Part shown: positions 1 to 64,000 of the stretch, one piece after another
How positions within the stretch are numbered: the first letter of the stretch is position 1
How the letters are laid out: every line of letters begins with the position of its first letter
Assembly: GCF_030013205.1 (NCBI RefSeq)
Contig: NZ_CP122648.1
Length of the DNA stretch: 64,000 nt
DNA from: Escherichia coli
GTDB taxonomy: Bacteria > Pseudomonadota > Gammaproteobacteria > Enterobacterales > Enterobacteriaceae
Reading direction: 5' to 3' (one strand)
Made by a program: the position numbers and the translations under genes
The notes under the pieces: generated by a model
Told to the model about the DNA's origin: nothing
The model's input: the letters and a program-made list of their open reading frames with translations, nothing else
The model's database searches: none

Positions 1-1448
<1,448 letters not shown>

Positions 1449-1540
1449 CTATTAATTGGCTGATCGGACTTGTTCGGCGTACAAGTGTACGCTATTGTGC
1501 ATTCGAAACTTACTCTATGTGCGACTTACAGAGGTATTGA

Positions 1541-2761
1541 ATGAAACGTGCAGTGATTACTGGCCTGGGCATTGTTTCCAGCATCGGTAATAACCAGCAG
1601 GAAGTCCTGGCATCTCTGCGTGAAGGACGTTCAGGGATCACTTTCTCTCAGGAGCTGAAGGATTCCGGCATGCGTAGCCACGTCTGGGGCAACGTAAAAC
1701 TGGATACCACTGGCCTCATTGACCGCAAAGTTGTGCGCTTTATGAGCGACGCATCCATTTATGCATTCCTTTCTATGGAGCAGGCAATTGCAGATGCTGG
1801 CCTCTCCCCGGAAGCTTACCAGAATAACCCGCGCGTTGGCCTGATTGCAGGTTCTGGCGGCGGTTCCCCGCGTTTCCAGGTCTTCGGCGCTGACGCAATG
1901 CGCGGCCCGCGCGGCCTGAAAGCGGTTGGCCCGTATGTGGTCACCAAAGCGATGGCATCTGGCGTTTCTGCCTGCCTCGCCACGCCGTTTAAAATTCACG
2001 GCGTTAACTACTCCATCAGCTCCGCGTGTGCGACCTCCGCACACTGTATCGGTAACGCAGTAGAGCAGATCCAACTGGGCAAACAGGACATCGTGTTTGC
2101 TGGCGGCGGCGAAGAGCTGTGCTGGGAAATGGCTTGCGAATTCGACGCAATGGGCGCGCTGTCTACCAAATACAACGACACCCCGGAAAAAGCCTCCCGT
2201 ACTTATGACGCTCACCGTGACGGTTTCGTTATCGCTGGCGGCGGCGGTATGGTGGTGGTCGAAGAACTGGAACACGCGTTGGCACGTGGTGCTCATATCT
2301 ACGCTGAAATCGTTGGCTACGGCGCAACGTCTGATGGCGCAGACATGGTTGCTCCGTCTGGCGAAGGCGCAGTGCGTTGCATGAAGATGGCGATGCACGG
2401 TGTTGATACCCCAATCGACTACCTGAACTCCCACGGTACTTCGACTCCGGTTGGCGACGTGAAAGAGCTGGCGGCTATCCGTGAAGTGTTCGGCGATAAG
2501 AGCCCGGCGATTTCTGCAACCAAAGCAATGACCGGTCACTCTCTGGGCGCTGCTGGCGTACAGGAAGCTATCTACTCTCTGCTGATGCTGGAACACGGCT
2601 TTATCGCCCCGAGCATCAACATTGAAGAGCTGGACGAACAGGCTGCGGGTCTGAACATCGTGACCGAAACGACCGATCGCGAACTGACCACCGTGATGTC
2701 TAACAGCTTCGGCTTCGGCGGCACCAACGCCACGCTGGTAATGCGTAAGCTGAAAGATTAA
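1541..2761 (+). CDS. fabB: 3-oxoacyl-ACP synthase I (KAS I)
   Basis: 406-aa [25 protein letters not shown]... with the characteristic ketosynthase sequence; expected neighbours present. Confidence 0.95.
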
Positions 2762-2767
2762 TTCGGA

Positions 2768-2803
2768 GTAGGTCGGATAGGACGCGTCAGCGTCGCATCC
2801 GAC
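2768..2803. repeat. REP-like palindromic element downstream of fabB
   Basis: gtaggtcggataggacgcgtcagcgtcgcatccgac, a typical enterobacterial REP unit with a GC-rich imperfect palindrome. Confidence 0.5.
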
Positions 2804-3022
2804 GATATGCGGCAATGCTGCCTCCGGTACTAAAGAATAAGGGAACCCGATGGTTCCCTTTTTCACATTATTGACAATCGCCGCCTGTTCCAGGCAAACT
2901 TCCCGCTTTGTCGATTTCCTTCTGAAAAGACGTACGCGTTAAATCCTGCCAACGCACCGTAACCCTGAAACCAGAGATATGAGACGGGGAAATTCCTCGC
3001 CTTGCGCTGCATTCTGGAGTAA

Positions 3023-5196
<2,174 letters not shown>

Positions 5197-5297
5197 TACG
5201 TATCCTTATACCTGAAATCTTCGCAAGTATGCCTGGCCGCGAGATTATGGCACACTTGTCCGGTTAACTCTCGTCTCATACAGGTAACACAAACGTG

Positions 5298-5317
5298 AAA
5301 ATCCTTGTTGATGAAAA
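5298..5317. repeat. attL core: left copy of 20-bp direct repeat AAAATCCTTGTTGATGAAAA (native pdxB start GTG-AAA-ATC-CTT-GTT-GAT-GAA)
   Basis: Exact 20-bp repeat also at 32441..32460; the left copy is preceded by GTG and continues the pdxB N-terminal codons (V)KILVDE before diverging into phage DNA. Confidence 0.7.
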
Positions 5318-5395
5318 AAATGATGATTTAATTTATTGATATAAAAGGATTTATATCAGCACGTGTCCACGTAGTGACCACATTTTCGAGTTACA

Positions 5396-5433
5396 GATAA
5401 CACAAAGCCCGTTTTCACGGGCTTTGTGTTATC
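5396..5433. terminator. Long perfect hairpin (16-bp stem), probable bidirectional terminator
   Basis: gataacacaaagcccg / cgggctttgtgttatc inverted repeat just downstream of the minus-strand cargo operon ending at 5463. Confidence 0.5.
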
Positions 5434-5462
5434 TGGATTGTGGCTAAGCCACATGATTTATG

Positions 5463-6356
5463 CTATTTCCAGTTACAAGCAGCTTGAAGTGGTTTTAGCG
5501 CGTTTGACAGGCCGTTTAAATTGAAAGTTGCACTTACAGGGCTCTCATTATAAGGAGTTATTTTTGTATACATTTTGTTTGAGTTGGCTAGTTTTCGGAT
5601 GAAATCAATGTCATTACCTTTATAAAAAACAGCCTTTGTATCTGTAGATACTAGCCAGTTTCGCTCAACTGCTTTCTGTTTATCAAGACGATAAAGCATG
5701 CTGGTTTGTTCAAGGCCTAAATATACATCCCAACTAAGAAATACTTCGGTTTTCTTTTCTCGGCAAGCTATAAACAGAGTGGGAGTAACCGCTTCTCCAA
5801 ATGGAGTTCTGATATAATCATCACTTTCTAACGATAAAATTACATTTTTCGAATCATCAATTGGCGATGTAGTAATGGATGTGTGCCATTTTCCTACATC
5901 TGTGGCTTTCTCTAATTTTGATTCAGCTTGAACAGCTTTATCCTGTGGGAATAGTTTATCGTAGCAGTTTAGTCTGGCTTCTTTATCATTTTCTGCTCGG
6001 CATTTAGATATCTCAGAAAGATTTGGTTGCTGAGCCTCTGTTGTTACTGGCTTTTCCGTTTTAGATTTTGAGTTTACAGATGGAGTAAATGTTGGAGAAA
6101 AAAAACGATCATAACAAGATAAACGTCTGTCATCATCTTTCTCATCAGGGCATTGATCTCTGCTTTCGAATTTTTCAGCAACTTTCGTTCGAGTCGGTTG
6201 TATTGACTTATCGTAACAAGAAAGTCTGTCTTTATTATTTTCTATTGCTCGGCACTGGAGTACTGCATTGAAGTTATTATGTTCAGTTGCTGCGTGAACA
6301 GGCAGTACACTAATTGATATAAATGATGCACCTATAGAAAAAATTATATTTTTCAT
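5463..6356 (-). CDS. Secreted protein with three Cys-containing repeats (RLSCYDK-type) and a C-terminal domain of unknown function
   Basis: 297-aa ORF; N-terminal signal peptide (cleavage near VHA-AT); three ~40-aa repeats each with an R-L-(S/N)-C-Y-D-(K/R) motif; AT-rich, atypical composition; inside the prophage boundaries. Confidence 0.6.
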   Translation of the reverse strand: MKNIIFSIGASFISISVLPVHAATEHNNFNAVLQCRAIENNKDRLSCYDKSIQPTRTKVAEKFESRDQCPDEKDDDRRLSCYDRFFSPTFTPSVNSKSKTEKPVTTEAQQPNLSEISKCRAENDKEARLNCYDKLFPQDKAVQAESKLEKATDVGKWHTSITTSPIDDSKNVILSLESDDYIRTPFGEAVTPTLFIACREKKTEVFLSWDVYLGLEQTSMLYRLDKQKAVERNWLVSTDTKAVFYKGNDIDFIRKLANSNKMYTKITPYNESPVSATFNLNGLSNALKPLQAACNWK

Positions 6357-6360
6357 TTTG

Positions 6361-6702
6361 TTATCCTTTTGGTTTAGTAAGAAATACTAAAATTCCGATA
6401 ATGATATCGCCAATAACCCATAAACTTCCAATGGTAATTAAACCTAAGCCTGTACCAATAACTGCACCGGCTTTTTCGGCATCGGATGTAGCATTATTTA
6501 TTATTTCACTAGTGCCTCCCAGTCCAACTAAAAGCGTATAGATCATAAAAATATTAAATAATATAAATATCCACTTGATGAGCTTTCCAAAAAATGAACG
6601 CTTAAGTTTTTTTATTTGTTTACCGCAAGCAGGGCAATACAATGCTGAATCGCTCACCTCTTTCTGGCATTCAGGACATTTGATTAATGCCATGTAATCC
6701 AC
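6361..6702 (-). CDS. Small membrane protein with N-terminal zinc ribbon (CPEC...CPAC) and two predicted TM helices
   Basis: 113-aa ORF (real start may be the Met at 6690, MALIKCPECQ...); 4-bp gap to the downstream secreted-protein gene suggests an operon. Confidence 0.55.
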   Translation of the reverse strand: MDYMALIKCPECQKEVSDSALYCPACGKQIKKLKRSFFGKLIKWIFILFNIFMIYTLLVGLGGTSEIINNATSDAEKAGAVIGTGLGLITIGSLWVIGDIIIGILVFLTKPKG

Positions 6703-6954
6703 CTCCTTTGGATCAATACGAGTTGATATTTGTTACAAAACATTTTGATTTTATCAGATTTTTTTTTATTGATAAGTGTCAATTGATTAGCTGGTATAGA
6801 GTGAGACATATAGAAGGGCAGATCTGTATCAGTAGTGATGCAAAAATCCCACAGTTTCATGGAATTTTTGCATTTAGAGCCGTGAGATAGGGTGCCTTAT
6901 CGACCTTACCCTGGCAACCGATTGACGGGGGATTACTCCCCCGTCGCGGTTTCC

Positions 6955-7095
6955 TTACTGCTTACACTGTAAGAACGCCGCAAACTCCGCTCCCCAGAAA
7001 CTCATCCGTATTTCGCACAGCGAACCGTGCAACATCCAGATGATGAGGATTACCGTCACGCAGAACGTGATGGCTGTAAGCGATTTTTGCGACAT
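6955..7095 (-). CDS. hok: Hok/Gef-family type I toxin (46 aa)
   Basis: Unlisted short ORF MSQKSLTAITFCVTVILIIWMLHGSLCEIRMSFWGAEFAAFLQCKQ: single TM helix followed by SLCEIR and E-F/V-AAF motifs typical of Hok/Gef; AAGGAG Shine-Dalgarno 9 nt upstream; structured flanks. Confidence 0.65.
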   Translation of the reverse strand: MSQKSLTAITFCVTVILIIWMLHGSLCEIRMSFWGAEFAAFLQCKQ

Positions 7096-7285
7096 AGCAC
7101 TTGCTCCTTTTCCGGAGAGGCGCTAACCTTTCACTTGCTTAGGGTAGACGGTTAGGGCCTCGGTTAAACAAAAGTGTTTTCCGGGGCCTTTCCACATCTG
7201 GCCTTCGGGTATTCCCTCCGACCATCAGCCGAAAGGCACCCGCGCGTAATCTATCGCTTTTTTGTTACTCCGGCAATTCTGCTTG

Positions 7286-7546
7286 TTAATTCTGAGGTAA
7301 AGGCAAACTCATCTGATTGTTTCCCCTGTGTGAAGCTGGTAGCTCATGCCACGGGATACCTTCTGAAGAGTGAACGCCGGAGGCGTGTTTCGATGTGAAT
7401 TTATGGAAAGCTTCCAGTGTTGAGAAGCATACGCCGCATTCCAGATTGTTACACTGGTAATACTTTTGCCGCACGGTGTTTGAATCATTTTCCGGACGAC
7501 TTGTGCGGATACGGGCAGATGCGCCACAAAGCGGACAACGGAACAT
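7286..7546 (-). CDS. ogr: Ogr/Delta-type zinc-finger late transcription activator
   Basis: 86-aa ORF MFRCPLCGASARIRTSR...YYQCNNLECGVCF, with the Cys-X2-Cys...Cys-X4-Cys pattern and N-terminal similarity to P2 Ogr. Confidence 0.85.
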   Translation of the reverse strand: MFRCPLCGASARIRTSRPENDSNTVRQKYYQCNNLECGVCFSTLEAFHKFTSKHASGVHSSEGIPWHELPASHRGNNQMSLPLPQN

Positions 7547-7630
7547 AGCGACCTCCCTTAACGTGGTGTTGCCGCTATTCTAGATTGTACGTTCCCTAAT
7601 TCCAACTAACAGCTCGCTCTGTGCGAAGAG

Positions 7631-7686
7631 TGAAAATTGAACTTTCAATAGTTGTTGAACTTTCATACATCCAATGTGAAAATTCA
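7631..7686. promoter_or_regulatory. Direct repeats (TTGAACTTTCA x2, TGAAAATT x2) upstream of the orphan cargo gene
   Basis: 11-bp exact repeat at 7637..7647 and 7655..7665, plus TGAAAATT at 7631 and 7677, in the AT-rich leader of the 7738 ORF. Confidence 0.35.
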
Positions 7687-7737
7687 TACGTTCATAATAG
7701 TTAAAATTTAAAATATTGTATATCAGGTGAATAAAGC

Positions 7738-8760
7738 ATGGGAAGAGATATAACGCTGTACCCTAAAAAAGCAACTAGAAACGAACTTAAAAATTACCTT
7801 GAAAATTTAGGTTTTAAAAGGTGTAAACATTTGTGGGAATGGCCCCAAGGAACGTTGAATTACTCTTGGTTTGATGATACGGACTTCAAATCTACAGATG
7901 GAGTTTCGGCTGATATATATCCTGTTTCAAATGACGAATTACACATATCTGGTAATAAATGGGCATTGCATGTGCGTAATTTATATAGCGCTAGTTGGCA
8001 TGATGTAAAAATGCTTAATGATGTTCTAAAAGGCGCAAGGAGTCTTTTTGGTGGAACACTTATAGGTGATTATGGGAAAAATAGGTACGCTCCTCTATGG
8101 AAGGATTCTAGTAGTCCGATCAGTCGTGGCATTTCTTCAATATTTAATCATGTCCATCATGAGATTTCCGCTGTTAAACATGCCTTACCTGAACCTTCTA
8201 TTAAATTAAACCTACCGGAAGATGGCGGCTTATCCGAATACTTTGATTACATGCAATGTATGGATCCCAGTAGAGTTATATATAATGGATTAGTACCTTT
8301 TGCGGTTGCTATGTTTGAATACTTTTTCTCTAGAGCTTTTCAAATACTTATAAAGTACGATCCTTTCGCAATAGCAAAAAGAACATCGTATAAGCAAAAA
8401 GTTGATTTTGATATTCTGCTTGAGATAGAGAAAGGAAATATTTCAATAGAAAGTGTTATTGCAAGAAATTACACTTTTCAAAACTTAACCCACCTAAACA
8501 AAGCATATAAAGAGTGGCTGGATATAGATGTGAGAGCGATTCTTTATAAGAAAAAAAGAATTGGAAAATCAGTTGATTTTCTTGAGAATCGAATTTCTGA
8601 AATCATACAATATAGACATGGGATAGTTCATCACTTTGAGTTGGATAGGACCTTAAATCGGGATGGATATATTCATATATTAGATGCGCTAGAAAAAAGC
8701 ATAATTGAATTTATCCATTACATAGAAGGCAAATACAAATTTAAATTAAATGCGTATTAA
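7738..8760 (+). CDS. Orphan AT-rich cargo gene; hypothetical protein with HEPN-like R-x4-H motif near the C-terminus (candidate abortive-infection/defence protein)
   Basis: 340-aa ORF on the strand opposite the flanking late genes D and ogr; low GC; strong start context; C-terminal ...YRHGIVHHFELDRT...; followed by a hairpin. Confidence 0.6.
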   Translation: MGRDITLYPKKATRNELKNYLENLGFKRCKHLWEWPQGTLNYSWFDDTDFKSTDGVSADIYPVSNDELHISGNKWALHVRNLYSASWHDVKMLNDVLKGARSLFGGTLIGDYGKNRYAPLWKDSSSPISRGISSIFNHVHHEISAVKHALPEPSIKLNLPEDGGLSEYFDYMQCMDPSRVIYNGLVPFAVAMFEYFFSRAFQILIKYDPFAIAKRTSYKQKVDFDILLEIEKGNISIESVIARNYTFQNLTHLNKAYKEWLDIDVRAILYKKKRIGKSVDFLENRISEIIQYRHGIVHHFELDRTLNRDGYIHILDALEKSIIEFIHYIEGKYKFKLNAY

Positions 8761-8788
8761 GCAATCAACCTTACATAGGGATGACAAA

Positions 8789-8826
8789 GTCCGCTTCTGA
8801 CACGGAGCGGACCGTCGTTTATGTTT
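8789..8826 (+). terminator. Putative intrinsic terminator after the orphan cargo gene
   Basis: gtccgc...gcggac stem followed by a T-rich tract (cgtcgtttatgttt). Confidence 0.4.
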
Positions 8827-8880
8827 AATTCTATACTGTAAACTTGCCAGTTTAAGTTTGAGCTAATATGTCTAAGTTGC

Positions 8881-9990
8881 TCACTCTGTTTCTGCTATCC
8901 ATTCCGGGATTTTTGCCTCAAGCTCAAGCTGTGTGGTAAAGCCGCTGTTATCAATGGTGTGCTCGGCTTTCGCAATAATCCAGTCCTGATTATCAATCTC
9001 GCTTTTAAATCCTGTTACCGTGCCATGCATTTCGGGGTAGAGTTCTGCACGTCCACGCACCAGCGTGATGGAAAACGATGCGGCTCCGCGTTGTAGCTGC
9101 TGCCACTTTGCCGCCGCTGCGCGTCTTGCTGCCTGCTCGTTCTGATAAGTCTTGCGTAACACAAACACATTGCCTTCCGCGCCTTCCATATAATCACCTT
9201 CACGGCTGCTGCTTTTCTCCTTTTTGGGTTTTGGCGGTTTGCGGCGTTTCACGCTGACTTTTTTCTTTTTCCCGTAATTAAGATCAAGCCAGTAAGCGCG
9301 TACCCCCGTATACGCCTCGCGGTCAGCAATGCGGAACTGATGGCGATCGCCGCTGCTGCGTGTGATGGCGAACGATGGCAACGGCTGGCCCTGTGCGTTC
9401 ACGCCACCGCCGGGCATGATGAATAACAGATTACCGCTTTTTACCGTGGTGATTGCGCCCAGCATTTCCGCCATGCGCGTAAGGAAGGACATGTCGCTTT
9501 CTTCAGTCTGGTCGGCGTGGTCGATTTCGATATCCATCAGCATTTCGCTGATTTGCGGTTTCAGGCCGTACCGATGAGCGATGGCGGATACCACACGTTC
9601 AACGGTCACATCATGCCAGGACGCCTCACGTTTAACATTAAATTCATCCCGAAAATCTGCGCTTCTGGCTGAAACAGTCAGCCTGTCCGGCGGTCCTTCG
9701 TGAGCGATTTCATCAATAATGTAAGTGCCTTTTTCTGTCAGCGGTTCCCCTTTCCAGCCAATGAGAACCGTCAGACGCGCGCCCCGTGGCGGTAGCTGCA
9801 ACTGGCCATCGGCATCATCCAGCGTGATGGTGAGCTGGTCCGCCTCAAATCCCCGGTTGTCGGTCAGTGACAGGCTCATCAGGCGTTCTGCCACGCCGGA
9901 CAGCGTTTTACCCTCGGCGAGAATATCAAAATCCGGCATTTTCACGGGGTCTGTGCCCTGACTGAGCAATTGCATGGTGGTGTCGGTCAT
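8881..9990 (-). CDS. P2 gpD-like tail protein (late control gene D family)
   Basis: ORF 8881..10122; likely true start is ATG at 9990, preceded by GGGAGGG (MTDTTMQLLSQGTDPVK...); Lys-rich central stretch and overall gpD-like size. Confidence 0.75.
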   Translation of the reverse strand: MTDTTMQLLSQGTDPVKMPDFDILAEGKTLSGVAERLMSLSLTDNRGFEADQLTITLDDADGQLQLPPRGARLTVLIGWKGEPLTEKGTYIIDEIAHEGPPDRLTVSARSADFRDEFNVKREASWHDVTVERVVSAIAHRYGLKPQISEMLMDIEIDHADQTEESDMSFLTRMAEMLGAITTVKSGNLLFIMPGGGVNAQGQPLPSFAITRSSGDRHQFRIADREAYTGVRAYWLDLNYGKKKKVSVKRRKPPKPKKEKSSSREGDYMEGAEGNVFVLRKTYQNEQAARRAAAAKWQQLQRGAASFSITLVRGRAELYPEMHGTVTGFKSEIDNQDWIIAKAEHTIDNSGFTTQLELEAKIPEWIAETE

Positions 9991-10147
9991 CTGTTCCCTC
10001 CCTGTGCGGCATGGTCGCATGTGCGTGCGGAGGGGGTTACTGCTTTTTGTTGTCGCCGTGGCGGGAGAATAGCGCAGGGGTGAGATTACGCGCGTGGTGG
10101 GTGATGATTGTTGCTGAATCATTTAACGGATACAAGGGGCTGAAGCT

Positions 10148-11332
10148 ATGAGTGAAACTCGTTTTCATGGTGCCCGTGTTACGGAAAATACCGACCTGGT
10201 AACAGCGATTAACGATGTTGATTCCAGCGTTATCGGTATCGTGGCAACGGCGGATGATGCGGACGCGAAGCTGTTCCCGCTGAACAAGCCCACATTGCTG
10301 ACCCGCGTCAATGACGTGCTGGGAAAATGCGGAACAACGGGGACGCTTTATCGTGCGCTTAAGGCCATCGCAGACCAGGTGAGCACAAAGGTGATCGTCG
10401 TTCGCGTGGCTGAACACAAAGAAGAAGACGGAAAGACGCAGGATCAACTGGTTATCGGTGGTTCTGAGGATGACGGCAGCTATACGGGGATGTATGCGCT
10501 GCTTGTTGCAGAGCAGGATGAAAGCATCGGATACCGTCCGCGTATTCTGGCCGCGCCGGAGCTGGACACGGAGGCTGTAACAAAATCCCTGTGCGTGATT
10601 GCAGGTAAACTGCGCGCGTTTGTGTATGCCTCATGTCACGGCTGTAACACGATGGCTGAGGCGATTACCTACCGCCAGAAATTCAACGAACGTGAGGTGA
10701 TGCTCTTATGGCCGGACTTCATCGCCTACAACCCGAAAAGTGGCAAAAACGAAACGTTCCCCGCGCCTGCCTATGCGTGCGGCCTTCGTGCGTACATTGA
10801 CCATGAGCAGGGCTGGCACAAATCGCTGTCCAACGTTCCGGTTAAAAATGTGCTGGGGATGTCCAGGCATGTGTTCTGGTCGTTGCAGGCCGAAGACAGT
10901 GATGCCAACAGCCTCAACAACAAAGAAATCACGACCATTATTCGTCGCAACGGGTTCCGCTTCTGGGGCAACCGCACACCGGAAACGAACGCCTACATCT
11001 TTGAGGTGTATACCCGAACCGCACAGGTGCTGGCTGATTCAATTGCGGAAGCGCAGTTTGAAACCATCGACAGTCCACTGACGCCTGCGAACGTGAAAGA
11101 TGTTATCAGTGCCATCAGGGCAAAACTGGATTCACTGGTTACTGCCGGGAAACTGATTGGGGCGTCGTGCTGGTATGACGTGGTGGATAACGGCACCACG
11201 AATTTACGTCAGGGGCGCGTGCGTATTCGCTACAAATATACGCCTGTTCCCCCGCTGGAAGACATGGAGCTTTACCAGTCGTTTACTGATGAATTCTTTG
11301 GTCCCGCATTTGCGGTGCTGGGAGGTGCCTGA
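10148..11332 (+). CDS. Contractile tail sheath protein (P2 gpFI-like)
   Basis: 394 aa; aligns by eye with P2 FI (FPLNKP, CxKLRAF, IRRxGFRFWGNRT, YxYTPVPPLE motifs). Confidence 0.9.
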   Translation: MSETRFHGARVTENTDLVTAINDVDSSVIGIVATADDADAKLFPLNKPTLLTRVNDVLGKCGTTGTLYRALKAIADQVSTKVIVVRVAEHKEEDGKTQDQLVIGGSEDDGSYTGMYALLVAEQDESIGYRPRILAAPELDTEAVTKSLCVIAGKLRAFVYASCHGCNTMAEAITYRQKFNEREVMLLWPDFIAYNPKSGKNETFPAPAYACGLRAYIDHEQGWHKSLSNVPVKNVLGMSRHVFWSLQAEDSDANSLNNKEITTIIRRNGFRFWGNRTPETNAYIFEVYTRTAQVLADSIAEAQFETIDSPLTPANVKDVISAIRAKLDSLVTAGKLIGASCWYDVVDNGTTNLRQGRVRIRYKYTPVPPLEDMELYQSFTDEFFGPAFAVLGGA

Positions 11333-11844
11333 TGGCTGTACCAAAACATCTTCGCTTTTTTACGCTGTTTGTGGATGGTGAAAACGAAGTGGGTAAGGTG
11401 ACGTCCGTCACTCTGCCTAAGCTGACGCGCAAAACCGACAGCTACCGGGGTGGTGGCATGATGGGTGCGGTAAGTATTGATCTCGGTCTGGACGACTCCG
11501 CGCTTGATGCGAGCTTTGTCATGGGGGGCGCAGTTCGTGAGCTGTTCCTTAAGTATGGCGGCACGATTGACGGCACGCTGCTGCGTTTTGCGGGTGAATA
11601 CTACACCGATGCAGAAAGCGACCTGTATGAAGTCGAAATGCGCGGACGTGTGACGGAAATTGATATGGGGGAAGCCAAACAGGGCGAAGCCACATCACAC
11701 ACTTACGCCATTAAAAACACCTACTACAAGCTGAGTGTTAACGATCGCCCGTTGTGGGAGATTGACCTGCTGAACTTCATTTACCGGAAGGACGGCAAGG
11801 ACATTGTGCCCGATCGCATCCGTTCCGCGCTCGGGCTTGGCTGA
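11332..11844 (+). CDS. Tail tube protein (P2 gpFII-like)
   Basis: 170 aa, immediately after the sheath gene with overlapping stop/start (ATGA). Confidence 0.85.
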   Translation: MAVPKHLRFFTLFVDGENEVGKVTSVTLPKLTRKTDSYRGGGMMGAVSIDLGLDDSALDASFVMGGAVRELFLKYGGTIDGTLLRFAGEYYTDAESDLYEVEMRGRVTEIDMGEAKQGEATSHTYAIKNTYYKLSVNDRPLWEIDLLNFIYRKDGKDIVPDRIRSALGLG

Positions 11845-11899
11845 TAAGTAATATGCAGGCGGCGCAGTGCGTCGCCTCTGACTGAAAAGGAGACAACTG

Positions 11900-12274
11900 A
11901 TGAAAGACATCGATACTGAAACCCGGAATAACACCGTGGCGGATGATGTGACGGCAGGTGAGGATATGGCTGTCGAACATGGCGTAAAACTGACCCGACC
12001 AATTGAGCGTGGTGGCGAAAAAATCACGTATGTGGAGATCACCGGGGCTATTGAACAGGCTGGATCCCTGCGTGGTCTGTCGCTGTCTGATGTGCTGAAT
12101 CTGAAAGCGGATACCATGTTCACGCTGTTGCCTCGCGTGACCTCGCCACGACTGGATGAAGTGATGATTAAAAAAATGTCGTCACGCGATTTTATTCAGT
12201 TGTGCGCTGTGGCTGTAAATTTTATGAGCGAGCCAGACTCTGGCGCGAAGAGCGTGCAGGAGACGGCAGCGTAA
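11900..12274 (+). CDS. Tail assembly chaperone (P2 gpE-like)
   Basis: 124-aa ORF between tube and tape-measure genes, with an overlapping -1 frame ORF (E'). Confidence 0.75.
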   Translation: MKDIDTETRNNTVADDVTAGEDMAVEHGVKLTRPIERGGEKITYVEITGAIEQAGSLRGLSLSDVLNLKADTMFTLLPRVTSPRLDEVMIKKMSSRDFIQLCAVAVNFMSEPDSGAKSVQETAA

Positions 12275-12438
12275 TCACCCTGGTGTGCTTTGAGCACATC
12301 GAAGATCTGGTGGCAGATATCGCCGCCATTTTTAACTGGTCGCCCGCCGAAATCTTCATGATGACGCCCGGCGAAGTGGTTAGCTGGCGTGAGCGGGCGG
12401 CACTTCGCAGCGGGAATGCAGACAATGAAGACTCTTGA
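12202..12438 (+). CDS. E' extension, -1 frame of the tail chaperone (predicted E+E' frameshift product)
   Basis: ORF in the -1 frame overlapping the 3' end of E; candidate slippery heptamer A-AAT-TTT at 12217..12223 in the E frame. Confidence 0.5.
   Translation: MRCGCKFYERARLWREERAGDGSVITLVCFEHIEDLVADIAAIFNWSPAEIFMMTPGEVVSWRERAALRSGNADNEDS
12217..12223 (+). promoter_or_regulatory. Candidate programmed -1 ribosomal frameshift site (AAATTTT)
   Basis: XXXYYYZ heptamer inside the E/E' overlap, in the correct phase for E to E' slippage. Confidence 0.4.
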
Positions 12439-15232
12439 CATCCGGGTCGCTTTCAGCGCCGTTGACAGGCTGACCCGGCCTGCCGAAAACGCCCGCCGCC
12501 TGATGGGGCAGTTTGGTGACTCCATCCAGCGAACGCAGGGGGCGATCAAAAATCTCGAGCGTCAGGCGCGTTCATTTGAGCGCGCCCGTGACGCTGTCAG
12601 TAAAGCGGATGCTGGCATATTGAAAGCACGACGCCAGCTTAACGCCCTTAATCAGTTACAACGCACGGGTACAGTGCTCAGCGAAAAACAACAAAAGCTG
12701 ATGCAGCAGTTAAGCACCCGGCTTGAACGCCTGAATGAATCGCGCACACGGGAAATTCAGAAAATGCGGGAGCTTGGCGGAGAGCTGAAACGCCACGGCA
12801 TTTCCCTGACAGGCAGCGATAACACCATCCAGCAGGCCATCAGACGCACCGAACAGTACAACAACCAGCTTGAACGCGAACGGCAGGCGCTTGCGCGTGT
12901 AACACGGGCGCGTGAGCGGTATTCGCGCGCGCAGGAAACAGCGGGAAAACTGAAAACAGGTGGTGCGCTGGCAATTGGTGCGGCAACGGCGGGCGGCTAT
13001 GCTGCCGGGCGTTTTTTGCAGCCTGCGATCGGGTTCGGCAAAGAGATGTCCCGCGTTCAGGCACTGACGCGAATCGACAAAAACAGCCCGCAGTTTAAGG
13101 CGCTGCGTGAGCAGGCGTTAAAACTTGGCTCTGAAACACAGTTTACTGCGAGTGATGCCGCCAGTGGGCAGAGCTTTCTGGCAATGGCTGGTTTTACTCC
13201 GCAGGCCATTCAGGCCGCATTGCCCGGTGTTCTTAATATGGCGCTGGCAGGTGGCGTCGAACTCGGCGAGACGGCTGATATAGGCTCCAATATCCTCACA
13301 CAGTTCAACCTGACAGCCGATCAAATGGACCGTGTTGGCGATACGCTGACAGCAGCATTCACCCGGACCAATACTGATTTACGCGCGCTGGGCGAAACCA
13401 TGAAGTATACCGGTCCGGTTGCCGCAAAACTTGGTATCAGTCTTGAAGAAGCGGCGGCCATGGCCGGGATGCTTGCCAATAATGGTCTTCGCGGAAGCGA
13501 TGCTGGTACGGCCATGCGCGCAAGTCTGTCCCGCCTTGCATCACCGCCAAAAGCTGCGGCTGATGCACTGAAAGAGCTGGGGGTGTCAGTTGCTGACGCC
13601 AGAGGCAAAATGCGCCCGATGGAGGATGTGCTGCTTGATCTCTATAAGGCGACACAAAAATACGGACAGGTGGACCAGGTTTCCTTCTTCAAGGACATCG
13701 CCGGAGAAGAGGCGTTCGTTGGTTTGCAGACGCTTGTTGCGGCGGCTGGTTCAGGAGAGCTGCAAAAACTGACCAGAGAATTGCAGGGGGCAAGGGGAGA
13801 GGCCGATCGCGTCGCAAAAGTAATGGCCGATAATCTTGATGGGGACCTGAAAAATCTCGACAGCGCATGGGAAGGTCTTCGTATTCGCATCAGTGATCTG
13901 GTTGACGGTCCGCTGCGTTCTGTCACGCAGTGGCTCACGCGGGTGCTTGAAAAAATCACCTCGCTGGCGCAGGCCCATCCGGTACTGACGCGCCAGCTAC
14001 TGATAGCAGGCGGTGCGTTGCTGGCAATGACTGCAACGATTGGCTCGTTGTCGCTGGTTATTGGGGTGCTTTACGGGAAGCTGGCCACCCTGCGTCTTGG
14101 TTTTGACATTCTTACCCGGTCAATGAATGTCGTCAGGGTGTTGCCTGCGCTGTGGGGAATGGTGACGGGTTCCGTTTCTTTACTGGGAGGCGCCATCGGG
14201 GCGTTGTTCAGTCCGGTTGGTCTTATCGTGGCTGCGCTTGCCGGAGCTGCCGTTCTTATCTGGAAATACTGGGATCCCATCAGGGCATTTTTTGCCGGGG
14301 TGTTCAGCGGGATTATGGAAAGGCTGACCCCGTTGCGCGAAACCTTTGAACGGTTTGGTCCTGTTTTTGACACAATCGGAAGCGGGATCAGCCAGGTGTT
14401 TAACTGGTTTAAATCGCTGCTGTCACCGATGGAGTCCAGCAAGGAAACGCTGGATAAATGTACCAGTGCTGGCGAGATATTCGGTAACGTTCTTGGCGGT
14501 GCGTTACAGCTTGTTCTGACACCTGCAAAAATGCTACTGGATACGCTGGCGTGGATACTTGAAAAACTTGGCGTCCTTCCGGATGAAGCGGAAAGGGCGC
14601 GCAAGAAAATCGAAGACGCACAGCGTGCGGCCATTCTTCAGGACAAGGTTGTCTTGCTTCAGGGTGACCTGGCGAAAATCAATCCGCCGAAGCCTGTGGA
14701 AAATGGCAATGGCACCGGAGGTAATAAACCCAAAGACAACAAACCGCTCACAGACAGCAATACCGGGACGCTACGCAGACTCAGCAAAATTGCTGATAAC
14801 ACAGGTAAGCTGGTTGATGAGACGAAAAAACGCATTGGCCCCGGCGATATTGTCTTTAAGAACCTGCCCCGCGCACTTGCTGTTCGTGGAGAGTGGCAGG
14901 AGCGGAAGATTGCGCAGGTCAGTAAGCCTGCCCCCGCAATTAATATCACACCCGTGGTCCCGGCTCCGCTGCCTCCGGCGCTGGTCCCTGTTGTTGCGGC
15001 CAGCTCCCGCCCGGTGGCGGAGGCCATACGATCTCCAGTGGCATCAGTTCCTGTAACTTCCCGTAACCGGGAGCCTGTTGCCTCCGGATTTGGTGGTGAA
15101 ATTCATGTTCATCTGCATAACGTTGTTACGCAGAATCCCCGCGAACTGGCGAAACTGGTCGGTGAAATGGTCAGGGCAGAAATGGAACGGCGCGCCCGTG
15201 CCGGGCGTGGCAGTTTTTACGATAAAGATTGA
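12389..15232 (+). CDS. Tail tape measure protein (P2 gpT-like)
   Basis: 947 aa, long coiled-coil-rich N-terminus and C-terminal hydrophobic segments, position after E/E'; true start probably a downstream Met (12416 or 12425). Confidence 0.85.
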   Translation: MSGRHFAAGMQTMKTLDIRVAFSAVDRLTRPAENARRLMGQFGDSIQRTQGAIKNLERQARSFERARDAVSKADAGILKARRQLNALNQLQRTGTVLSEKQQKLMQQLSTRLERLNESRTREIQKMRELGGELKRHGISLTGSDNTIQQAIRRTEQYNNQLERERQALARVTRARERYSRAQETAGKLKTGGALAIGAATAGGYAAGRFLQPAIGFGKEMSRVQALTRIDKNSPQFKALREQALKLGSETQFTASDAASGQSFLAMAGFTPQAIQAALPGVLNMALAGGVELGETADIGSNILTQFNLTADQMDRVGDTLTAAFTRTNTDLRALGETMKYTGPVAAKLGISLEEAAAMAGMLANNGLRGSDAGTAMRASLSRLASPPKAAADALKELGVSVADARGKMRPMEDVLLDLYKATQKYGQVDQVSFFKDIAGEEAFVGLQTLVAAAGSGELQKLTRELQGARGEADRVAKVMADNLDGDLKNLDSAWEGLRIRISDLVDGPLRSVTQWLTRVLEKITSLAQAHPVLTRQLLIAGGALLAMTATIGSLSLVIGVLYGKLATLRLGFDILTRSMNVVRVLPALWGMVTGSVSLLGGAIGALFSPVGLIVAALAGAAVLIWKYWDPIRAFFAGVFSGIMERLTPLRETFERFGPVFDTIGSGISQVFNWFKSLLSPMESSKETLDKCTSAGEIFGNVLGGALQLVLTPAKMLLDTLAWILEKLGVLPDEAERARKKIEDAQRAAILQDKVVLLQGDLAKINPPKPVENGNGTGGNKPKDNKPLTDSNTGTLRRLSKIADNTGKLVDETKKRIGPGDIVFKNLPRALAVRGEWQERKIAQVSKPAPAINITPVVPAPLPPALVPVVAASSRPVAEAIRSPVASVPVTSRNREPVASGFGGEIHVHLHNVVTQNPRELAKLVGEMVRAEMERRARAGRGSFYDKD

Positions 15233-15238
15233 GGAGTC

Positions 15239-15733
15239 ATGGCCATGATGATGATCTACGGCATGTTTGTTTTTGAGCTGCGCACGCTGCCGCATCAGCA
15301 GTTACAGCAAAACAAAAGCTGGCGGCATGTGAAAAATGAACGCGTTAACCGTTCAGCAAGCTGGCAGTATATCGGTGCAGGTGATGATCGCATCGTTCTT
15401 TCTGGTGTGCTTTATCCTGAAATTACAGGTGGCGAAGTGTCGCTGTCGCTGCTGACCACGCAGGCGTATACAGGACGCCCCTGGCCTCTTATTGATGGCG
15501 TCGGGCAGATTTACGGCATGTATGTCCTGACCGAAACGAATACGACCCGTTCCGAGTTTGATCGCTACGGTAAGGCGAAAAAGATAGAATTTTCACTGAC
15601 CCTTGAACGCTGTGATGAGGATTTGCGGGAGCGCCTGCAATCCTCATCGTTCAGCGATATGCTGTCCGGCTTCAAAGATAAAGTGACATCATCCCTTAAC
15701 AGCGCGGCCAGTTCAGTTAAAGGGCTGTTCTGA
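15239..15733 (+). CDS. Tail protein (P2 gpU-like)
   Basis: 164 aa MAMMMIYGMFVFELRTLPHQ...; N-terminal similarity to P2 U; directly follows the tape measure gene. Confidence 0.75.
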   Translation: MAMMMIYGMFVFELRTLPHQQLQQNKSWRHVKNERVNRSASWQYIGAGDDRIVLSGVLYPEITGGEVSLSLLTTQAYTGRPWPLIDGVGQIYGMYVLTETNTTRSEFDRYGKAKKIEFSLTLERCDEDLRERLQSSSFSDMLSGFKDKVTSSLNSAASSVKGLF

Positions 15734-15903
15734 TTTAATGCTGGCCACTCATACCCTCATACCTGGTAATAAGTGGCCAGTCTTAACACTCACCATTTGA
15801 TTGCACCAGTGTTAACGATTTGTTACTGGACATCAGGCACGCTGGATAGCCAGTAGAAACATACCATTAAAATTATTACAATAATTGGTCACATGATTAT
15901 CTT

Positions 15904-16467
15904 ATGCTGAATAATAGAGATATGAATATTAATGAACTTAAAGATTGTATTCACTATGAAGTAATCGGTAGCGAGCGTCCTTTCTCCTGGCGAAAGGCAA
16001 TTGTTCGCGCAATAAAACATAGAAGAGTTCGTTATTTATTTTGGTGGCGCATAGCCAAATACCTTTTTGATAAAGGCGGATACTGTCGGAAGATTGCGGG
16101 GAAAATAGAACGTTTCATTCTTGATAAATATAATGTAACAGTCCCTTTAACTGTAAATATAGGGAAAGGCTTTGATATTTCTTATCTCAACAGTGTTGTT
16201 ATCGGTCACAAAGTAACAATCGGTGAAAATTGTTCAATAAAACCAGGGGTAACTATTGGGCTGCGTGGTGATTTTAATGATATGGATATTGTTATAGGAC
16301 ATAATGTGACCATTGGTTGTAATGCCACCATTCTTGGTGGCAAAGTGCGTATAGGAAACAATGTCACAATAGGTGCTCATGCATTGGTATTGCATGATAT
16401 TCCAGATGATTCAACATTCATCACTAAATTTCAGTCTGAAGTTATCTGCTCGTCCTCCCGCACATAA
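15904..16467 (+). CDS. Hexapeptide-repeat (left-handed beta-helix) acyl/acetyltransferase, cargo at the Z/fun position
   Basis: 187 aa with tandem [LIV]-G-x-x-x-x hexapeptide repeats ([22 protein letters not shown]...[16 protein letters not shown]...); AT-rich; convergent with and overlapping the 3' end of the tail-fibre assembly gene. Confidence 0.7.
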
Positions 16468-17048
16468 CCCTGATTCATCAGCTCTGGCCATACGATATCC
16501 GGAGCTGTACTGGTGTCAATTCTACTCACTAATACTCTGTATTTTCTCCAGGAATCCAGTTGTGAATTTTCCTCGTTTGTTGCTATTTCAAGATTAACTG
16601 CATCCTGCAGAATTGCGATGTTATCTGTTGCTTCCTGGATCAACCTTGCCTTTTTCTCTTCCGCTTCCCGTATCCGAAACAGTTTTTCTGCTTCCTCATC
16701 CTTCACCCAGGATACGCCGTCCCACTTCTGATACTCCCCTGCTGGCGACAACCAGGTGACATTCTCTGGTAGCGGTCCGGGTTCAGAAATAAACAACGCG
16801 TCCCCCGATGCCACGTCATAGACCGTTTTACCACGATGGTCTTCAACAATATTCCACGATTCATTTTCACTGTTAAAAACTGCCACAAAGCCAGCAGGAA
16901 TTTCCGGTGGGGCGATATCTGTAGAATTGGCTGGCAGCCCTGTATGAGGTGGAATATATGCGTCACCTTCACCAATAAACTCATTAGTTCCGGCCAGCAG
17001 GTTATAAATTTTTACAGTACGTGATTGTTCACTCATTCTGAATGCCAT
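16431..17048 (-). CDS. Tail fibre assembly protein (P2 gpG / Tfa family)
   Basis: 205 aa; typical Tfa N-terminal region; start overlaps the stop of the upstream tail-fibre fragment (TAATG). Confidence 0.8.
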
Positions 17049-17395
17049 TATGCAAGCCTCACAATATAATTAAATGCGATGTTTTTAACGGTGTTTTCCG
17101 CGTTACCAGCAGCGTTAACGGTGATGGTGTGTCCATGTGAACCAATCGCAACAGAGTGCGTATGAGCGCCAATAGCTGATTGAGTGTGACGCCATACGCC
17201 CCACGGACCATCAGTGCCATTCCACTTATTGGCGAGTTTACGCATGTATACATTGCCGTCTCTCGTGATAAAACGTTGCGTGCCTGCAAAATTGCCAGCT
17301 GCAAAAACCTCAAGCACACCGACAGCATTATCTTCCGGGAAATTTTTCTCCAGTGTTGCGTTGGTGGATGTTGCTTTAGACCAGATGCCAGTGCA
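17048..17395 (-). pseudogene. Tail fibre gene (H-like), 3' fragment only
   Basis: Open frame from the stop at 17396..17398 to 17048 encodes ...[40 protein letters not shown], a typical tail-fibre C-terminus; no N-terminal part; fused out of frame to the truncated capsid gene. Confidence 0.7.
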
Positions 17396-18033
17396 TCAGC
17401 GTTCGCATACTTACCCGCGTGCGCCACGGTGTTGTCCATGTTACGGGAGGTCAGCGTCACGTCATTCATAACGCGTTCGCTGGCGTCGGTTCTGATGTGC
17501 TCCAGCCACCCCACGTTAACGTCCTGAAGCAACTTGTTGGTGCTGAAGTTGGACTCATCCGCGTGAGACGTGCCGTTGAAACCGATCATGATTCGGTCAA
17601 GCGCCACCTGTCGGGCAATCTGTGCGCTGATGCGGGACTGAAAATCGCTGTGTGCCGACCAGGCATCAAGCTGCGGATACGAAATAAACGTGTCGTAGTT
17701 CACCTGTTCGCACTGGTATTTGCGGTTTTTCAGATCAACCACGTTATTCGGGTTACGGCGTTTTGTTCCGTCATAACTGGTATTCGTGCGCGCAATCGGT
17801 CCTGTGGTATCCAGGAGGATTTTTTCGCCCTTCTGGTCGGTCACGCCGATCACGTTAATTCTTTTTGTAAATTCGGTGCTTTCCTTTGAGGCGTTTTCAA
17901 AACGCTGCTGTACCGAGGGTTCCACGGTAAATCGCGATACCAGTGCGGAAACCGGGATATTGTTAAGCGACGCCTGCTGCGCCATATAGCAACCCAGCTT
18001 GTTGCGGGTAATATCTGACATCACCAGATTCAT
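17381..18033 (-). pseudogene. Major capsid protein gene (P2 gpN-like), truncated after ~217 codons
   Basis: N-terminal 217 aa align with P2 N (FTVEPSV, GEKI, KYxCxQ, IMxGFNG, LQDVxVGWL, RVM); after ADALAS the frame runs into tail-fibre DNA and yields low-complexity sequence. Confidence 0.75.
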
Positions 18034-18056
18034 AAAAAATTTGCTCCTTTGTCTTA

Positions 18057-18926
18057 TCAGAAGTCAGCCAACTGGTCGGAGGCTGCGCCTGTTGCGGTGA
18101 ACCGGTTCTGCGGATCGCCGTCCTGCGTGCGCAGTTTTTCCTTCAGTTCTGCCAGCTCTGTGGTCAGTAAAGTGATTTTCTGGCTGTCCTGCTGATGGCG
18201 GGTTTCCAGCACATTAAAACGGTCGATAATGTCGGCCTGTGACGTTGCGACACCTTCCACCGCTTCCTGAATACGGGAGAAACTGGCGTCATCCGCTTTG
18301 CGGCCACGGCCAATAATCCCCATAACGCGGTTAAACCACTGGGTGCCTTCCTCCTGACGTTGTTCGGTGAGTTCGATAAGTTCTGACTCCATAGCGGCGG
18401 TAAACATCGCCACGTCTCCCTGCTGACAGTTGAATGTCATCAGTTGCATACGTTGTTGTGCCGCAAAGGCCAGACGTTCCGTGCCCAGGCTGGCGGGGGT
18501 GTCGGTCATTGCCAGCCCGCGCAGGTAAGGGCCTCCCGTGATGGTTGACTGTGGTTCCAGCTCAATACTGGAGTAAATTTTTTTACCATCGTTAAGCAGG
18601 GACATCATGCGAGCGGTCGGCTCAATTTCGGCATACAGTGCCGTGCGACCTGCCAGCGGGCCATCGGTTATGTCTTCGGTGCTCAACCCCACAACATCGC
18701 CCATAGCGGAAAACTCGCTACCGGGGAGTGGTGACAGGATGTGCTCAATATTCACACGTGCACCATAAACGGACGGGTTATAACTGGTGGCGGCAGCTTT
18801 CAGCATGTCGCCGTTGATTTCGCGCCCGTCTGCCGTTACACCGGAGACAGCCACGCGAAACTTTTTGCGGGATGTCTTTTTTTCATTAGCCATAGTTTTT
18901 GCCCCTCTGACTGGTTCTTCAGTCAT
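18057..18926 (-). CDS. Capsid scaffold protein (P2 gpO-like)
   Basis: 289 aa, similar to P2 O (FRVAVSGVTADGREI..., GLAMTDTPASLGTE); divergent from the terminase gene. Confidence 0.85.
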   Translation of the reverse strand: MTEEPVRGAKTMANEKKTSRKKFRVAVSGVTADGREINGDMLKAAATSYNPSVYGARVNIEHILSPLPGSEFSAMGDVVGLSTEDITDGPLAGRTALYAEIEPTARMMSLLNDGKKIYSSIELEPQSTITGGPYLRGLAMTDTPASLGTERLAFAAQQRMQLMTFNCQQGDVAMFTAAMESELIELTEQRQEEGTQWFNRVMGIIGRGRKADDASFSRIQEAVEGVATSQADIIDRFNVLETRHQQDSQKITLLTTELAELKEKLRTQDGDPQNRFTATGAASDQLADF

Positions 18927-19047
18927 GATGGCAAAGCGTAACAGGCTGATACAAAGGGCTTTTGTTGTAAGAAAACAGTCAGAACAGGGGGTTAAGGAGA
19001 ACGGTTTCGCGCGCGGGTAATCTTCCTGTAATTACTCAGGGGGAGCA

Positions 19048-20799
19048 ATGATTCAGGACGCTTTTGTGCGCCAGCGTGCGCGACAACTTTACTGGCAGGG
19101 TTATCCGCCCGCAGAAATATCACGTCTGATGGGAATAAACCCGAACACGATTTATGCGTGGAAAAAACGCGACCAGTGGGATGAAACGCCACCCGTGCAG
19201 CGTGTCACGCAGTCCATCGATGCGCGCCTCATCCAGCTTACTGAAAAACAGAATAAAACAGGCGGTGACTTTAAGGAAATAGACCTGCTGACCCGGCAGC
19301 TTAAAAAACTGCATGATGGCCAGCCGGATGTGACGGCCACAGGAAAGAAAGGCCGGGCGAAAAAACTCAAAAATCATTTCACGCCGGAACAGATTGCCGC
19401 ACTGCGGGAAAAAATCATCAGCAGGCTGGAGTGGCATCAGCGGGGCTGGTTTGACTCCCTGACCCTTTGCAGGGAAGCCGGGATACGTAACAGGATGATC
19501 CTGAAATCCCGACAGATTGGGGCGACCTGGTATTTTGCACAGGAAGCACTGCTGATGGCGCTGCGTGACGATGTGGCGCAACCTTACCAGCGTAACCAGA
19601 TTTTTTTGTCTGCGTCGCGTCGTCAGGCGTTCCAGTTTAAAAGCATTATTCAGAAGGCCGCGGCTGAAGTTGATGTGGAGCTGAAAGGGGGCGATAAAAT
19701 CATCCTCTCCAACGGCGCAGAGCTGCATTTTCTCGGCACTTCTGCTGCGTCGGCACAGTCCTATACGGGCAATTTTTATTTTGATGAATTCTTCTGGGTC
19801 AGTCGCTTTGCTGAACTGCGCAAGGTGGCTGGCGCTATGGCAACCCTCAGCGGACTGCGGCGCACCTACTTCTCCACGCCATCCACCGAAACGCACGAGG
19901 CATACGCCTACTGGAACGGCGACCGCTGGAACGAGAAAAAGGCCACGCATAAACGCCAGCGTTTTTCTGTGGACTGGAAAACGCTGCATAACGGGCTTAT
20001 CTGCCCTGACCGGACGTGGCGGCAAATTGTCACGCTGGAAGATGTGGTTAATCACGGCTGGAAACACACCGATATTGACGAAATCCGTGATGAAAACACC
20101 GAAGACGAGTTCCTCAATCTCTATATGTGTGAGTTTGTTCGCGAAGGGGAATCGGCATTTAACCTGAATATCCTGATTGGCTGCGGTGTTGACGGATACG
20201 ACGACTGGAAAGACTGGAAACCTTTTGCTCCCCGCCCGATGGGGAATCGTCCGGTATGGATTGGGTATGACGCAAACGGCAGCAGTGGCAACGGCGACAG
20301 CGGCGCTGTGTCCGTGGTGGTTCCTCCGGCTGTTCCTGGTGGCCGTTTTCGAACGGTGGAGACGCGACGCGTTCAGGGGCTGGAGTTTGAAGAACAGGCC
20401 AGAGTCATTGAAGAGTTCACGTATCGCTACAACGTGGAACACATCGGCATTGATGTGACGGGCGGGAACGGGGAGGCTGTTTATCAGATAGTGAAACGGT
20501 TTTTCCCTGCTGCTATTCCGTACACCTTCACGCTGTCATCAAAACGGTCGCTGGTACTGAAAATGCTGCAAATAATGCGTGCCGGGCGGTGGGAATACGA
20601 TCGCGCCGAACGCGAGCTGGTCGCGGCCTTTAACGCCGTGCGTAAGGTGAAAACACCGGGCGGCTTTATCACTTACGAAACGGACCGCGCGAGGGGGATC
20701 AGCCACGGCGACCTTGCGTGGGCAACCATGCTTGCTGTCATTAACGAACCGATTGGCGGCGAAGGAGAAAACGAGCGTTTCACGGTTATGGAGTTCTGA
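19048..20799 (+). CDS. Terminase large (ATPase) subunit (P2 gpP-like)
   Basis: 583 aa with N-terminal HTH-like region and nuclease-like C-terminus; size and position as P2 P. Confidence 0.85.
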   Translation: MIQDAFVRQRARQLYWQGYPPAEISRLMGINPNTIYAWKKRDQWDETPPVQRVTQSIDARLIQLTEKQNKTGGDFKEIDLLTRQLKKLHDGQPDVTATGKKGRAKKLKNHFTPEQIAALREKIISRLEWHQRGWFDSLTLCREAGIRNRMILKSRQIGATWYFAQEALLMALRDDVAQPYQRNQIFLSASRRQAFQFKSIIQKAAAEVDVELKGGDKIILSNGAELHFLGTSAASAQSYTGNFYFDEFFWVSRFAELRKVAGAMATLSGLRRTYFSTPSTETHEAYAYWNGDRWNEKKATHKRQRFSVDWKTLHNGLICPDRTWRQIVTLEDVVNHGWKHTDIDEIRDENTEDEFLNLYMCEFVREGESAFNLNILIGCGVDGYDDWKDWKPFAPRPMGNRPVWIGYDANGSSGNGDSGAVSVVVPPAVPGGRFRTVETRRVQGLEFEEQARVIEEFTYRYNVEHIGIDVTGGNGEAVYQIVKRFFPAAIPYTFTLSSKRSLVLKMLQIMRAGRWEYDRAERELVAAFNAVRKVKTPGGFITYETDRARGISHGDLAWATMLAVINEPIGGEGENERFTVMEF

Positions 20800-21845
20800 T
20801 GAGCAGAAAAAATAAAAAAGTGCGCATGAGTTCACGCATTGATCTCGCTGATGCGCTCAGGAAAGAATCATCGCTCAGTGCATTCACATTTGATGGTCCT
20901 TATCGCCTGACCGGGCATGACCTGCTGGACAATATGTACTGTGCTGATAACGGGCGGTGGTATGAAACCCCGGTGGACTGGTACGGTCTGGCAAGAGCAG
21001 CCCGGCAAACGTCCTGGCATCAGTCTGCGCTTTACTTTAAGCGCAATGTATTACTCGGTTGCTACATCCCGCACCCGCTGCTTTCCCGGCAGGATTTCTC
21101 GGCGCTGGCGCTGGACTGGTTTGTGTTCGGTAACGCATTCCTTGAGCTTCGAAGCAATATGCTCGGCGAACCGCTTAAATTACGGCACGCACTGGCGAAA
21201 TACATGCGACGCGGAAGCGATCTTGAATCATGGTGGTATGTGCAGGATGGCAAGGACGCGTTCCAGTTTCGCCCTGGCAAAGTGTGCCACCTGATGAATC
21301 CGGACATTAACCAGGAAATTTACGGCATGCCGGAATATCTTGGCGCATTACTCTCGGCAAGCCTGTCTCATTCGGCGGACATGTTCAGAAAACTGTATTA
21401 CGACAATGGATCCCACGCCGGGTGCATTATCTACATCGGTGCAGCGCAGGTAAACCGCGAAAGCATGGACTCCCTGAAAGAAACGCTACAGGGTGCGCGT
21501 GGTGGTGGTGCGTTTAAAAACGTGCTCATTCATGCGCCCAACGGGGGCAAAGAGGGGGTGCAAATTTTGCCGTTCCAGCAGATCACCGCAAAGGATGAGT
21601 TCATGAATGTTAAGGCGGCATCCCGTGATGATGTGCTGGCTGCGCACCGCGTTCCGCCGCAACTGATGGGGGCGATGCCGGGTGAAAAAAGTGCGTTTGG
21701 TGATGTGGAGAAGGCCGCGCGGGTTTACGCAATTAACGAGCTGATGCCCGTCATGGAGGCCATGAAGCACATCAATGACTGGCTTGGCGAAGAGGTGATC
21801 CGCTTTAACCCTTACGCACTGTTAGACACCCAGCCCACATCCTGA
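20799..21845 (+). CDS. Portal protein (P2 gpQ-like)
   Basis: 348 aa immediately after the terminase gene (ATGA overlap); P2 portal is ~344 aa. Confidence 0.8.
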   Translation: MSRKNKKVRMSSRIDLADALRKESSLSAFTFDGPYRLTGHDLLDNMYCADNGRWYETPVDWYGLARAARQTSWHQSALYFKRNVLLGCYIPHPLLSRQDFSALALDWFVFGNAFLELRSNMLGEPLKLRHALAKYMRRGSDLESWWYVQDGKDAFQFRPGKVCHLMNPDINQEIYGMPEYLGALLSASLSHSADMFRKLYYDNGSHAGCIIYIGAAQVNRESMDSLKETLQGARGGGAFKNVLIHAPNGGKEGVQILPFQQITAKDEFMNVKAASRDDVLAAHRVPPQLMGAMPGEKSAFGDVEKAARVYAINELMPVMEAMKHINDWLGEEVIRFNPYALLDTQPTS

Positions 21846-21861
21846 CGCGCTTCGCTTGTCT

Positions 21862-21906
21862 GCTGCTTCGCCGGGGCATAAAAAATTTATGCCCCGGCGA
21901 AGCAGC
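21862..21906. terminator. Long GC-rich perfect hairpin after the portal gene (bidirectional terminator; cos region lies beyond)
   Basis: gctgcttcgccggggcataaa / tttatgccccggcgaagcagc inverted repeat. Confidence 0.6.
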
Positions 21907-22332
21907 TCCTGTATCAGTCAGATAATTTCACGACGCTTTCCTGCTTATTGCCATCATCGACGGTCAGACTCTTACGCAATCCCACCGCGTTGACTGCATG
22001 TTCTTCGACGCCTCAGTGCGATTTTGACGGCCTTACCTTTCACCCCATCAAATTAGAATCCCTCACGTCTTTTTCACACTCAGCGTGAGAAATACAGCCA
22101 TTCTGTTGTGTTGCTGCGACATCGTTCAGGGGATGCTATTTACCCCCTGAAACGCGGGCTGTTCCCCCGTCACCTGCGCGCAGAAAAAACGCGTTTTTTT
22201 GTGCACGTACGGATCCTTGACGGATCCAGCCACCACGCGGGCCGGAAGTACAAAAAGTCGTTCAAAAAAATTGTGCAAACTTGTGCACTATCGTGCAAAC
22301 AAAAAAAGCGCCTTATCGGCGCTTCAAAAGTA

Positions 22333-22602
22333 TCAATTGTTGCTGTGTATTAATCGCCAACCACGAACATATGCTTCATAGGCATCTCTGTGCCTTACAG
22401 TTCCAGCCTGGCTAAACGGAATGTTAGCTAAAACTAAATCATTCTGAGCCATAGCGCGTCCTTCAAGCGCATCTTTTATGCCTAGCTCAAAAGCACAGGC
22501 AGCGCATTTGTGCCGACCTTCTTGTCCTTGATATTCAGGGAGAGACAGAAATGTTGGATTATAACGATGAGGGTTCTTGCAAATACCTGTTTTAGCCCGC
22601 AC
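22333..22602 (-). CDS. Hypothetical small protein, Cys/His-containing
   Basis: 89-aa ORF between the cos region and parR; no clear family assignment from sequence. Confidence 0.4.
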   Translation of the reverse strand: MRAKTGICKNPHRYNPTFLSLPEYQGQEGRHKCAACAFELGIKDALEGRAMAQNDLVLANIPFSQAGTVRHRDAYEAYVRGWRLIHSNN

Positions 22603-22732
22603 TTTATTTACCTCATAGGAAAAATATGCGTGCCTTTACAGAGGTGCGTGTAAGCAATAAAATATACGACGCACATTTTGATTTACTTCGGAAGGCACGC
22701 ATATCAGGTTAAGTGAGTCCGACCGAGTTTTA

Positions 22733-22765
22733 CGCCCCAATAGTTGCTGCTATTGGGGCGTTTTG
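22733..22765 (+). terminator. Intrinsic terminator hairpin plus U-tract on the plus strand, ending a structured region
   Basis: cgccccaatagttgctgctattggggcg followed by ttttg; a long-range complementary pair tatgcgtgcctt / aaggcacgcata lies upstream at 22615..22693. Confidence 0.45.
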
Positions 22766-22966
22766 CATGGACAATGCCGCGCAATTATCTTGTCGCTCAC
22801 AATGCGAACGATCTTACAAAAAGGCACATTACTGTCAAGATAATTGATCGTTTTAATCGATAGATAATAGACAATCTATTTGTTTAACAGATCGATTATT
22901 GAAGTAAGTGTGCCAAGTGGAATGATACTGTCTCTATAAACGTGAGCATTTTTCGCGCAGATGCTT

Positions 22967-23278
22967 TTACTCAGGAAATAACGCCCGGATATTCCCAGCC
23001 ATCTGGCTGGTTATCTTAGCCACTGGTGCAGACTGTGCTTCAAACTTTTTTGAGCTGATTTGTGTCACAGGTAACATCTCATCATCAGCCCATGCGGCCA
23101 GTCGGTAAGCCTCTGCCGGATTCGTCTTCAGAAGTGCCAGCCCGGCCAGAAAAGCCACGCGTTGGCCGCTTTTGCGGGCTTCTGGTGTAAGGCTGTCCAG
23201 CCAGGCGCATGCTTCTCCTTCGTTCTTGACGGCAGCTGGCTTCAGATAGAAACTTATCCGTCTGGTTGGTGTTGTCAT
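22967..23278 (-). CDS. parR: ParR-like centromere-binding adaptor
   Basis: 103 aa from the ATG at 23278, preceded by AGGAG 7 nt upstream and only 4 nt after the parM stop; resembles R1 ParR (RRISFYLKP...LDSLTPEARKSGQRVAFLAGLALL). The longer annotated ORF 22967..23413 overlaps parM and is rejected. Confidence 0.7.
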   Translation of the reverse strand: MTTPTRRISFYLKPAAVKNEGEACAWLDSLTPEARKSGQRVAFLAGLALLKTNPAEAYRLAAWADDEMLPVTQISSKKFEAQSAPVAKITSQMAGNIRALFPE

Positions 23279-23282
23279 TGGT

Positions 23283-24242
23283 TTACTCCTTGTCCATTGC
23301 GTACAGCCCATTAACCAGAGCAAACTGTGGCACCCCGTCCGCGATGAAAGTCGCATTAACTCCGCAGGCTTCGCGGATAGCGGGTGCCACAATCTCCGCC
23401 CCGCCACCGACAACCATCACCCGCCCGTAACCCGAAAAACCCGCCAGCGCGCGGATCACGCGTTGTTTCAGTGTTTCTTCCTTTTCACGAATAACCGCCA
23501 TCAGGCTGGCGTAATGCGCGTCATTGTGGATGTGCTGGCGCAGCCAGGCTTCATCATGGCGATGTTCGATAATGGTATTGGCGATGTGGTGACTGGTACG
23601 CATACCGTTAGTGGCCATCACCGACAGTACGGCATCGGCCATCAGGGAAACGCCTACGTGTGGATCGCAAAACACCTGGCTGATACCTGCCAGTTGTCCC
23701 TGAACCTTTGCCACATCCAGCGTGGTTCCGCCTAAATCCACAATCAGCAGGGATTCAAACGGACTCATGTCAGCCAGTGCTTTAAAGCCAGCCGGAATGG
23801 ATTCAGGCATAACCCGTACGTTACGGATAGTGAATGCTTCGCCGTTCTGGTACTCCACCGGGCGCATGACGTTCGCTTTTTTGCGGTTGATGTTGGCCAT
23901 GTCCGGCTGTGCGTTTGTGTCGAAATATTCGCTCAGTGGCAGGGTGACAACCACATCCACTTCCTGTGGTGTGATGCCTGATTTGACCAGCGCGTGATGA
24001 ATGGCAATGACATTCACATCGCTGTACTGGTATTGCGTGTCGGTCGTCTGGACAAAGCGATCGCTGACCGGATCAAAACCATAGCGCACGCCATCAAGCA
24101 TGTAGTTCGCGGGCTGCGTGCCACCGAACGGCGCAGACCATTCCGACTTGAAGCTGTTCGGGCTGATGGCGTTGCGGCGTTCGCCGTTCTCAGTCCATGC
24201 CAGCTTGATGTTGGTGGAGCCGTCATCGATACAAATTTTCAT
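23283..24242 (-). CDS. parM: ParM/StbA-family actin-like segregation ATPase
   Basis: 319 aa MKICIDDGSTNIKLAW...SPNSF...VMPESIPAG...LIVDLGGTTLD...VMVVGGGAE; close to plasmid R1 ParM along the whole length. Confidence 0.85.
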   Translation of the reverse strand: MKICIDDGSTNIKLAWTENGERRNAISPNSFKSEWSAPFGGTQPANYMLDGVRYGFDPVSDRFVQTTDTQYQYSDVNVIAIHHALVKSGITPQEVDVVVTLPLSEYFDTNAQPDMANINRKKANVMRPVEYQNGEAFTIRNVRVMPESIPAGFKALADMSPFESLLIVDLGGTTLDVAKVQGQLAGISQVFCDPHVGVSLMADAVLSVMATNGMRTSHHIANTIIEHRHDEAWLRQHIHNDAHYASLMAVIREKEETLKQRVIRALAGFSGYGRVMVVGGGAEIVAPAIREACGVNATFIADGVPQFALVNGLYAMDKE

Positions 24243-24274
24243 GTCGCTTTTCCTTATGTTGATTAATTAATCGC

Positions 24275-24382
24275 TTACGGGATTCTGAAATCCCGTTTTT
24301 GCCTGTTTTATGCGCGCTTCATATATCGCGGCGCGTTTTTTGCTCATTTACGGGATTTGTGAATCCCGTTTCTGTCTGTTTT
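24275..24382. promoter_or_regulatory. parC-like centromere/operator: two 35-bp direct repeats, each holding a 20-bp palindrome, flanking a putative promoter
   Basis: Repeat A 24275..24309 (ACGGGATTCTGAAATCCCGT) and repeat B 24348..24382 (ACGGGATTTGTGAATCCCGT), 73 bp apart, directly upstream of parM; repeat B overlaps the last codons of the A-like ORF. Confidence 0.6.
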
Positions 24383-27141
24383 TTGTTTCCACTGGTCAGG
24401 CCTCCCCGCAGCAGGTCTGCTTTGCGGCGGGCGCGTTCAGTGGTTTCACTGATTCTCTGTGCGTGCTCTGCGTCGCGGATGGCGCGCAGCATGTCAGAAA
24501 GCACGGTAACGGGTGTTTTCATGGTGTTCTGGTCCTGCTGAAGTGTGGATGCCAGGCGTGCGGCGGCTTCGGGGTCTGATGCCCCCAGCTGTTCCAGATA
24601 GCTGGCGACCGGGTTATGGCGGATCTCCGTGCTGCTTACGCCGTGGTTACGGCTCAGGCGCTGCCAGAGCTGCGTGATCCGGCTGTCCGGTCGGGTATCC
24701 GGTTTGCGTACAATTTCAAATCCCTGCGGTGCAATGATGCTGCCGTCGACGTACAGACTGCCGCCCCGTAACAGGTGCTGCATCTGCTGTTCACCGATAT
24801 GCAGGCCGAGAGATTCAGCAGACTCCCGCCATTCTTTAGCGAGTAACTCGTGGTTATCAGGCAAAGGCCGTGGCTGTTTGCGGCTCTGTGTCCAGTTCTG
24901 CATTTCATCACTGCTGTTTTTTGCCTGTTTGTCACGCAGCGAACGCATCAGCGCCCGGCGTTCGTGCCGTTTCAGTGAGCGCATCCATTCATTCACGTCA
25001 ACGCCGTCAGGAAGCTGCGGCCACGGTGCTGGCCGTTCTTCCGGCTGTTCTGTCCCGTTGTTGTCCGTTTCCTGTACACGGGGACAGTTATTGCCACGAG
25101 TCCAAGGGGCGGCAGGGCCGCCCTGAAGGTCAAAACCATTTTCGCGGGCGCTGTCTTCCGCTTCCGGTTTACGTCTTACCAGCTTCCAGTTATCCGGATG
25201 TGTGCACACACGGGAAGACTCCCCGATGAGCGGTGACCAGATCCCGTAAATCTGTACGCTCTGTTCGCCGTAATCGTTCAGCTCATCTGCGAGGTCGTAG
25301 GCGGTGCGAATCAGGTAGTCTTTGCGTGGAACAAGTACGCCGCCCTGTTTTTCAATGTAGGAGGCAAAACACCCGGCATCAGCGGCAGCGAGCACTGCAT
25401 CCATTGCGTCATCCTTCAGTCGTTGCGGGCCTTCCGGGTTGCGTGCCATCTGGCTGGCAAGGCGGCGCAGTTCACGCCACACCTGACGGGAGGGGATGCC
25501 AAAGAACTGGAACTGGCGGACCCGGTGAAGGCGCGCCCAGCCGATGGCGCGCTCCACGCTCTCGGCCATTGATTTTCCGGTTTCGTGGTCAACGCGTGGC
25601 TTGCCCGTTTTCGGGTCGATACCATCCACGGCGCGGCTGTCCAGGTTCTTTCCGATGTAGGTGGCGATGTAGCTGGTTGGCGTGCCTTTTGAGCCGTCGA
25701 CGTACTCCGCCTTAAAACGCGGAGTTATGTCATCGCCCAGCTCGTGGCGGTCTTCCTGAATGGCAATATCGCAGACGTGGGACACGATGGTTTCAATCTC
25801 GTCCGGATGTGCAAAGACCATCATATGCCAGTGCACAGTGCCGTCATGGTGAGGCTCCACCGTGCGGATGCCATACCAGCGAAGACCGTCGCGGTTCAGT
25901 TTTTTGCGGACCGCCGCAAAAAACGTGTTAACCAGGTAATCGCTGGAGTCGCGCATGGTGGCCCCGTTCCATTTGGGATTCGGATGACCGTTCTCTGTTG
26001 TGGCGTGGTATTTTGACGGGCAGGTGACAGTCAGAAACACCGCTCTGTCGCCACGGGCTTCGGCCAGAAGTTCCAGTCCCTTCATGGTGGCCATCATTTC
26101 TGCCTTACGGTGAACCGGGTTACTTACTCCCGCGTAATACACCGTCTCGAGATCAATCGTGAACCCGTCTTCATTTTCCAGCATGAAACTTTTCAGGAAA
26201 TCGCGTGTTTTCTCGCGCTGTGCGCGAAACTCGCTTAACGCGTCCTGGCTCAGATAGGGTGATGTTTTTCTGGAAACCAGACAGGCGGCGCGGAGTTGTT
26301 CTTCTCTCCACTCGCAACGTAACAGCCACAGTTTGCGTTTCCACCATTCCGCACAGGTCAGGCGAAGGATTGCGCCCGGCAGCAGCTCCGTGTCCGGTTC
26401 GTTCCTCCGGTCTTTGTCTGTTGTCAGTGCGTCATAATGTGGAGGCATGGCGTGCAGGTGTAACGCCATGCGGGCCAGCATCTGATACGCCTTCAGCGTT
26501 ACATCCATGGTCAGTTCGCCATCAGTAGCGCCAAAGCCATCGCAGAGTTTTTCGAAGGTGCTGCTGAACATCGCCGCCGTCATGGTGGCCAGCGTCTGTA
26601 TCTGGTGTTTGTTGAGCTGCGGCAGGTAAAGCAAATCGTCCAGGCGTTCGCGTCCGGCAAGGGAGCGATAACCCGGTGTCAGCCAGCGGTGATCGGTGCG
26701 GTCCAGACGTTCGAATATTTTGCGCAGGGTTCCGCGCGCGTAGCGTTCCGCCTGCCAGCTCTTTTTGCCTTTCTGACGATCGGCTTCCTGCTTCTTGCGC
26801 AGGAAGGAGAGGTGGCGAATAAGCGGATCGCGCAGATAGGACGGCAGCAGGCGCAGCGAGGCCATGGCTTCATCCACCGCGCCGCGTGCCTGTTTTCTGG
26901 CGTCTCCTGCCAGTGTGATGGTTTTGTCCTGTTTTTCCTGTGCGTCCAGGCTTTTATTAATCAGGTTGCCCAGCGGCGTGGCGGAGAACGCCGCATCAGC
27001 CATTTCCTGGCGGCGCTCGTTCTCTACCCGGTAGGCATCCAGCCAGGAGGAAAGCGCGGATTCAGGAGCGGAGATCCCCGTTCCTTCACGCCCCACTGCG
27101 TGGCGCGGTTGTTGCCAGTCCCTGATGTACTCTGCCGTCAT
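24319..27141 (-). CDS. Replication initiation endonuclease (P2 gpA-like, rolling-circle)
   Basis: 940-aa ORF containing SKYH and VEPHHDGTVHWHMMVF, matching the P2 A signature (VEPHHDGTPHWHMMLF) and the catalytic Tyr region; longer than P2 A (761 aa), so start and C-terminal extent are uncertain. Confidence 0.85.
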   Translation of the reverse strand: MTAEYIRDWQQPRHAVGREGTGISAPESALSSWLDAYRVENERRQEMADAAFSATPLGNLINKSLDAQEKQDKTITLAGDARKQARGAVDEAMASLRLLPSYLRDPLIRHLSFLRKKQEADRQKGKKSWQAERYARGTLRKIFERLDRTDHRWLTPGYRSLAGRERLDDLLYLPQLNKHQIQTLATMTAAMFSSTFEKLCDGFGATDGELTMDVTLKAYQMLARMALHLHAMPPHYDALTTDKDRRNEPDTELLPGAILRLTCAEWWKRKLWLLRCEWREEQLRAACLVSRKTSPYLSQDALSEFRAQREKTRDFLKSFMLENEDGFTIDLETVYYAGVSNPVHRKAEMMATMKGLELLAEARGDRAVFLTVTCPSKYHATTENGHPNPKWNGATMRDSSDYLVNTFFAAVRKKLNRDGLRWYGIRTVEPHHDGTVHWHMMVFAHPDEIETIVSHVCDIAIQEDRHELGDDITPRFKAEYVDGSKGTPTSYIATYIGKNLDSRAVDGIDPKTGKPRVDHETGKSMAESVERAIGWARLHRVRQFQFFGIPSRQVWRELRRLASQMARNPEGPQRLKDDAMDAVLAAADAGCFASYIEKQGGVLVPRKDYLIRTAYDLADELNDYGEQSVQIYGIWSPLIGESSRVCTHPDNWKLVRRKPEAEDSARENGFDLQGGPAAPWTRGNNCPRVQETDNNGTEQPEERPAPWPQLPDGVDVNEWMRSLKRHERRALMRSLRDKQAKNSSDEMQNWTQSRKQPRPLPDNHELLAKEWRESAESLGLHIGEQQMQHLLRGGSLYVDGSIIAPQGFEIVRKPDTRPDSRITQLWQRLSRNHGVSSTEIRHNPVASYLEQLGASDPEAAARLASTLQQDQNTMKTPVTVLSDMLRAIRDAEHAQRISETTERARRKADLLRGGLTSGNKKQTETGFTNPVNEQKTRRDI

Positions 27142-27147
27142 AGTGAT

Positions 27148-27513
27148 TTACTTCGTCATGCCATTCAGGGTGTCGCGGCAGACTGTAGCCAGCCGCTGAA
27201 TTTCCAGCACGGTGTCTTCTGTGTCGGCATGGCGATGTGTGATGCGGATGCTGTCGGCAATCACATCGACGATTGCAGAGGATGGGCGCTGGTAAATGCC
27301 AATAACGGACGGGGTGCCACCTTCAATGCGGTAAAGCCTGTAATTTCCCTCGTGGCTGTCAATCATGTAGCGACCATCAATAACAATCTTTCCGTCAGCG
27401 AGCTGCGGTACAGGCAGGGATTTCAGGTACATGTCATAACGATCACGCACGCGAGCGGCAAGATCACGCTCTGTGTTGAGCAGGTATTCAAGAAAGTCGT
27501 TGGCGAGAATCAT
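27148..27513 (-). CDS. Early-region hypothetical protein
   Basis: 121-aa ORF immediately upstream of the A-like gene, same strand. Confidence 0.5.
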   Translation of the reverse strand: MILANDFLEYLLNTERDLAARVRDRYDMYLKSLPVPQLADGKIVIDGRYMIDSHEGNYRLYRIEGGTPSVIGIYQRPSSAIVDVIADSIRITHRHADTEDTVLEIQRLATVCRDTLNGMTK

Positions 27514-27585
27514 TGCGGCAATCCTCTTGTTACAGATGTGCGAAGGCCTCCCGCCGCAAGGTGCAGGAAAGGCCCGGAACAGGAA

Positions 27586-27816
27586 TTAATGGAGTTTGTT
27601 TTGCTGCTGGATGAGCTGTTGAAGCTCGTGCAGATCATCCGCCAGATAGCTGAAAACAGAGGCGGAATAAATGTTTGATAGTGCGTGGCTGCGCTCATGC
27701 AACATATTGATGTGCATGATTTGCGCGACGCGTGATGCGCGGGAAAGTCTGCGGTTGATTTCAGTCTGGATGTGACGACGCTCCGCGATAGCGCGGTGTG
27801 GTTTGCGGTTTGCCAT
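27586..27816 (-). CDS. Early-region hypothetical small basic protein
   Basis: 76-aa ORF with an AAGGGG Shine-Dalgarno upstream. Confidence 0.45.
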   Translation of the reverse strand: MANRKPHRAIAERRHIQTEINRRLSRASRVAQIMHINMLHERSHALSNIYSASVFSYLADDLHELQQLIQQQNKLH

Positions 27817-28138
27817 GGTGTGGCCCCTTGTGTAGTAAGTTGTGAAAACTCACCATCCAGAGCTGCGAAACTGTGGGTGGCGAGACGTACGAGGTTCGCA
27901 GTACCGGCTACACAAGAACCCGGCCCGACCGAAGTCGGCCCCGTACGCCCCGCCATAATTCTGACGCGAAAAAAACGTGGCAATACAGTACGCACAAAAA
28001 AACCGCTGGCGCGGTTGTGCGCTTGTGTAGTCAGCAGGCTGCGAAACCCGGCACCCGTTTTGTGAGGTGCAGCGGAAATGTAACCTGACTGATTGCGGCA
28101 TGGCAAGCGGTTTTTTTGTGTGTGCATGTTCTGGTTTC

Positions 28139-28438
28139 TTAGTGGTTCAGAAAAAAATCAAAAACCTTGTCAATGCGTTGCAGCAGCTCTTGCTGTATTG
28201 CTTTCGGCGTTTCCGGTTCGCCTGGCGCCTCCAACGTCGCGCAGAAATCCTCGATTTCATGACGGAGCGTCAGGCGAATGGCGAGAGGTGTGGTTCTGGC
28301 GTGCTCCAGCTCATCCAGCAGCGCCAGCACAGCAGACGGCGAGAGCATTGCGCGAAACGCCAGTAATTTTTGAGGCGTTGCCATTCGTTGCAGGTCAGTC
28401 GCCAGTTCGCGTAATTCCTGGTGGTTGATGGCGCTCAT
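28139..28438 (-). CDS. Early-region hypothetical protein
   Basis: 99-aa ORF; stop/start overlap with the neighbouring ORF (ATGA-type coupling). Confidence 0.5.
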   Translation of the reverse strand: MSAINHQELRELATDLQRMATPQKLLAFRAMLSPSAVLALLDELEHARTTPLAIRLTLRHEIEDFCATLEAPGEPETPKAIQQELLQRIDKVFDFFLNH

Positions 28439-28680
28439 GCTCTGGCTTCCTTCAGTAGCTGGTTAAACGTGTTGGTAAGTGGATTGCCGCACCCGAACGG
28501 CATCGGGTTTATCTGGTAAGAAAAGCGACCGCCTGTTTTGCGCTCTTTTCTTATGACTGAACCGCTGCGCCAGAGTCGGCGTAACTCCGCATTAATGGCT
28601 GTGGTTGGGGTATTCAGTGCTGCGGCGATTTCTCCACCGCTACACCCCGGATTGGCGGCGATATAGTCCAGAATGGTCAT
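28435..28680 (-). CDS. Early-region small DNA-binding-like (winged-helix) protein
   Basis: 81 aa MTILDYIAANPGCSGGEIAAALNTPTTAINAELRRLWRSGSV...; translationally coupled to its neighbours. Confidence 0.5.
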   Translation of the reverse strand: MTILDYIAANPGCSGGEIAAALNTPTTAINAELRRLWRSGSVIRKERKTGGRFSYQINPMPFGCGNPLTNTFNQLLKEARA

Positions 28681-28880
28681 CTGCGTGACTCCTGTACCTG
28701 TCGGATAAGGTTCACCCGCACCACATTCGTGGCGCAGAAGTAAGTGCCGTCAGTGAGATAGATGTGATGTGCATCCTTTTCTGAACGGTGTTTGTCGATT
28801 GTGGTAATCAGGCGTTCGTCGACTTCGTATTCACGCCCTCTGGAGGTAAAACGAACGACAGGAAAATGCTTAATTGCCAT
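28677..28880 (-). CDS. Early-region hypothetical protein
   Basis: 67-aa ORF overlapping the downstream start. Confidence 0.45.
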   Translation of the reverse strand: MAIKHFPVVRFTSRGREYEVDERLITTIDKHRSEKDAHHIYLTDGTYFCATNVVRVNLIRQVQESRR

Positions 28881-29076
28881 TACGCCTCCTTGGCGTGTGC
28901 GAATACCTCCGCGAATGCGGATTGTTTTTACATTTTCTTATTTAATCTGTGGTTTTATTTGCTCTGTTATTCGCCAGTGAAAAAGCGTTCAATCTTTTTT
29001 ATTGAATGAATAATTCGCATAATCCCAATAGCGCAGGCCACCGAAATAATCAGAACAAGCCATGAGATAAATATAC

Positions 29077-29319
29077 TCATGCGATATTCCCCAGCTCATA
29101 CGGTTCAATATGTTCCCCGCATTCTGCGGCACAGATCAGCTCGGAAAGTTCGTTAAGTGCATCCAGATCATCAGCGTAAAAAGCCACGTCATACAGACTT
29201 CGGATTGCTCTGGTCAATGAGTCACGGGCCGCACGTTCAGCATGAGCGCCTGATGCACTTAAGCGAAAATAAAAGCGCTCAAGTGCTTTGTTAATGAGAG
29301 TTTTATATTCTTTGCCCAT
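29077..29319 (-). CDS. Early-region hypothetical protein
   Basis: 80-aa acidic ORF in the cox-to-A operon. Confidence 0.45.
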   Translation of the reverse strand: MGKEYKTLINKALERFYFRLSASGAHAERAARDSLTRAIRSLYDVAFYADDLDALNELSELICAAECGEHIEPYELGNIA

Positions 29320-29330
29320 CGCAACGCCCT

Positions 29331-29618
29331 TTAATCTGCTTTCTGAATTTCAGTTTCTGAATCCATACAGATAATTTCGATATAGGGTTTATCGCCATTA
29401 ACCTGACGAGCCTTTTCAGCTTCGCTAATGATTTCGCGTACGGTCTGGTACGGAAGTTCCACGATCAGTCGCGTGCCGTTCAGATAAACGTAAGTGGCTT
29501 CGGCGGCTCCGTTTTTCCCCGCCGGAGCCACTCCATCAATAGCGGATGCGCGTAATAACAGTTCACCGCGAAAATCAATAAAGCGGATAAATACACCTTG
29601 AGTATGGTCTTTAGTCAT
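29331..29618 (-). CDS. Early-region hypothetical protein
   Basis: 96 aa from the ATG at 29618 (AGGTG Shine-Dalgarno); the longer ORF to 29717 overlaps the upstream gene. Confidence 0.45.
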   Translation of the reverse strand: MTKDHTQGVFIRFIDFRGELLLRASAIDGVAPAGKNGAAEATYVYLNGTRLIVELPYQTVREIISEAEKARQVNGDKPYIEIICMDSETEIQKAD

Positions 29619-29628
29619 AAAGCACCTG

Positions 29629-29970
29629 TTATAAATCAGCCTGTTTAATAAAACTCTGTCCACGCAGCAGACGATCAACCGTGCGAAGCGCTTCGTATAA
29701 TGTGAAATCCTGCCCAAACTGATTGTCGCCGCTGCTCAGAGCAAAAATGCGGTTTCCGGTAAACGGATTGCGCGGGCATTTGTGGACCACGATTCCAGCT
29801 TTCTCAATCAGCCAGGCATGCTCGCCGATTTGTTTTACTGGGTAGCCATCCGGCGTTGCGTGTGTATCACTCAGGCTGTAGCGGATGTTGCTGCGTGATG
29901 CACTGGTAGCAAAACGGTTAGCGTGGCGTTCTGCACCATTGCGAAAGCGTGAATTACGTTGCTGTTTCAT
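29629..29970 (-). CDS. Early-region hypothetical protein
   Basis: 113-aa ORF. Confidence 0.45.
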   Translation of the reverse strand: MKQQRNSRFRNGAERHANRFATSASRSNIRYSLSDTHATPDGYPVKQIGEHAWLIEKAGIVVHKCPRNPFTGNRIFALSSGDNQFGQDFTLYEALRTVDRLLRGQSFIKQADL

Positions 29971-30222
29971 GTTAAAGACTCTGTACAGATTTAATTATTC
30001 CGGCATAGAGGCCGAACTCAAAATATTTGCGATTAAATCGCATCGCATTGTTTTCACGTTTTGCGGACTGCTGGTTCATTTTCGTTTGCCTCCGCACATG
30101 AGAATTGCGCCGCTTAAGAGGTAACCGAAGTTAATTGATAGTATTACAATTAACATAAGGTCCAATTTGTCCATGCCACACATAATTACCCTCATTGCAG
30201 TAGTTGTGGGTTGTCAGGTTTC

Positions 30223-30429
30223 TCACCCGATAAACCAGATAACAAACGCTATCAACATCGCCCCAATAGCTGCCGGGAAAAGTCCTTTGGTATAAGCGGC
30301 GATATATTCAATGCTGAGTTCAATAAAGCGTTCTTTATGTCCCGTTAACTTGCGAAACAAATAGATCTCTATTACGCCTATCTCAATAAAAACAAGGGTC
30401 AGAATGGCGCTGATGATATGGCTGGTCAT
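30223..30429 (-). CDS. Small hydrophobic membrane protein
   Basis: 68 aa with two predicted TM helices, directly downstream of cox. Confidence 0.45.
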   Translation of the reverse strand: MTSHIISAILTLVFIEIGVIEIYLFRKLTGHKERFIELSIEYIAAYTKGLFPAAIGAMLIAFVIWFIG

Positions 30430-30435
30430 TTATGA

Positions 30436-30723
30436 CTAAAGTCCCAGCCACAACAACCATGCGTCGCGGCGTTCTTTCGGTTGCTCAAAAAACGCTTTGC
30501 GCATGCCTTCGTTAAATGCTGGCAGATATACCCAGTTTTCTGATGCACGCGTCTTTACTGAACCTGGTTTCACAAAGTCAATTGTTGGTAGCTTTGCTGC
30601 GTCAATCATGGTTCTGACTGTGGATTCCTTGCGGCCGATCATCTTGGCGAATAGTTGATATGGCACCGCTTCAAGTGGATATGGTGCTACCTGAATGAAC
30701 CCCCCAAGCTCTGATTCGCTCAT
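30436..30723 (-). CDS. cox: Cox-like excisionase / early repressor
   Basis: 95 aa; ...YQLFAKMIGRKESTVRTMIDAAKLPTIDFVKP...WVYLPAFNEG...RRDAWLLWLGL matches P2 Cox (YWVYLPAWNNG...RDGWLMWLGL). Confidence 0.85.
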   Translation of the reverse strand: MSESELGGFIQVAPYPLEAVPYQLFAKMIGRKESTVRTMIDAAKLPTIDFVKPGSVKTRASENWVYLPAFNEGMRKAFFEQPKERRDAWLLWLGL

Positions 30724-30782
30724 TGTGGTAATCTCCCTAATTCGTTCGAATGGCTCAAAATGGCTTATATCGGCTTATTTGA

Positions 30783-31157
30783 GTGTTTTTATGTTTGTGC
30801 CCGATGTGGCATGTTGTGATGGAGGATATGCCCGATATGGCATCTTTGTCAAGCATGGGTGAAAAATTTCGCCTGATTCGTGAAGCAGAAGGTATGACCC
30901 GCCAGGAGTTTGCGGATTGTGTTGGGCTGCCTTATGGGACGGTAACTAACTATGAGGTGAGGGGGAAGCAAGTAACAGAGGGTGCCTTACTTAAGGTTAC
31001 GAAACACCCTAAATTTAAGAAGTATGCTTATTGGTTATCAACAGATGAAACGATGCCGGAGGTCGGGCAAATTTCTCCGGCTCTCTCTCTTGATGGTTCC
31101 TGCAATTCGGAGGGAGATCGCGTTTCAACCGAAACAATCCAAAAATTATCCCGCTGA
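30783..31157 (+). CDS. Immunity repressor (P2 C-like)
   Basis: HTH region ...QEFADCVGLPYGTVTNYE... and C-terminal ...KYAYWLSTDE...VGQISPALS resemble P2 C; true start probably an internal Met (about 30837). Confidence 0.75.
   Translation: MFLCLCPMWHVVMEDMPDMASLSSMGEKFRLIREAEGMTRQEFADCVGLPYGTVTNYEVRGKQVTEGALLKVTKHPKFKKYAYWLSTDETMPEVGQISPALSLDGSCNSEGDRVSTETIQKLSR
30799..30843. promoter_or_regulatory. Putative C-repressor operator: 14-bp direct repeats GCCCGAT(G/A)TGGCAT in the C/cox switch region
   Basis: Repeats at 30799..30812 and 30830..30843 between divergent cox and C; P2 C is known to bind direct repeats at the early promoter. Confidence 0.45.
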
Positions 31158-31253
31158 GGCCAGAAAACTGGTTAGACCTGCTTTTTGTCTGGTCTGATTA
31201 TTGCTGGAAAGAGGCTGGAGAAATTGTAGAGCGGTTCATTGGAGGGCTTCGTA

Positions 31254-32258
31254 ATGTCGATTAAGAAGCTCGAAGATGGTCGTTATTTGCTGGACATCAG
31301 GCCGAACGGACGCAAGGGAAAGCGCGTGCGTAAGGTATTTGACAAAAAATCGGTAGCGGTGGCCACTGAACGCTACATCATGGCGAACGCTGAAAAGCGG
31401 GAATATATACAGGGCTACCGTGATCGTCGAACGCTAAATGATTTGCTTGAGTTGTGGTGGATGTATCACGGCCAGCACAGGCGTAAGGCGGAAGAAGACC
31501 GAAAACAACTGCGCAACATAATCAATGAGCTTGGCGCTGATATGCAGGCTGTGGATCTTGATAAGCTGAAAATTATCGCGTGGCGTTCTCAAAAGATAGC
31601 TGATGGATTGAAACCGTCATCTGCTAACAGGTACATGAATCGGTTATCCGGAATGTTTACCGTGCTGAAAAAAATAGGTCTTTGGGATGCAGAACATCCA
31701 GTAAGGGGAATTTCTATTCTTTATGTATCTCCACGAGAAATGGCGTTCCTGTCACAGAAGGAAGTGGCGCTATTGCTCGATACACTGGAGGGCGACTACT
31801 GGCGTGTTGCGCTTTTGTGTTTAAGCACAGGGGCGCGCTGGAGTGAAGCTTGTAAGCTTCGTGGTGAACAGATAGTTCATAACCGTGTAACGTTTCTTGA
31901 AACCAAAAATGGCCGGAAGAGAACAGTGCCAATTTCGCAGGCAGTTTGTGAGGCGATCAAAACCAGAGAAACAGGCGGCTTGTTTGAGGTGAAGTACCGG
32001 GAATTCTGCCTGGCGCTGAAAAGAGTTAAGCCCGATTTACCAAAAGGCCAGGCTGCACATGTGCTGCGGCATACGTTCGCCAGCCATTTTGTGATGAACG
32101 GAGGAAACATTATTGCGCTTCAGAAGATTCTTGGTCACGCAACCATTCAGCAAACAATGGCATATGCGCATTTTGCACCGGATTACCTGCAGGATGCGGT
32201 GGCCCTTAATCCGCTGAAAGGTGGCGTAAGTGTCCACGCAGTGTCCACGGGGGATTAA
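31254..32258 (+). CDS. int: Tyrosine integrase (P2 Int-like)
   Basis: MSIKKLEDGRYLLDIRPNGRKGKRVRKVFDKKSVAVA... is close to the P2 Int N-terminus; C-terminal region has HxxR and a catalytic Tyr context; adjacent to attR. Confidence 0.9.
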   Translation: MSIKKLEDGRYLLDIRPNGRKGKRVRKVFDKKSVAVATERYIMANAEKREYIQGYRDRRTLNDLLELWWMYHGQHRRKAEEDRKQLRNIINELGADMQAVDLDKLKIIAWRSQKIADGLKPSSANRYMNRLSGMFTVLKKIGLWDAEHPVRGISILYVSPREMAFLSQKEVALLLDTLEGDYWRVALLCLSTGARWSEACKLRGEQIVHNRVTFLETKNGRKRTVPISQAVCEAIKTRETGGLFEVKYREFCLALKRVKPDLPKGQAAHVLRHTFASHFVMNGGNIIALQKILGHATIQQTMAYAHFAPDYLQDAVALNPLKGGVSVHAVSTGD

Positions 32259-32416
32259 TTTTATATAGCCTGAAACGGCTTAAAGGGCGATACTGAATAA
32301 CAATTTTTCAGTATTGCCCGTCTAAATGGTTATGTTGTTATCTGTATGATTATTAATGTTTTTTCAGATTAAACAGCAGTTTGCAAATGGGCGTTTGTTG
32401 ATAAAGGAGCCTTAGA

Positions 32417-33574
32417 TTGTCAGAGACTGAAAAAGGGTTAAAAATCCTTGTTGATGAAAATATGCCTTATGCCCGCGACTTATTTAGCCGTTTGGGTGAG
32501 GTGACCGCGGTTCCCGGGCGTCCAATCCCCGTGGCTCAACTGGCAGACGCGGATGCGCTGATGGTGCGTTCGGTCACGAAAGTGAATGAATCTTTGCTGG
32601 CAGGAAAACCCATTAAATTTGTTGGCACTGCCACCGCGGGGACCGACCATGTCGATGAAGCGTGGTTAAAGCAGGCGGGAATTGGTTTTTCCGCGGCACC
32701 AGGCTGTAATGCGATTGCGGTGGTGGAATATGTTTTCTCCTCACTGCTGATGCTTGCCGAACGCGATGGATTTTCACTGCGCGAGCGTACCGTGGGGATC
32801 GTGGGCGTTGGTAACGTTGGTCGGCGTTTACAGGCACGACTGGAAGCGTTAGGGATTAAAACCTTACTTTGCGATCCGCCTCGCGCCGACCGTGGGGATG
32901 AGGGTGATTTCCGCTCGCTGGATGAATTAGTTCAGCATGCGGATATTCTGACTTTCCATACGCCACTCTTTAAAGATGGTCCGTACAAAACGCTACATCT
33001 GGCGGATGAAAAACTGATCCGTAGCCTGAAGCCCGGAGCGATTCTGATTAACGCCTGCCGTGGCGCAGTCGTCGATAATACTGCCCTATTGACCTGTCTG
33101 AACGAAGGCCAGAAGTTAAGCGTAGTGCTGGATGTCTGGGAAGGCGAACCGGAACTCAACGTGGAATTGCTGAAAAAAGTGGATATCGGCACGCCGCATA
33201 TCGCAGGCTATACCCTGGAAGGTAAAGCACGCGGTACTACGCAAGTGTTTGAAGCCTATAGCAAGTTTATTGGGCATGAACAACACGTTGCGCTGGATAC
33301 GTTGCTGCCCGCGCCAGAGTTTGGCCGCATTACGCTGCATGGTCCGCTCGATCAACCGACGCTGAAAAGGCTGGTGCATTTGGTGTATGATGTGCGCCGC
33401 GATGACGCACCGCTGCGTAAAGTCGCCGGAATACCGGGTGAGTTCGATAAGCTGCGCAAAAACTATCTTGAGCGCCGTGAATGGTCATCTCTGTATGTGA
33501 TTTGTGATGACGCCAGTGCGGCATCATTGCTGTGTAAACTGGGTTTTAACGCCGTTCATCATCCGGCACGTTAA
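32417..33574 (+). CDS. pdxB: Erythronate-4-phosphate dehydrogenase with phage-supplied 5' end
   Basis: Body matches PdxB ([15 protein letters not shown]...); here the reading frame starts at TTG 32417 behind an AAAGGAG Shine-Dalgarno in phage DNA, giving MSETEKGL + KILVDEN... Confidence 0.85.
32441..32460. repeat. attR core: right copy of the 20-bp direct repeat, inside the pdxB 5' coding region
   Basis: AAAATCCTTGTTGATGAAAA identical to 5298..5317. Confidence 0.7.
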
Positions 33575-33639
33575 TCTCTTCTTCATGCTCTCTGCTGTAA
33601 TATTGGCAGGGAGCTTTGCTATTTCTGGAGTAAACCACC

Positions 33640-34653
33640 ATGTCTGAAGGCTGGAACATTGCCGTCCTGGGCGCAACTGGCGCTGTGGGCGAAGCCCTGC
33701 TTGAAACGCTGGCTGAACGTCAGTTCCCGGTTGGGGAAATTTATGCACTGGCACGTAACGAAAGCGCAGGCGAACAACTGCGCTTTGGTGGTAAGACAAT
33801 CACCGTGCAGGATGCCGCTGAATTCGACTGGACGCAGGCACAGCTGGCGTTTTTTGTCGCAGGCAAAGAAGCTACCGCTGCCTGGGTTGAAGAAGCGACC
33901 AACTCAGGTTGCCTGGTGGTCGATAGCAGCGGATTGTTTGCTCTCGAACCTGACGTACCGCTGGTGGTGCCGGAAGTAAACCCGTTTGTACTGACCGATT
34001 ACCGCAACCGGAATGTCATCGCCGTACCGGACAGTCTGACCAGCCAACTGCTGGCGGCACTGAAACCGTTAATCGATCAGGGCGGTTTGTCGCGTATCAG
34101 CGTTACCAGCCTGATTTCAGCCTCCGCCCAGGGCAAAAAAGCGGTCGATGCGTTAGCGGGGCAGAGTGCGAAATTGCTCAACGGCATTCCGATTGATGAA
34201 GAAGATTTCTTCGGGCGTCAGCTGGCGTTCAACATGCTGCCGTTACTGCCGGATAGCGAAGGTAGCGTGCGTGAAGAACGTCGTATCGTTGACGAAGTAC
34301 GCAAAATCCTGCAGGACGAAGGGCTGATGATTTCGGCAAGCGTCGTCCAGGCACCGGTATTCTACGGTCATGCCCAGATGGTCAACTTTGAAGCTCTGCG
34401 TCCGCTGGCGGCAGAAGAAGCGCGTGATGCGTTTGCTCAGGGCGAAGATATTGTGCTCTCTGAAGAGAACGAATTTCCGACTCAGGTGGGGGATGCTTCT
34501 GGTACGCCGCATCTTTCCGTTGGCTGCGTACGTAATGACTACGGTATGCCGGAGCAAGTTCAGTTCTGGTCGGTGGCCGATAACGTTCGCTTTGGCGGCG
34601 CGCTGATGGCAGTAAAAATCGCCGAGAAACTGGTGCAGGAGTATCTGTACTAA
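33640..34653 (+). CDS. usg: USG-1 protein (aspartate-semialdehyde dehydrogenase paralogue)
   Basis: 337 aa, Rossmann N-terminus VLGATGAVG; position between pdxB and truA. Confidence 0.85.
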
Positions 34654-35465
34654 TGTCCGACCAGCAACAACCGCCAGTTTATAAAATTGCGCTGGGCATT
34701 GAGTACGACGGCAGTAAGTATTACGGCTGGCAACGGCAGAACGAAGTCCGCAGTGTGCAGGAGAAGCTGGAAAAGGCGCTCTCCCAGGTGGCGAACGAAC
34801 CGATCACCGTCTTCTGCGCCGGGCGTACTGACGCAGGTGTACACGGCACCGGGCAGGTTGTGCATTTCGAAACGACCGCGCAGCGCAAAGACGCTGCGTG
34901 GACGTTGGGCGTAAATGCGAATTTACCTGGTGACATCGCCGTGCGTTGGGTTAAAGCTGTACCTGATGATTTTCATGCCCGATTTAGCGCCACGGCTCGC
35001 CGTTATCGCTACATCATCTACAATCATCGGCTGCGCCCGGCGGTACTGAGTAAAGGGGTAACCCATTTTTACGAACCGCTGGACGCTGAACGGATGCATC
35101 GGGCCGCGCAATGCTTGCTGGGCGAGAATGATTTCACCTCGTTCCGTGCGGTGCAGTGCCAGTCCCGAACCCCGTGGCGCAACGTTATGCATATTAATGT
35201 CACGCGTCACGGTCCTTATGTGGTGGTAGATATCAAAGCGAATGCCTTTGTACATCATATGGTCAGGAATATTGTCGGCAGCCTGATGGAAGTCGGTGCC
35301 CACAACCAGCCGGAGAGCTGGATAGCAGAGTTGCTGGCGGCAAAGGACAGAACGCTGGCGGCAGCAACGGCAAAAGCGGAAGGGCTGTATCTGGTCGCGG
35401 TGGATTACCCTGACCGGTATGATCTTCCAAAACCGCCAATGGGCCCGCTATTTCTGGCGGACTAA
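34653..35465 (+). CDS. truA: tRNA pseudouridine(38-40) synthase
   Basis: 270 aa; ...[11 protein letters not shown]... catalytic Asp motif. Confidence 0.9.
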
Positions 35466-35547
35466 CAAGAATAATGCTCGGAACATTTCAGGCTGTAGCC
35501 AACGTAGTTACAGCCTGAAAGATGACGAGTACAAGGCATAGGCTAAT

Positions 35548-36207
35548 ATGGACCTGATTTATTTCCTCATCGATTTTATCCTGCACATTGACGTGCATCT
35601 GGCAGAACTGGTCGCGGAGTATGGCGTCTGGGTTTATGCCATTTTGTTCTTAATTTTGTTCTGTGAAACCGGTCTGGTGGTAACGCCGTTTTTACCGGGT
35701 GATTCATTGCTGTTTGTTGCCGGTGCGTTGGCATCACTGGAAACCAACGATCTCAACGTCCATATGATGGTGGTGCTGATGCTGATCGCCGCGATTGTGG
35801 GTGACGCGGTGAACTACACCATTGGACGGTTATTTGGTGACAAACTGTTCAGTAATCCGGATTCGAAAATCTTTCGTCGCAGTTATCTTGATAAGACTCA
35901 TCAGTTTTACGAGAAACATGGCGGCAAAACGATTATTCTCGCCCGTTTTGTGCCGATCGTCAGAACGTTCGCGCCGTTCGTTGCGGGAATGGGCCACATG
36001 TCGTATCGTCATTTCGCCGCTTTTAACGTCATCGGCGCGTTGCTATGGGTACTGATTTTTACCTACGCGGGTTATTTCTTCGGAACGCTCCCCTTCATTC
36101 AGAGCAACCTTAAACTGATGATTGTTGGCATTATTTTTGTTTCAATATTGCCAGGTGTTTTCGAATTTATTCGCCACAAACGCGCTGCGGCACGCGCCGC
36201 AAAATAA
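35548..36207 (+). CDS. dedA: DedA-family inner membrane protein
   Basis: 219-aa hydrophobic ORF in conserved context. Confidence 0.85.
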
Positions 36208-36362
36208 AAAGTAACTCCGCGGTTCGACCACTTTTTTATCCAAAGTTTCGGGCTGTTATGTTTTAATGTGCAACATTCATGGTCTGTTGGGGGCAAAAAT
36301 GGCATTATGCGTCCCCAAAGATAAAACTGGCATCGAACCAGGTTCAGACAGAAAGGTCCCTA

Positions 36363-37277
36363 ATGAGCTGGATTGAACGAATTAAAAGCAACATTACTCC
36401 CACCCGCAAGGCGAGCATTCCTGAAGGGGTGTGGACTAAGTGTGATAGCTGCGGTCAGGTTTTATACCGCGCTGAGCTGGAACGTAATCTTGAGGTCTGT
36501 CCGAAGTGTGACCATCACATGCGTATGACAGCGCGTAATCGCCTGCATAGCCTGTTAGATGAAGGAAGCCTTGTGGAGCTGGGTAGCGAGCTTGAGCCGA
36601 AAGATGTGCTGAAGTTTCGTGACTCCAAGAAGTATAAAGACCGTCTGGCATCTGCGCAGAAAGAAACCGGCGAAAAAGATGCGCTGGTGGTGATGAAAGG
36701 CACCCTGTATGGAATGCCAGTTGTCGCTGCGGCATTCGAGTTCGCCTTTATGGGCGGTTCCATGGGGTCTGTGGTAGGTGCACGTTTCGTGCGTGCCGTT
36801 GAGCAGGCGCTGGAAGATAACTGCCCACTGATCTGCTTCTCCGCCTCTGGTGGCGCACGTATGCAGGAAGCACTGATGTCGCTGATGCAGATGGCGAAAA
36901 CCTCTGCGGCGCTGGCAAAAATGCAGGAGCGCGGCTTGCCGTACATCTCCGTGCTGACCGACCCGACCATGGGTGGTGTTTCTGCAAGTTTCGCCATGCT
37001 GGGCGATCTCAACATCGCTGAACCGAAAGCGTTAATCGGCTTTGCCGGTCCGCGTGTTATCGAACAGACCGTTCGCGAAAAACTGCCGCCAGGATTCCAG
37101 CGCAGTGAATTCCTGATCGAGAAGGGCGCGATCGACATGATCGTCCGTCGTCCGGAAATGCGCCTGAAACTGGCGAGTATTCTGGCGAAGTTGATGAATC
37201 TGCCAGCGCCGAATCCTGAAGCGCCGCGTGAAGGCGTAGTGGTGCCACCGGTACCAGATCAGGAACCTGAGGCCTGA
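36363..37277 (+). CDS. accD: Acetyl-CoA carboxylase carboxyltransferase beta subunit
   Basis: From [13 protein letters not shown]..., with the zinc-ribbon CDSCGQ...CPKCDHH; ORF track start 36279 is an upstream extension. Confidence 0.9.
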
Positions 37278-37346
37278 TAACTGATAAGGGCAGGGCCACT
37301 GGCTCTGCCCTTTTGCTATTCTCACCGTAACGAATCAGCGGATACC

Positions 37347-38615
37347 ATGATTATCAAACGCACTCCTCAAGCCGCGTCGCCTCTGGCTTCGTGGCTTTCT
37401 TATCTGGAAAACCTGCACAGTAAAACTATCGATCTCGGCCTTGAGCGCGTGAGCCAGGTCGCGGCGCGTCTTGGCGTCCTGAAACCTGCGCCATTTGTGT
37501 TTACCGTTGCGGGTACGAATGGCAAAGGCACCACCTGCCGTACGCTGGAGTCGATTCTGATGGCGGCAGGGTACAAAGTGGGCGTCTACAGTTCACCGCA
37601 TCTGGTGCGTTATACCGAGCGCGTACGTGTGCAGGGTCAGGAATTGCCGGAATCGGCCCACACCGCCTCTTTTGCGGAGATTGAATCGGCACGCGGTGAT
37701 ATTTCCCTGACCTATTTCGAGTACGGTACGCTGTCGGCGTTGTGGCTGTTCAAGCAGGCACAACTTGACGTGGTGATTCTGGAAGTAGGGCTGGGCGGTC
37801 GTCTGGACGCAACCAATATTGTCGATGCCGATGTCGCGGTAGTAACCAGCATTGCGCTGGATCATACCGACTGGCTGGGGCCAGATCGCGAAAGCATTGG
37901 TCGCGAGAAAGCAGGCATCTTCCGCAGCGAAAAACCGGCAATTGTCGGTGAGCCGGAAATGCCTTCTACCATTGCTGATGTGGCGCAGGAAAAAAGTGCA
38001 CTGTTACAACGTCGGGGCGTTGAGTGGAACTATTCCGCCACCGATCATGACTGGGCGTTTAGCGATGCTCACGGCACGCTGGAAAATCTGCCGTTGCCGC
38101 TTGTCCCGCAACCGAATGCCGCAACGGCGCTGGCGGCACTGCGTGCCAGCGGGCTGGAGGTCAGTGAAAATGCCATTCGCGACGGGATTGCCAGCGCAAT
38201 TTTGCCGGGACGTTTCCAGATTGTGAGCGAGTCGCCACGTGTTATTTTTGATGTCGCGCATAATCCACATGCGGCGGAATATCTCACCGGGCGTATGAAA
38301 GCGCTACCGAAAAACGGGCGCGTGCTGGCGGTTATCGGTATGCTACATGATAAAGATATTGCCGGAACTCTGGCCTGGTTGAAAAGCGTGGTTGATGACT
38401 GGTATTGTGCGCCACTGGAAGGGCCGCGCGGTGCCACGGCAGAACAACTGCTTGAGCATTTGGGTAACGGCAAATCATTTGATAGCGTGGCGCAGGCATG
38501 GGATGCCGCAATGGCGGACGCTAAAGCGGAAGATACCGTGCTGGTGTGTGGTTCGTTCCACACGGTCGCACATGTCATGGAAGTGATTGACGCGAGGAGA
38601 AGCGGTGGCAAGTAA
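37347..38615 (+). CDS. folC: Folylpolyglutamate synthase / dihydrofolate synthase
   Basis: 422 aa; P-loop-like TVAGTNGKGTT. Confidence 0.9.
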   Translation: MIIKRTPQAASPLASWLSYLENLHSKTIDLGLERVSQVAARLGVLKPAPFVFTVAGTNGKGTTCRTLESILMAAGYKVGVYSSPHLVRYTERVRVQGQELPESAHTASFAEIESARGDISLTYFEYGTLSALWLFKQAQLDVVILEVGLGGRLDATNIVDADVAVVTSIALDHTDWLGPDRESIGREKAGIFRSEKPAIVGEPEMPSTIADVAQEKSALLQRRGVEWNYSATDHDWAFSDAHGTLENLPLPLVPQPNAATALAALRASGLEVSENAIRDGIASAILPGRFQIVSESPRVIFDVAHNPHAAEYLTGRMKALPKNGRVLAVIGMLHDKDIAGTLAWLKSVVDDWYCAPLEGPRGATAEQLLEHLGNGKSFDSVAQAWDAAMADAKAEDTVLVCGSFHTVAHVMEVIDARRSGGK

Positions 38616-39255
38616 GTTTCAGAATCGGTTAGTGGGCACGATCGTGCTGGTGGCGCTGGGGGTGATTGTACTTCCAGGGCTGCTGGACGGGCAGAAAAAA
38701 CATTATCAGGATGAGTTCGCGGCTATCCCGCTGGTGCCAAAAGCGGGCGATCGCGATGAGCCTGATATGATGCCAGCCGCCACCCAAGCGCTGCCGACGC
38801 AGCCGCCGGAAGGCGCAGCGGAAGAGGTGCGGGCAGGTGATGCCGCAGCACCGTCGCTCGATCCGGCCACTATTGCAGCCAATAACACCGAGTTTGAACC
38901 GGAACCTGCACCGGTCGTCCCACCGAAGCCGAAACCGGTAGAGCCGCCGAAACCGAAGGTTGAAGCACCACCTGCGCCGAAGCCGGTCGTGGAAGAAAAA
39001 GCAGCGCCAACGGGTAAAGCCTATGTTGTACAACTGGGCGCACTGAAAAATGCCGATAAAGTGAATGAGATTGTCGGTAAGCTGCGCGGTGCCGGTTATC
39101 GGGTTTATACGTCGCCATCCACGCCAGTGCAGGGTAAAATTACTCGTATTCTGGTTGGGCCAGATGCCTCGAAAGATAAGCTGAAAGGTTCGCTGGGTGA
39201 GTTGAAGCAACTTTCTGGCTTAAGTGGCGTGGTAATGGGTTATACGCCGAATTAA
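38605..39255 (+). CDS. dedD: Cell division protein DedD (SPOR domain)
   Basis: GTG start with GAGGAG Shine-Dalgarno (VASKFQNRLVGTIVLVALG...); Pro/Ala-rich linker and C-terminal SPOR-like domain. Confidence 0.8.
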   Translation: MASKFQNRLVGTIVLVALGVIVLPGLLDGQKKHYQDEFAAIPLVPKAGDRDEPDMMPAATQALPTQPPEGAAEEVRAGDAAAPSLDPATIAANNTEFEPEPAPVVPPKPKPVEPPKPKVEAPPAPKPVVEEKAAPTGKAYVVQLGALKNADKVNEIVGKLRGAGYRVYTSPSTPVQGKITRILVGPDASKDKLKGSLGELKQLSGLSGVVMGYTPN

Positions 39256-39261
39256 TACGGT

Positions 39262-39375
39262 CTTATCTGATGCGACGCTGGCGCGTCTTATCAGTCCTAC
39301 GCAGGAGTAGAAACGTAGGTCGGATAAGGCGTTTACGCCGCATCCGACACGCATTGCCCGATGCCGCAAAGGCAT
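39262..39375. repeat. REP/BIME-type palindromic repeat cluster after dedD
   Basis: Several REP-like units (gcgacgctggcgcgtc; gtaggtcggataaggcgtttacgccgcatccgac). Confidence 0.5.
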
Positions 39376-39513
39376 AAAAAGTCGATGGCGTTGAATATTT
39401 TTTCAGCGCCATTTTTATTGATGCGTGGGAAGGAAATCCCTACGCAAACGTTTTCTTTTTCTGTTAGAATGCGCCCCGAACAGGATGACAGGGCGTAAAA
39501 TCGTGGGACACAT

Positions 39514-40002
39514 ATGGTCTGGATTGATTACGCCATAATCGCGGTGATTGCTTTTTCCTCTCTGGTTAGCCTGATCCGCGGCTTTGTTCGTGAAGCGTTA
39601 TCGCTGGTGACATGGGGTTGTGCTTTCTTTGTTGCCAGTCATTACTACACTTACCTGTCAGTCTGGTTTACGGGCTTTGAAGACGAACTGGTTCGAAATG
39701 GGATTGCCATCGCGGTACTGTTTATCGCTACCCTGATCGTTGGTGCTATCGTGAACTTCGTGATAGGCCAGTTGGTGGAGAAAACGGGGTTGTCAGGCAC
39801 CGATCGGGTGCTGGGCGTCTGTTTCGGTGCGTTGCGCGGTGTGTTGATTGTTGCCGCCATTCTCTTCTTTCTCGACTCCTTTACCGGGGTGTCGAAAAGC
39901 GAAGACTGGAGCAAATCACAGCTGATCCCGCAGTTCAGTTTTATCATCAGATGGTTTTTTGATTATCTGCAAAGCTCGTCAAGTTTCTTGCCCAGAGCGT
40001 AA
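39514..40002 (+). CDS. cvpA: Colicin V production membrane protein
   Basis: 162-aa hydrophobic ORF preceding purF. Confidence 0.85.
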   Translation: MVWIDYAIIAVIAFSSLVSLIRGFVREALSLVTWGCAFFVASHYYTYLSVWFTGFEDELVRNGIAIAVLFIATLIVGAIVNFVIGQLVEKTGLSGTDRVLGVCFGALRGVLIVAAILFFLDSFTGVSKSEDWSKSQLIPQFSFIIRWFFDYLQSSSSFLPRA

Positions 40003-40038
40003 GTGCTCTGAGATGTGGCTTAACGAGGAAAAAGACGT

Positions 40039-41556
40039 ATGTGCGGTATTGTCGGTATCGCCGGTGTTATGCCGGTTAACCAGTCGATTTATGATGCCTT
40101 AACGGTGCTTCAGCATCGCGGTCAGGATGCCGCCGGCATCATCACCATAGATGCCAATAACTGCTTCCGTTTGCGTAAAGCGAACGGGCTGGTGAGCGAT
40201 GTATTTGAAGCTCGCCATATGCAGCGTTTGCAGGGCAATATGGGCATTGGTCATGTGCGTTACCCTACGGCTGGCAGCTCCAGCGCCTCTGAAGCGCAGC
40301 CGTTTTACGTTAACTCTCCGTATGGCATTACGCTTGCCCACAACGGCAATCTGACCAACGCTCACGAGTTGCGTAAAAAACTGTTTGAAGAAAAACGCCG
40401 CCACATCAATACCACTTCCGACTCGGAGATTCTGCTTAATATCTTCGCCAGCGAGCTGGACAACTTCCGCCACTACCCGCTGGAAGCCGACAATATTTTC
40501 GCTGCCATTGCTGCCACAAACCGCTTAATCCGCGGCGCGTATGCCTGTGTGGCGATGATTATCGGCCACGGTATGGTTGCTTTCCGCGATCCTAACGGTA
40601 TTCGTCCGCTGGTACTGGGAAAACGTGATATTGACGAGAACCGCACAGAATATATGGTCGCTTCCGAAAGCGTTGCGCTCGATACACTAGGCTTTGATTT
40701 CCTGCGTGACGTCGCGCCGGGCGAAGCGATTTACATCACTGAAGAAGGGCAGTTGTTTACCCGTCAATGTGCTGACAATCCGGTCAGCAATCCGTGCCTG
40801 TTTGAGTATGTATACTTTGCTCGCCCGGACTCGTTCATCGACAAAATTTCCGTTTACAGCGCGCGTGTGAATATGGGCACGAAGCTGGGCGAGAAAATTG
40901 CCCGCGAATGGGAAGATCTGGATATCGACGTGGTGATCCCGATCCCGGAAACCTCGTGTGATATCGCGCTGGAAATTGCTCGTATTCTGGGCAAACCGTA
41001 CCGTCAGGGCTTCGTTAAAAACCGCTATGTAGGCCGTACCTTCATCATGCCGGGTCAGCAACTGCGTCGTAAGTCCGTGCGCCGTAAACTGAACGCCAAC
41101 CGCGCCGAGTTCCGCGATAAAAACGTCCTGCTGGTCGACGACTCCATCGTCCGTGGCACCACTTCTGAGCAGATTATCGAGATGGCACGCGAAGCCGGAG
41201 CGAAGAAAGTGTACCTCGCTTCTGCGGCACCGAAGATTCGCTTCCCGAACGTTTACGGTATCGATATGCCGAGCGCTACGGAGCTTATCGCTCACGGTCG
41301 CGAAGTAGATGAAATTCGCCAGATCATCGGTGCTGACGGGTTGATTTTCCAGGATCTGAACGATCTGATCGAAGCCGTTCGCGCTGAAAACCCGGATATT
41401 CAGCAGTTTGAGTGTTCGGTGTTCAACGGCGTCTACGTCACCAAAGATGTTGATCAGGGCTACCTCGATTTCCTCGATACGTTACGTAATGATGACGCCA
41501 AAGCAGTGCAACGTCAGAACGAAGTGGAAAATCTCGAAATGCATAACGAAGGATGA
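40039..41556 (+). CDS. purF: Amidophosphoribosyltransferase
   Basis: 505 aa starting MCGIVGI (N-terminal nucleophile Cys) with a PRPP-binding motif. Confidence 0.95.
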
Positions 41557-41650
41557 TGCCTTCGCTCAGGGTGCCGGTCTGGCACCCTGACTTGCAACTC
41601 CCGCCGAAATCCTGCAAAGTCTGCCTGCAAGTCTGACAGGGCAACTATTT

Positions 41651-42220
41651 ATGAAACGACTCATTGTAGGCATCAGCGGTGCCAGCGGCGCGATTTATGG
41701 CGTGCGCTTATTACAGGTTCTGCGCGATGTCGCAGATGTTGAAACGCATTTGGTGATGAGCCAGGCCGCGCGCCAGACCTTATCCCTCGAAACGGATTTT
41801 TCCCTGCGCGAAGTGCAGGCATTAGCCGATGTGACGCACGATGCGCGCGATATTGCTGCCAGCATTTCTTCCGGTTCTTTCCAGACACTGGGGATGGTGA
41901 TTTTACCCTGTTCAATCAAAACCCTGTCCGGCATTGTCCATAGCTATACTGATGGCTTACTGACCCGTGCGGCAGATGTGGTGCTGAAAGAGCGTCGCCC
42001 GTTGGTGCTCTGCGTACGTGAAACACCATTGCACTTAGGCCATCTGCGTTTAATGACTCAGGCAGCAGAAATCGGTGCGGTGATTATGCCTCCCGTTCCG
42101 GCGTTTTATCATCGCCCGCAATCCCTTGATGATGTGATAAATCAGACGGTTAACCGTGTACTCGATCAATTCGCCATAACGCTTCCTGAAGATCTCTTTG
42201 CCCGCTGGCAGGGCGCATAA
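41651..42220 (+). CDS. ubiX: Flavin prenyltransferase UbiX
   Basis: 189-aa flavoprotein fold; conserved context. Confidence 0.9.
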   Translation: MKRLIVGISGASGAIYGVRLLQVLRDVADVETHLVMSQAARQTLSLETDFSLREVQALADVTHDARDIAASISSGSFQTLGMVILPCSIKTLSGIVHSYTDGLLTRAADVVLKERRPLVLCVRETPLHLGHLRLMTQAAEIGAVIMPPVPAFYHRPQSLDDVINQTVNRVLDQFAITLPEDLFARWQGA

Positions 42221-42485
42221 CTCCGCTGTTGCCCTGTTTCAGGGCAATTTTGCAACCGCGATCAAATCCTCGACATTTTGTTCCTTTCGATGAATCGAAA
42301 CGCTGCGATTCAACCGCCATACCTGCTATCTTCAACTTCAGGACAATAATGCAACGTCTTATTAACATGTTTAACGTTGAATGTTACTGCTGTCGTAAAG
42401 ATGGCATAAGACCTGCATGAAAGAGCCTGCAAACACACAACACAATACACAACATAAAAAAGCCATTTTCACTTGAGGGTTATGT

Positions 42486-43268
42486 ATGAAGAAGTCGATT
42501 CTCGCTCTGTCTTTGTTAGTCGGTCTCTCCGCAGCGGCTTCCAGCTATGCGGCGCTACCGGAGACGGTACGTATCGGAACTGATACCACCTATGCGCCGT
42601 TCTCATCGAAAGATGCCAAAGGTGACTTTGTTGGCTTTGATATCGATCTCGGTAACGAGATGTGCAAACGGATGCAGGTGAAATGTACCTGGGTTGCCAG
42701 TGACTTTGACGCGCTGATCCCCTCACTGAAAGCGAAAAAAATCGACGCCATTATTTCGTCGCTTTCCATTACCGATAAACGTCAGCAGGAGATTGCTTTC
42801 TCCGACAAGCTGTACGCCGCAGATTCTCGTTTGATTGCCGCCAAAGGTTCGCCGATTCAGCCAACGCTGGATTCACTGAAAGGTAAACATGTTGGTGTGC
42901 TGCAGGGATCAACCCAGGAAGCTTACGCTAACGAGACCTGGCGTAGCAAAGGTGTGGATGTGGTGGCCTATGCCAACCAGGATTTGGTCTATTCCGATCT
43001 GGCTGCAGGACGTCTGGATGCTGCGTTACAAGATGAAGTTGCTGCCAGCGAAGGATTCCTCAAGCAACCTGCTGGTAAAGACTTCGCCTTTGCTGGCTCA
43101 TCAGTGAAAGACAAAAAATACTTCGGTGACGGCACCGGTGTAGGGCTACGTAAAGATGATGCGGAACTGACGGCGGCGTTTAATAAGGCGCTTGGCGAGC
43201 TGCGTCAGGACGGCACCTACGACAAGATGGCGAAAAAGTATTTTGACTTTAATGTCTACGGTGACTGA
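42486..43268 (+). CDS. argT: Lysine/arginine/ornithine periplasmic binding protein
   Basis: 260 aa with signal peptide; paralogous to the downstream hisJ. Confidence 0.9.
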
Positions 43269-43488
43269 TACGTCGCAGGGAAGCTGTACCTGATGGAATG
43301 ATCATCATGGTGCACGGCAGGTTTGTTGCACTATCGTAGTGCATTGAAATGCATACTTAAGCATTTTTAATGAAAAATAATACGTCTAACGGGGCGGGAT
43401 ATTTTGCCTTGATGGTCAATTTTATGGCACGATAAGTGTAACAAACCTGTAAATATTCCCTATAAAAAGACTGTCAGTTGAGGACATT

Positions 43489-44271
43489 ATGAAAAAACTG
43501 GTGCTATCGCTCTCTCTGGTTCTGGCCTTCTCCAGCGCAACTGTGGCGTTTGCTGCGATTCCGCAAAACATCCGCATCGGTACCGATCCGACCTATGCGC
43601 CATTTGAATCAAAAAATTCACAAGGTGAACTGGTTGGCTTCGATATCGATCTGGCAAAGGAGTTGTGCAAACGCATCAATACGCAATGTACGTTTGTCGA
43701 AAACCCACTGGATGCGTTAATCCCGTCCTTAAAAGCGAAGAAGATTGACGCCATCATGTCATCGTTTTCCATTACGGAAAAACGTCAGCAAGAAATAGCA
43801 TTCACCGACAAACTATACGCAGCCGATTCTCGTCTGGTGGTGGCGAAAAATTCCGACATTCAGCCGACAGTCGAATCGCTGAAAGGCAAACGGGTAGGCG
43901 TATTGCAGGGCACCACCCAGGAGACGTTCGGTAACGAACACTGGGCACCAAAAGGCATTGAAATCGTTTCTTATCAGGGGCAGGACAATATTTATTCTGA
44001 CCTGACTGCCGGACGTATTGATGCCGCGTTCCAGGATGAGGTCGCAGCCAGCGAAGGTTTCCTCAAACAACCCGTCGGTAAAGATTACAAATTCGGTGGT
44101 CCGTCTGTTAAAGATGAAAAACTGTTTGGCGTAGGGACCGGCATGGGCCTGCGTAAAGAAGATAACGAACTGCGCGAGGCACTGAACAAAGCCTTTGCCG
44201 AAATGCGCGCTGACGGTACTTACGAGAAATTAGCGAAAAAGTACTTCGATTTTGATGTTTATGGTGGTTAA
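43489..44271 (+). CDS. hisJ: Histidine periplasmic binding protein
   Basis: 260 aa, signal peptide, highly similar to argT. Confidence 0.9.
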
Positions 44272-44360
44272 TCGCCATCGGTGAAAGAAAGTCCGCTCCC
44301 TTCGGGTAACCGGAGGGAGACAAGAGGCGGTAATTCACCACACACGACAGGACAGGCAGC

Positions 44361-45047
44361 ATGTTGTATGGGTTTTCAGGTGTTATTTTACAGGGTGCGC
44401 TCGTCACGCTGGAGCTGGCTATCAGCTCTGTAGTGCTCGCTGTAATCATCGGTTTAATTGGCGCTGGCGGTAAGCTCTCGCAAAATCGGCTTTCGGGGCT
44501 GATTTTCGAAGGGTACACCACGCTGATTCGAGGCGTGCCGGACTTGGTGTTGATGCTGCTAATTTTCTACGGTTTGCAGATTGCACTAAACACGGTGACG
44601 GAGGCGATGGGCGTCGGGCAGATTGATATCGATCCGATGGTCGCTGGTATTATTACTCTCGGTTTTATCTACGGTGCTTATTTTACCGAAACGTTCCGTG
44701 GCGCTTTTATGGCAGTGCCGAAAGGACATATAGAGGCGGCGACGGCGTTCGGTTTCACTCGTGGGCAAGTGTTTCGGCGGATCATGTTTCCGGCGATGAT
44801 GCGTTACGCCCTGCCAGGCATTGGCAACAACTGGCAGGTGATCCTCAAATCTACCGCTCTGGTTTCGTTACTTGGCCTGGAAGATGTGGTCAAAGCCACG
44901 CAGCTGGCAGGCAAAAGTACCTGGGAACCGTTCTATTTCGCCATCGTCTGTGGCGTGATTTACCTGGTTTTCACCACTGTTTCCAATGGTGTGCTGCTGG
45001 TCCTTGAGCGCCGCTACTCCGTGGGTGTGAAGAGGGCTGACCTGTGA
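44361..45047 (+). CDS. hisQ: Histidine ABC transporter permease
   Basis: 228-aa membrane protein. Confidence 0.9.
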   Translation: MLYGFSGVILQGALVTLELAISSVVLAVIIGLIGAGGKLSQNRLSGLIFEGYTTLIRGVPDLVLMLLIFYGLQIALNTVTEAMGVGQIDIDPMVAGIITLGFIYGAYFTETFRGAFMAVPKGHIEAATAFGFTRGQVFRRIMFPAMMRYALPGIGNNWQVILKSTALVSLLGLEDVVKATQLAGKSTWEPFYFAIVCGVIYLVFTTVSNGVLLVLERRYSVGVKRADL

Positions 45048-45760
45048 TCGAAATCTTACATGAATACTGGAAACCGTTGTTGTGGACCGACGGTTATCGC
45101 TTTACTGGCGTGGCGATCACCCTGTGGCTGCTGATTTTGTCGGTAGTGATAGGCGGAGTTCTGGCGCTGTTTCTGGCGATTGGTCGTGTCTCCAGTAATA
45201 AATACATCCAGTTTCCAATCTGGTTATTTACCTATATTTTTCGCGGTACGCCGCTGTATGTTCAGTTGCTGGTGTTCTATTCCGGCATGTATACGCTGGA
45301 GATTGTTAAGGGGACCGAGTTTCTTAACGCCTTTTTTCGCAGTGGCCTGAACTGTACCGTGCTGGCGCTGACGCTTAACACCTGTGCTTACACCACCGAG
45401 ATTTTTGCCGGAGCGATCCGTTCAGTGCCGCATGGGGAAATCGAAGCCGCCAGAGCCTATGGCTTCTCGACCTTTAAAATGTATCGCTGCATTATTTTGC
45501 CATCGGCGCTGCGTATTGCGTTACCGGCCTACAGCAACGAAGTGATCCTGATGCTGCACTCTACTGCGCTGGCTTTCACCGCTACTGTGCCGGATCTGCT
45601 GAAAATAGCCCGCGATATTAACGCCGCCACGTATCAACCTTTTACCGCCTTCGGCATTGCCGCGGTGCTCTATTTAATCATCTCTTATGTCCTGATCAGC
45701 CTCTTTCGCAGAGCGGAAAAACGCTGGTTGCAGCATGTGAAACCTTCTTCAACGCACTGA
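45044..45760 (+). CDS. hisM: Histidine ABC transporter permease
   Basis: 238-aa membrane protein; overlapping start. Confidence 0.9.
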
Positions 45761-45767
45761 GAATACG

Positions 45768-46541
45768 ATGTCCGAGAATAAATTAAACGTTATCGATTTG
45801 CACAAACGCTACGGCGAACACGAAGTGCTGAAAGGGGTCTCACTGCAAGCGAATGCCGGAGATGTCATAAGCATCATCGGATCGTCGGGATCGGGGAAAA
45901 GTACCTTTCTGCGCTGCATTAACTTCCTCGAAAAACCGAGCGAAGGATCGATCGTGGTTAACGGCCAGACGATCAATCTGGTGCGCGACAAAGACGGTCA
46001 ACTCAAAGTCGCCGATAAAAATCAGCTGCGCTTACTGCGCACACGCCTGACGATGGTATTCCAGCACTTCAATCTCTGGAGCCATATGACGGTGCTGGAA
46101 AACGTCATGGAAGCGCCGATTCAGGTGTTGGGCCTGAGCAAGCAGGAAGCGCGCGAGCGGGCGGTGAAGTATCTGGCGAAAGTCGGGATAGACGAACGTG
46201 CGCAGGGGAAATACCCGGTGCACCTGTCCGGTGGTCAGCAACAGCGTGTTTCTATCGCGCGGGCGCTGGCGATGGAACCGGAAGTTTTACTGTTTGATGA
46301 ACCTACCTCGGCGCTCGATCCTGAACTGGTAGGCGAAGTGTTACGTATTATGCAGCAATTGGCAGAAGAGGGGAAAACCATGGTGGTAGTGACTCACGAA
46401 ATGGGCTTTGCTCGCCATGTTTCTACTCACGTCATTTTCCTCCATCAGGGGAAAATAGAAGAAGAGGGCGCGCCAGAACAGTTATTTGGTAACCCGCAAA
46501 GCCCTCGTCTGCAACAGTTCCTTAAGGGATCGCTGAAATAA
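45768..46541 (+). CDS. hisP: Histidine ABC transporter ATP-binding protein
   Basis: Walker [13 protein letters not shown] signature LSGGQQQR, Walker [12 protein letters not shown]. Confidence 0.95.
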
Positions 46542-46737
46542 TTCCCCCTCCGGTGGCTAACGCTACCGGAGTATTTTCAAGGGGAATTTGCGAGTCCGCT
46601 TCCGCTGAAATGTAAAAGTTGCAGTCCGCTAAAAATAGTTCTGAATTCGCTGTCCAAAGATAAAAACTGCCTGCTGCATTGGGTGTAAATCGTGGTTATT
46701 GTCGCGTCATCTTAAATTTGAGGGGTGACGGAACGCC

Positions 46738-47640
46738 ATGACAATATCGACAACTTCCACGCCGCATGATGCGGTATTTAAATCTTTTTTACGCCATCCA
46801 GACACCGCGCGGGATTTTATTGATATTCATCTTCCCGCGCCGCTGCGCAAACTGTGTGATTTAACAACACTTAAACTGGAACCAAACAGTTTTATTGATG
46901 AAGACCTGCGGCAATATTATTCCGACCTCTTGTGGTCTGTGAAAACGCAGGAGGGAGCGGGTTATATTTATGTGGTGATAGAGCACCAAAGTAAGCCAGA
47001 GGAATTAATGGCTTTTCGCATGATGCGCTATTCCATTGCGGCGATGCAAAACCATCTTGATGCGGGCTATAAAGAGCTTCCATTAGTGATCCCGATGCTG
47101 TTTTATCATGGTTGCAGAAGTCCTTATCCATATTCACTCTGCTGGCTTGATGAATTTGCCGAGCCTGCGATTGCCCGCCAAATTTATTCATCGGCTTTTC
47201 CGCTGGTGGATATTACCGTGGTGCCGGATGACGAGATTATGCAACATCGCAAAATGGCGCTGTTGGAGTTAATTCAGAAACATATTCGTCAGCGCGATCT
47301 GTTGGGATTAGTCGACCAAATTGTTTCGCTGCTAGTTACAGGGAACACTAATGACAGACAGCTAAAAGCCCTGTTTAATTACGTATTACAAACGGGGGAT
47401 GCCCAGCGTTTCCGTGCATTTATTGGTGAGATAGCGGAACGCGCACCACAAGAAAAGGAGAAACTGATGACTATTGCTGACAGATTACGTGAAGAAGGGC
47501 GGAATGATGGATTAATTCTTGGCAAACGCGAAGAAGCCCTGCGTATTGCTCAGGAGATGCTGGATAGAGGTTTAGACCGAGAGTTAGTTCTGATGGTGAC
47601 CCGACTTTCACCAGACGATCTTATCGCGCAAAGCCACTAA
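46738..47640 (+). CDS. rpnB: Recombination-promoting nuclease RpnB (transposase_31 / PD-(D/E)XK-like; YfcI)
   Basis: 300 aa with the Rpn-family N-terminus (DAVFKSFL...YSDLLW). Confidence 0.75.
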
Positions 47641-47687
47641 CCCTGTAACACCGGGAGTTAACTGGCGGATGTTTGCAGTAAACCACA

Positions 47688-48581
47688 TCAGCGAACGACA
47701 TCCGCCAGCGCCTCTTCTAAATCGTACCAACGAAACGCAAAACCCGCTTCTTCCAGCCGTTTAGGCAGCGCGCGTTGTCCACCTAATACCAGTACTGAAG
47801 ATTCGCCCATTAACAGCCGAATGGCGGTTGCGGGGACGCGCAAAATAGCCGGGCGATGCAGCGCATGACCGAGCGCATGGGCAAATTGTTCATTGCGTAT
47901 CGGGTAGGGCGAAACCATATTAAATGGCCCGCGCAGCTCGTTATCCAGCAGCCAGAGAATGCCGTTGACCATATCATCGATATGAATCCAGGCCAGATAC
48001 TGCCGACCGGAACCAATCGGCCCGCCTAGGCCAAGACGAAACGGCGGCAGCATTTTACCGAGAATACCGCCATCCGGTGCCAGCACTACGCCGGTACGCA
48101 GCAGGCACACTCGCGTTTTGTCACTTTGTGCCCGACAGGCAATTTCTTCCCAGCGGGCGCAGAGTTTATGGGTAAATTCGTTATGCGGCGGTTCCTCTTC
48201 GGTAACCACCACTTCACCTAAGTCGCCATAAAAGCCCGTTGCCGAGCCGGAAATGAGTACCGACGGTGGCGTGTCGCTGGCATTAATCAAATCGACCAGT
48301 TTTTGCGTGATATTCCAGCGGCTTTGGCAGAGACGCTCTTTTTGCTCGTGAGTCCAGCGTTTATCAGCAATCGGTTCTCCGGCCAGGTTGATTACCGCAT
48401 CAACGCCGTTGAGGTTGCTTTGTTCGGCAAGCCCTTGCCATAGTGTCACCCGAGGGCCGAGAACAGAACTGGCTTTCTGCGGGTTACGCGTCATTACCGT
48501 GATTTGATGGCCCAGCTCCAGCAAACGTGGAATCAAATGGCGACCAATTAATCCCGTCCCTCCGGTGATCACTATCTTCAT
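47688..48581 (-). CDS. yfcH: Epimerase-family NAD-binding protein
   Basis: 297 aa, Rossmann motif ITGGTGLIG. Confidence 0.85.
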
Positions 48582-48601
48582 GCAGCCTCCCGATATGGCG
48601 G

Positions 48602-48964
48602 TTAACGCTGCCAGCTTAAGGTCATGGATACCGAATCAGCGTAGCGCAGCGCGTGCAGTTTATCGATCTCCACTTCAGCATACGTCACCCAGTGATGTTC
48701 ACGTGCGATATCGAGCACATCCTGAGTTAATTTTTCCAGCAAAGAGAAACGGTTATTCTCTACATGCTGAATAATGTTTTTCGTTACGGTGCGATAATTC
48801 AGCGCATCGTTGATATCTTCGCTGGTGCGCGCTTTATCGGCGGGATAGTGGATAGTCACATTGATAACAATATCCTGACGGTTGTTAATTTCTTCTTCCT
48901 TAATTCCGATAAACGTACGTAAACGAAGGTTCTTTATACGAATAATAGCGGCAGGTTGTGCCAT
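48602..48964 (-). CDS. folX: Dihydroneopterin triphosphate 2'-epimerase
   Basis: 120 aa, FolB/FolX fold. Confidence 0.85.
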
Positions 48965-49020
48965 TGCAGGTTCTCCGTTGTTTTTCTTAGGATGAAATAA
49001 TACACGAGAACCTGTTTCTG

Positions 49021-50497
<1,477 letters not shown>

Positions 50498-50500
50498 TGA

Positions 50501-51055
50501 GTGATGAAACTGATGTTTGCATCGGACATTCATGGGTCGTTACCGGCGACGGAACGTGTTCTGGAGTTGTTTGCCCAAAGCGGTGCCCAGTGGCTGGTGA
50601 TCCTTGGCGACGTGTTGAATCACGGCCCGCGTAATGCTTTACCGGAGGGTTACGCGCCAGCCAAAGTCGCTGAACGGCTTAATGAAGTGGCACATAAGGT
50701 TATCGCTGTGCGCGGCAACTGCGACAGCGAAGTGGATCAAATGCTTTTGCATTTCCCGATAACCGCGCCGTGGCAACAGGTATTACTGGAAAAACAACGT
50801 CTGTTTTTGACGCATGGTCATCTGTTTGGGCCGGAAAATCTGCCTGCTTTAAACCAGAACGATGTGCTGGTGTACGGTCATACCCATCTGCCAGTGGCAG
50901 AACAGCGGGGGGAGATTTTCCACTTTAACCCCGGCTCGGTGAGTATTCCGAAAGGCGGTAATCCGGCGAGTTATGGCATGCTGGATAATGACGTACTTAG
51001 TGTAATCGCACTCAATGATCAAAGTATCATTGCGCAGGTCGCGATTAATCCGTAA
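50501..51055 (+). CDS. yfcE: Metallophosphoesterase (phosphodiesterase)
   Basis: 184 aa with calcineurin-like motifs (DIHG, GDVLNHG, GNCD, GHTH). Confidence 0.85.
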   Translation: MMKLMFASDIHGSLPATERVLELFAQSGAQWLVILGDVLNHGPRNALPEGYAPAKVAERLNEVAHKVIAVRGNCDSEVDQMLLHFPITAPWQQVLLEKQRLFLTHGHLFGPENLPALNQNDVLVYGHTHLPVAEQRGEIFHFNPGSVSIPKGGNPASYGMLDNDVLSVIALNDQSIIAQVAINP

Positions 51056-51112
51056 TTTACCCACAACTCAAAATGCGCCGTAAGAGCGCCAGAAAAAGAA
51101 GGTTTCCTGATA

Positions 51113-51655
51113 ATGGAACAGCGTCGTTTGGCAAGTACTGAATGGGTGGATATTGTCAATGAAGAGAACGAAGTCATTGCACAAGCCAGCCGGGAACAAA
51201 TGCGGGCACAGTGTCTGCGTCATCGTGCAACTTACATCGTCGTGCATGATGGCATGGGCAAAATTCTGGTCCAGCGTCGTACCGAGACAAAAGACTTTTT
51301 ACCCGGCATGTTAGATGCGACCGCAGGCGGTGTAGTCCAGGCCGATGAGCAACTGCTGGAATCCGCGCGTCGCGAAGCGGAAGAAGAGTTGGGCATTGCC
51401 GGTGTCCCCTTTGCCGAGCACGGGCAGTTCTATTTCGAAGATAAAAATTGCCGTGTCTGGGGCGCGTTGTTCAGTTGCGTCTCTCACGGTCCCTTCGCCC
51501 TACAGGAAGATGAAGTCAGTGAAGTTTGCTGGCTGACACCGGAAGAAATCACCGCACGCTGCGATGAGTTCACTCCAGACTCGCTGAAAGCGCTGGCGTT
51601 GTGGATGAAGCGCAATGCCAAAAATGAAGCCGTAGAGACTGAAACGGCAGAATGA
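51113..51655 (+). CDS. yfcD: Nudix hydrolase
   Basis: 180 aa with Nudix box (GGx5Ex7REAEEELGI). Confidence 0.85.
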
Positions 51656-51680
51656 AAAAAGAGCCGCAATTGCGGCTCTT
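51655..51680. terminator. Bidirectional intrinsic terminator between yfcD and yfcC
   Basis: aaaaagagccgcaattgcggctctt hairpin flanked by A/T tracts. Confidence 0.6.
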
Positions 51681-51687
51681 AACATTT

Positions 51688-53208
51688 TTAGTGGTAGCCC
51701 ATCAACTGAGCGCCGATCACCACGACGCTGGACATAATAAACAGCAGTCCAAGCAGTGTCGAGCCCACCTTCAGCCAGTTACGGAAGTCCACCCGGCAAA
51801 CACCTAGCGTTGCCATTAACGAAGCTGAGGTCGGGTAAATGATGTGGCTGAAGCCATCACCAAACTGGAACGCCAGCACGGTAACCTGACGGTTAACACC
51901 GACCAGATCGCCAAGCGGTGCCAGTAACGGCATGGTTAACGCCGCCTGACCAGAACCGGACGTCACGAAGAAATTAAATACCGCCTGGAAGAGCAACATA
52001 AACCAGGCCGCGACCGCGTTATCCAGACCGCTAATGGCATTGGCAATGCTGTTGAGGATGGTATTTAACACGCTGGCATCACCCGCTTCACCATTACCGA
52101 CCAGCAGCAAAATCCCTTTGGCGAAACCTACCAGCAGGGCAGGGGCGATCATCATTCGCGCCCCTTCGGTGAAGGATGAAGCCATGGTATTAACCGTCAT
52201 GCCGTTAAGGCGGAAAACAACGCCGATGATGCCAATCACCAGACCCATGGTGAAGAACTGGCTGGCAATTTCTGGAATAAACCAGGCATTAACGATCACG
52301 CCCCAAATCACCCAGACCATTACGGCGGTCAGGACAATCAATACCAGCCAGTCACCAAAGGTAAACGGACGTTGTTCAACATCCGCCTGCTTTTCACGAA
52401 AGAAGCGGTCGGACTCATGCACGCGTGACAGAAGAGGATTCTTTTTCACTCGTGAGGCGTACACCATGGTAAAGATCAGGCCAATCAGAGTGGCGATAAC
52501 CCACACCACGATGCGCAACCCGGAGCCAGAAAGCACCGGAACGCCGGCAATCCCCTGAGCAACAACCACACAAAACGGGTTCATCCACGAACTGGCAAAA
52601 CCGATTTGCGTGGCGATATAGGTCACCAGGACGGTGGTAATACTGTCATAGCCTAGCCGGACCATTAGCGGTGCGATGATAATGGCAAAGGCGACGGCCT
52701 CTTCTCCCATACCAAATACCGCGCCGCCAAGTGAAAACAGAATAAAGAGCGCAGGAATAAAGAGAATTTCATTTCCGCGGGTATGGCGAATAAGCGCCAG
52801 GATACCGTTATCAATGGTTCCTGTACGCATCACAATGCCAAACGCGCCGCCAATCACCAGCATAAACATGATGATGCCAACGGCTGTCCCGTATTTCGAT
52901 CCTGAGGTTAACCCTTCAAACGGGAAGTTCATCAGACCCGGGCGTTCATCGCCCGTCGTGAACAGCTGTACGCGGTGATACTCAGGTTCGCCTGCTTCGT
53001 TAGTCAGAATGCGAAAAGAGTGTGGATCTACGACTTTGCGAGTTTTTGTTTGACCATCAACCTGATACTGCACTTCCTGACTGTCAAACATCCCCACCGG
53101 AACTACCCAGGTGGCAAGACTGGTTAAAATGGCAACAAAAAAGATAATCACCAACGTATCGGGCATTGCCCATCTTCTGGTTGGTTTGGATTCAGTGATT
53201 GCGGACAT
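51688..53208 (-). CDS. yfcC: Inner membrane protein (YfcC family)
   Basis: About 506-aa polytopic membrane protein; start chosen at MSAITESKP. Confidence 0.8.
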   Translation of the reverse strand: MSAITESKPTRRWAMPDTLVIIFFVAILTSLATWVVPVGMFDSQEVQYQVDGQTKTRKVVDPHSFRILTNEAGEPEYHRVQLFTTGDERPGLMNFPFEGLTSGSKYGTAVGIIMFMLVIGGAFGIVMRTGTIDNGILALIRHTRGNEILFIPALFILFSLGGAVFGMGEEAVAFAIIIAPLMVRLGYDSITTVLVTYIATQIGFASSWMNPFCVVVAQGIAGVPVLSGSGLRIVVWVIATLIGLIFTMVYASRVKKNPLLSRVHESDRFFREKQADVEQRPFTFGDWLVLIVLTAVMVWVIWGVIVNAWFIPEIASQFFTMGLVIGIIGVVFRLNGMTVNTMASSFTEGARMMIAPALLVGFAKGILLLVGNGEAGDASVLNTILNSIANAISGLDNAVAAWFMLLFQAVFNFFVTSGSGQAALTMPLLAPLGDLVGVNRQVTVLAFQFGDGFSHIIYPTSASLMATLGVCRVDFRNWLKVGSTLLGLLFIMSSVVVIGAQLMGYH

Positions 53209-53397
53209 AGCGCAAATATTCCCTTGCACAAAACAAAGTGGTAAGTATGCAAAGTGAGATGGCGCAATTCATTGATGCAGCGCAGTTAAGCAAGATAATC
53301 AGAAAGGATTAATGCAAATTAAGAGAATAAAAAACCGGAAATAGTGACTATTTCCGGTTCAGATATCCGCAGCGCAAAGCTGCGGATGATGACGAGA

Positions 53398-55542
53398 TTA
53401 CTGCTGCTGTGCAGACTGAATCGCAGTCAGCGCGATGGTGTAGACGATATCGTCAACCAGTGCGCCACGGGACAGGTCGTTAACCGGTTTGCGCATACCT
53501 TGCAGCATCGGCCCGATGGAGATCAGGTCGGCAGAACGCTGTACCGCTTTGTAGGTGGTGTTACCGGTGTTCAGATCCGGGAAGATGAACACGGTAGCGC
53601 GACCTGCAACCGGAGAGTTCGGCGCTTTGGATTTCGCAACGTCAGCCATTACCGCAGCGTCGTACTGCAGCGGACCGTCGATCATCAGGTCAGGACGTTT
53701 TTCCTGCGCCAGACGAGTTGCTTCGCGAACTTTTTCTACGTCGCTACCAGCACCAGAAGTCCCGGTGGAGTAGGAGAGCATAGCAACGCGCGGTTCGATA
53801 CCGAAGGCCGCAGCGGAATCAGCGGACTGAATCGCGATTTCTGCCAGCTGTTCTGCGGTCGGATCCGGGTTGATCGCACAGTCACCGTAAACGTAAACCT
53901 GTTCCGGCAGCAGCATGAAGAACACGGAAGATACCAGGGAGCTGCCCGGTGCAGTTTTGATCAGCTGCAGCGGCGGACGGATGGTGTTTGCGGTGGTGTG
54001 AACAGCACCGGAAACCAGACCATCAACTTCATCCTGTTCCAGCATCAGCGTACCGAGAACCACGTTGTCTTCCAGCTGTTCGCGGGCAACGGTTTCGGTC
54101 ATGCCTTTGTTCTTACGCAGTTCGACCAGACGACCAACATAGCTTTCGCGAACCACTTCTGGATCAACGATTTCAATGCCTGCACCCAGTTCTACACCCT
54201 GAGACGCTGCAACACGGTTGATCTCTGCCGGATTACCCAGCAGTACGCAAGTTGCGATACCACGTTCAGCACAGATAGCGGCTGCTTTAACGGTACGCGG
54301 TTCGTCACCTTCCGGCAGAACGATACGTTTGCCCGCTTTGCGCGCAAGTTCAGTCAGCTGATAACGGAACGCTGGCGGAGACAGACGACGGCTGCGCTCA
54401 GAAGTGGCAGTCAGAGAATCGATCCAGTCAGCGTTGATGTAGTTAGCAACGTATTCCTGAACTTTCTCGATACGCTCGTGATCGTCAACCGGAACTTCCA
54501 GGTTGAAGCTCTGCAGGCTCAGAGAAGTCTGCCAGGTGTTGGTGTTCACCATAAATACCGGCAGGCCGGTAGCGAAAGCACGTTCGCACAGTTTAGAAAT
54601 GCGCGCGTCCATTTCGTAGCCGCCAGTCAGCAGCAGGGCACCGATTTCTACGCCGTTCATGGCAGCCAGGCAAGCGGCAACCAGCACGTCAGGACGGTCT
54701 GCGGAAGTCACCAGCAGAGAACCGGCACGGAAGTGCTCCAGCATGTGCGGAATGCTGCGTGCGCAGAAAGTGACGGATTTAACGCGGCGAGTATTGATGT
54801 CGCCTTCGTTGATGATGGTCGCATTCAGGTGGCGAGCCATATCGATCGCACGAGTCGCGATCAGGTCAAAGCTCCACGGAACCGCGCCGAGAACCGGCAG
54901 CGGGCTGGATTCTTGCAGCTTCGCCGGATCAACATTGTTTACTTTAGCTTTGGAAGAGTCGTCGAAAATCTCGGACAGATCCGGGCGAGTACGACCCTGT
55001 TCATCAACCGGTGCGTTCAGTTTGTTAACGATAACGCCGGTGATGTTGGTGTTTTTGGCACCGCCGAAGCTGTTGCGGGTCAGTTCGATACGCTCTTTCA
55101 GCTGTTCCGGGGTGTCAGTGCCCTGAGACATAACGAAGACGATTTCCGCATTCAGCGTTTTAGCGATTTCGTAGTTCAGAGACTGGGCAAACTGGTGCTT
55201 ACGTGTCGGGACCAGACCTTCAACCAGAACGACTTCAGCGTCTTTGGTGTTAGCGTGGTAGTTTGCGACGATCTCTTCCATCAGCACATCTTTCTGATTG
55301 CTGGAAAGCAGACCTTCAACGTAGCTCATTTTCAGCGGTTCAGCGGCCGTCGTGGTGGAAGAGTTCGCACGCACGATAGTGGTAGTCTGATCGGGCGCAT
55401 CGCCACCGGTACGCGGCTGAGCGATAGGTTTGAAAACGCTCAGACGAACGCCTTTGCGTTCCATTGCACGGATCACGCCAAGGCTGACGCTGGTCAGACC
55501 GACGCTGGTTCCGGTAGGGATCAGCATAATAATACGGGACAC
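53398..55542 (-). CDS. pta: Phosphate acetyltransferase
   Basis: 714 aa ([32 protein letters not shown]...); pta-ackA operon arrangement. Confidence 0.95.
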
Positions 55543-55588
55543 GGTTTATCCTCTTTCGTTACCGCCGATTTGGCGGGTTACAAAACAG

Positions 55589-55610
55589 CACCGCCAGCTG
55601 AGCTGGCGGT
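55589..55610 (-). terminator. Hairpin between ackA and pta
   Basis: caccgccagctgagctggcggtg palindrome just after the ackA stop. Confidence 0.4.
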
Positions 55611-55616
55611 GTGAAA

Positions 55617-56819
55617 TCAGGCAGTCAGGCGGCTCGCGTCTTGCGCGATAACCAGTTCTTCGTTGGTTGGGATAACCACCGCAGGACGGGTACCTTCTTT
55701 GTTGATGAAACCAGATTTGCCGAAACGTGCAGCCAGGTTGCGTTCATGATCAACTTCAAAGCCCAGCACGCCCAGTTTGCCCAGAGACAGCTCACGAACC
55801 ATCGCGGCATTTTCACCGATACCACCGGTGAATACAACAGCGTCCAGACGACCATCCATCAGCGCAGTGTAGGCACCGATGTATTTCGCCAGGCGGTGGC
55901 AGTAAACGTCCATTGCGCGCTTCGCGTCTTCTTTCGTCGCGTAGTTGTCTTCAACATAGCGGCAGTCGCTGGTCACTTCGGTCAGACCCAGCAGGCCAGA
56001 CTCTTTGGTCAGCAGTTTGTTGATTGCGTCAACGCTCATGCCCAGGGTGTCGTGCAGGTGGAAGATGATCGCCGGATCGATATCACCAGAACGGGTACCC
56101 ATGACCAGACCTTCCAGCGGGGTCAGGCCCATAGAGGTGTCAACGCATTTACCGTTGCGGATAGCAGAAACGGAACCACCGTTGCCCAGGTGGCAGGTGA
56201 TGATGTTCAGTTCTTCTACCGGTTTGTTCAGCATTTTTGCCGCTTCCTGGGTTACATAGAAGTGGCTGGTGCCGTGCGCGCCGTAACGACGGATGCCGTG
56301 CTCTTTGTACAGGTTGTACGGCAGGGCGTAGAGGTAAGACTCTTCCGGCATAGTCTGGTGGAACGCGGTGTCAAATACAGCAACGTTTTTGTCTTTCAGC
56401 TGTGGGAAAGATTTCAGAGCTTCTTCGATACCGATCAGGTGAGCCGGGTTGTGCAGCGGTGCAAAAGAAGCTGCATCTTTGATACCCTGAATAACAGACT
56501 CATCGATCACTACGGAGCTGGTATACTTTTCACCGCCGTGTACGATACGGTGACCGATAGCAGTCAGCTGCGCAGACAGTTCTGGTTTTTGTGCCAGAAT
56601 AGTATTAACGATAAAGTTGAGCGCTTCGCTGTGAGCGGCGCCTGCACCTAAAGCCGATTCCTGTTTATTGCCGTCCATTTTCCATTTGATACGTGCTTCG
56701 GGCAGGTGGAAACATTCGGCTAAACCAGAAAGGTACTCTTCACCATTTACTGCATCGATGATTGCAAATTTCAGTGAAGAACTACCGCAGTTCAGAACCA
56801 GTACTAACTTACTCGACAT
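55617..56819 (-). CDS. ackA: Acetate kinase
   Basis: 400 aa ([20 protein letters not shown]...). Confidence 0.95.
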
Positions 56820-57156
56820 GGAAGTACCTATAATTGATACGTGGCTAAAAAAACGTCAGGGAGCCATAGAGCGTAGCGCATGATGACACCGACATTTATG
56901 ATTAACATCATGCACTGCAAATTTTTTTTGCATGATGGAAGAAATATCTTGAGTCTATGCCATTTTGCGTAATTTTCAGCCAATGGCATAATGTATATGA
57001 ATTTGACGACTCAATGAATATGTACTACTTAGGCCTTCAGGCTGCTAAAGGATACCTGATAGTGGGTATGGAAGACAAAATGTTTTGAACGTTGTCCCGC
57101 TGAGTTGTGAATTTGCACAAATTTTTGAATCTTTATATGTGAAGTTGAGGTGAAGC

Positions 57157-57612
57157 ATGTCAACGCCGGATAATCGTTCTGTTAATTTTTTTAGCTTGTT
57201 TCGCCGGGGACAGCATTACTCAAAGACGTGGCCGCTGGAAAAACGCCTTGCCCCGGTCTTTGTCGAAAATCGCGTTATCAAGATGACGCGTTATGCGATC
57301 CGTTTTATGCCGCCGATCGCCGTATTTACTCTCTGCTGGCAGATTGCCCTGGGCGGTCAGCTTGGGCCGGCAGTTGCCACTGCGCTGTTCGCCTTAAGTT
57401 TACCCATGCAGGGATTGTGGTGGCTGGGCAAGCGTTCTGTAACGCCATTACCCCCTGCTATCCTCAACTGGTTTTATGAAGTTCGCGGTAAATTGCAGGA
57501 GTCTGGACAGGTGTTGGCACCCGTTGAAGGCAAGCCTGATTACCAGGCATTAGCTGACACGCTTAAGCGCGCCTTCAAACAACTGGATAAAACTTTCCTT
57601 GATGATTTGTAA
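57157..57612 (+). CDS. yfbV: UPF0208 membrane protein
   Basis: 151 aa with two TM helices; divergent from ackA. Confidence 0.85.
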
Positions 57613-57616
57613 TTGA

Positions 57617-58189
<573 letters not shown>

Positions 58190-58199
58190 GGAGGCCCGC

Positions 58200-58850
58200 G
58201 TGCGGTGCAAAGGTTTTCTGTTTGATCTTGATGGAACGCTGGTGGATTCCCTGCCTGCGGTAGAACGGGCGTGGAGCAACTGGGCCAGACGTCATGGGTT
58301 AGCGCCGGAAGAGGTGCTGGCTTTTATTCACGGTAAACAGGCGATCACCTCTCTGCGCCATTTTATGGCGGGCAAATCCGAGGCTGATATTGCCGCCGAG
58401 TTTACGCGTCTGGAGCAAATCGAGGCCACGGAAACCGAGGGTATTACCGCGCTTCCGGGGGCAATCGCCTTACTCAATCATTTGAATAAAGCAGGTATTC
58501 CGTGGGCCATTGTGACTTCTGGCTCCATGCCGGTAGCGCGAGCGCGCCATAAAGTAGCTGGGCTTCCCGCACCAGAGGTGTTTGTAACCGCTGAGCGAGT
58601 GAAGCGCGGAAAACCAGAACCTGATGCGTATCTGTTAGGCGCGCAGCTGCTGGGGCTTGCGCCGCAGGAGTGTGTGGTGGTGGAAGATGCTCCCGCTGGC
58701 GTGCTTTCTGGCCTGGCGGCGGGTTGTCATGTCATTGCGGTTAACGCTCCGGCAGATACCCCGCGCCTGAATGAGGTCGATTTGGTCCTCCACAGTCTGG
58801 AGCAAATTACTGTGACCAAACAGCCAAATGGCGATGTTATTATTCAGTGA
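58200..58850 (+). CDS. hxpA: HAD-family sugar/hexitol phosphatase
   Basis: 216 aa with HAD motif I FLFDLDGTLVDS. Confidence 0.85.
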   Translation: MRCKGFLFDLDGTLVDSLPAVERAWSNWARRHGLAPEEVLAFIHGKQAITSLRHFMAGKSEADIAAEFTRLEQIEATETEGITALPGAIALLNHLNKAGIPWAIVTSGSMPVARARHKVAGLPAPEVFVTAERVKRGKPEPDAYLLGAQLLGLAPQECVVVEDAPAGVLSGLAAGCHVIAVNAPADTPRLNEVDLVLHSLEQITVTKQPNGDVIIQ

Positions 58851-58936
58851 AACACCTGATCATGATTTAGCCCCGTCTCGTCGGGGCTTTTTTATGGCAG
58901 AATCAAGTCATCCCCCTCAATTAACAAGGATAAGTT

Positions 58937-60769
58937 GTGAACGGTGAATTGATTTGGGTTCTTTCATTACTGGCCGTTGCCATCGTCTTGTTTGCGACGG
59001 GCAGAGTGCGTATGGATGCGGTCGCTTTGTTTGTTATTGTCGCGTTTGCATTAAGCGGAACGCTGACGGTCCCCGAAGTATTTTCCGGCTTTTCCGATCC
59101 TAACGTTGTCCTGATTGCCGCCTTGTTTATTATTGGCGATGGTTTGGTCCGTACCGGTGTTGCCACTGTAATGGGGACATGGCTGGTCAAAGTGGCGGGC
59201 AACAGTGAAATCAAAATGTTGGTTTTGTTGATGCTGACCGTCGCGGGGCTTGGCGCGTTTATGAGTTCAACCGGCGTTGTCGCTATCTTTATTCCCGTGG
59301 TGTTAAGCGTTGCCATGCGTATGCAAACGTCGCCGTCGCGCCTGATGATGCCGTTAAGTTTTGCCGGGCTGATAAGCGGCATGATGACGCTGGTGGCGAC
59401 GCCGCCGAACCTGGTAGTCAACAGTGAATTGCTGCGTGAAGGCTATCACGGCTTCAGTTTCTTTAGCGTAACACCTATTGGCCTGGTCGTGCTGGTGCTG
59501 GGTATTTTGTATATGTTAGTGATGCGTTTCATGCTGAAAGGGGATACCCAGACCCCGCAGCGCGAAGGCTGGACGCGTCGAACCTTTCGCGATCTTATCC
59601 GTGAATATCGACTGACCGGGCGTGCGCGACGTCTGGCTATTCGCCCCGGATCGCCAATGATTGGTCAACGGCTGGACGATCTCAAATTACGTGAGCGTTA
59701 TGGCGCTAACGTCATCGGTGTTGAACGCTGGCGGCGTTTTCGTCGTGTTATCGTGAACGTGAATGGGGTTTCTGAATTTCGCGCGCGTGACGTTTTGCTT
59801 ATTGATATGTCTGCGGCTGATGTCGATCTCCGGCAATTTTGTAGTGAGCAGTTGCTGGAGCCGATGGTACTACGCGGCGAGTATTTTTCTGACCAGGCAC
59901 TTGATGTGGGCATGGCAGAGATTTCATTAATTCCTGAGTCTGAACTTATTGGTAAATCGGTGCGCGAAATTGGTTTTCGTACCCGCTACGGACTGAATGT
60001 GGTGGGGCTAAAGCGCAATGGCGAGGCGATGGAAGGTTCGCTGGCGGATGAGCCTCTGCTGCTGGGCGATATCATCCTGGTTGTGGGTAACTGGAAACTG
60101 ATCGGTATGCTGGCAAAACAGGGGCGTGACTTTGTGGCGCTGAACTTACCAGAAGAAGTGAGTGAAGCATCGCCCGCGCACAGCCAGGCACCCCATGCGA
60201 TTTTCTGTCTGGTGCTAATGGTGGCGTTAATGCTGACCGATGAAATTCCTAATCCTGTTGCCGCTATCATCGCCTGCCTGCTGATGGGGAAATTCCGTTG
60301 TATCGATGCTGAAAGCGCCTATAAATCCATTCACTGGCCGAGCATTATTTTGATCGTTGGGATGATGCCGTTTGCTGTGGCATTACAGAAAACGGGAGGT
60401 GTCGCGCTGGCGGTGAAAGGGCTGATGGACATTGGCGGCGGTTACGGGCCACATATGATGCTGGGTTGTTTGTTTGTCTTGTCGGCGGTTATTGGGCTAT
60501 TTATCTCTAATACCGCAACGGCGGTGTTGATGGCTCCGATTGCGCTGGCTGCTGCCAAAACGATGGGTGTGTCGCCTTATCCATTTGCGATGGTCGTGGC
60601 GATGGCAGCATCCGCCGCCTTTATGACGCCGGTTTCTTCACCTGTTAACACACTGGTTTTAGGTCCGGGAAATTACAGCTTCAGTGACTTTGTGAAGTTG
60701 GGGGTACCGTTCACCATTATCGTGATGGCGGTTTGTGTGGTGATGATCCCGATGCTGTTTCCGTTTTGA
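58937..60769 (+). CDS. yfbS: SLC13/DASS-family transporter with central TrkA-C domains
   Basis: 610-aa polytopic membrane protein. Confidence 0.85.
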
Positions 60770-60775
60770 CAAGAG

Positions 60776-60826
60776 CCTGATGTCGCATCCGGCGCTTATT
60801 GCCTGATGCGACGCAGACTCCGGCTG
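60776..60826. repeat. REP-like palindromic element
   Basis: gatgtcgcatccggcg...gcctgatgcgacgc motif between yfbS and yfbR. Confidence 0.45.
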
Positions 60827-60827
60827 C

Positions 60828-61427
60828 TTACAGCGGTGAATCCTGGCTAATCTCATCGAGCGAAAGATGGAAGCTGGGAACAAAGACTTCCATGAAGTAG
60901 TCCATCTCCTGGCTGCGGCGCGCTTCAAGCGTCGCTTCCAGTCGCGTTTTTGCCAGCAAGAATTCATTATTTCCCGCCGCGAGTTCTTCCAGACATTTCA
61001 GATATGCACATAGTGCATCTGCCTGTTTCACCAGTGATTTTTCTTCATCACTATATGCATGCTCGTCAATTAACGGCGCAAAGATATCCCGCAACTCTTC
61101 CGGAACCATATCGACCAGTTTTTGCTGAGCGATTTTTTCAATCGCCTTGTATTCCTGAGCGATTTGCGAATTGAAGTATTTCACCGGGGTAGGGAGATCG
61201 CCGGTAAGCACTTCTGAGGCATCGTGGTACATCGCCAGTAAAGCGATACGTTCGGCGTTGACATTACCGCCAAATTTACGATTTTTGATAGCTGCCAGCG
61301 CATGGGCGACCATCGCTACCTGCAAACTGTGTTCGGACACATTTTCCGTCCGCACATTGCGCATTAGCGGCCAGCGGTTAATGAGTTTCAGGCGGGAGAG
61401 ATGGGCAAAAAAATGGCTCTGTTTCAT
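60828..61427 (-). CDS. yfbR: 5'-deoxynucleotidase (HD domain)
   Basis: 199 aa with HD motif (HSLQVA...HDASE). Confidence 0.85.
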
Positions 61428-61510
61428 AGTGACCTTACGTATGATGACATCATCAGGTCATTGTGGCGGGATAACACTGCCGGATGCAATCTCCGGCAGT
61501 GAAATTAAGA

Positions 61511-62728
61511 TTACAGCTGATGATAACCAGAAAGGAAACGCGCGAACTTGCTCAAAGACAGCTCGATATCATCGACACGCGGTAGCGTGACAATGCGGAA
61601 GTGATCCGGCCACGGCCAGTTGAATGCCGTCCCTTGCACCAACAGAACTTTTTCCTGCAACAGGAAATCCAGCACCATTTTCTGATCGTCGTGAATATTA
61701 AAGCGTTTGGCGTCGATTTTCGGGAACATGTACAGCGCACCACGAGGTTTCACGCAGGAAACGCCCGGAATATCATTGATCAATTCCCATGCGCGGTTAC
61801 GCTGCTCATAAAGACGACCGCCAGGGGTAATAAATTCACTGATGCTCTGATAACCGCCCAGCGCGGTCTGAATGGCGTGTTGCGCAGGAACGTTAGCACA
61901 CAGGCGCATTGAAGCCAGCATTTCCAGACCTTCGATGTAGCCTTTGGCGTGTTTTTTCGGCCCGTTCAACACCATCCACCCCTGACGGAAGCCTGCAACG
62001 CGGTATGTTTTCGACAGGCCGTTAAAGGTAATGGTCAGCAGATCAGGTGCCAGCGGCGCAATTGAGTGATGCTCAGCGTCGTCGTAGAGAATTTTGTCAT
62101 AAATTTCATCGGCGAAGATAATGAGATTATGCTGACGTGCAATCTCCACTATCTCCATTAAAAGCTCTTTGGAATATACCGCGCCGGTTGGGTTATTTGG
62201 GTTGATAATAACGATCCCACGCGTACGAGGCGTAATTTTAGCGCGAATATCATCAAGGTCCGGGAACCAGTCAGAGGATTCATCGCAAAGATAATGCACC
62301 GCTTTACCGCTGGAGAGCGAAACCGCCGCGGTCCATAGTGGGTAATCAGGTGCAGGAACCAACATTTCGTCGCCGCTGTTCAGCAATGCCTGCATTGCCT
62401 GAACGATAAGCTCCGATACACCATTTCCGATGTAAATATCTTCCACGGTAACATCACGCATGCCACGAGCCTGGTAGTGCTGCATGATGGCTTTACGCGC
62501 GGAGTAAAGCCCTTTGGAATCGCAATACCCTTGAGCGGTAGGCAGGTTGCGAATCACGTCAACGAGGATTTCATCTGGCGCGTCAAAACCGAACGGGGCA
62601 GGGTTGCCGATGTTCAGTTTCAGTACCTTGTTACCTTCTTCTTCTAGGCGTTTTGCTTCTTTCAGCACCGGACCACGGATGTCGTAACAGACATTCTCTA
62701 ATTTGCTGGATTTTTCAATGGGGGACAT
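61511..62728 (-). CDS. alaA: Glutamate-pyruvate aminotransferase (PLP-dependent)
   Basis: 405-aa aminotransferase class I/II, MSPIEKSSKLENVCYDIRGPVLKEA... Confidence 0.9.
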   Translation of the reverse strand: MSPIEKSSKLENVCYDIRGPVLKEAKRLEEEGNKVLKLNIGNPAPFGFDAPDEILVDVIRNLPTAQGYCDSKGLYSARKAIMQHYQARGMRDVTVEDIYIGNGVSELIVQAMQALLNSGDEMLVPAPDYPLWTAAVSLSSGKAVHYLCDESSDWFPDLDDIRAKITPRTRGIVIINPNNPTGAVYSKELLMEIVEIARQHNLIIFADEIYDKILYDDAEHHSIAPLAPDLLTITFNGLSKTYRVAGFRQGWMVLNGPKKHAKGYIEGLEMLASMRLCANVPAQHAIQTALGGYQSISEFITPGGRLYEQRNRAWELINDIPGVSCVKPRGALYMFPKIDAKRFNIHDDQKMVLDFLLQEKVLLVQGTAFNWPWPDHFRIVTLPRVDDIELSLSKFARFLSGYHQL

Positions 62729-63644
62729 GAATCTTGACCTTTTTTGCTGTTATCGCCACTCCCTGCCGTGGAAGTCAGCTTAGAACAATGTACTCCCCCA
62801 GGACGGCGTTTTGAAGGTCTGCAGAATAAGATTTTGCCAGAGGGGAAGACTCGATTGTGCTGTTAATAACTTAATAATGGCAAAATAATGAGGTGTATAT
62901 GCTTAGTAATTAATGTTATGTAGTGAATTGTTCTGATTCTTAATTGTGACTGTGGTTTTTTTATCTGTAAGATAATTGTTTGAAAATGCCTCGTTTAAGA
63001 ATTCACTAATGAATCGTGATGATGATATTTCCGCATTACGGAGAGTTTAACAGCGTGATGATTTCCGAGGTGTCGTAATGGGTGCAAGGTGTGAAACTAT
63101 TGTTAAGCGGGATTAATGTATGAGGATGATGCTAATTAATTATTATTTAATATTCAAAAAGGTTTTGTTGTGCTTATTAATAATAGAAGATTACTTTGCC
63201 TAACATAACATAACTTTGCATCAGATAATTCGCAATGACCCTTATAAATAAAAGGTTTTTGGGGTAAAATGCTCGCATAAATGACGGATCCCTGCTCTTG
63301 ATGCCGCCTCACCATTGCTGTTTGTACGTGTTCGCGTATGACCAGCGATGCTGCACGAGAGTGGAACAAGGACTCACATTTACATTTATACAAACACGCG
63401 CATGTCATAAATACAAAAGAGTGAGTAACTTAATAGATATGCGATTCCTGAAGATATATTCTGTGATCTACTTCAGGCATTATAACGGAACAATGTGAGT
63501 CGCTTTTTTAGTGCAACTCATATGCATTTTTACTTTCGTCCGGGTTCCGGATGAAACTGCCAGGGAGGCACATTACAAATGGAATTGCTTGTTTGTGTAT
63601 GCACAGCATTAACCAGCTCAGTATGAGCCGCCAGTAAGTGATAA

Positions 63645-64000
<356 letters not shown>

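Follow-up and report, generated by a model that had tools for sequence, protein, structure and literature searches.

Replication gene A of a P88-like prophage reads through a candidate partition-site arm, probably as a by-product of cargo joining within the gene

Here we report that, in a P88-like prophage (Xuanwuvirus, P2 family) of an Escherichia coli chromosome, the open reading frame of replication gene A runs through the distal of two repeats that most likely form the arms of parC, the centromere and operator of an adjoining parMR cassette. We put the probability at roughly 0.8 that the repeats are parC arms and that the overlap is a passive by-product of swappable cargo joining the phage within A, not a designed coupling. 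The window, meaning the whole 64,000-nucleotide stretch of DNA that was analysed, is 100% identical to E. coli chromosome sequence, and its prophage carries the cassette between A and the cos/portal end. Rousset et al. (2022, PMC9122126) have already described the gpA-gpQ (old/tin, 'TO') cargo hotspot of P2-like phages and noted that, among those of E. coli, roughly one in four has a putative partition system at this place. With regard to these published results the overlap is an ordinary finding, and its value is mainly practical. The features concerned are given below in window coordinates.

22967..23278, minus strand: parR, StbB-family adaptor, 103 aa (Pfam PF10784, E=1e-23; alignment with plasmid ParR)
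23283..24242, minus strand: parM, actin-like partition ATPase, 319 aa (Pfam StbA_N, E=2e-82; ParM C-terminal domain, E=1e-68)
24261..24272, unstranded: perfect palindrome of 12 bp, GATTAATTAATC, located between arm A and the ribosome-binding site of parM
24275..24312, unstranded: repeat unit A, proximal parC-like arm, with palindrome ACGGGATTCTGAAATCCCGT at 24277-24296
24320..24347, minus strand: core between the arms, with putative weak sigma-70-like hexamers ATGAGC and TATATG around a 16-nt spacer
24348..24385, unstranded: repeat unit B, distal parC-like arm, with palindrome ACGGGATTTGTGAATCCCGT at 24350-24369
24319..27141, minus strand: gpA-family rolling-circle replication initiator ORF, 940 aa, TGA stop at 24321-24319 (PF05840; P88 CDS)
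24409..27141, minus strand: cargo-independent part of A, aa 1-911, ending ...RRKADLL, common to P88-like phages (alignments, megablast)
24322..24408, minus strand: junction- or cassette-specific tail of A, aa 912-940, RGGLTSGNKKQTETGFTNPVNEQKTRRDI, variable and missing in parMR-free relatives
25084..25113, minus strand: homologue of the P2/186 ori nick site (P2/186 alignment), near codon 680 of A, some 0.7 kb away from the parC-like arms

By its sequence the cassette is an R1-type ParM-ParR pair with a putative partition role. ParM matches the R1 ParM structure 1mwk over residues 2-316 (phmmer against PDB, E=9e-93, ~46% identity), as expected of an actin-like ATPase, and is directly followed by the small ParR/StbB adaptor that marks type II partition systems. 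ParR aligns with R1-type and other plasmid ParRs, with the N-terminal strand and the C-terminal NI..LFP motif conserved; a ParR sequence search of PDB matched no solved structure. parM has a pN/pS of 0.07, and a scan of species-representative genomes with ParM returned 3 loci only, all near-identical. The ParMR lineage occurs in roughly one in four complete E. coli genomes. A 26-nt direct repeat, 73% identical, lies near both ends of the cassette (23002-23027 and 24371-24396) and was judged a chance match.

Directly upstream of parM lie the two 38-nt direct repeats, 82% identical and 73 bp apart, a distance of about 7 helical turns; the first-pass annotation had located the second of them at 24348..24382, and this corresponds to the distal unit. 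Each contains a perfect 8-4-8 palindrome, ACGGGATT-N4-AATCCCGT, which has 2 perfect matches in the window, where shuffles predict 0.25 even with 3 mismatches allowed. Across 75 distinct variants the palindrome core GGGA/TCCC is nearly invariant and the loops vary, and positions 24270-24263 of the 12-bp palindrome are invariant. The 73-bp spacing is kept in about 85 loci, among them a Hafnia phage with a 75% identical ParR, in which repeat B is conserved as well. ParR variants down to 54% identity carry the same palindromes, because their N-terminal DNA-binding strand TRRISFYLKP is conserved, so that no covariation between ParR and palindromes speaks for the assignment (for the 63%-identical variant P0031 the contig begins within parM). 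On an IncL/M plasmid, parM is preceded by three repeat units at a spacing of 72-73 bp, and R1-type plasmids have two A-rich iteron blocks around a core at the matching place.

It is most likely, on these grounds, that the two repeats are the arms of parC, with palindromes presumably bound by ParR and perhaps a weak par promoter between them. The stop codon of A overlaps the -10-like hexamer in this core, and the equivalent of TATATG in the Hafnia phage is TATAAG; a consensus scan found no promoter between the arms at 9 or more of 12 matches, so the hexamers would be weak as a promoter.

We regard it as unlikely that the palindromes are something other than ParR sites, either tandem intrinsic terminators on the + strand, stopping transcription antisense to parM and A, or hairpins in the sense-strand mRNA. 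Both do look terminator-like on the + strand in a consensus scan, having an 8-bp stem and behind it a T-rich run that is kept in the Hafnia phage; the predicted hairpins reach -10.2 and -12 kcal/mol (z-scores -2.7 to -5.3), and a promoter-like + strand site at 22635-22663 is directed toward them. The hairpin and U-run of an intrinsic terminator are thus present, but not its placement at the end of a transcription unit: the nearest + strand gene is the portal gene, ending at 21845, the 2.4 kb upstream contain no credible + strand gene, and a + strand transcript would have to traverse 1.3 kb antisense to parR and parM. Moreover, promoter-like sites occur at chance level, the sense-strand hairpins have no U-run behind them, pairing is lost on one strand or the other among stem variants without a consistent pattern, and the invariant 73-bp spacing suits a protein-DNA complex better than a pair of terminators. 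An Rfam scan of 22800-25300 gave no match. To weigh a conserved RNA hairpin as a candidate, Watson-Crick and G.U pairs were counted for each strand over some 90 loci; pairing was kept on the + strand in 5 of 6 arm B transitions and split 2 against 2 in arm A, counts that are not significant and so lend no support to such a hairpin.

If the repeats are taken as parC arms, the question becomes how gene A came to overlap one of them. A is clearly a member of the gpA family. Its Phage_GPA domain (Pfam PF05840, E=2e-129) spans aa 179-503 and covers the full profile, 1-321; in BLASTP its aa 77-744 align with residues 42-687 of P2 A at 31% identity, and its HWHMM and YIATYIGKN motifs align with HWHMM and YIAKYISKN of P2, supplying the HUH-type metal motif and the paired catalytic tyrosines. 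The ori homologue at 25084-25113 can be aligned both to the 186 ori and to the P2 sequence surrounding the annotated nick at 29892, with CAATAACTGT and its flanking sequence in common, and is the most conserved 30-nt bin of A among the 75 variants; the predicted nick site thus places the origin inside the A coding sequence, as for the gpA initiator of P2. NCBIfam had no model for A, for its C-terminal part, for ParR or for the 155-aa ORF described below.

The first-pass annotation described a 940-aa ORF that ends at 24319 and reads through the distal palindrome, against 761 aa in P2 A, and these features are as it described them. It also offered insertion of the cassette as the source of some 180 extra codons, which is not borne out. 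The excess over P2 A (179 aa; 246 aa over the 694 aa of 186 A) divides into 35 aa at the N-terminus, 22 in the core and 122 at the C-terminus, and just 29 of these last are cassette-specific, about 93 occurring also in parMR-free relatives, whose A proteins still reach 921-927 aa. Homologues of gpA range from 440 to 953 aa, with a common core that stops near aa 690. Beyond it, the extension at aa 741-911 is under purifying selection (pN/pS 0.24-0.39), and aa 775-860 recur in distant gpA homologues; the C-terminus of P2 A matches the extension only weakly (E=0.049), and a multiple alignment suggests that the domain at aa 775-860 is represented in P2 A by its first half.

What changes at the end of A is the cargo. 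In the parMR-free relatives ECN24, N58 and PC6 the A protein agrees with that of the window up to the LL motif (...LL911), and megablast homology to the window stops at 24419-24435. Their A proteins, of 927, 921 and 927 aa, are followed by IetA/IetS in ECN24 and N58 and by three unknown genes in PC6, at the point where the window and P88 carry parMR; cargo in these otherwise similar phages is thus variable and mutually exclusive, as at the gpA-gpQ hotspot. The RGGLTSGNKKQTETG... tail is absent from ECN24, N58 and PC6. At least 6 different tail types follow the common LL in the databases, where a word-indexed search for proteins matching the A C-terminus gave mainly fragments and was informative only for tail variants. 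Of the 1371 E. coli genomes with this A 3' end, 1276 keep the par junction, and at a second type of junction (L009, L038) homology to the window begins only at ~24384, the edge of repeat B.

The left edge of the swappable cargo therefore falls within the 3' end of A, directly past codon 911; with the boundary inside its 3' end, A has no fixed native stop and takes its last codons from each cargo. The suggestion that the cassette created a new A C-terminus is in this sense upheld, the relatives sharing A only to Leu911 and then carrying other short tails. The same annotation had named a contrary outcome, in which the extra length is N-terminal mis-annotation and the conserved C-terminus ends upstream of the repeat: this is half borne out, since the conserved part does end upstream of repeat B but the extra length is not a mis-annotated N-terminus.

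Past the junction, the A frame enters the A-rich, stop-free arm B, runs on for 29 more codons and ends at the first in-frame TGA between the arms. Codons 919-932 cover repeat unit B, and codons 925-931 its palindrome. Over arm B (24396-24351) the coding strand contains 4 T among 46 nt, and none of its three frames has a stop there, so that any ORF entering the arm would overlap it passively. Even for random codons an open run of 29 has a probability of about 0.25, and the overlap does not go beyond chance.

The behaviour of the tail in nature bears on whether the overlap does anything. Its stop differs in position between lineages, lying before palindrome B in L075, in the loop of the palindrome in the Hafnia phage and after it in others, and in L087 the two arms are fused by a 73-bp deletion. 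In 9 of 80 loci a frameshift, a truncation or an extension alters the tail, and a -1 variant is found in sequence clusters with 40 and 16 members; indels at the A-run may in some cases be sequencing errors in draft assemblies. In L009 and L038 an unrelated 155-aa ORF, ending ...KQTETGLTNPVNEQKTRHKT, reads through arm B in the same frame as A. The pN/pS of the tail is 0.57-0.72, against 0.24-0.39 directly upstream (frequency-weighted, about 0.8 against 0.2), values confounded by DNA-level constraint from parC. Residues 918-940 are predicted to be disordered, with pLDDT <50 and no secondary structure in a model built on a 10-sequence alignment with no homologues spanning the tail. We infer that the par-linked tail belongs to the cassette, is dispensable to A and has no function of its own; weak selection may nevertheless act on it, the majority tail being in frame with the same TGA, 76 nt before parM, in 71 of 80 loci and its pN/pS being below 1.

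These last two observations are also what a functional coupling would predict, in which the 29-aa tail serves A as a functional C-terminal module, or ParR sitting on arm B governs whether A is expressed to its end and so ties the start of replication to partition. The entry of the unrelated L009 ORF in A's own frame and the closeness of the ori homologue, merely ~0.7 kb away, point the same way. We nevertheless think such a coupling quite improbable: in natural variants the stop may precede palindrome B, fall within it or come shortly after it, or the frame passes both arms, the -1 variant is common, parMR-free phages lack the tail, the tail is predicted to be disordered, and a shared frame in L009 is a 1-in-3 event. 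The physical coupling of the A 3' end to the partition site proposed by the first-pass annotation stands at the DNA level, and no sign of function was found in it. Less probable still, in our estimate, is a mutual influence between the passage of transcription or translation of A through arm B and the binding of ParR to that arm. In that case read-through from the early operon could, for example, be stopped by a ParR-parC complex just where A ends, the amount of full-length initiator or the level of parMR message would be tied to partition-complex assembly beside the phage origin, and the interplay of arm B and ParR might support an episomal phase of the phage.

Little credence attaches to a programmed frameshift signal, made up of the A-run (AAC AAA AAA CAG) and the arm B hairpin ~10 nt further on, that would give A two C-termini. 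Natural +1 and -1 indels do gather at the A-run, and a stable hairpin follows it; yet, read in the A frame, the run gives no canonical X XXY YYZ heptamer, the alternative products would differ only in short, unconserved, disordered tails, and L075 and the Hafnia phage have other sequences at this position. We give almost no weight to a mis-annotated A with a later start or earlier stop and a true size near that of P2 A, as the first-pass annotation had allowed and the excess length might suggest, given that WQQPRHAVGRE at aa 9-19 (W-x-PR-x-AVGRE) aligns with P2 aa 29-39, the upstream ORF stops 6 nt ahead of the A ATG, no in-frame stop precedes 24321, the C-terminal extension is under purifying selection and its aa 775-860 recur in distant gpA homologues as set out above, and P88 and Citrobacter phage Shae_phiSM have the same 2823-nt CDS annotated.

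A passive overlap at a cargo junction has consequences for annotation. The C-terminus of P88-like gpA being set by the adjoining cargo, length differences among gpA annotations should not be read as functional, and pipelines that delimit the gpA-gpQ hotspot by gene boundaries would place its left edge ~90-115 bp too far out. The repeats also offer a definite centromere candidate for this ParMR lineage, made up of two palindromic arms at a spacing of 73 bp.

Compared with known systems, the window A has in common with P2 gene A (gpA) the Phage_GPA domain, the HWHMM and Y-x3-Y motifs and the internal ori nick-site sequence; it differs in an inserted N-terminal segment, in the domain at aa ~775-860 that appears only half present in P2, and, beyond P2 A, in a lineage-specific helical segment (aa 861-911) followed by the cargo-dependent tail. 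The ParMRC (par/stb) type II systems of R1/NR1 resemble the cassette in their full-length ParM match, the PF10784 ParR downstream and the two repeat blocks upstream. R1 parC consists of ten 11-bp direct iterons. These A-rich iterons (~11 bp) are arranged in two sets, whereas the window has two 38-nt units each with a 20-bp palindrome; its ParR, at 103 aa, is shorter than the R1-type plasmid ParR (116 aa, 25% identity) and than two further plasmid ParRs used for comparison (139-146 aa). Unlike the R1/NR1 system, the window ParMR resides in an integrating phage and has its distal arm overlapped by the upstream ORF. Escherichia phage P88 (NC_026014), the type of Xuanwuvirus, has the same gene order and 97% DNA identity to the window over parR-parM-A, with an A CDS likewise of 2823 nt and a gap to parM likewise of 76 nt; it differs downstream of parR, homology starting at window position 22967, and the paper describing it does not discuss the par genes. 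The position of the cassette, from A to the portal/cos end, matches the gpA-gpQ hotspot (PMC9122126), where relatives carry alternative cargo that includes the known defence system IetAS; the published study took the cargo to be the genes between gpA and gpQ, whereas the boundary mapped here lies ~90-115 bp inside the annotated gpA ORF.

The window matches an E. coli chromosome at 100% identity. Its parR-parM-A segment shares 97% identity with P88, a P2-family phage (Peduoviridae) and the type of Xuanwuvirus, in which gene order is unchanged and the 2823-nt coding sequence is likewise present, annotated as 'replication endonuclease'. Since the terminase and portal genes lie on the left, the par genes fill the slot that has gene A on one side and the cos/portal end on the other; P2 has old and tin there. 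This slot is a cargo hotspot described by Rousset et al. 2022 (PMC9122126), who noted a putative plasmid partition system at this position in about one quarter of E. coli P2-like phages. In a complete-genome collection, the exact A-parC-parM junction was found in 1276 of 5426 E. coli genomes. P88-like copies are almost all chromosomal (1530 of 1532 places). As an exception, a whole phage genome of this type, comprising the integrase, Cox, A, and parMR along with the structural genes, is entered as a 'plasmid' in one complete E. coli assembly (NZ_CP148288.1, our locus L103; circular, 34,461 bp).

Features of the A-par region of the window
27141 to 24319, minus strand: A ORF, 940 aa, TGA stop at 24321-24319; Pfam Phage_GPA at aa 179-503 (E=2e-129)
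24348-24385 (repeat B, distal) and 24275-24312 (repeat A, proximal): 38-nt direct repeats, 73 bp apart, one on each side of the A stop and both ahead of the parM start
24242-23283, minus strand: parM, 319 aa, two Pfam ParM domains
23278-22967, minus strand: parR ORF, 103 aa, Pfam StbB/ParR family PF10784
19048-21845, plus strand: terminase and portal genes, left of the par genes

The ParM protein matches solved structures of R1 ParM (E=9e-93). Each 38-nt repeat encloses a perfect palindrome, ACGGGATT-N4-AATCCCGT, for which shuffled sequence gives an expectation of 0.25 matches even with 3 mismatches tolerated. The first-pass annotation described the 940-aa A ORF as reading through the distal repeat, and this is correct, codons 919-932 covering the repeat. 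Downstream of parR lie an 89-aa minus-strand ORF (22333-22602) and a strong terminator-like hairpin (22325-22305); the region 22305-22602 is unlike P88, suggesting that the parR-cos interval holds a second variable segment.

The extra length of A, about 180 codons over the 761 aa of P2 A, does not come from a wrongly placed start, as W-x-PR-x-AVGRE, an N-terminal motif at aa 9-19, has its aligned counterpart at P2 aa 29-39 and the upstream ORF stops 6 nt before the start codon. BLASTP aligned A aa 77-744 to P2 A aa 42-687, and the 179 surplus residues divide into +35 in the N-terminal region, +22 in the core, and +122 beyond the aligned core. The gpA homologues among 1.84 billion representative proteins number 2509 and range from 440 to 953 aa, so that the length of P2 A is not the family norm; their shared core stops near aa 690, and a few extend to aa 831-860, terminating approximately 8-14 residues later. 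In a multiple alignment, a C-terminal domain at aa ~775-860 is common to distant homologues, and a helical segment at aa 861-911 is restricted to P88-like and Hafnia lineages. Polymorphism among 75 distinct relatives indicates purifying selection on aa 741-911 (pN/pS 0.24-0.39). Among relatives, the 3' half of A is best conserved in the 30-nt bin 25083-25112, where the counterpart of the P2 ori nick-site sequence lies (25084-25113).

The par junction is absent in roughly 7% of E. coli genomes having this A 3' end, and in these genomes megablast homology to the window ends at 24419 or 24435. In the parMR-free relatives ECN24 and N58, A is 927 aa long and is followed by IetA (AAA ATPase) and IetS (S8 peptidase), a known anti-phage defence pair (L005:407-3777 and L007:395-3765, respectively); in a third, PC6, it is 921 aa long and is followed by three convergent genes of no known function. 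All three proteins agree with the window A through ...A(R/H)(R/H/K)K(A/I)xLL, past which they read QDKGNSEKKK or HRTR versus RGGLTSGNKKQTETGFTNPVNEQKTRRDI in the window, and database fragments supply three more tails after the same LL (QKRGKQHFSNQNDDEKKQLQSWICLFHHEG, QSWLNNRNKE, and QG). This places the end of the conserved A protein at Leu911 (24409), upstream of repeat B, and only 29 A codons (24408-24322) depend on the par cassette. The earlier interpretation thus holds in part: the cassette does give A a new end after Leu911, but one of only 29 codons.

This tail is part of the cassette rather than of A. Two loci, L009 and L038, have an A variant of 871 aa with a diverged C-terminal domain, followed by a separate 155-aa ORF (L009:4353-4820) with a zinc-ribbon-like CxxC...CxxC motif and no match in the Pfam-independent libraries NCBIfam and PADLOC. 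DNA homology to the window starts only at ~24384, the outer edge of repeat B, and the 155-aa ORF, which is unrelated to A, crosses that repeat in the same frame, ending in ...KQTETGLTNPVNEQKTRHKT; arm B therefore moves with parM and parR. Whatever ORF precedes arm B is translated through it because the arm is stop-free by composition: T accounts for 4 of the 46 nt of the coding strand at 24396-24351, with zero stop codons across three frames, all of which close only within 24350-24319.

At the protein level the tail lacks conservation. We compared 80 viral-contig and reference loci that have the standard junction; 71 use the same TGA, 76 nt ahead of parM, with numerous replacements in the tail (F/L/S, V/A/I, RRDI/RSDI/CRDI/RHKT/RREI). 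The other nine have differing A ends, including -1 or +1 shifts at an A-run, a frame that reads through both arms (L015), a stop ahead of palindrome B (L075, ...LISENKK*), and, in IMG/VR contig L087, a natural 73-bp deletion merging repeats B and A into one palindrome (region equivalent to 24275-24385), with A ending ...KTGFKNPVTD*, 24 nt ahead of parM. At the A-run, AAACAAAAAAC (24379-24388), relatives show recurrent single-base indels that put the A tail in either of the alternative frames; since two database clusters, of 40 and 16 sequences, contain the -1 form, it is not just sequencing error. In a Hafnia phage (ParR 75% identical), A is 913 aa long, with its TGA within the loop of palindrome B. 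Frequency-weighted pN/pS falls from ~0.8 in the tail to ~0.2 immediately before it; parM has 0.07. Residues 741-940 were modelled with AlphaFold from a shallow alignment: the model is confident at aa 761-815 and has a long helix at aa 877-916, and for aa 918-940 it gives pLDDT <50 and no secondary structure.

We propose that cargo exchange at the gpA-gpQ hotspot uses A homology on one flank. This homology stops approximately 90-115 bp short of the annotated A stop, so that each cargo supplies its own ORF end; with the par cassette, the A frame passes through stop-free arm B. As there is no sense-strand terminator between them, early-operon transcription probably continues from A into parM and parR, and ParR on both arms would build a partition complex, with the ori homologue (25084-25113) ~0.7 kb away. 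We infer transcription, ParR binding, and any consequence for phage biology. The overlap of A with repeat B is an ordinary junction effect, in a hotspot already described and a phage type already sequenced; the placing of the hotspot boundary inside gpA is modestly new.

Position and conservation point to the repeats as a candidate parC. They lie immediately upstream of parM, their GGGA/TCCC cores are near-invariant with variable loops and outer bases (75 variants), and they stay 73 bp (about seven helical turns) apart in ~85 loci and the Hafnia phage. The main alternative is that the palindromes are intrinsic terminators on the plus strand, antisense to A and parM: a T-rich run follows each on that strand (24277-24312 and 24350-24385) with terminator-like scores, and a promoter-like plus-strand site at 22635-22663 is directed at them. 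However, we found no plus-strand transcription unit to be terminated, stem variants show inconsistent strand preference, and Rfam gave zero matches. Against the parC reading, a consensus scan found no consensus promoter between the arms, only weak hexamers, and a -10-like hexamer there is overlapped by the A stop codon.

The N-terminal strand TRRISFYLKP is identical across ParR variants, leaving no change there to compare with the palindromes. Among these prophages, ParR (22967-23278; homologues P0001-P0084) falls to 54% identity versus 99-100% for ParM, retaining the N-terminal ~50 aa and C-terminal NIRALFPE with a swapped middle linker; several DNA matches start only at 23132 or 23224, within parR. 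Arm A and the parM ribosome-binding site flank a perfect 12-bp palindrome, GATTAATTAATC (24261-24272), whose centre is invariant in the 75 variants; it could serve as a second operator or belong to a promoter. A prophage remnant in E. coli EC7518 (L008) keeps parM and parR intact and has lost gene A and both palindromes; its junction is at window ~24272, where homology restarts at the TTAATTAATC motif.

The palindromic parC candidate belongs to a known kind of system. In favour of the assignment, R1-type plasmids have, in the same place, two A-rich iteron blocks around a core; against it, the layout here is unlike the direct iterons of R1. Also in favour, IncL/M plasmid pSL264 (ParM 52% identical) carries three repeat units of ~25-30 nt upstream of parM, 72 and 73 bp apart (L091:1308-1478), the same spacing as the phage arms.

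Follow-up and report, generated by a model that had tools for sequence, protein, structure and literature searches.

Two direct repeats at the cox/C switch of the prophage described here, R1 and R2, are very probably the two operator sites of its P2-type C repressor at the early promoter, Pe, as judged from sequence comparison. The repeats had previously been proposed as plausible half-sites of a C operator, and this proposal is strengthened by their position on either side of the predicted Pe -10 element, the P2-type C protein, the invariance of the repeat cores, the way in which they change together with C, and the homologous positions occupied by the operators of P2 and WPhi. The switch is of an ordinary and well-understood kind. 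A concrete candidate operator and early promoter are thereby available for a P2-family immunity type present in ~4% of complete E. coli genomes, including that of strain IHE3034, and predictions of immunity and superinfection exclusion become testable for these prophages.

The switch lies within a Xuanwuvirus (P88-like, P2 family) prophage that interrupts pdxB within its first codons, and has the gene order cox (minus strand), C (plus strand) and int (plus strand). The immunity region shares 99.8% identity with that of Xuanwuvirus P884B11 and 98.7% with that of phage PhiR44_2, and at least 80% of it is carried by 216 of 5426 complete E. coli genomes (about 4%). E. coli IHE3034 has the same prophage beside pdxB, and there PGAP places the start of C at the ATG equivalent to 30837. 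In the window (the whole 64-kb stretch of DNA that was analysed), a 20-bp att core, AAAATCCTTGTTGATGAAAA, is found at 5298-5317 and 32441-32460 and bounds a prophage of ~27 kb, the end of which gives pdxB a new 5' end (TTG at 32417); flk and pdxB are contiguous in prophage-free K-12. Directly downstream of cox, in the position of orf78 of P2, is a 68-aa hydrophobic ORF (30223-30429, minus strand) that matches phrog_14475, a family of unknown function, and gave no hit in Pfam. The features of the switch are as follows.

30436..30723, minus strand: cox, Cox family excisionase and lytic repressor, 95 aa (Pfam PF10743 Phage_Cox, 1.3e-22)
30750..30779, plus strand: three direct repeats in exact 10-bp phase, ATGGCTCAAA / ATGGCTTATA / TCGGCTTATT, adjoining the cox start
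30799-30812, plus strand: R1, 14-mer GCCCGATGTGGCAT, equivalent by position to O2 of P2
30797-30812: R1 as a 16-mer, GTGCC-CGATGT-GGCAT, at about +5 to +18 of the predicted Pe transcript
30821..30826, plus strand: C ribosome-binding site GGAGGA, read from the sequence, antisense to the Pe -10
30823..30828, minus strand: predicted Pe -10 TATCCT (consensus scan, 18-bp spacer)
30830-30843, plus strand: R2, 14-mer GCCCGATATGGCAT, equivalent by position to O1 of P2
30828-30843: R2 as a 16-mer, ATGCC-CGATAT-GGCAT, filling the Pe -35/-10 spacer and including the C start codon
30847..30852, minus strand: predicted Pe -35 TTGACA (consensus scan)
30837..31157, plus strand: C, immunity repressor of the P2 C family (WP_001390705.1), 106 aa (alternative start 30855)
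31254..32258, plus strand: int, tyrosine integrase, second gene of the C operon

The first-pass annotation had described two 14-bp direct repeats 31 bp apart, and both are present on the plus strand. Their start-to-start spacing corresponds to about three helical turns, and the similarity between them extends to 18 nt (TGCCCGATGTGGCATGTT and TGCCCGATATGGCATCTT, 16 of 18 positions matching). They had also been placed between cox and C, which holds for R1; R2 contains the ATG at 30837 that is the PGAP start of C in IHE3034, and would be intergenic only if C began at the downstream ATG at 30855. When the region 30724-30860 was shuffled 5000 times with dinucleotides preserved, direct repeats at spacings of 15–60 bp reached a 13/14 match in 10 shuffles and a 16/18 match in two (p ~0.0004–0.002). 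A search of the 64-kb window for additional or distal operator copies recovered no other exact copy of the degenerate 14-mer GCCCGATRTGGCAT, and the two extra matches found when two mismatches were allowed are at the level expected by chance. P2 and WPhi are likewise reported to have no further operator copies (PMC1904268).

A consensus scan revealed a single strong promoter-like site directed toward cox (TTGACA-18-TATCCT), which matches 10 of 12 consensus positions and is taken as Pe; its transcription would start near 30816 on the minus strand. R2 lies within the spacer, separated from the -35 by 3 nt and from the -10 by 1 nt, and R1 begins 10 nt downstream of the -10, so the repeats flank the -10 of the predicted cox promoter, the point on which promoter prediction had been suggested as a check. 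The surrounding signals are shared by relatives. TGTCAA (with at most one mismatch) occupies the place of the Pe -35 in 33 of 35 representative C-type switches, TAnnnT is found at the place of the -10 in relatives, and GGAG or GAGG is kept at the C ribosome-binding site. The Shine-Dalgarno sequence of C and the Pe -10 are complementary readings of the same bases (30821-30828), an overlap that recurs in most of the other switch representatives. For the C promoter, Pc, neither the consensus scan nor a relaxed scan gave a convincing candidate at the switch, and TATATC at 30766-30771, which has the position of Pc in P2, is only a guess. The divergent orientation of cox and C-int, together with the predicted Pe, displays the Pe side of a converging-promoter layout, with Pc lacking a convincing sigma-70 match.

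The C protein matches the structure of P2 C (PDB 2xcj/2l49, E 4.4e-16) and phrog_147 (3e-29), and is ~42% identical to the C gene products of WPhi and several P2-like phages. The structural match, the WPhi identity, the length of 106 aa and the presence of a Cox family partner agree with the original suggestion of P2-type rather than 186-type immunity, and by its sequence the repressor is a P2-type C and not a 186-type CI. A 186-type CI switch was rejected, given a 106-aa repressor of the P2 C family, a Cox family partner and no extra operator copies. An alignment places Y, T, N and G in the prophage C at the base-contacting residues Y31, S35, Y36 and R41 of P2 C (P2 residues from PMC2995052), so that three of the four differ. 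Among deposited phages outside this immunity group, none has a C more than 60% identical. Comparison with the immunity classes of Nilsson et al. 2011 covered class IX alone (PhiECO5 of UTI89), and this assignment was rejected with a C identity of only 43%. Literature searches for Xuanwuvirus and for palindromic C operators returned nothing relevant, and found neither an operator description for this immunity type nor a statement of the dyad reading of C operators that is developed below.

Conservation was assessed in 33 loci from IMG/VR, phage records and genomes that have the same C recognition helix and represent 11 intergenic haplotypes. Their alignment has 17 variable columns, none of which falls in the 28 positions of the repeat cores. 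Under random placement, the probability that the cores would escape variation is 0.017 over 140 columns, and 0.0006 within a 75-column neighbourhood that holds 14 of the variable columns. Variation occurs directly beside the cores, at 30795-30797, 30816-30818 and 30827-30828. The conservation of R2 is partly confounded by its overlap with the C start codon, where coding or translation-initiation constraint is possible. Absence of conservation among phages sharing this C had been named beforehand as evidence that would count against an operator, and the cores proved invariant in all 11 haplotypes. Five of the 33 loci (three haplotypes) have TGTCCT or CATCCT in place of the -10 TATCCT; these substitutions at positions 1 or 2 of the -10, equivalent to 30827-30828, are found in L012, L014, L022 and their duplicates, which are otherwise identical prophages. 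Another locus, L020, has its -35 changed to TTGATA. The -10 and -35 variants may be promoter-down alleles of resident prophages or, for those of the -10, the -10 assignment may be imperfect.

Mosaic relatives separate the repeats from the neighbouring genes. In Shae_phiSM, L049, Chuche, L054 and L062, Cox is 96–98% and Int 98–99.7% identical to the proteins of the prophage, and C is only 46–50% identical. This group carries different repeat pairs at the same two positions, such as ATCACATGTAACC / ATCACATATGATCC and TTTCTCAACTTAGAAA / TTTCTCATATGAGAAA, and keeps the cox-side sequence. In ESSI2_ev239, L043, L044 and L029, C is 74–84% identical, Int 52–54%, and Cox about 40% or not detected, and the repeats are related to R1 and R2. 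Since the repeats change with C while Cox and Int remain nearly identical, they are inherited with C, as expected of a C operator, and are very unlikely to be sites for Cox or Int. C and its putative operator are exchanged together, like a cassette, while the cox and int genes on either side stay almost the same. A 195-aa fused repressor was also found between the same cox and int genes (L117:637-1224, which is E. coli H9Ecoli NZ_CP029180.1 4454960-4455547; also in L025, L052 and L066). A short linker joins its Chuche-type C module to a complete C module of the type in the window (or of the Shae type), and it has only Chuche-type operator repeats upstream. Its fusion junction occurs in 7 of 5426 complete E. 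coli genomes, and the protein may be an immunity repressor of two specificities.

In a lysogen, one C dimer would occupy each ~16-bp site. With centres 31 bp (about three turns) apart, the sites would share one face of the helix and binding by the two dimers would probably be cooperative, the three-turn phasing suggesting that binding is accompanied by DNA bending. Cooperative binding with DNA bending has been shown for the C proteins of P2 and WPhi (PMC1904263, PMC2995052). R2 would fill the Pe spacer and R1 would cover about +5 to +18, so that together they could exclude or trap RNA polymerase, and repression of Pe would shut off cox and the lytic genes. High levels of C would probably also damp its own expression. 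This autoregulation is proposed because R1 and R2 both fall within the leader and start region of the C transcript, and it has been reported for P2 (PMC3448106). Binding, stoichiometry, cooperativity and autoregulation are what we infer from the arrangement of the sites.

It is very unlikely that the repeats serve another protein of the switch (Cox, Int or a host factor) instead of C. Cox and Apl proteins likewise bind direct repeats (PMC7498355), and the TGTGGCA part of the repeat loosely resembles the P2-type Int arm consensus tgTGGaCa (PMC3448106), but the repeats change with C even where Cox (96–98%) and Int (98–99.7%) are nearly the same, and other candidate sites are present for both of these proteins. 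The array at 30750-30779 tracks Cox, being kept in phages with a Cox 96–98% identical and giving way to other phased repeats in those with a different Cox. It is likely the Cox operator, and probably lies over Pc, by analogy with the direct-repeat sites of 186 Apl, which are spaced by helical turns (PMC7498355). Clear Int arm-type repeats, two direct copies of GTGTCCAC, are found elsewhere, at ~32230-32250 in the 3' end of int, and on the opposite strand they match the P2-type arm-site consensus tgTGGaCa (PMC3448106). A further match to the phased repeats, ACGGCTTAAA, lies in the att arm at 32275-32284.

A role for the repeats mainly as promoter or RNA elements of the C transcript, either as an extended -10-like sequence for Pc (TGGCATGTT) or as hairpins around the C start, is improbable, if slightly less so than a role for another protein. 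The best promoter-like candidate on the plus strand, TG-n-CATGTT (30807-30815), does lie inside R1, and base pairing between the arms of R1 and R2 is possible in the predicted C leader, which would leave the Shine-Dalgarno sequence in a loop. However, the plus-strand promoter candidates score poorly, the C leader RNA folds no better than shuffled sequences (z = -1.43; 19 of 200 shuffles fold as well), and such a role leaves unexplained why unrelated repeats are found at the same two positions in heteroimmune relatives. The cox leader RNA also folds no better than its shuffles. Least likely of all is that the repeats are a chance or historical duplication of no function; there are only two copies, and the dyad within each repeat is not significant when taken alone, but the shuffle probability of ~0.0004–0.002, the lack of variation in cores whose flanking bases vary, and the recurrence of the architecture across the family all argue against it.

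Returning to R1 and R2 as operator sites of C, it had been stated that the C repressor of P2 binds direct rather than inverted repeats. The repeats are indeed direct, but each has inverted arms, TGCC-N6-GGCA, so the dichotomy is not a clean one. Symmetric pairs number 6 of 8 in R2 and 5 of 8 in R1, a level that for a single repeat has p ~0.47. Relatives are more informative. L042, which has the same recognition helix and a C 82% identical, has the sequences ATGCC-ACATAT-GGCAA and ATGCC-CGATAT-GACAT, in which three of the four arms are kept and central bases are changed. L029, which has a different helix, has ATGTC-TAATTA-GACAT, where a C:G pair has become T:A symmetrically in both arms. A survey of the 35 switch representatives, anchored on TGTCAA, showed exactly two peaks of dyad symmetry, which coincide with the places of the two repeats at ~43 and ~11 bp upstream of the anchor, with mean best dyad scores of 5.2 and 4.8 of 8 versus a background of 4.0 (Wilcoxon p = 0.0004 and 0.003, values that are indicative only, the switches being mutually related). 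A dyad of at least 7/8 is found at the distal site in eight classes, for example GGTGTCAATTGACACC, ATAACCGTACGGTTAT, and TTCACCATGTGGTGAA in UTI89. Dyad symmetry is absent in P2 itself, at the distal site of WPhi and in the ESSI2 type.

Taken together, the arms of L042, the symmetric change in L029 and the enrichment across the 35 switches make the internal dyad credible. The P2 C protein is a symmetric dimer that is surprisingly similar to proteins binding palindromes, yet it must read non-palindromic repeats (PMC2995052). For the immunity type described here, the sequences suggest, as the simplest reading, two dyads in phase, each bound by a single symmetric C dimer. The broader proposal, that the recognised unit is a ~16-bp dyad, ATG(C/T)C-N6-G(G/A)CAT, bound by one symmetric C dimer and presented twice on the same face of the DNA, that this is the common mode across P2-type C proteins, and that P2 C on its non-palindromic repeats is a derived exception, has in our view an even chance of being correct. 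If it is, the immunity type of this prophage, with 216 carriers among 5426 complete E. coli genomes, would lend itself to settling how the P2-type C family reads DNA. Many C-type operators appear to be tandem copies of a palindrome, which bears on how the symmetric dimer of P2 C reads direct repeats (PMC2995052).

Among known systems, phage 186 shares with the prophage a face-to-face lysis-lysogeny switch of the P2 family, but its CI is a two-domain protein of 196 aa that uses inverted repeats and distal sites, and it has cII and Apl (PMC1904263); none of these is present in the prophage. The arrangement suggested for the prophage matches that of C.Esp1396I, which has a directly repeated palindromic site, one dimer per site and a cooperative tetramer (as summarised in PMC2995052). 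C.Esp1396I belongs to unrelated restriction-modification control and its sites are 15 bp apart centre to centre; membership is not claimed. Closer are the operators of P2-type C proteins, which have two direct repeats flanking the -10 or -35 of the early promoter at a distance of 2 to 3.3 helical turns, and for which published repeat lengths and spacings are 8 bp and 22 bp in P2, 8 bp and 26 bp in P2 Hy dis, and 10 bp and 34 bp in WPhi (PMC1904268). P2 Hy dis also has direct-repeat half-sites for a P2-type C (PMC1904268), but they flank the -35 and are 2.5 turns apart, whereas those of the prophage flank the -10 and are separated by about three turns.

The P2 and WPhi pairs occupy positions homologous to those of R1 and R2, which answers favourably the comparison with known P2-family immunity regions proposed at the outset. 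The P2 record annotates two copies of GTTTAGAT, 22 bp apart, with O1 in the Pe spacer that separates the -35 from the -10, and O2 immediately downstream of the latter. P2 resembles the prophage in this placement of O1 and O2, as well as in its cox / C-int layout and homologous repressor. It differs in that its repeats are 8 bp long and have been described as non-palindromic (PMC2995052), while those of the prophage are 14–18 bp long, 31 bp apart and have TGCC-N6-GGCA arms. The published WPhi pair, GTCACCAATA, was located at the homologous place, 34 bp apart. It differs from the prophage repeats in sequence, length (10 bp) and spacing, and in WPhi the C start follows the -35, whereas that of the prophage lies inside the proximal repeat. 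WPhi and the prophage nevertheless have in common two direct repeats that flank the Pe -10 about three turns apart, TGTCAA beside the C start, and C proteins that are ~42% identical (PMC1904268).
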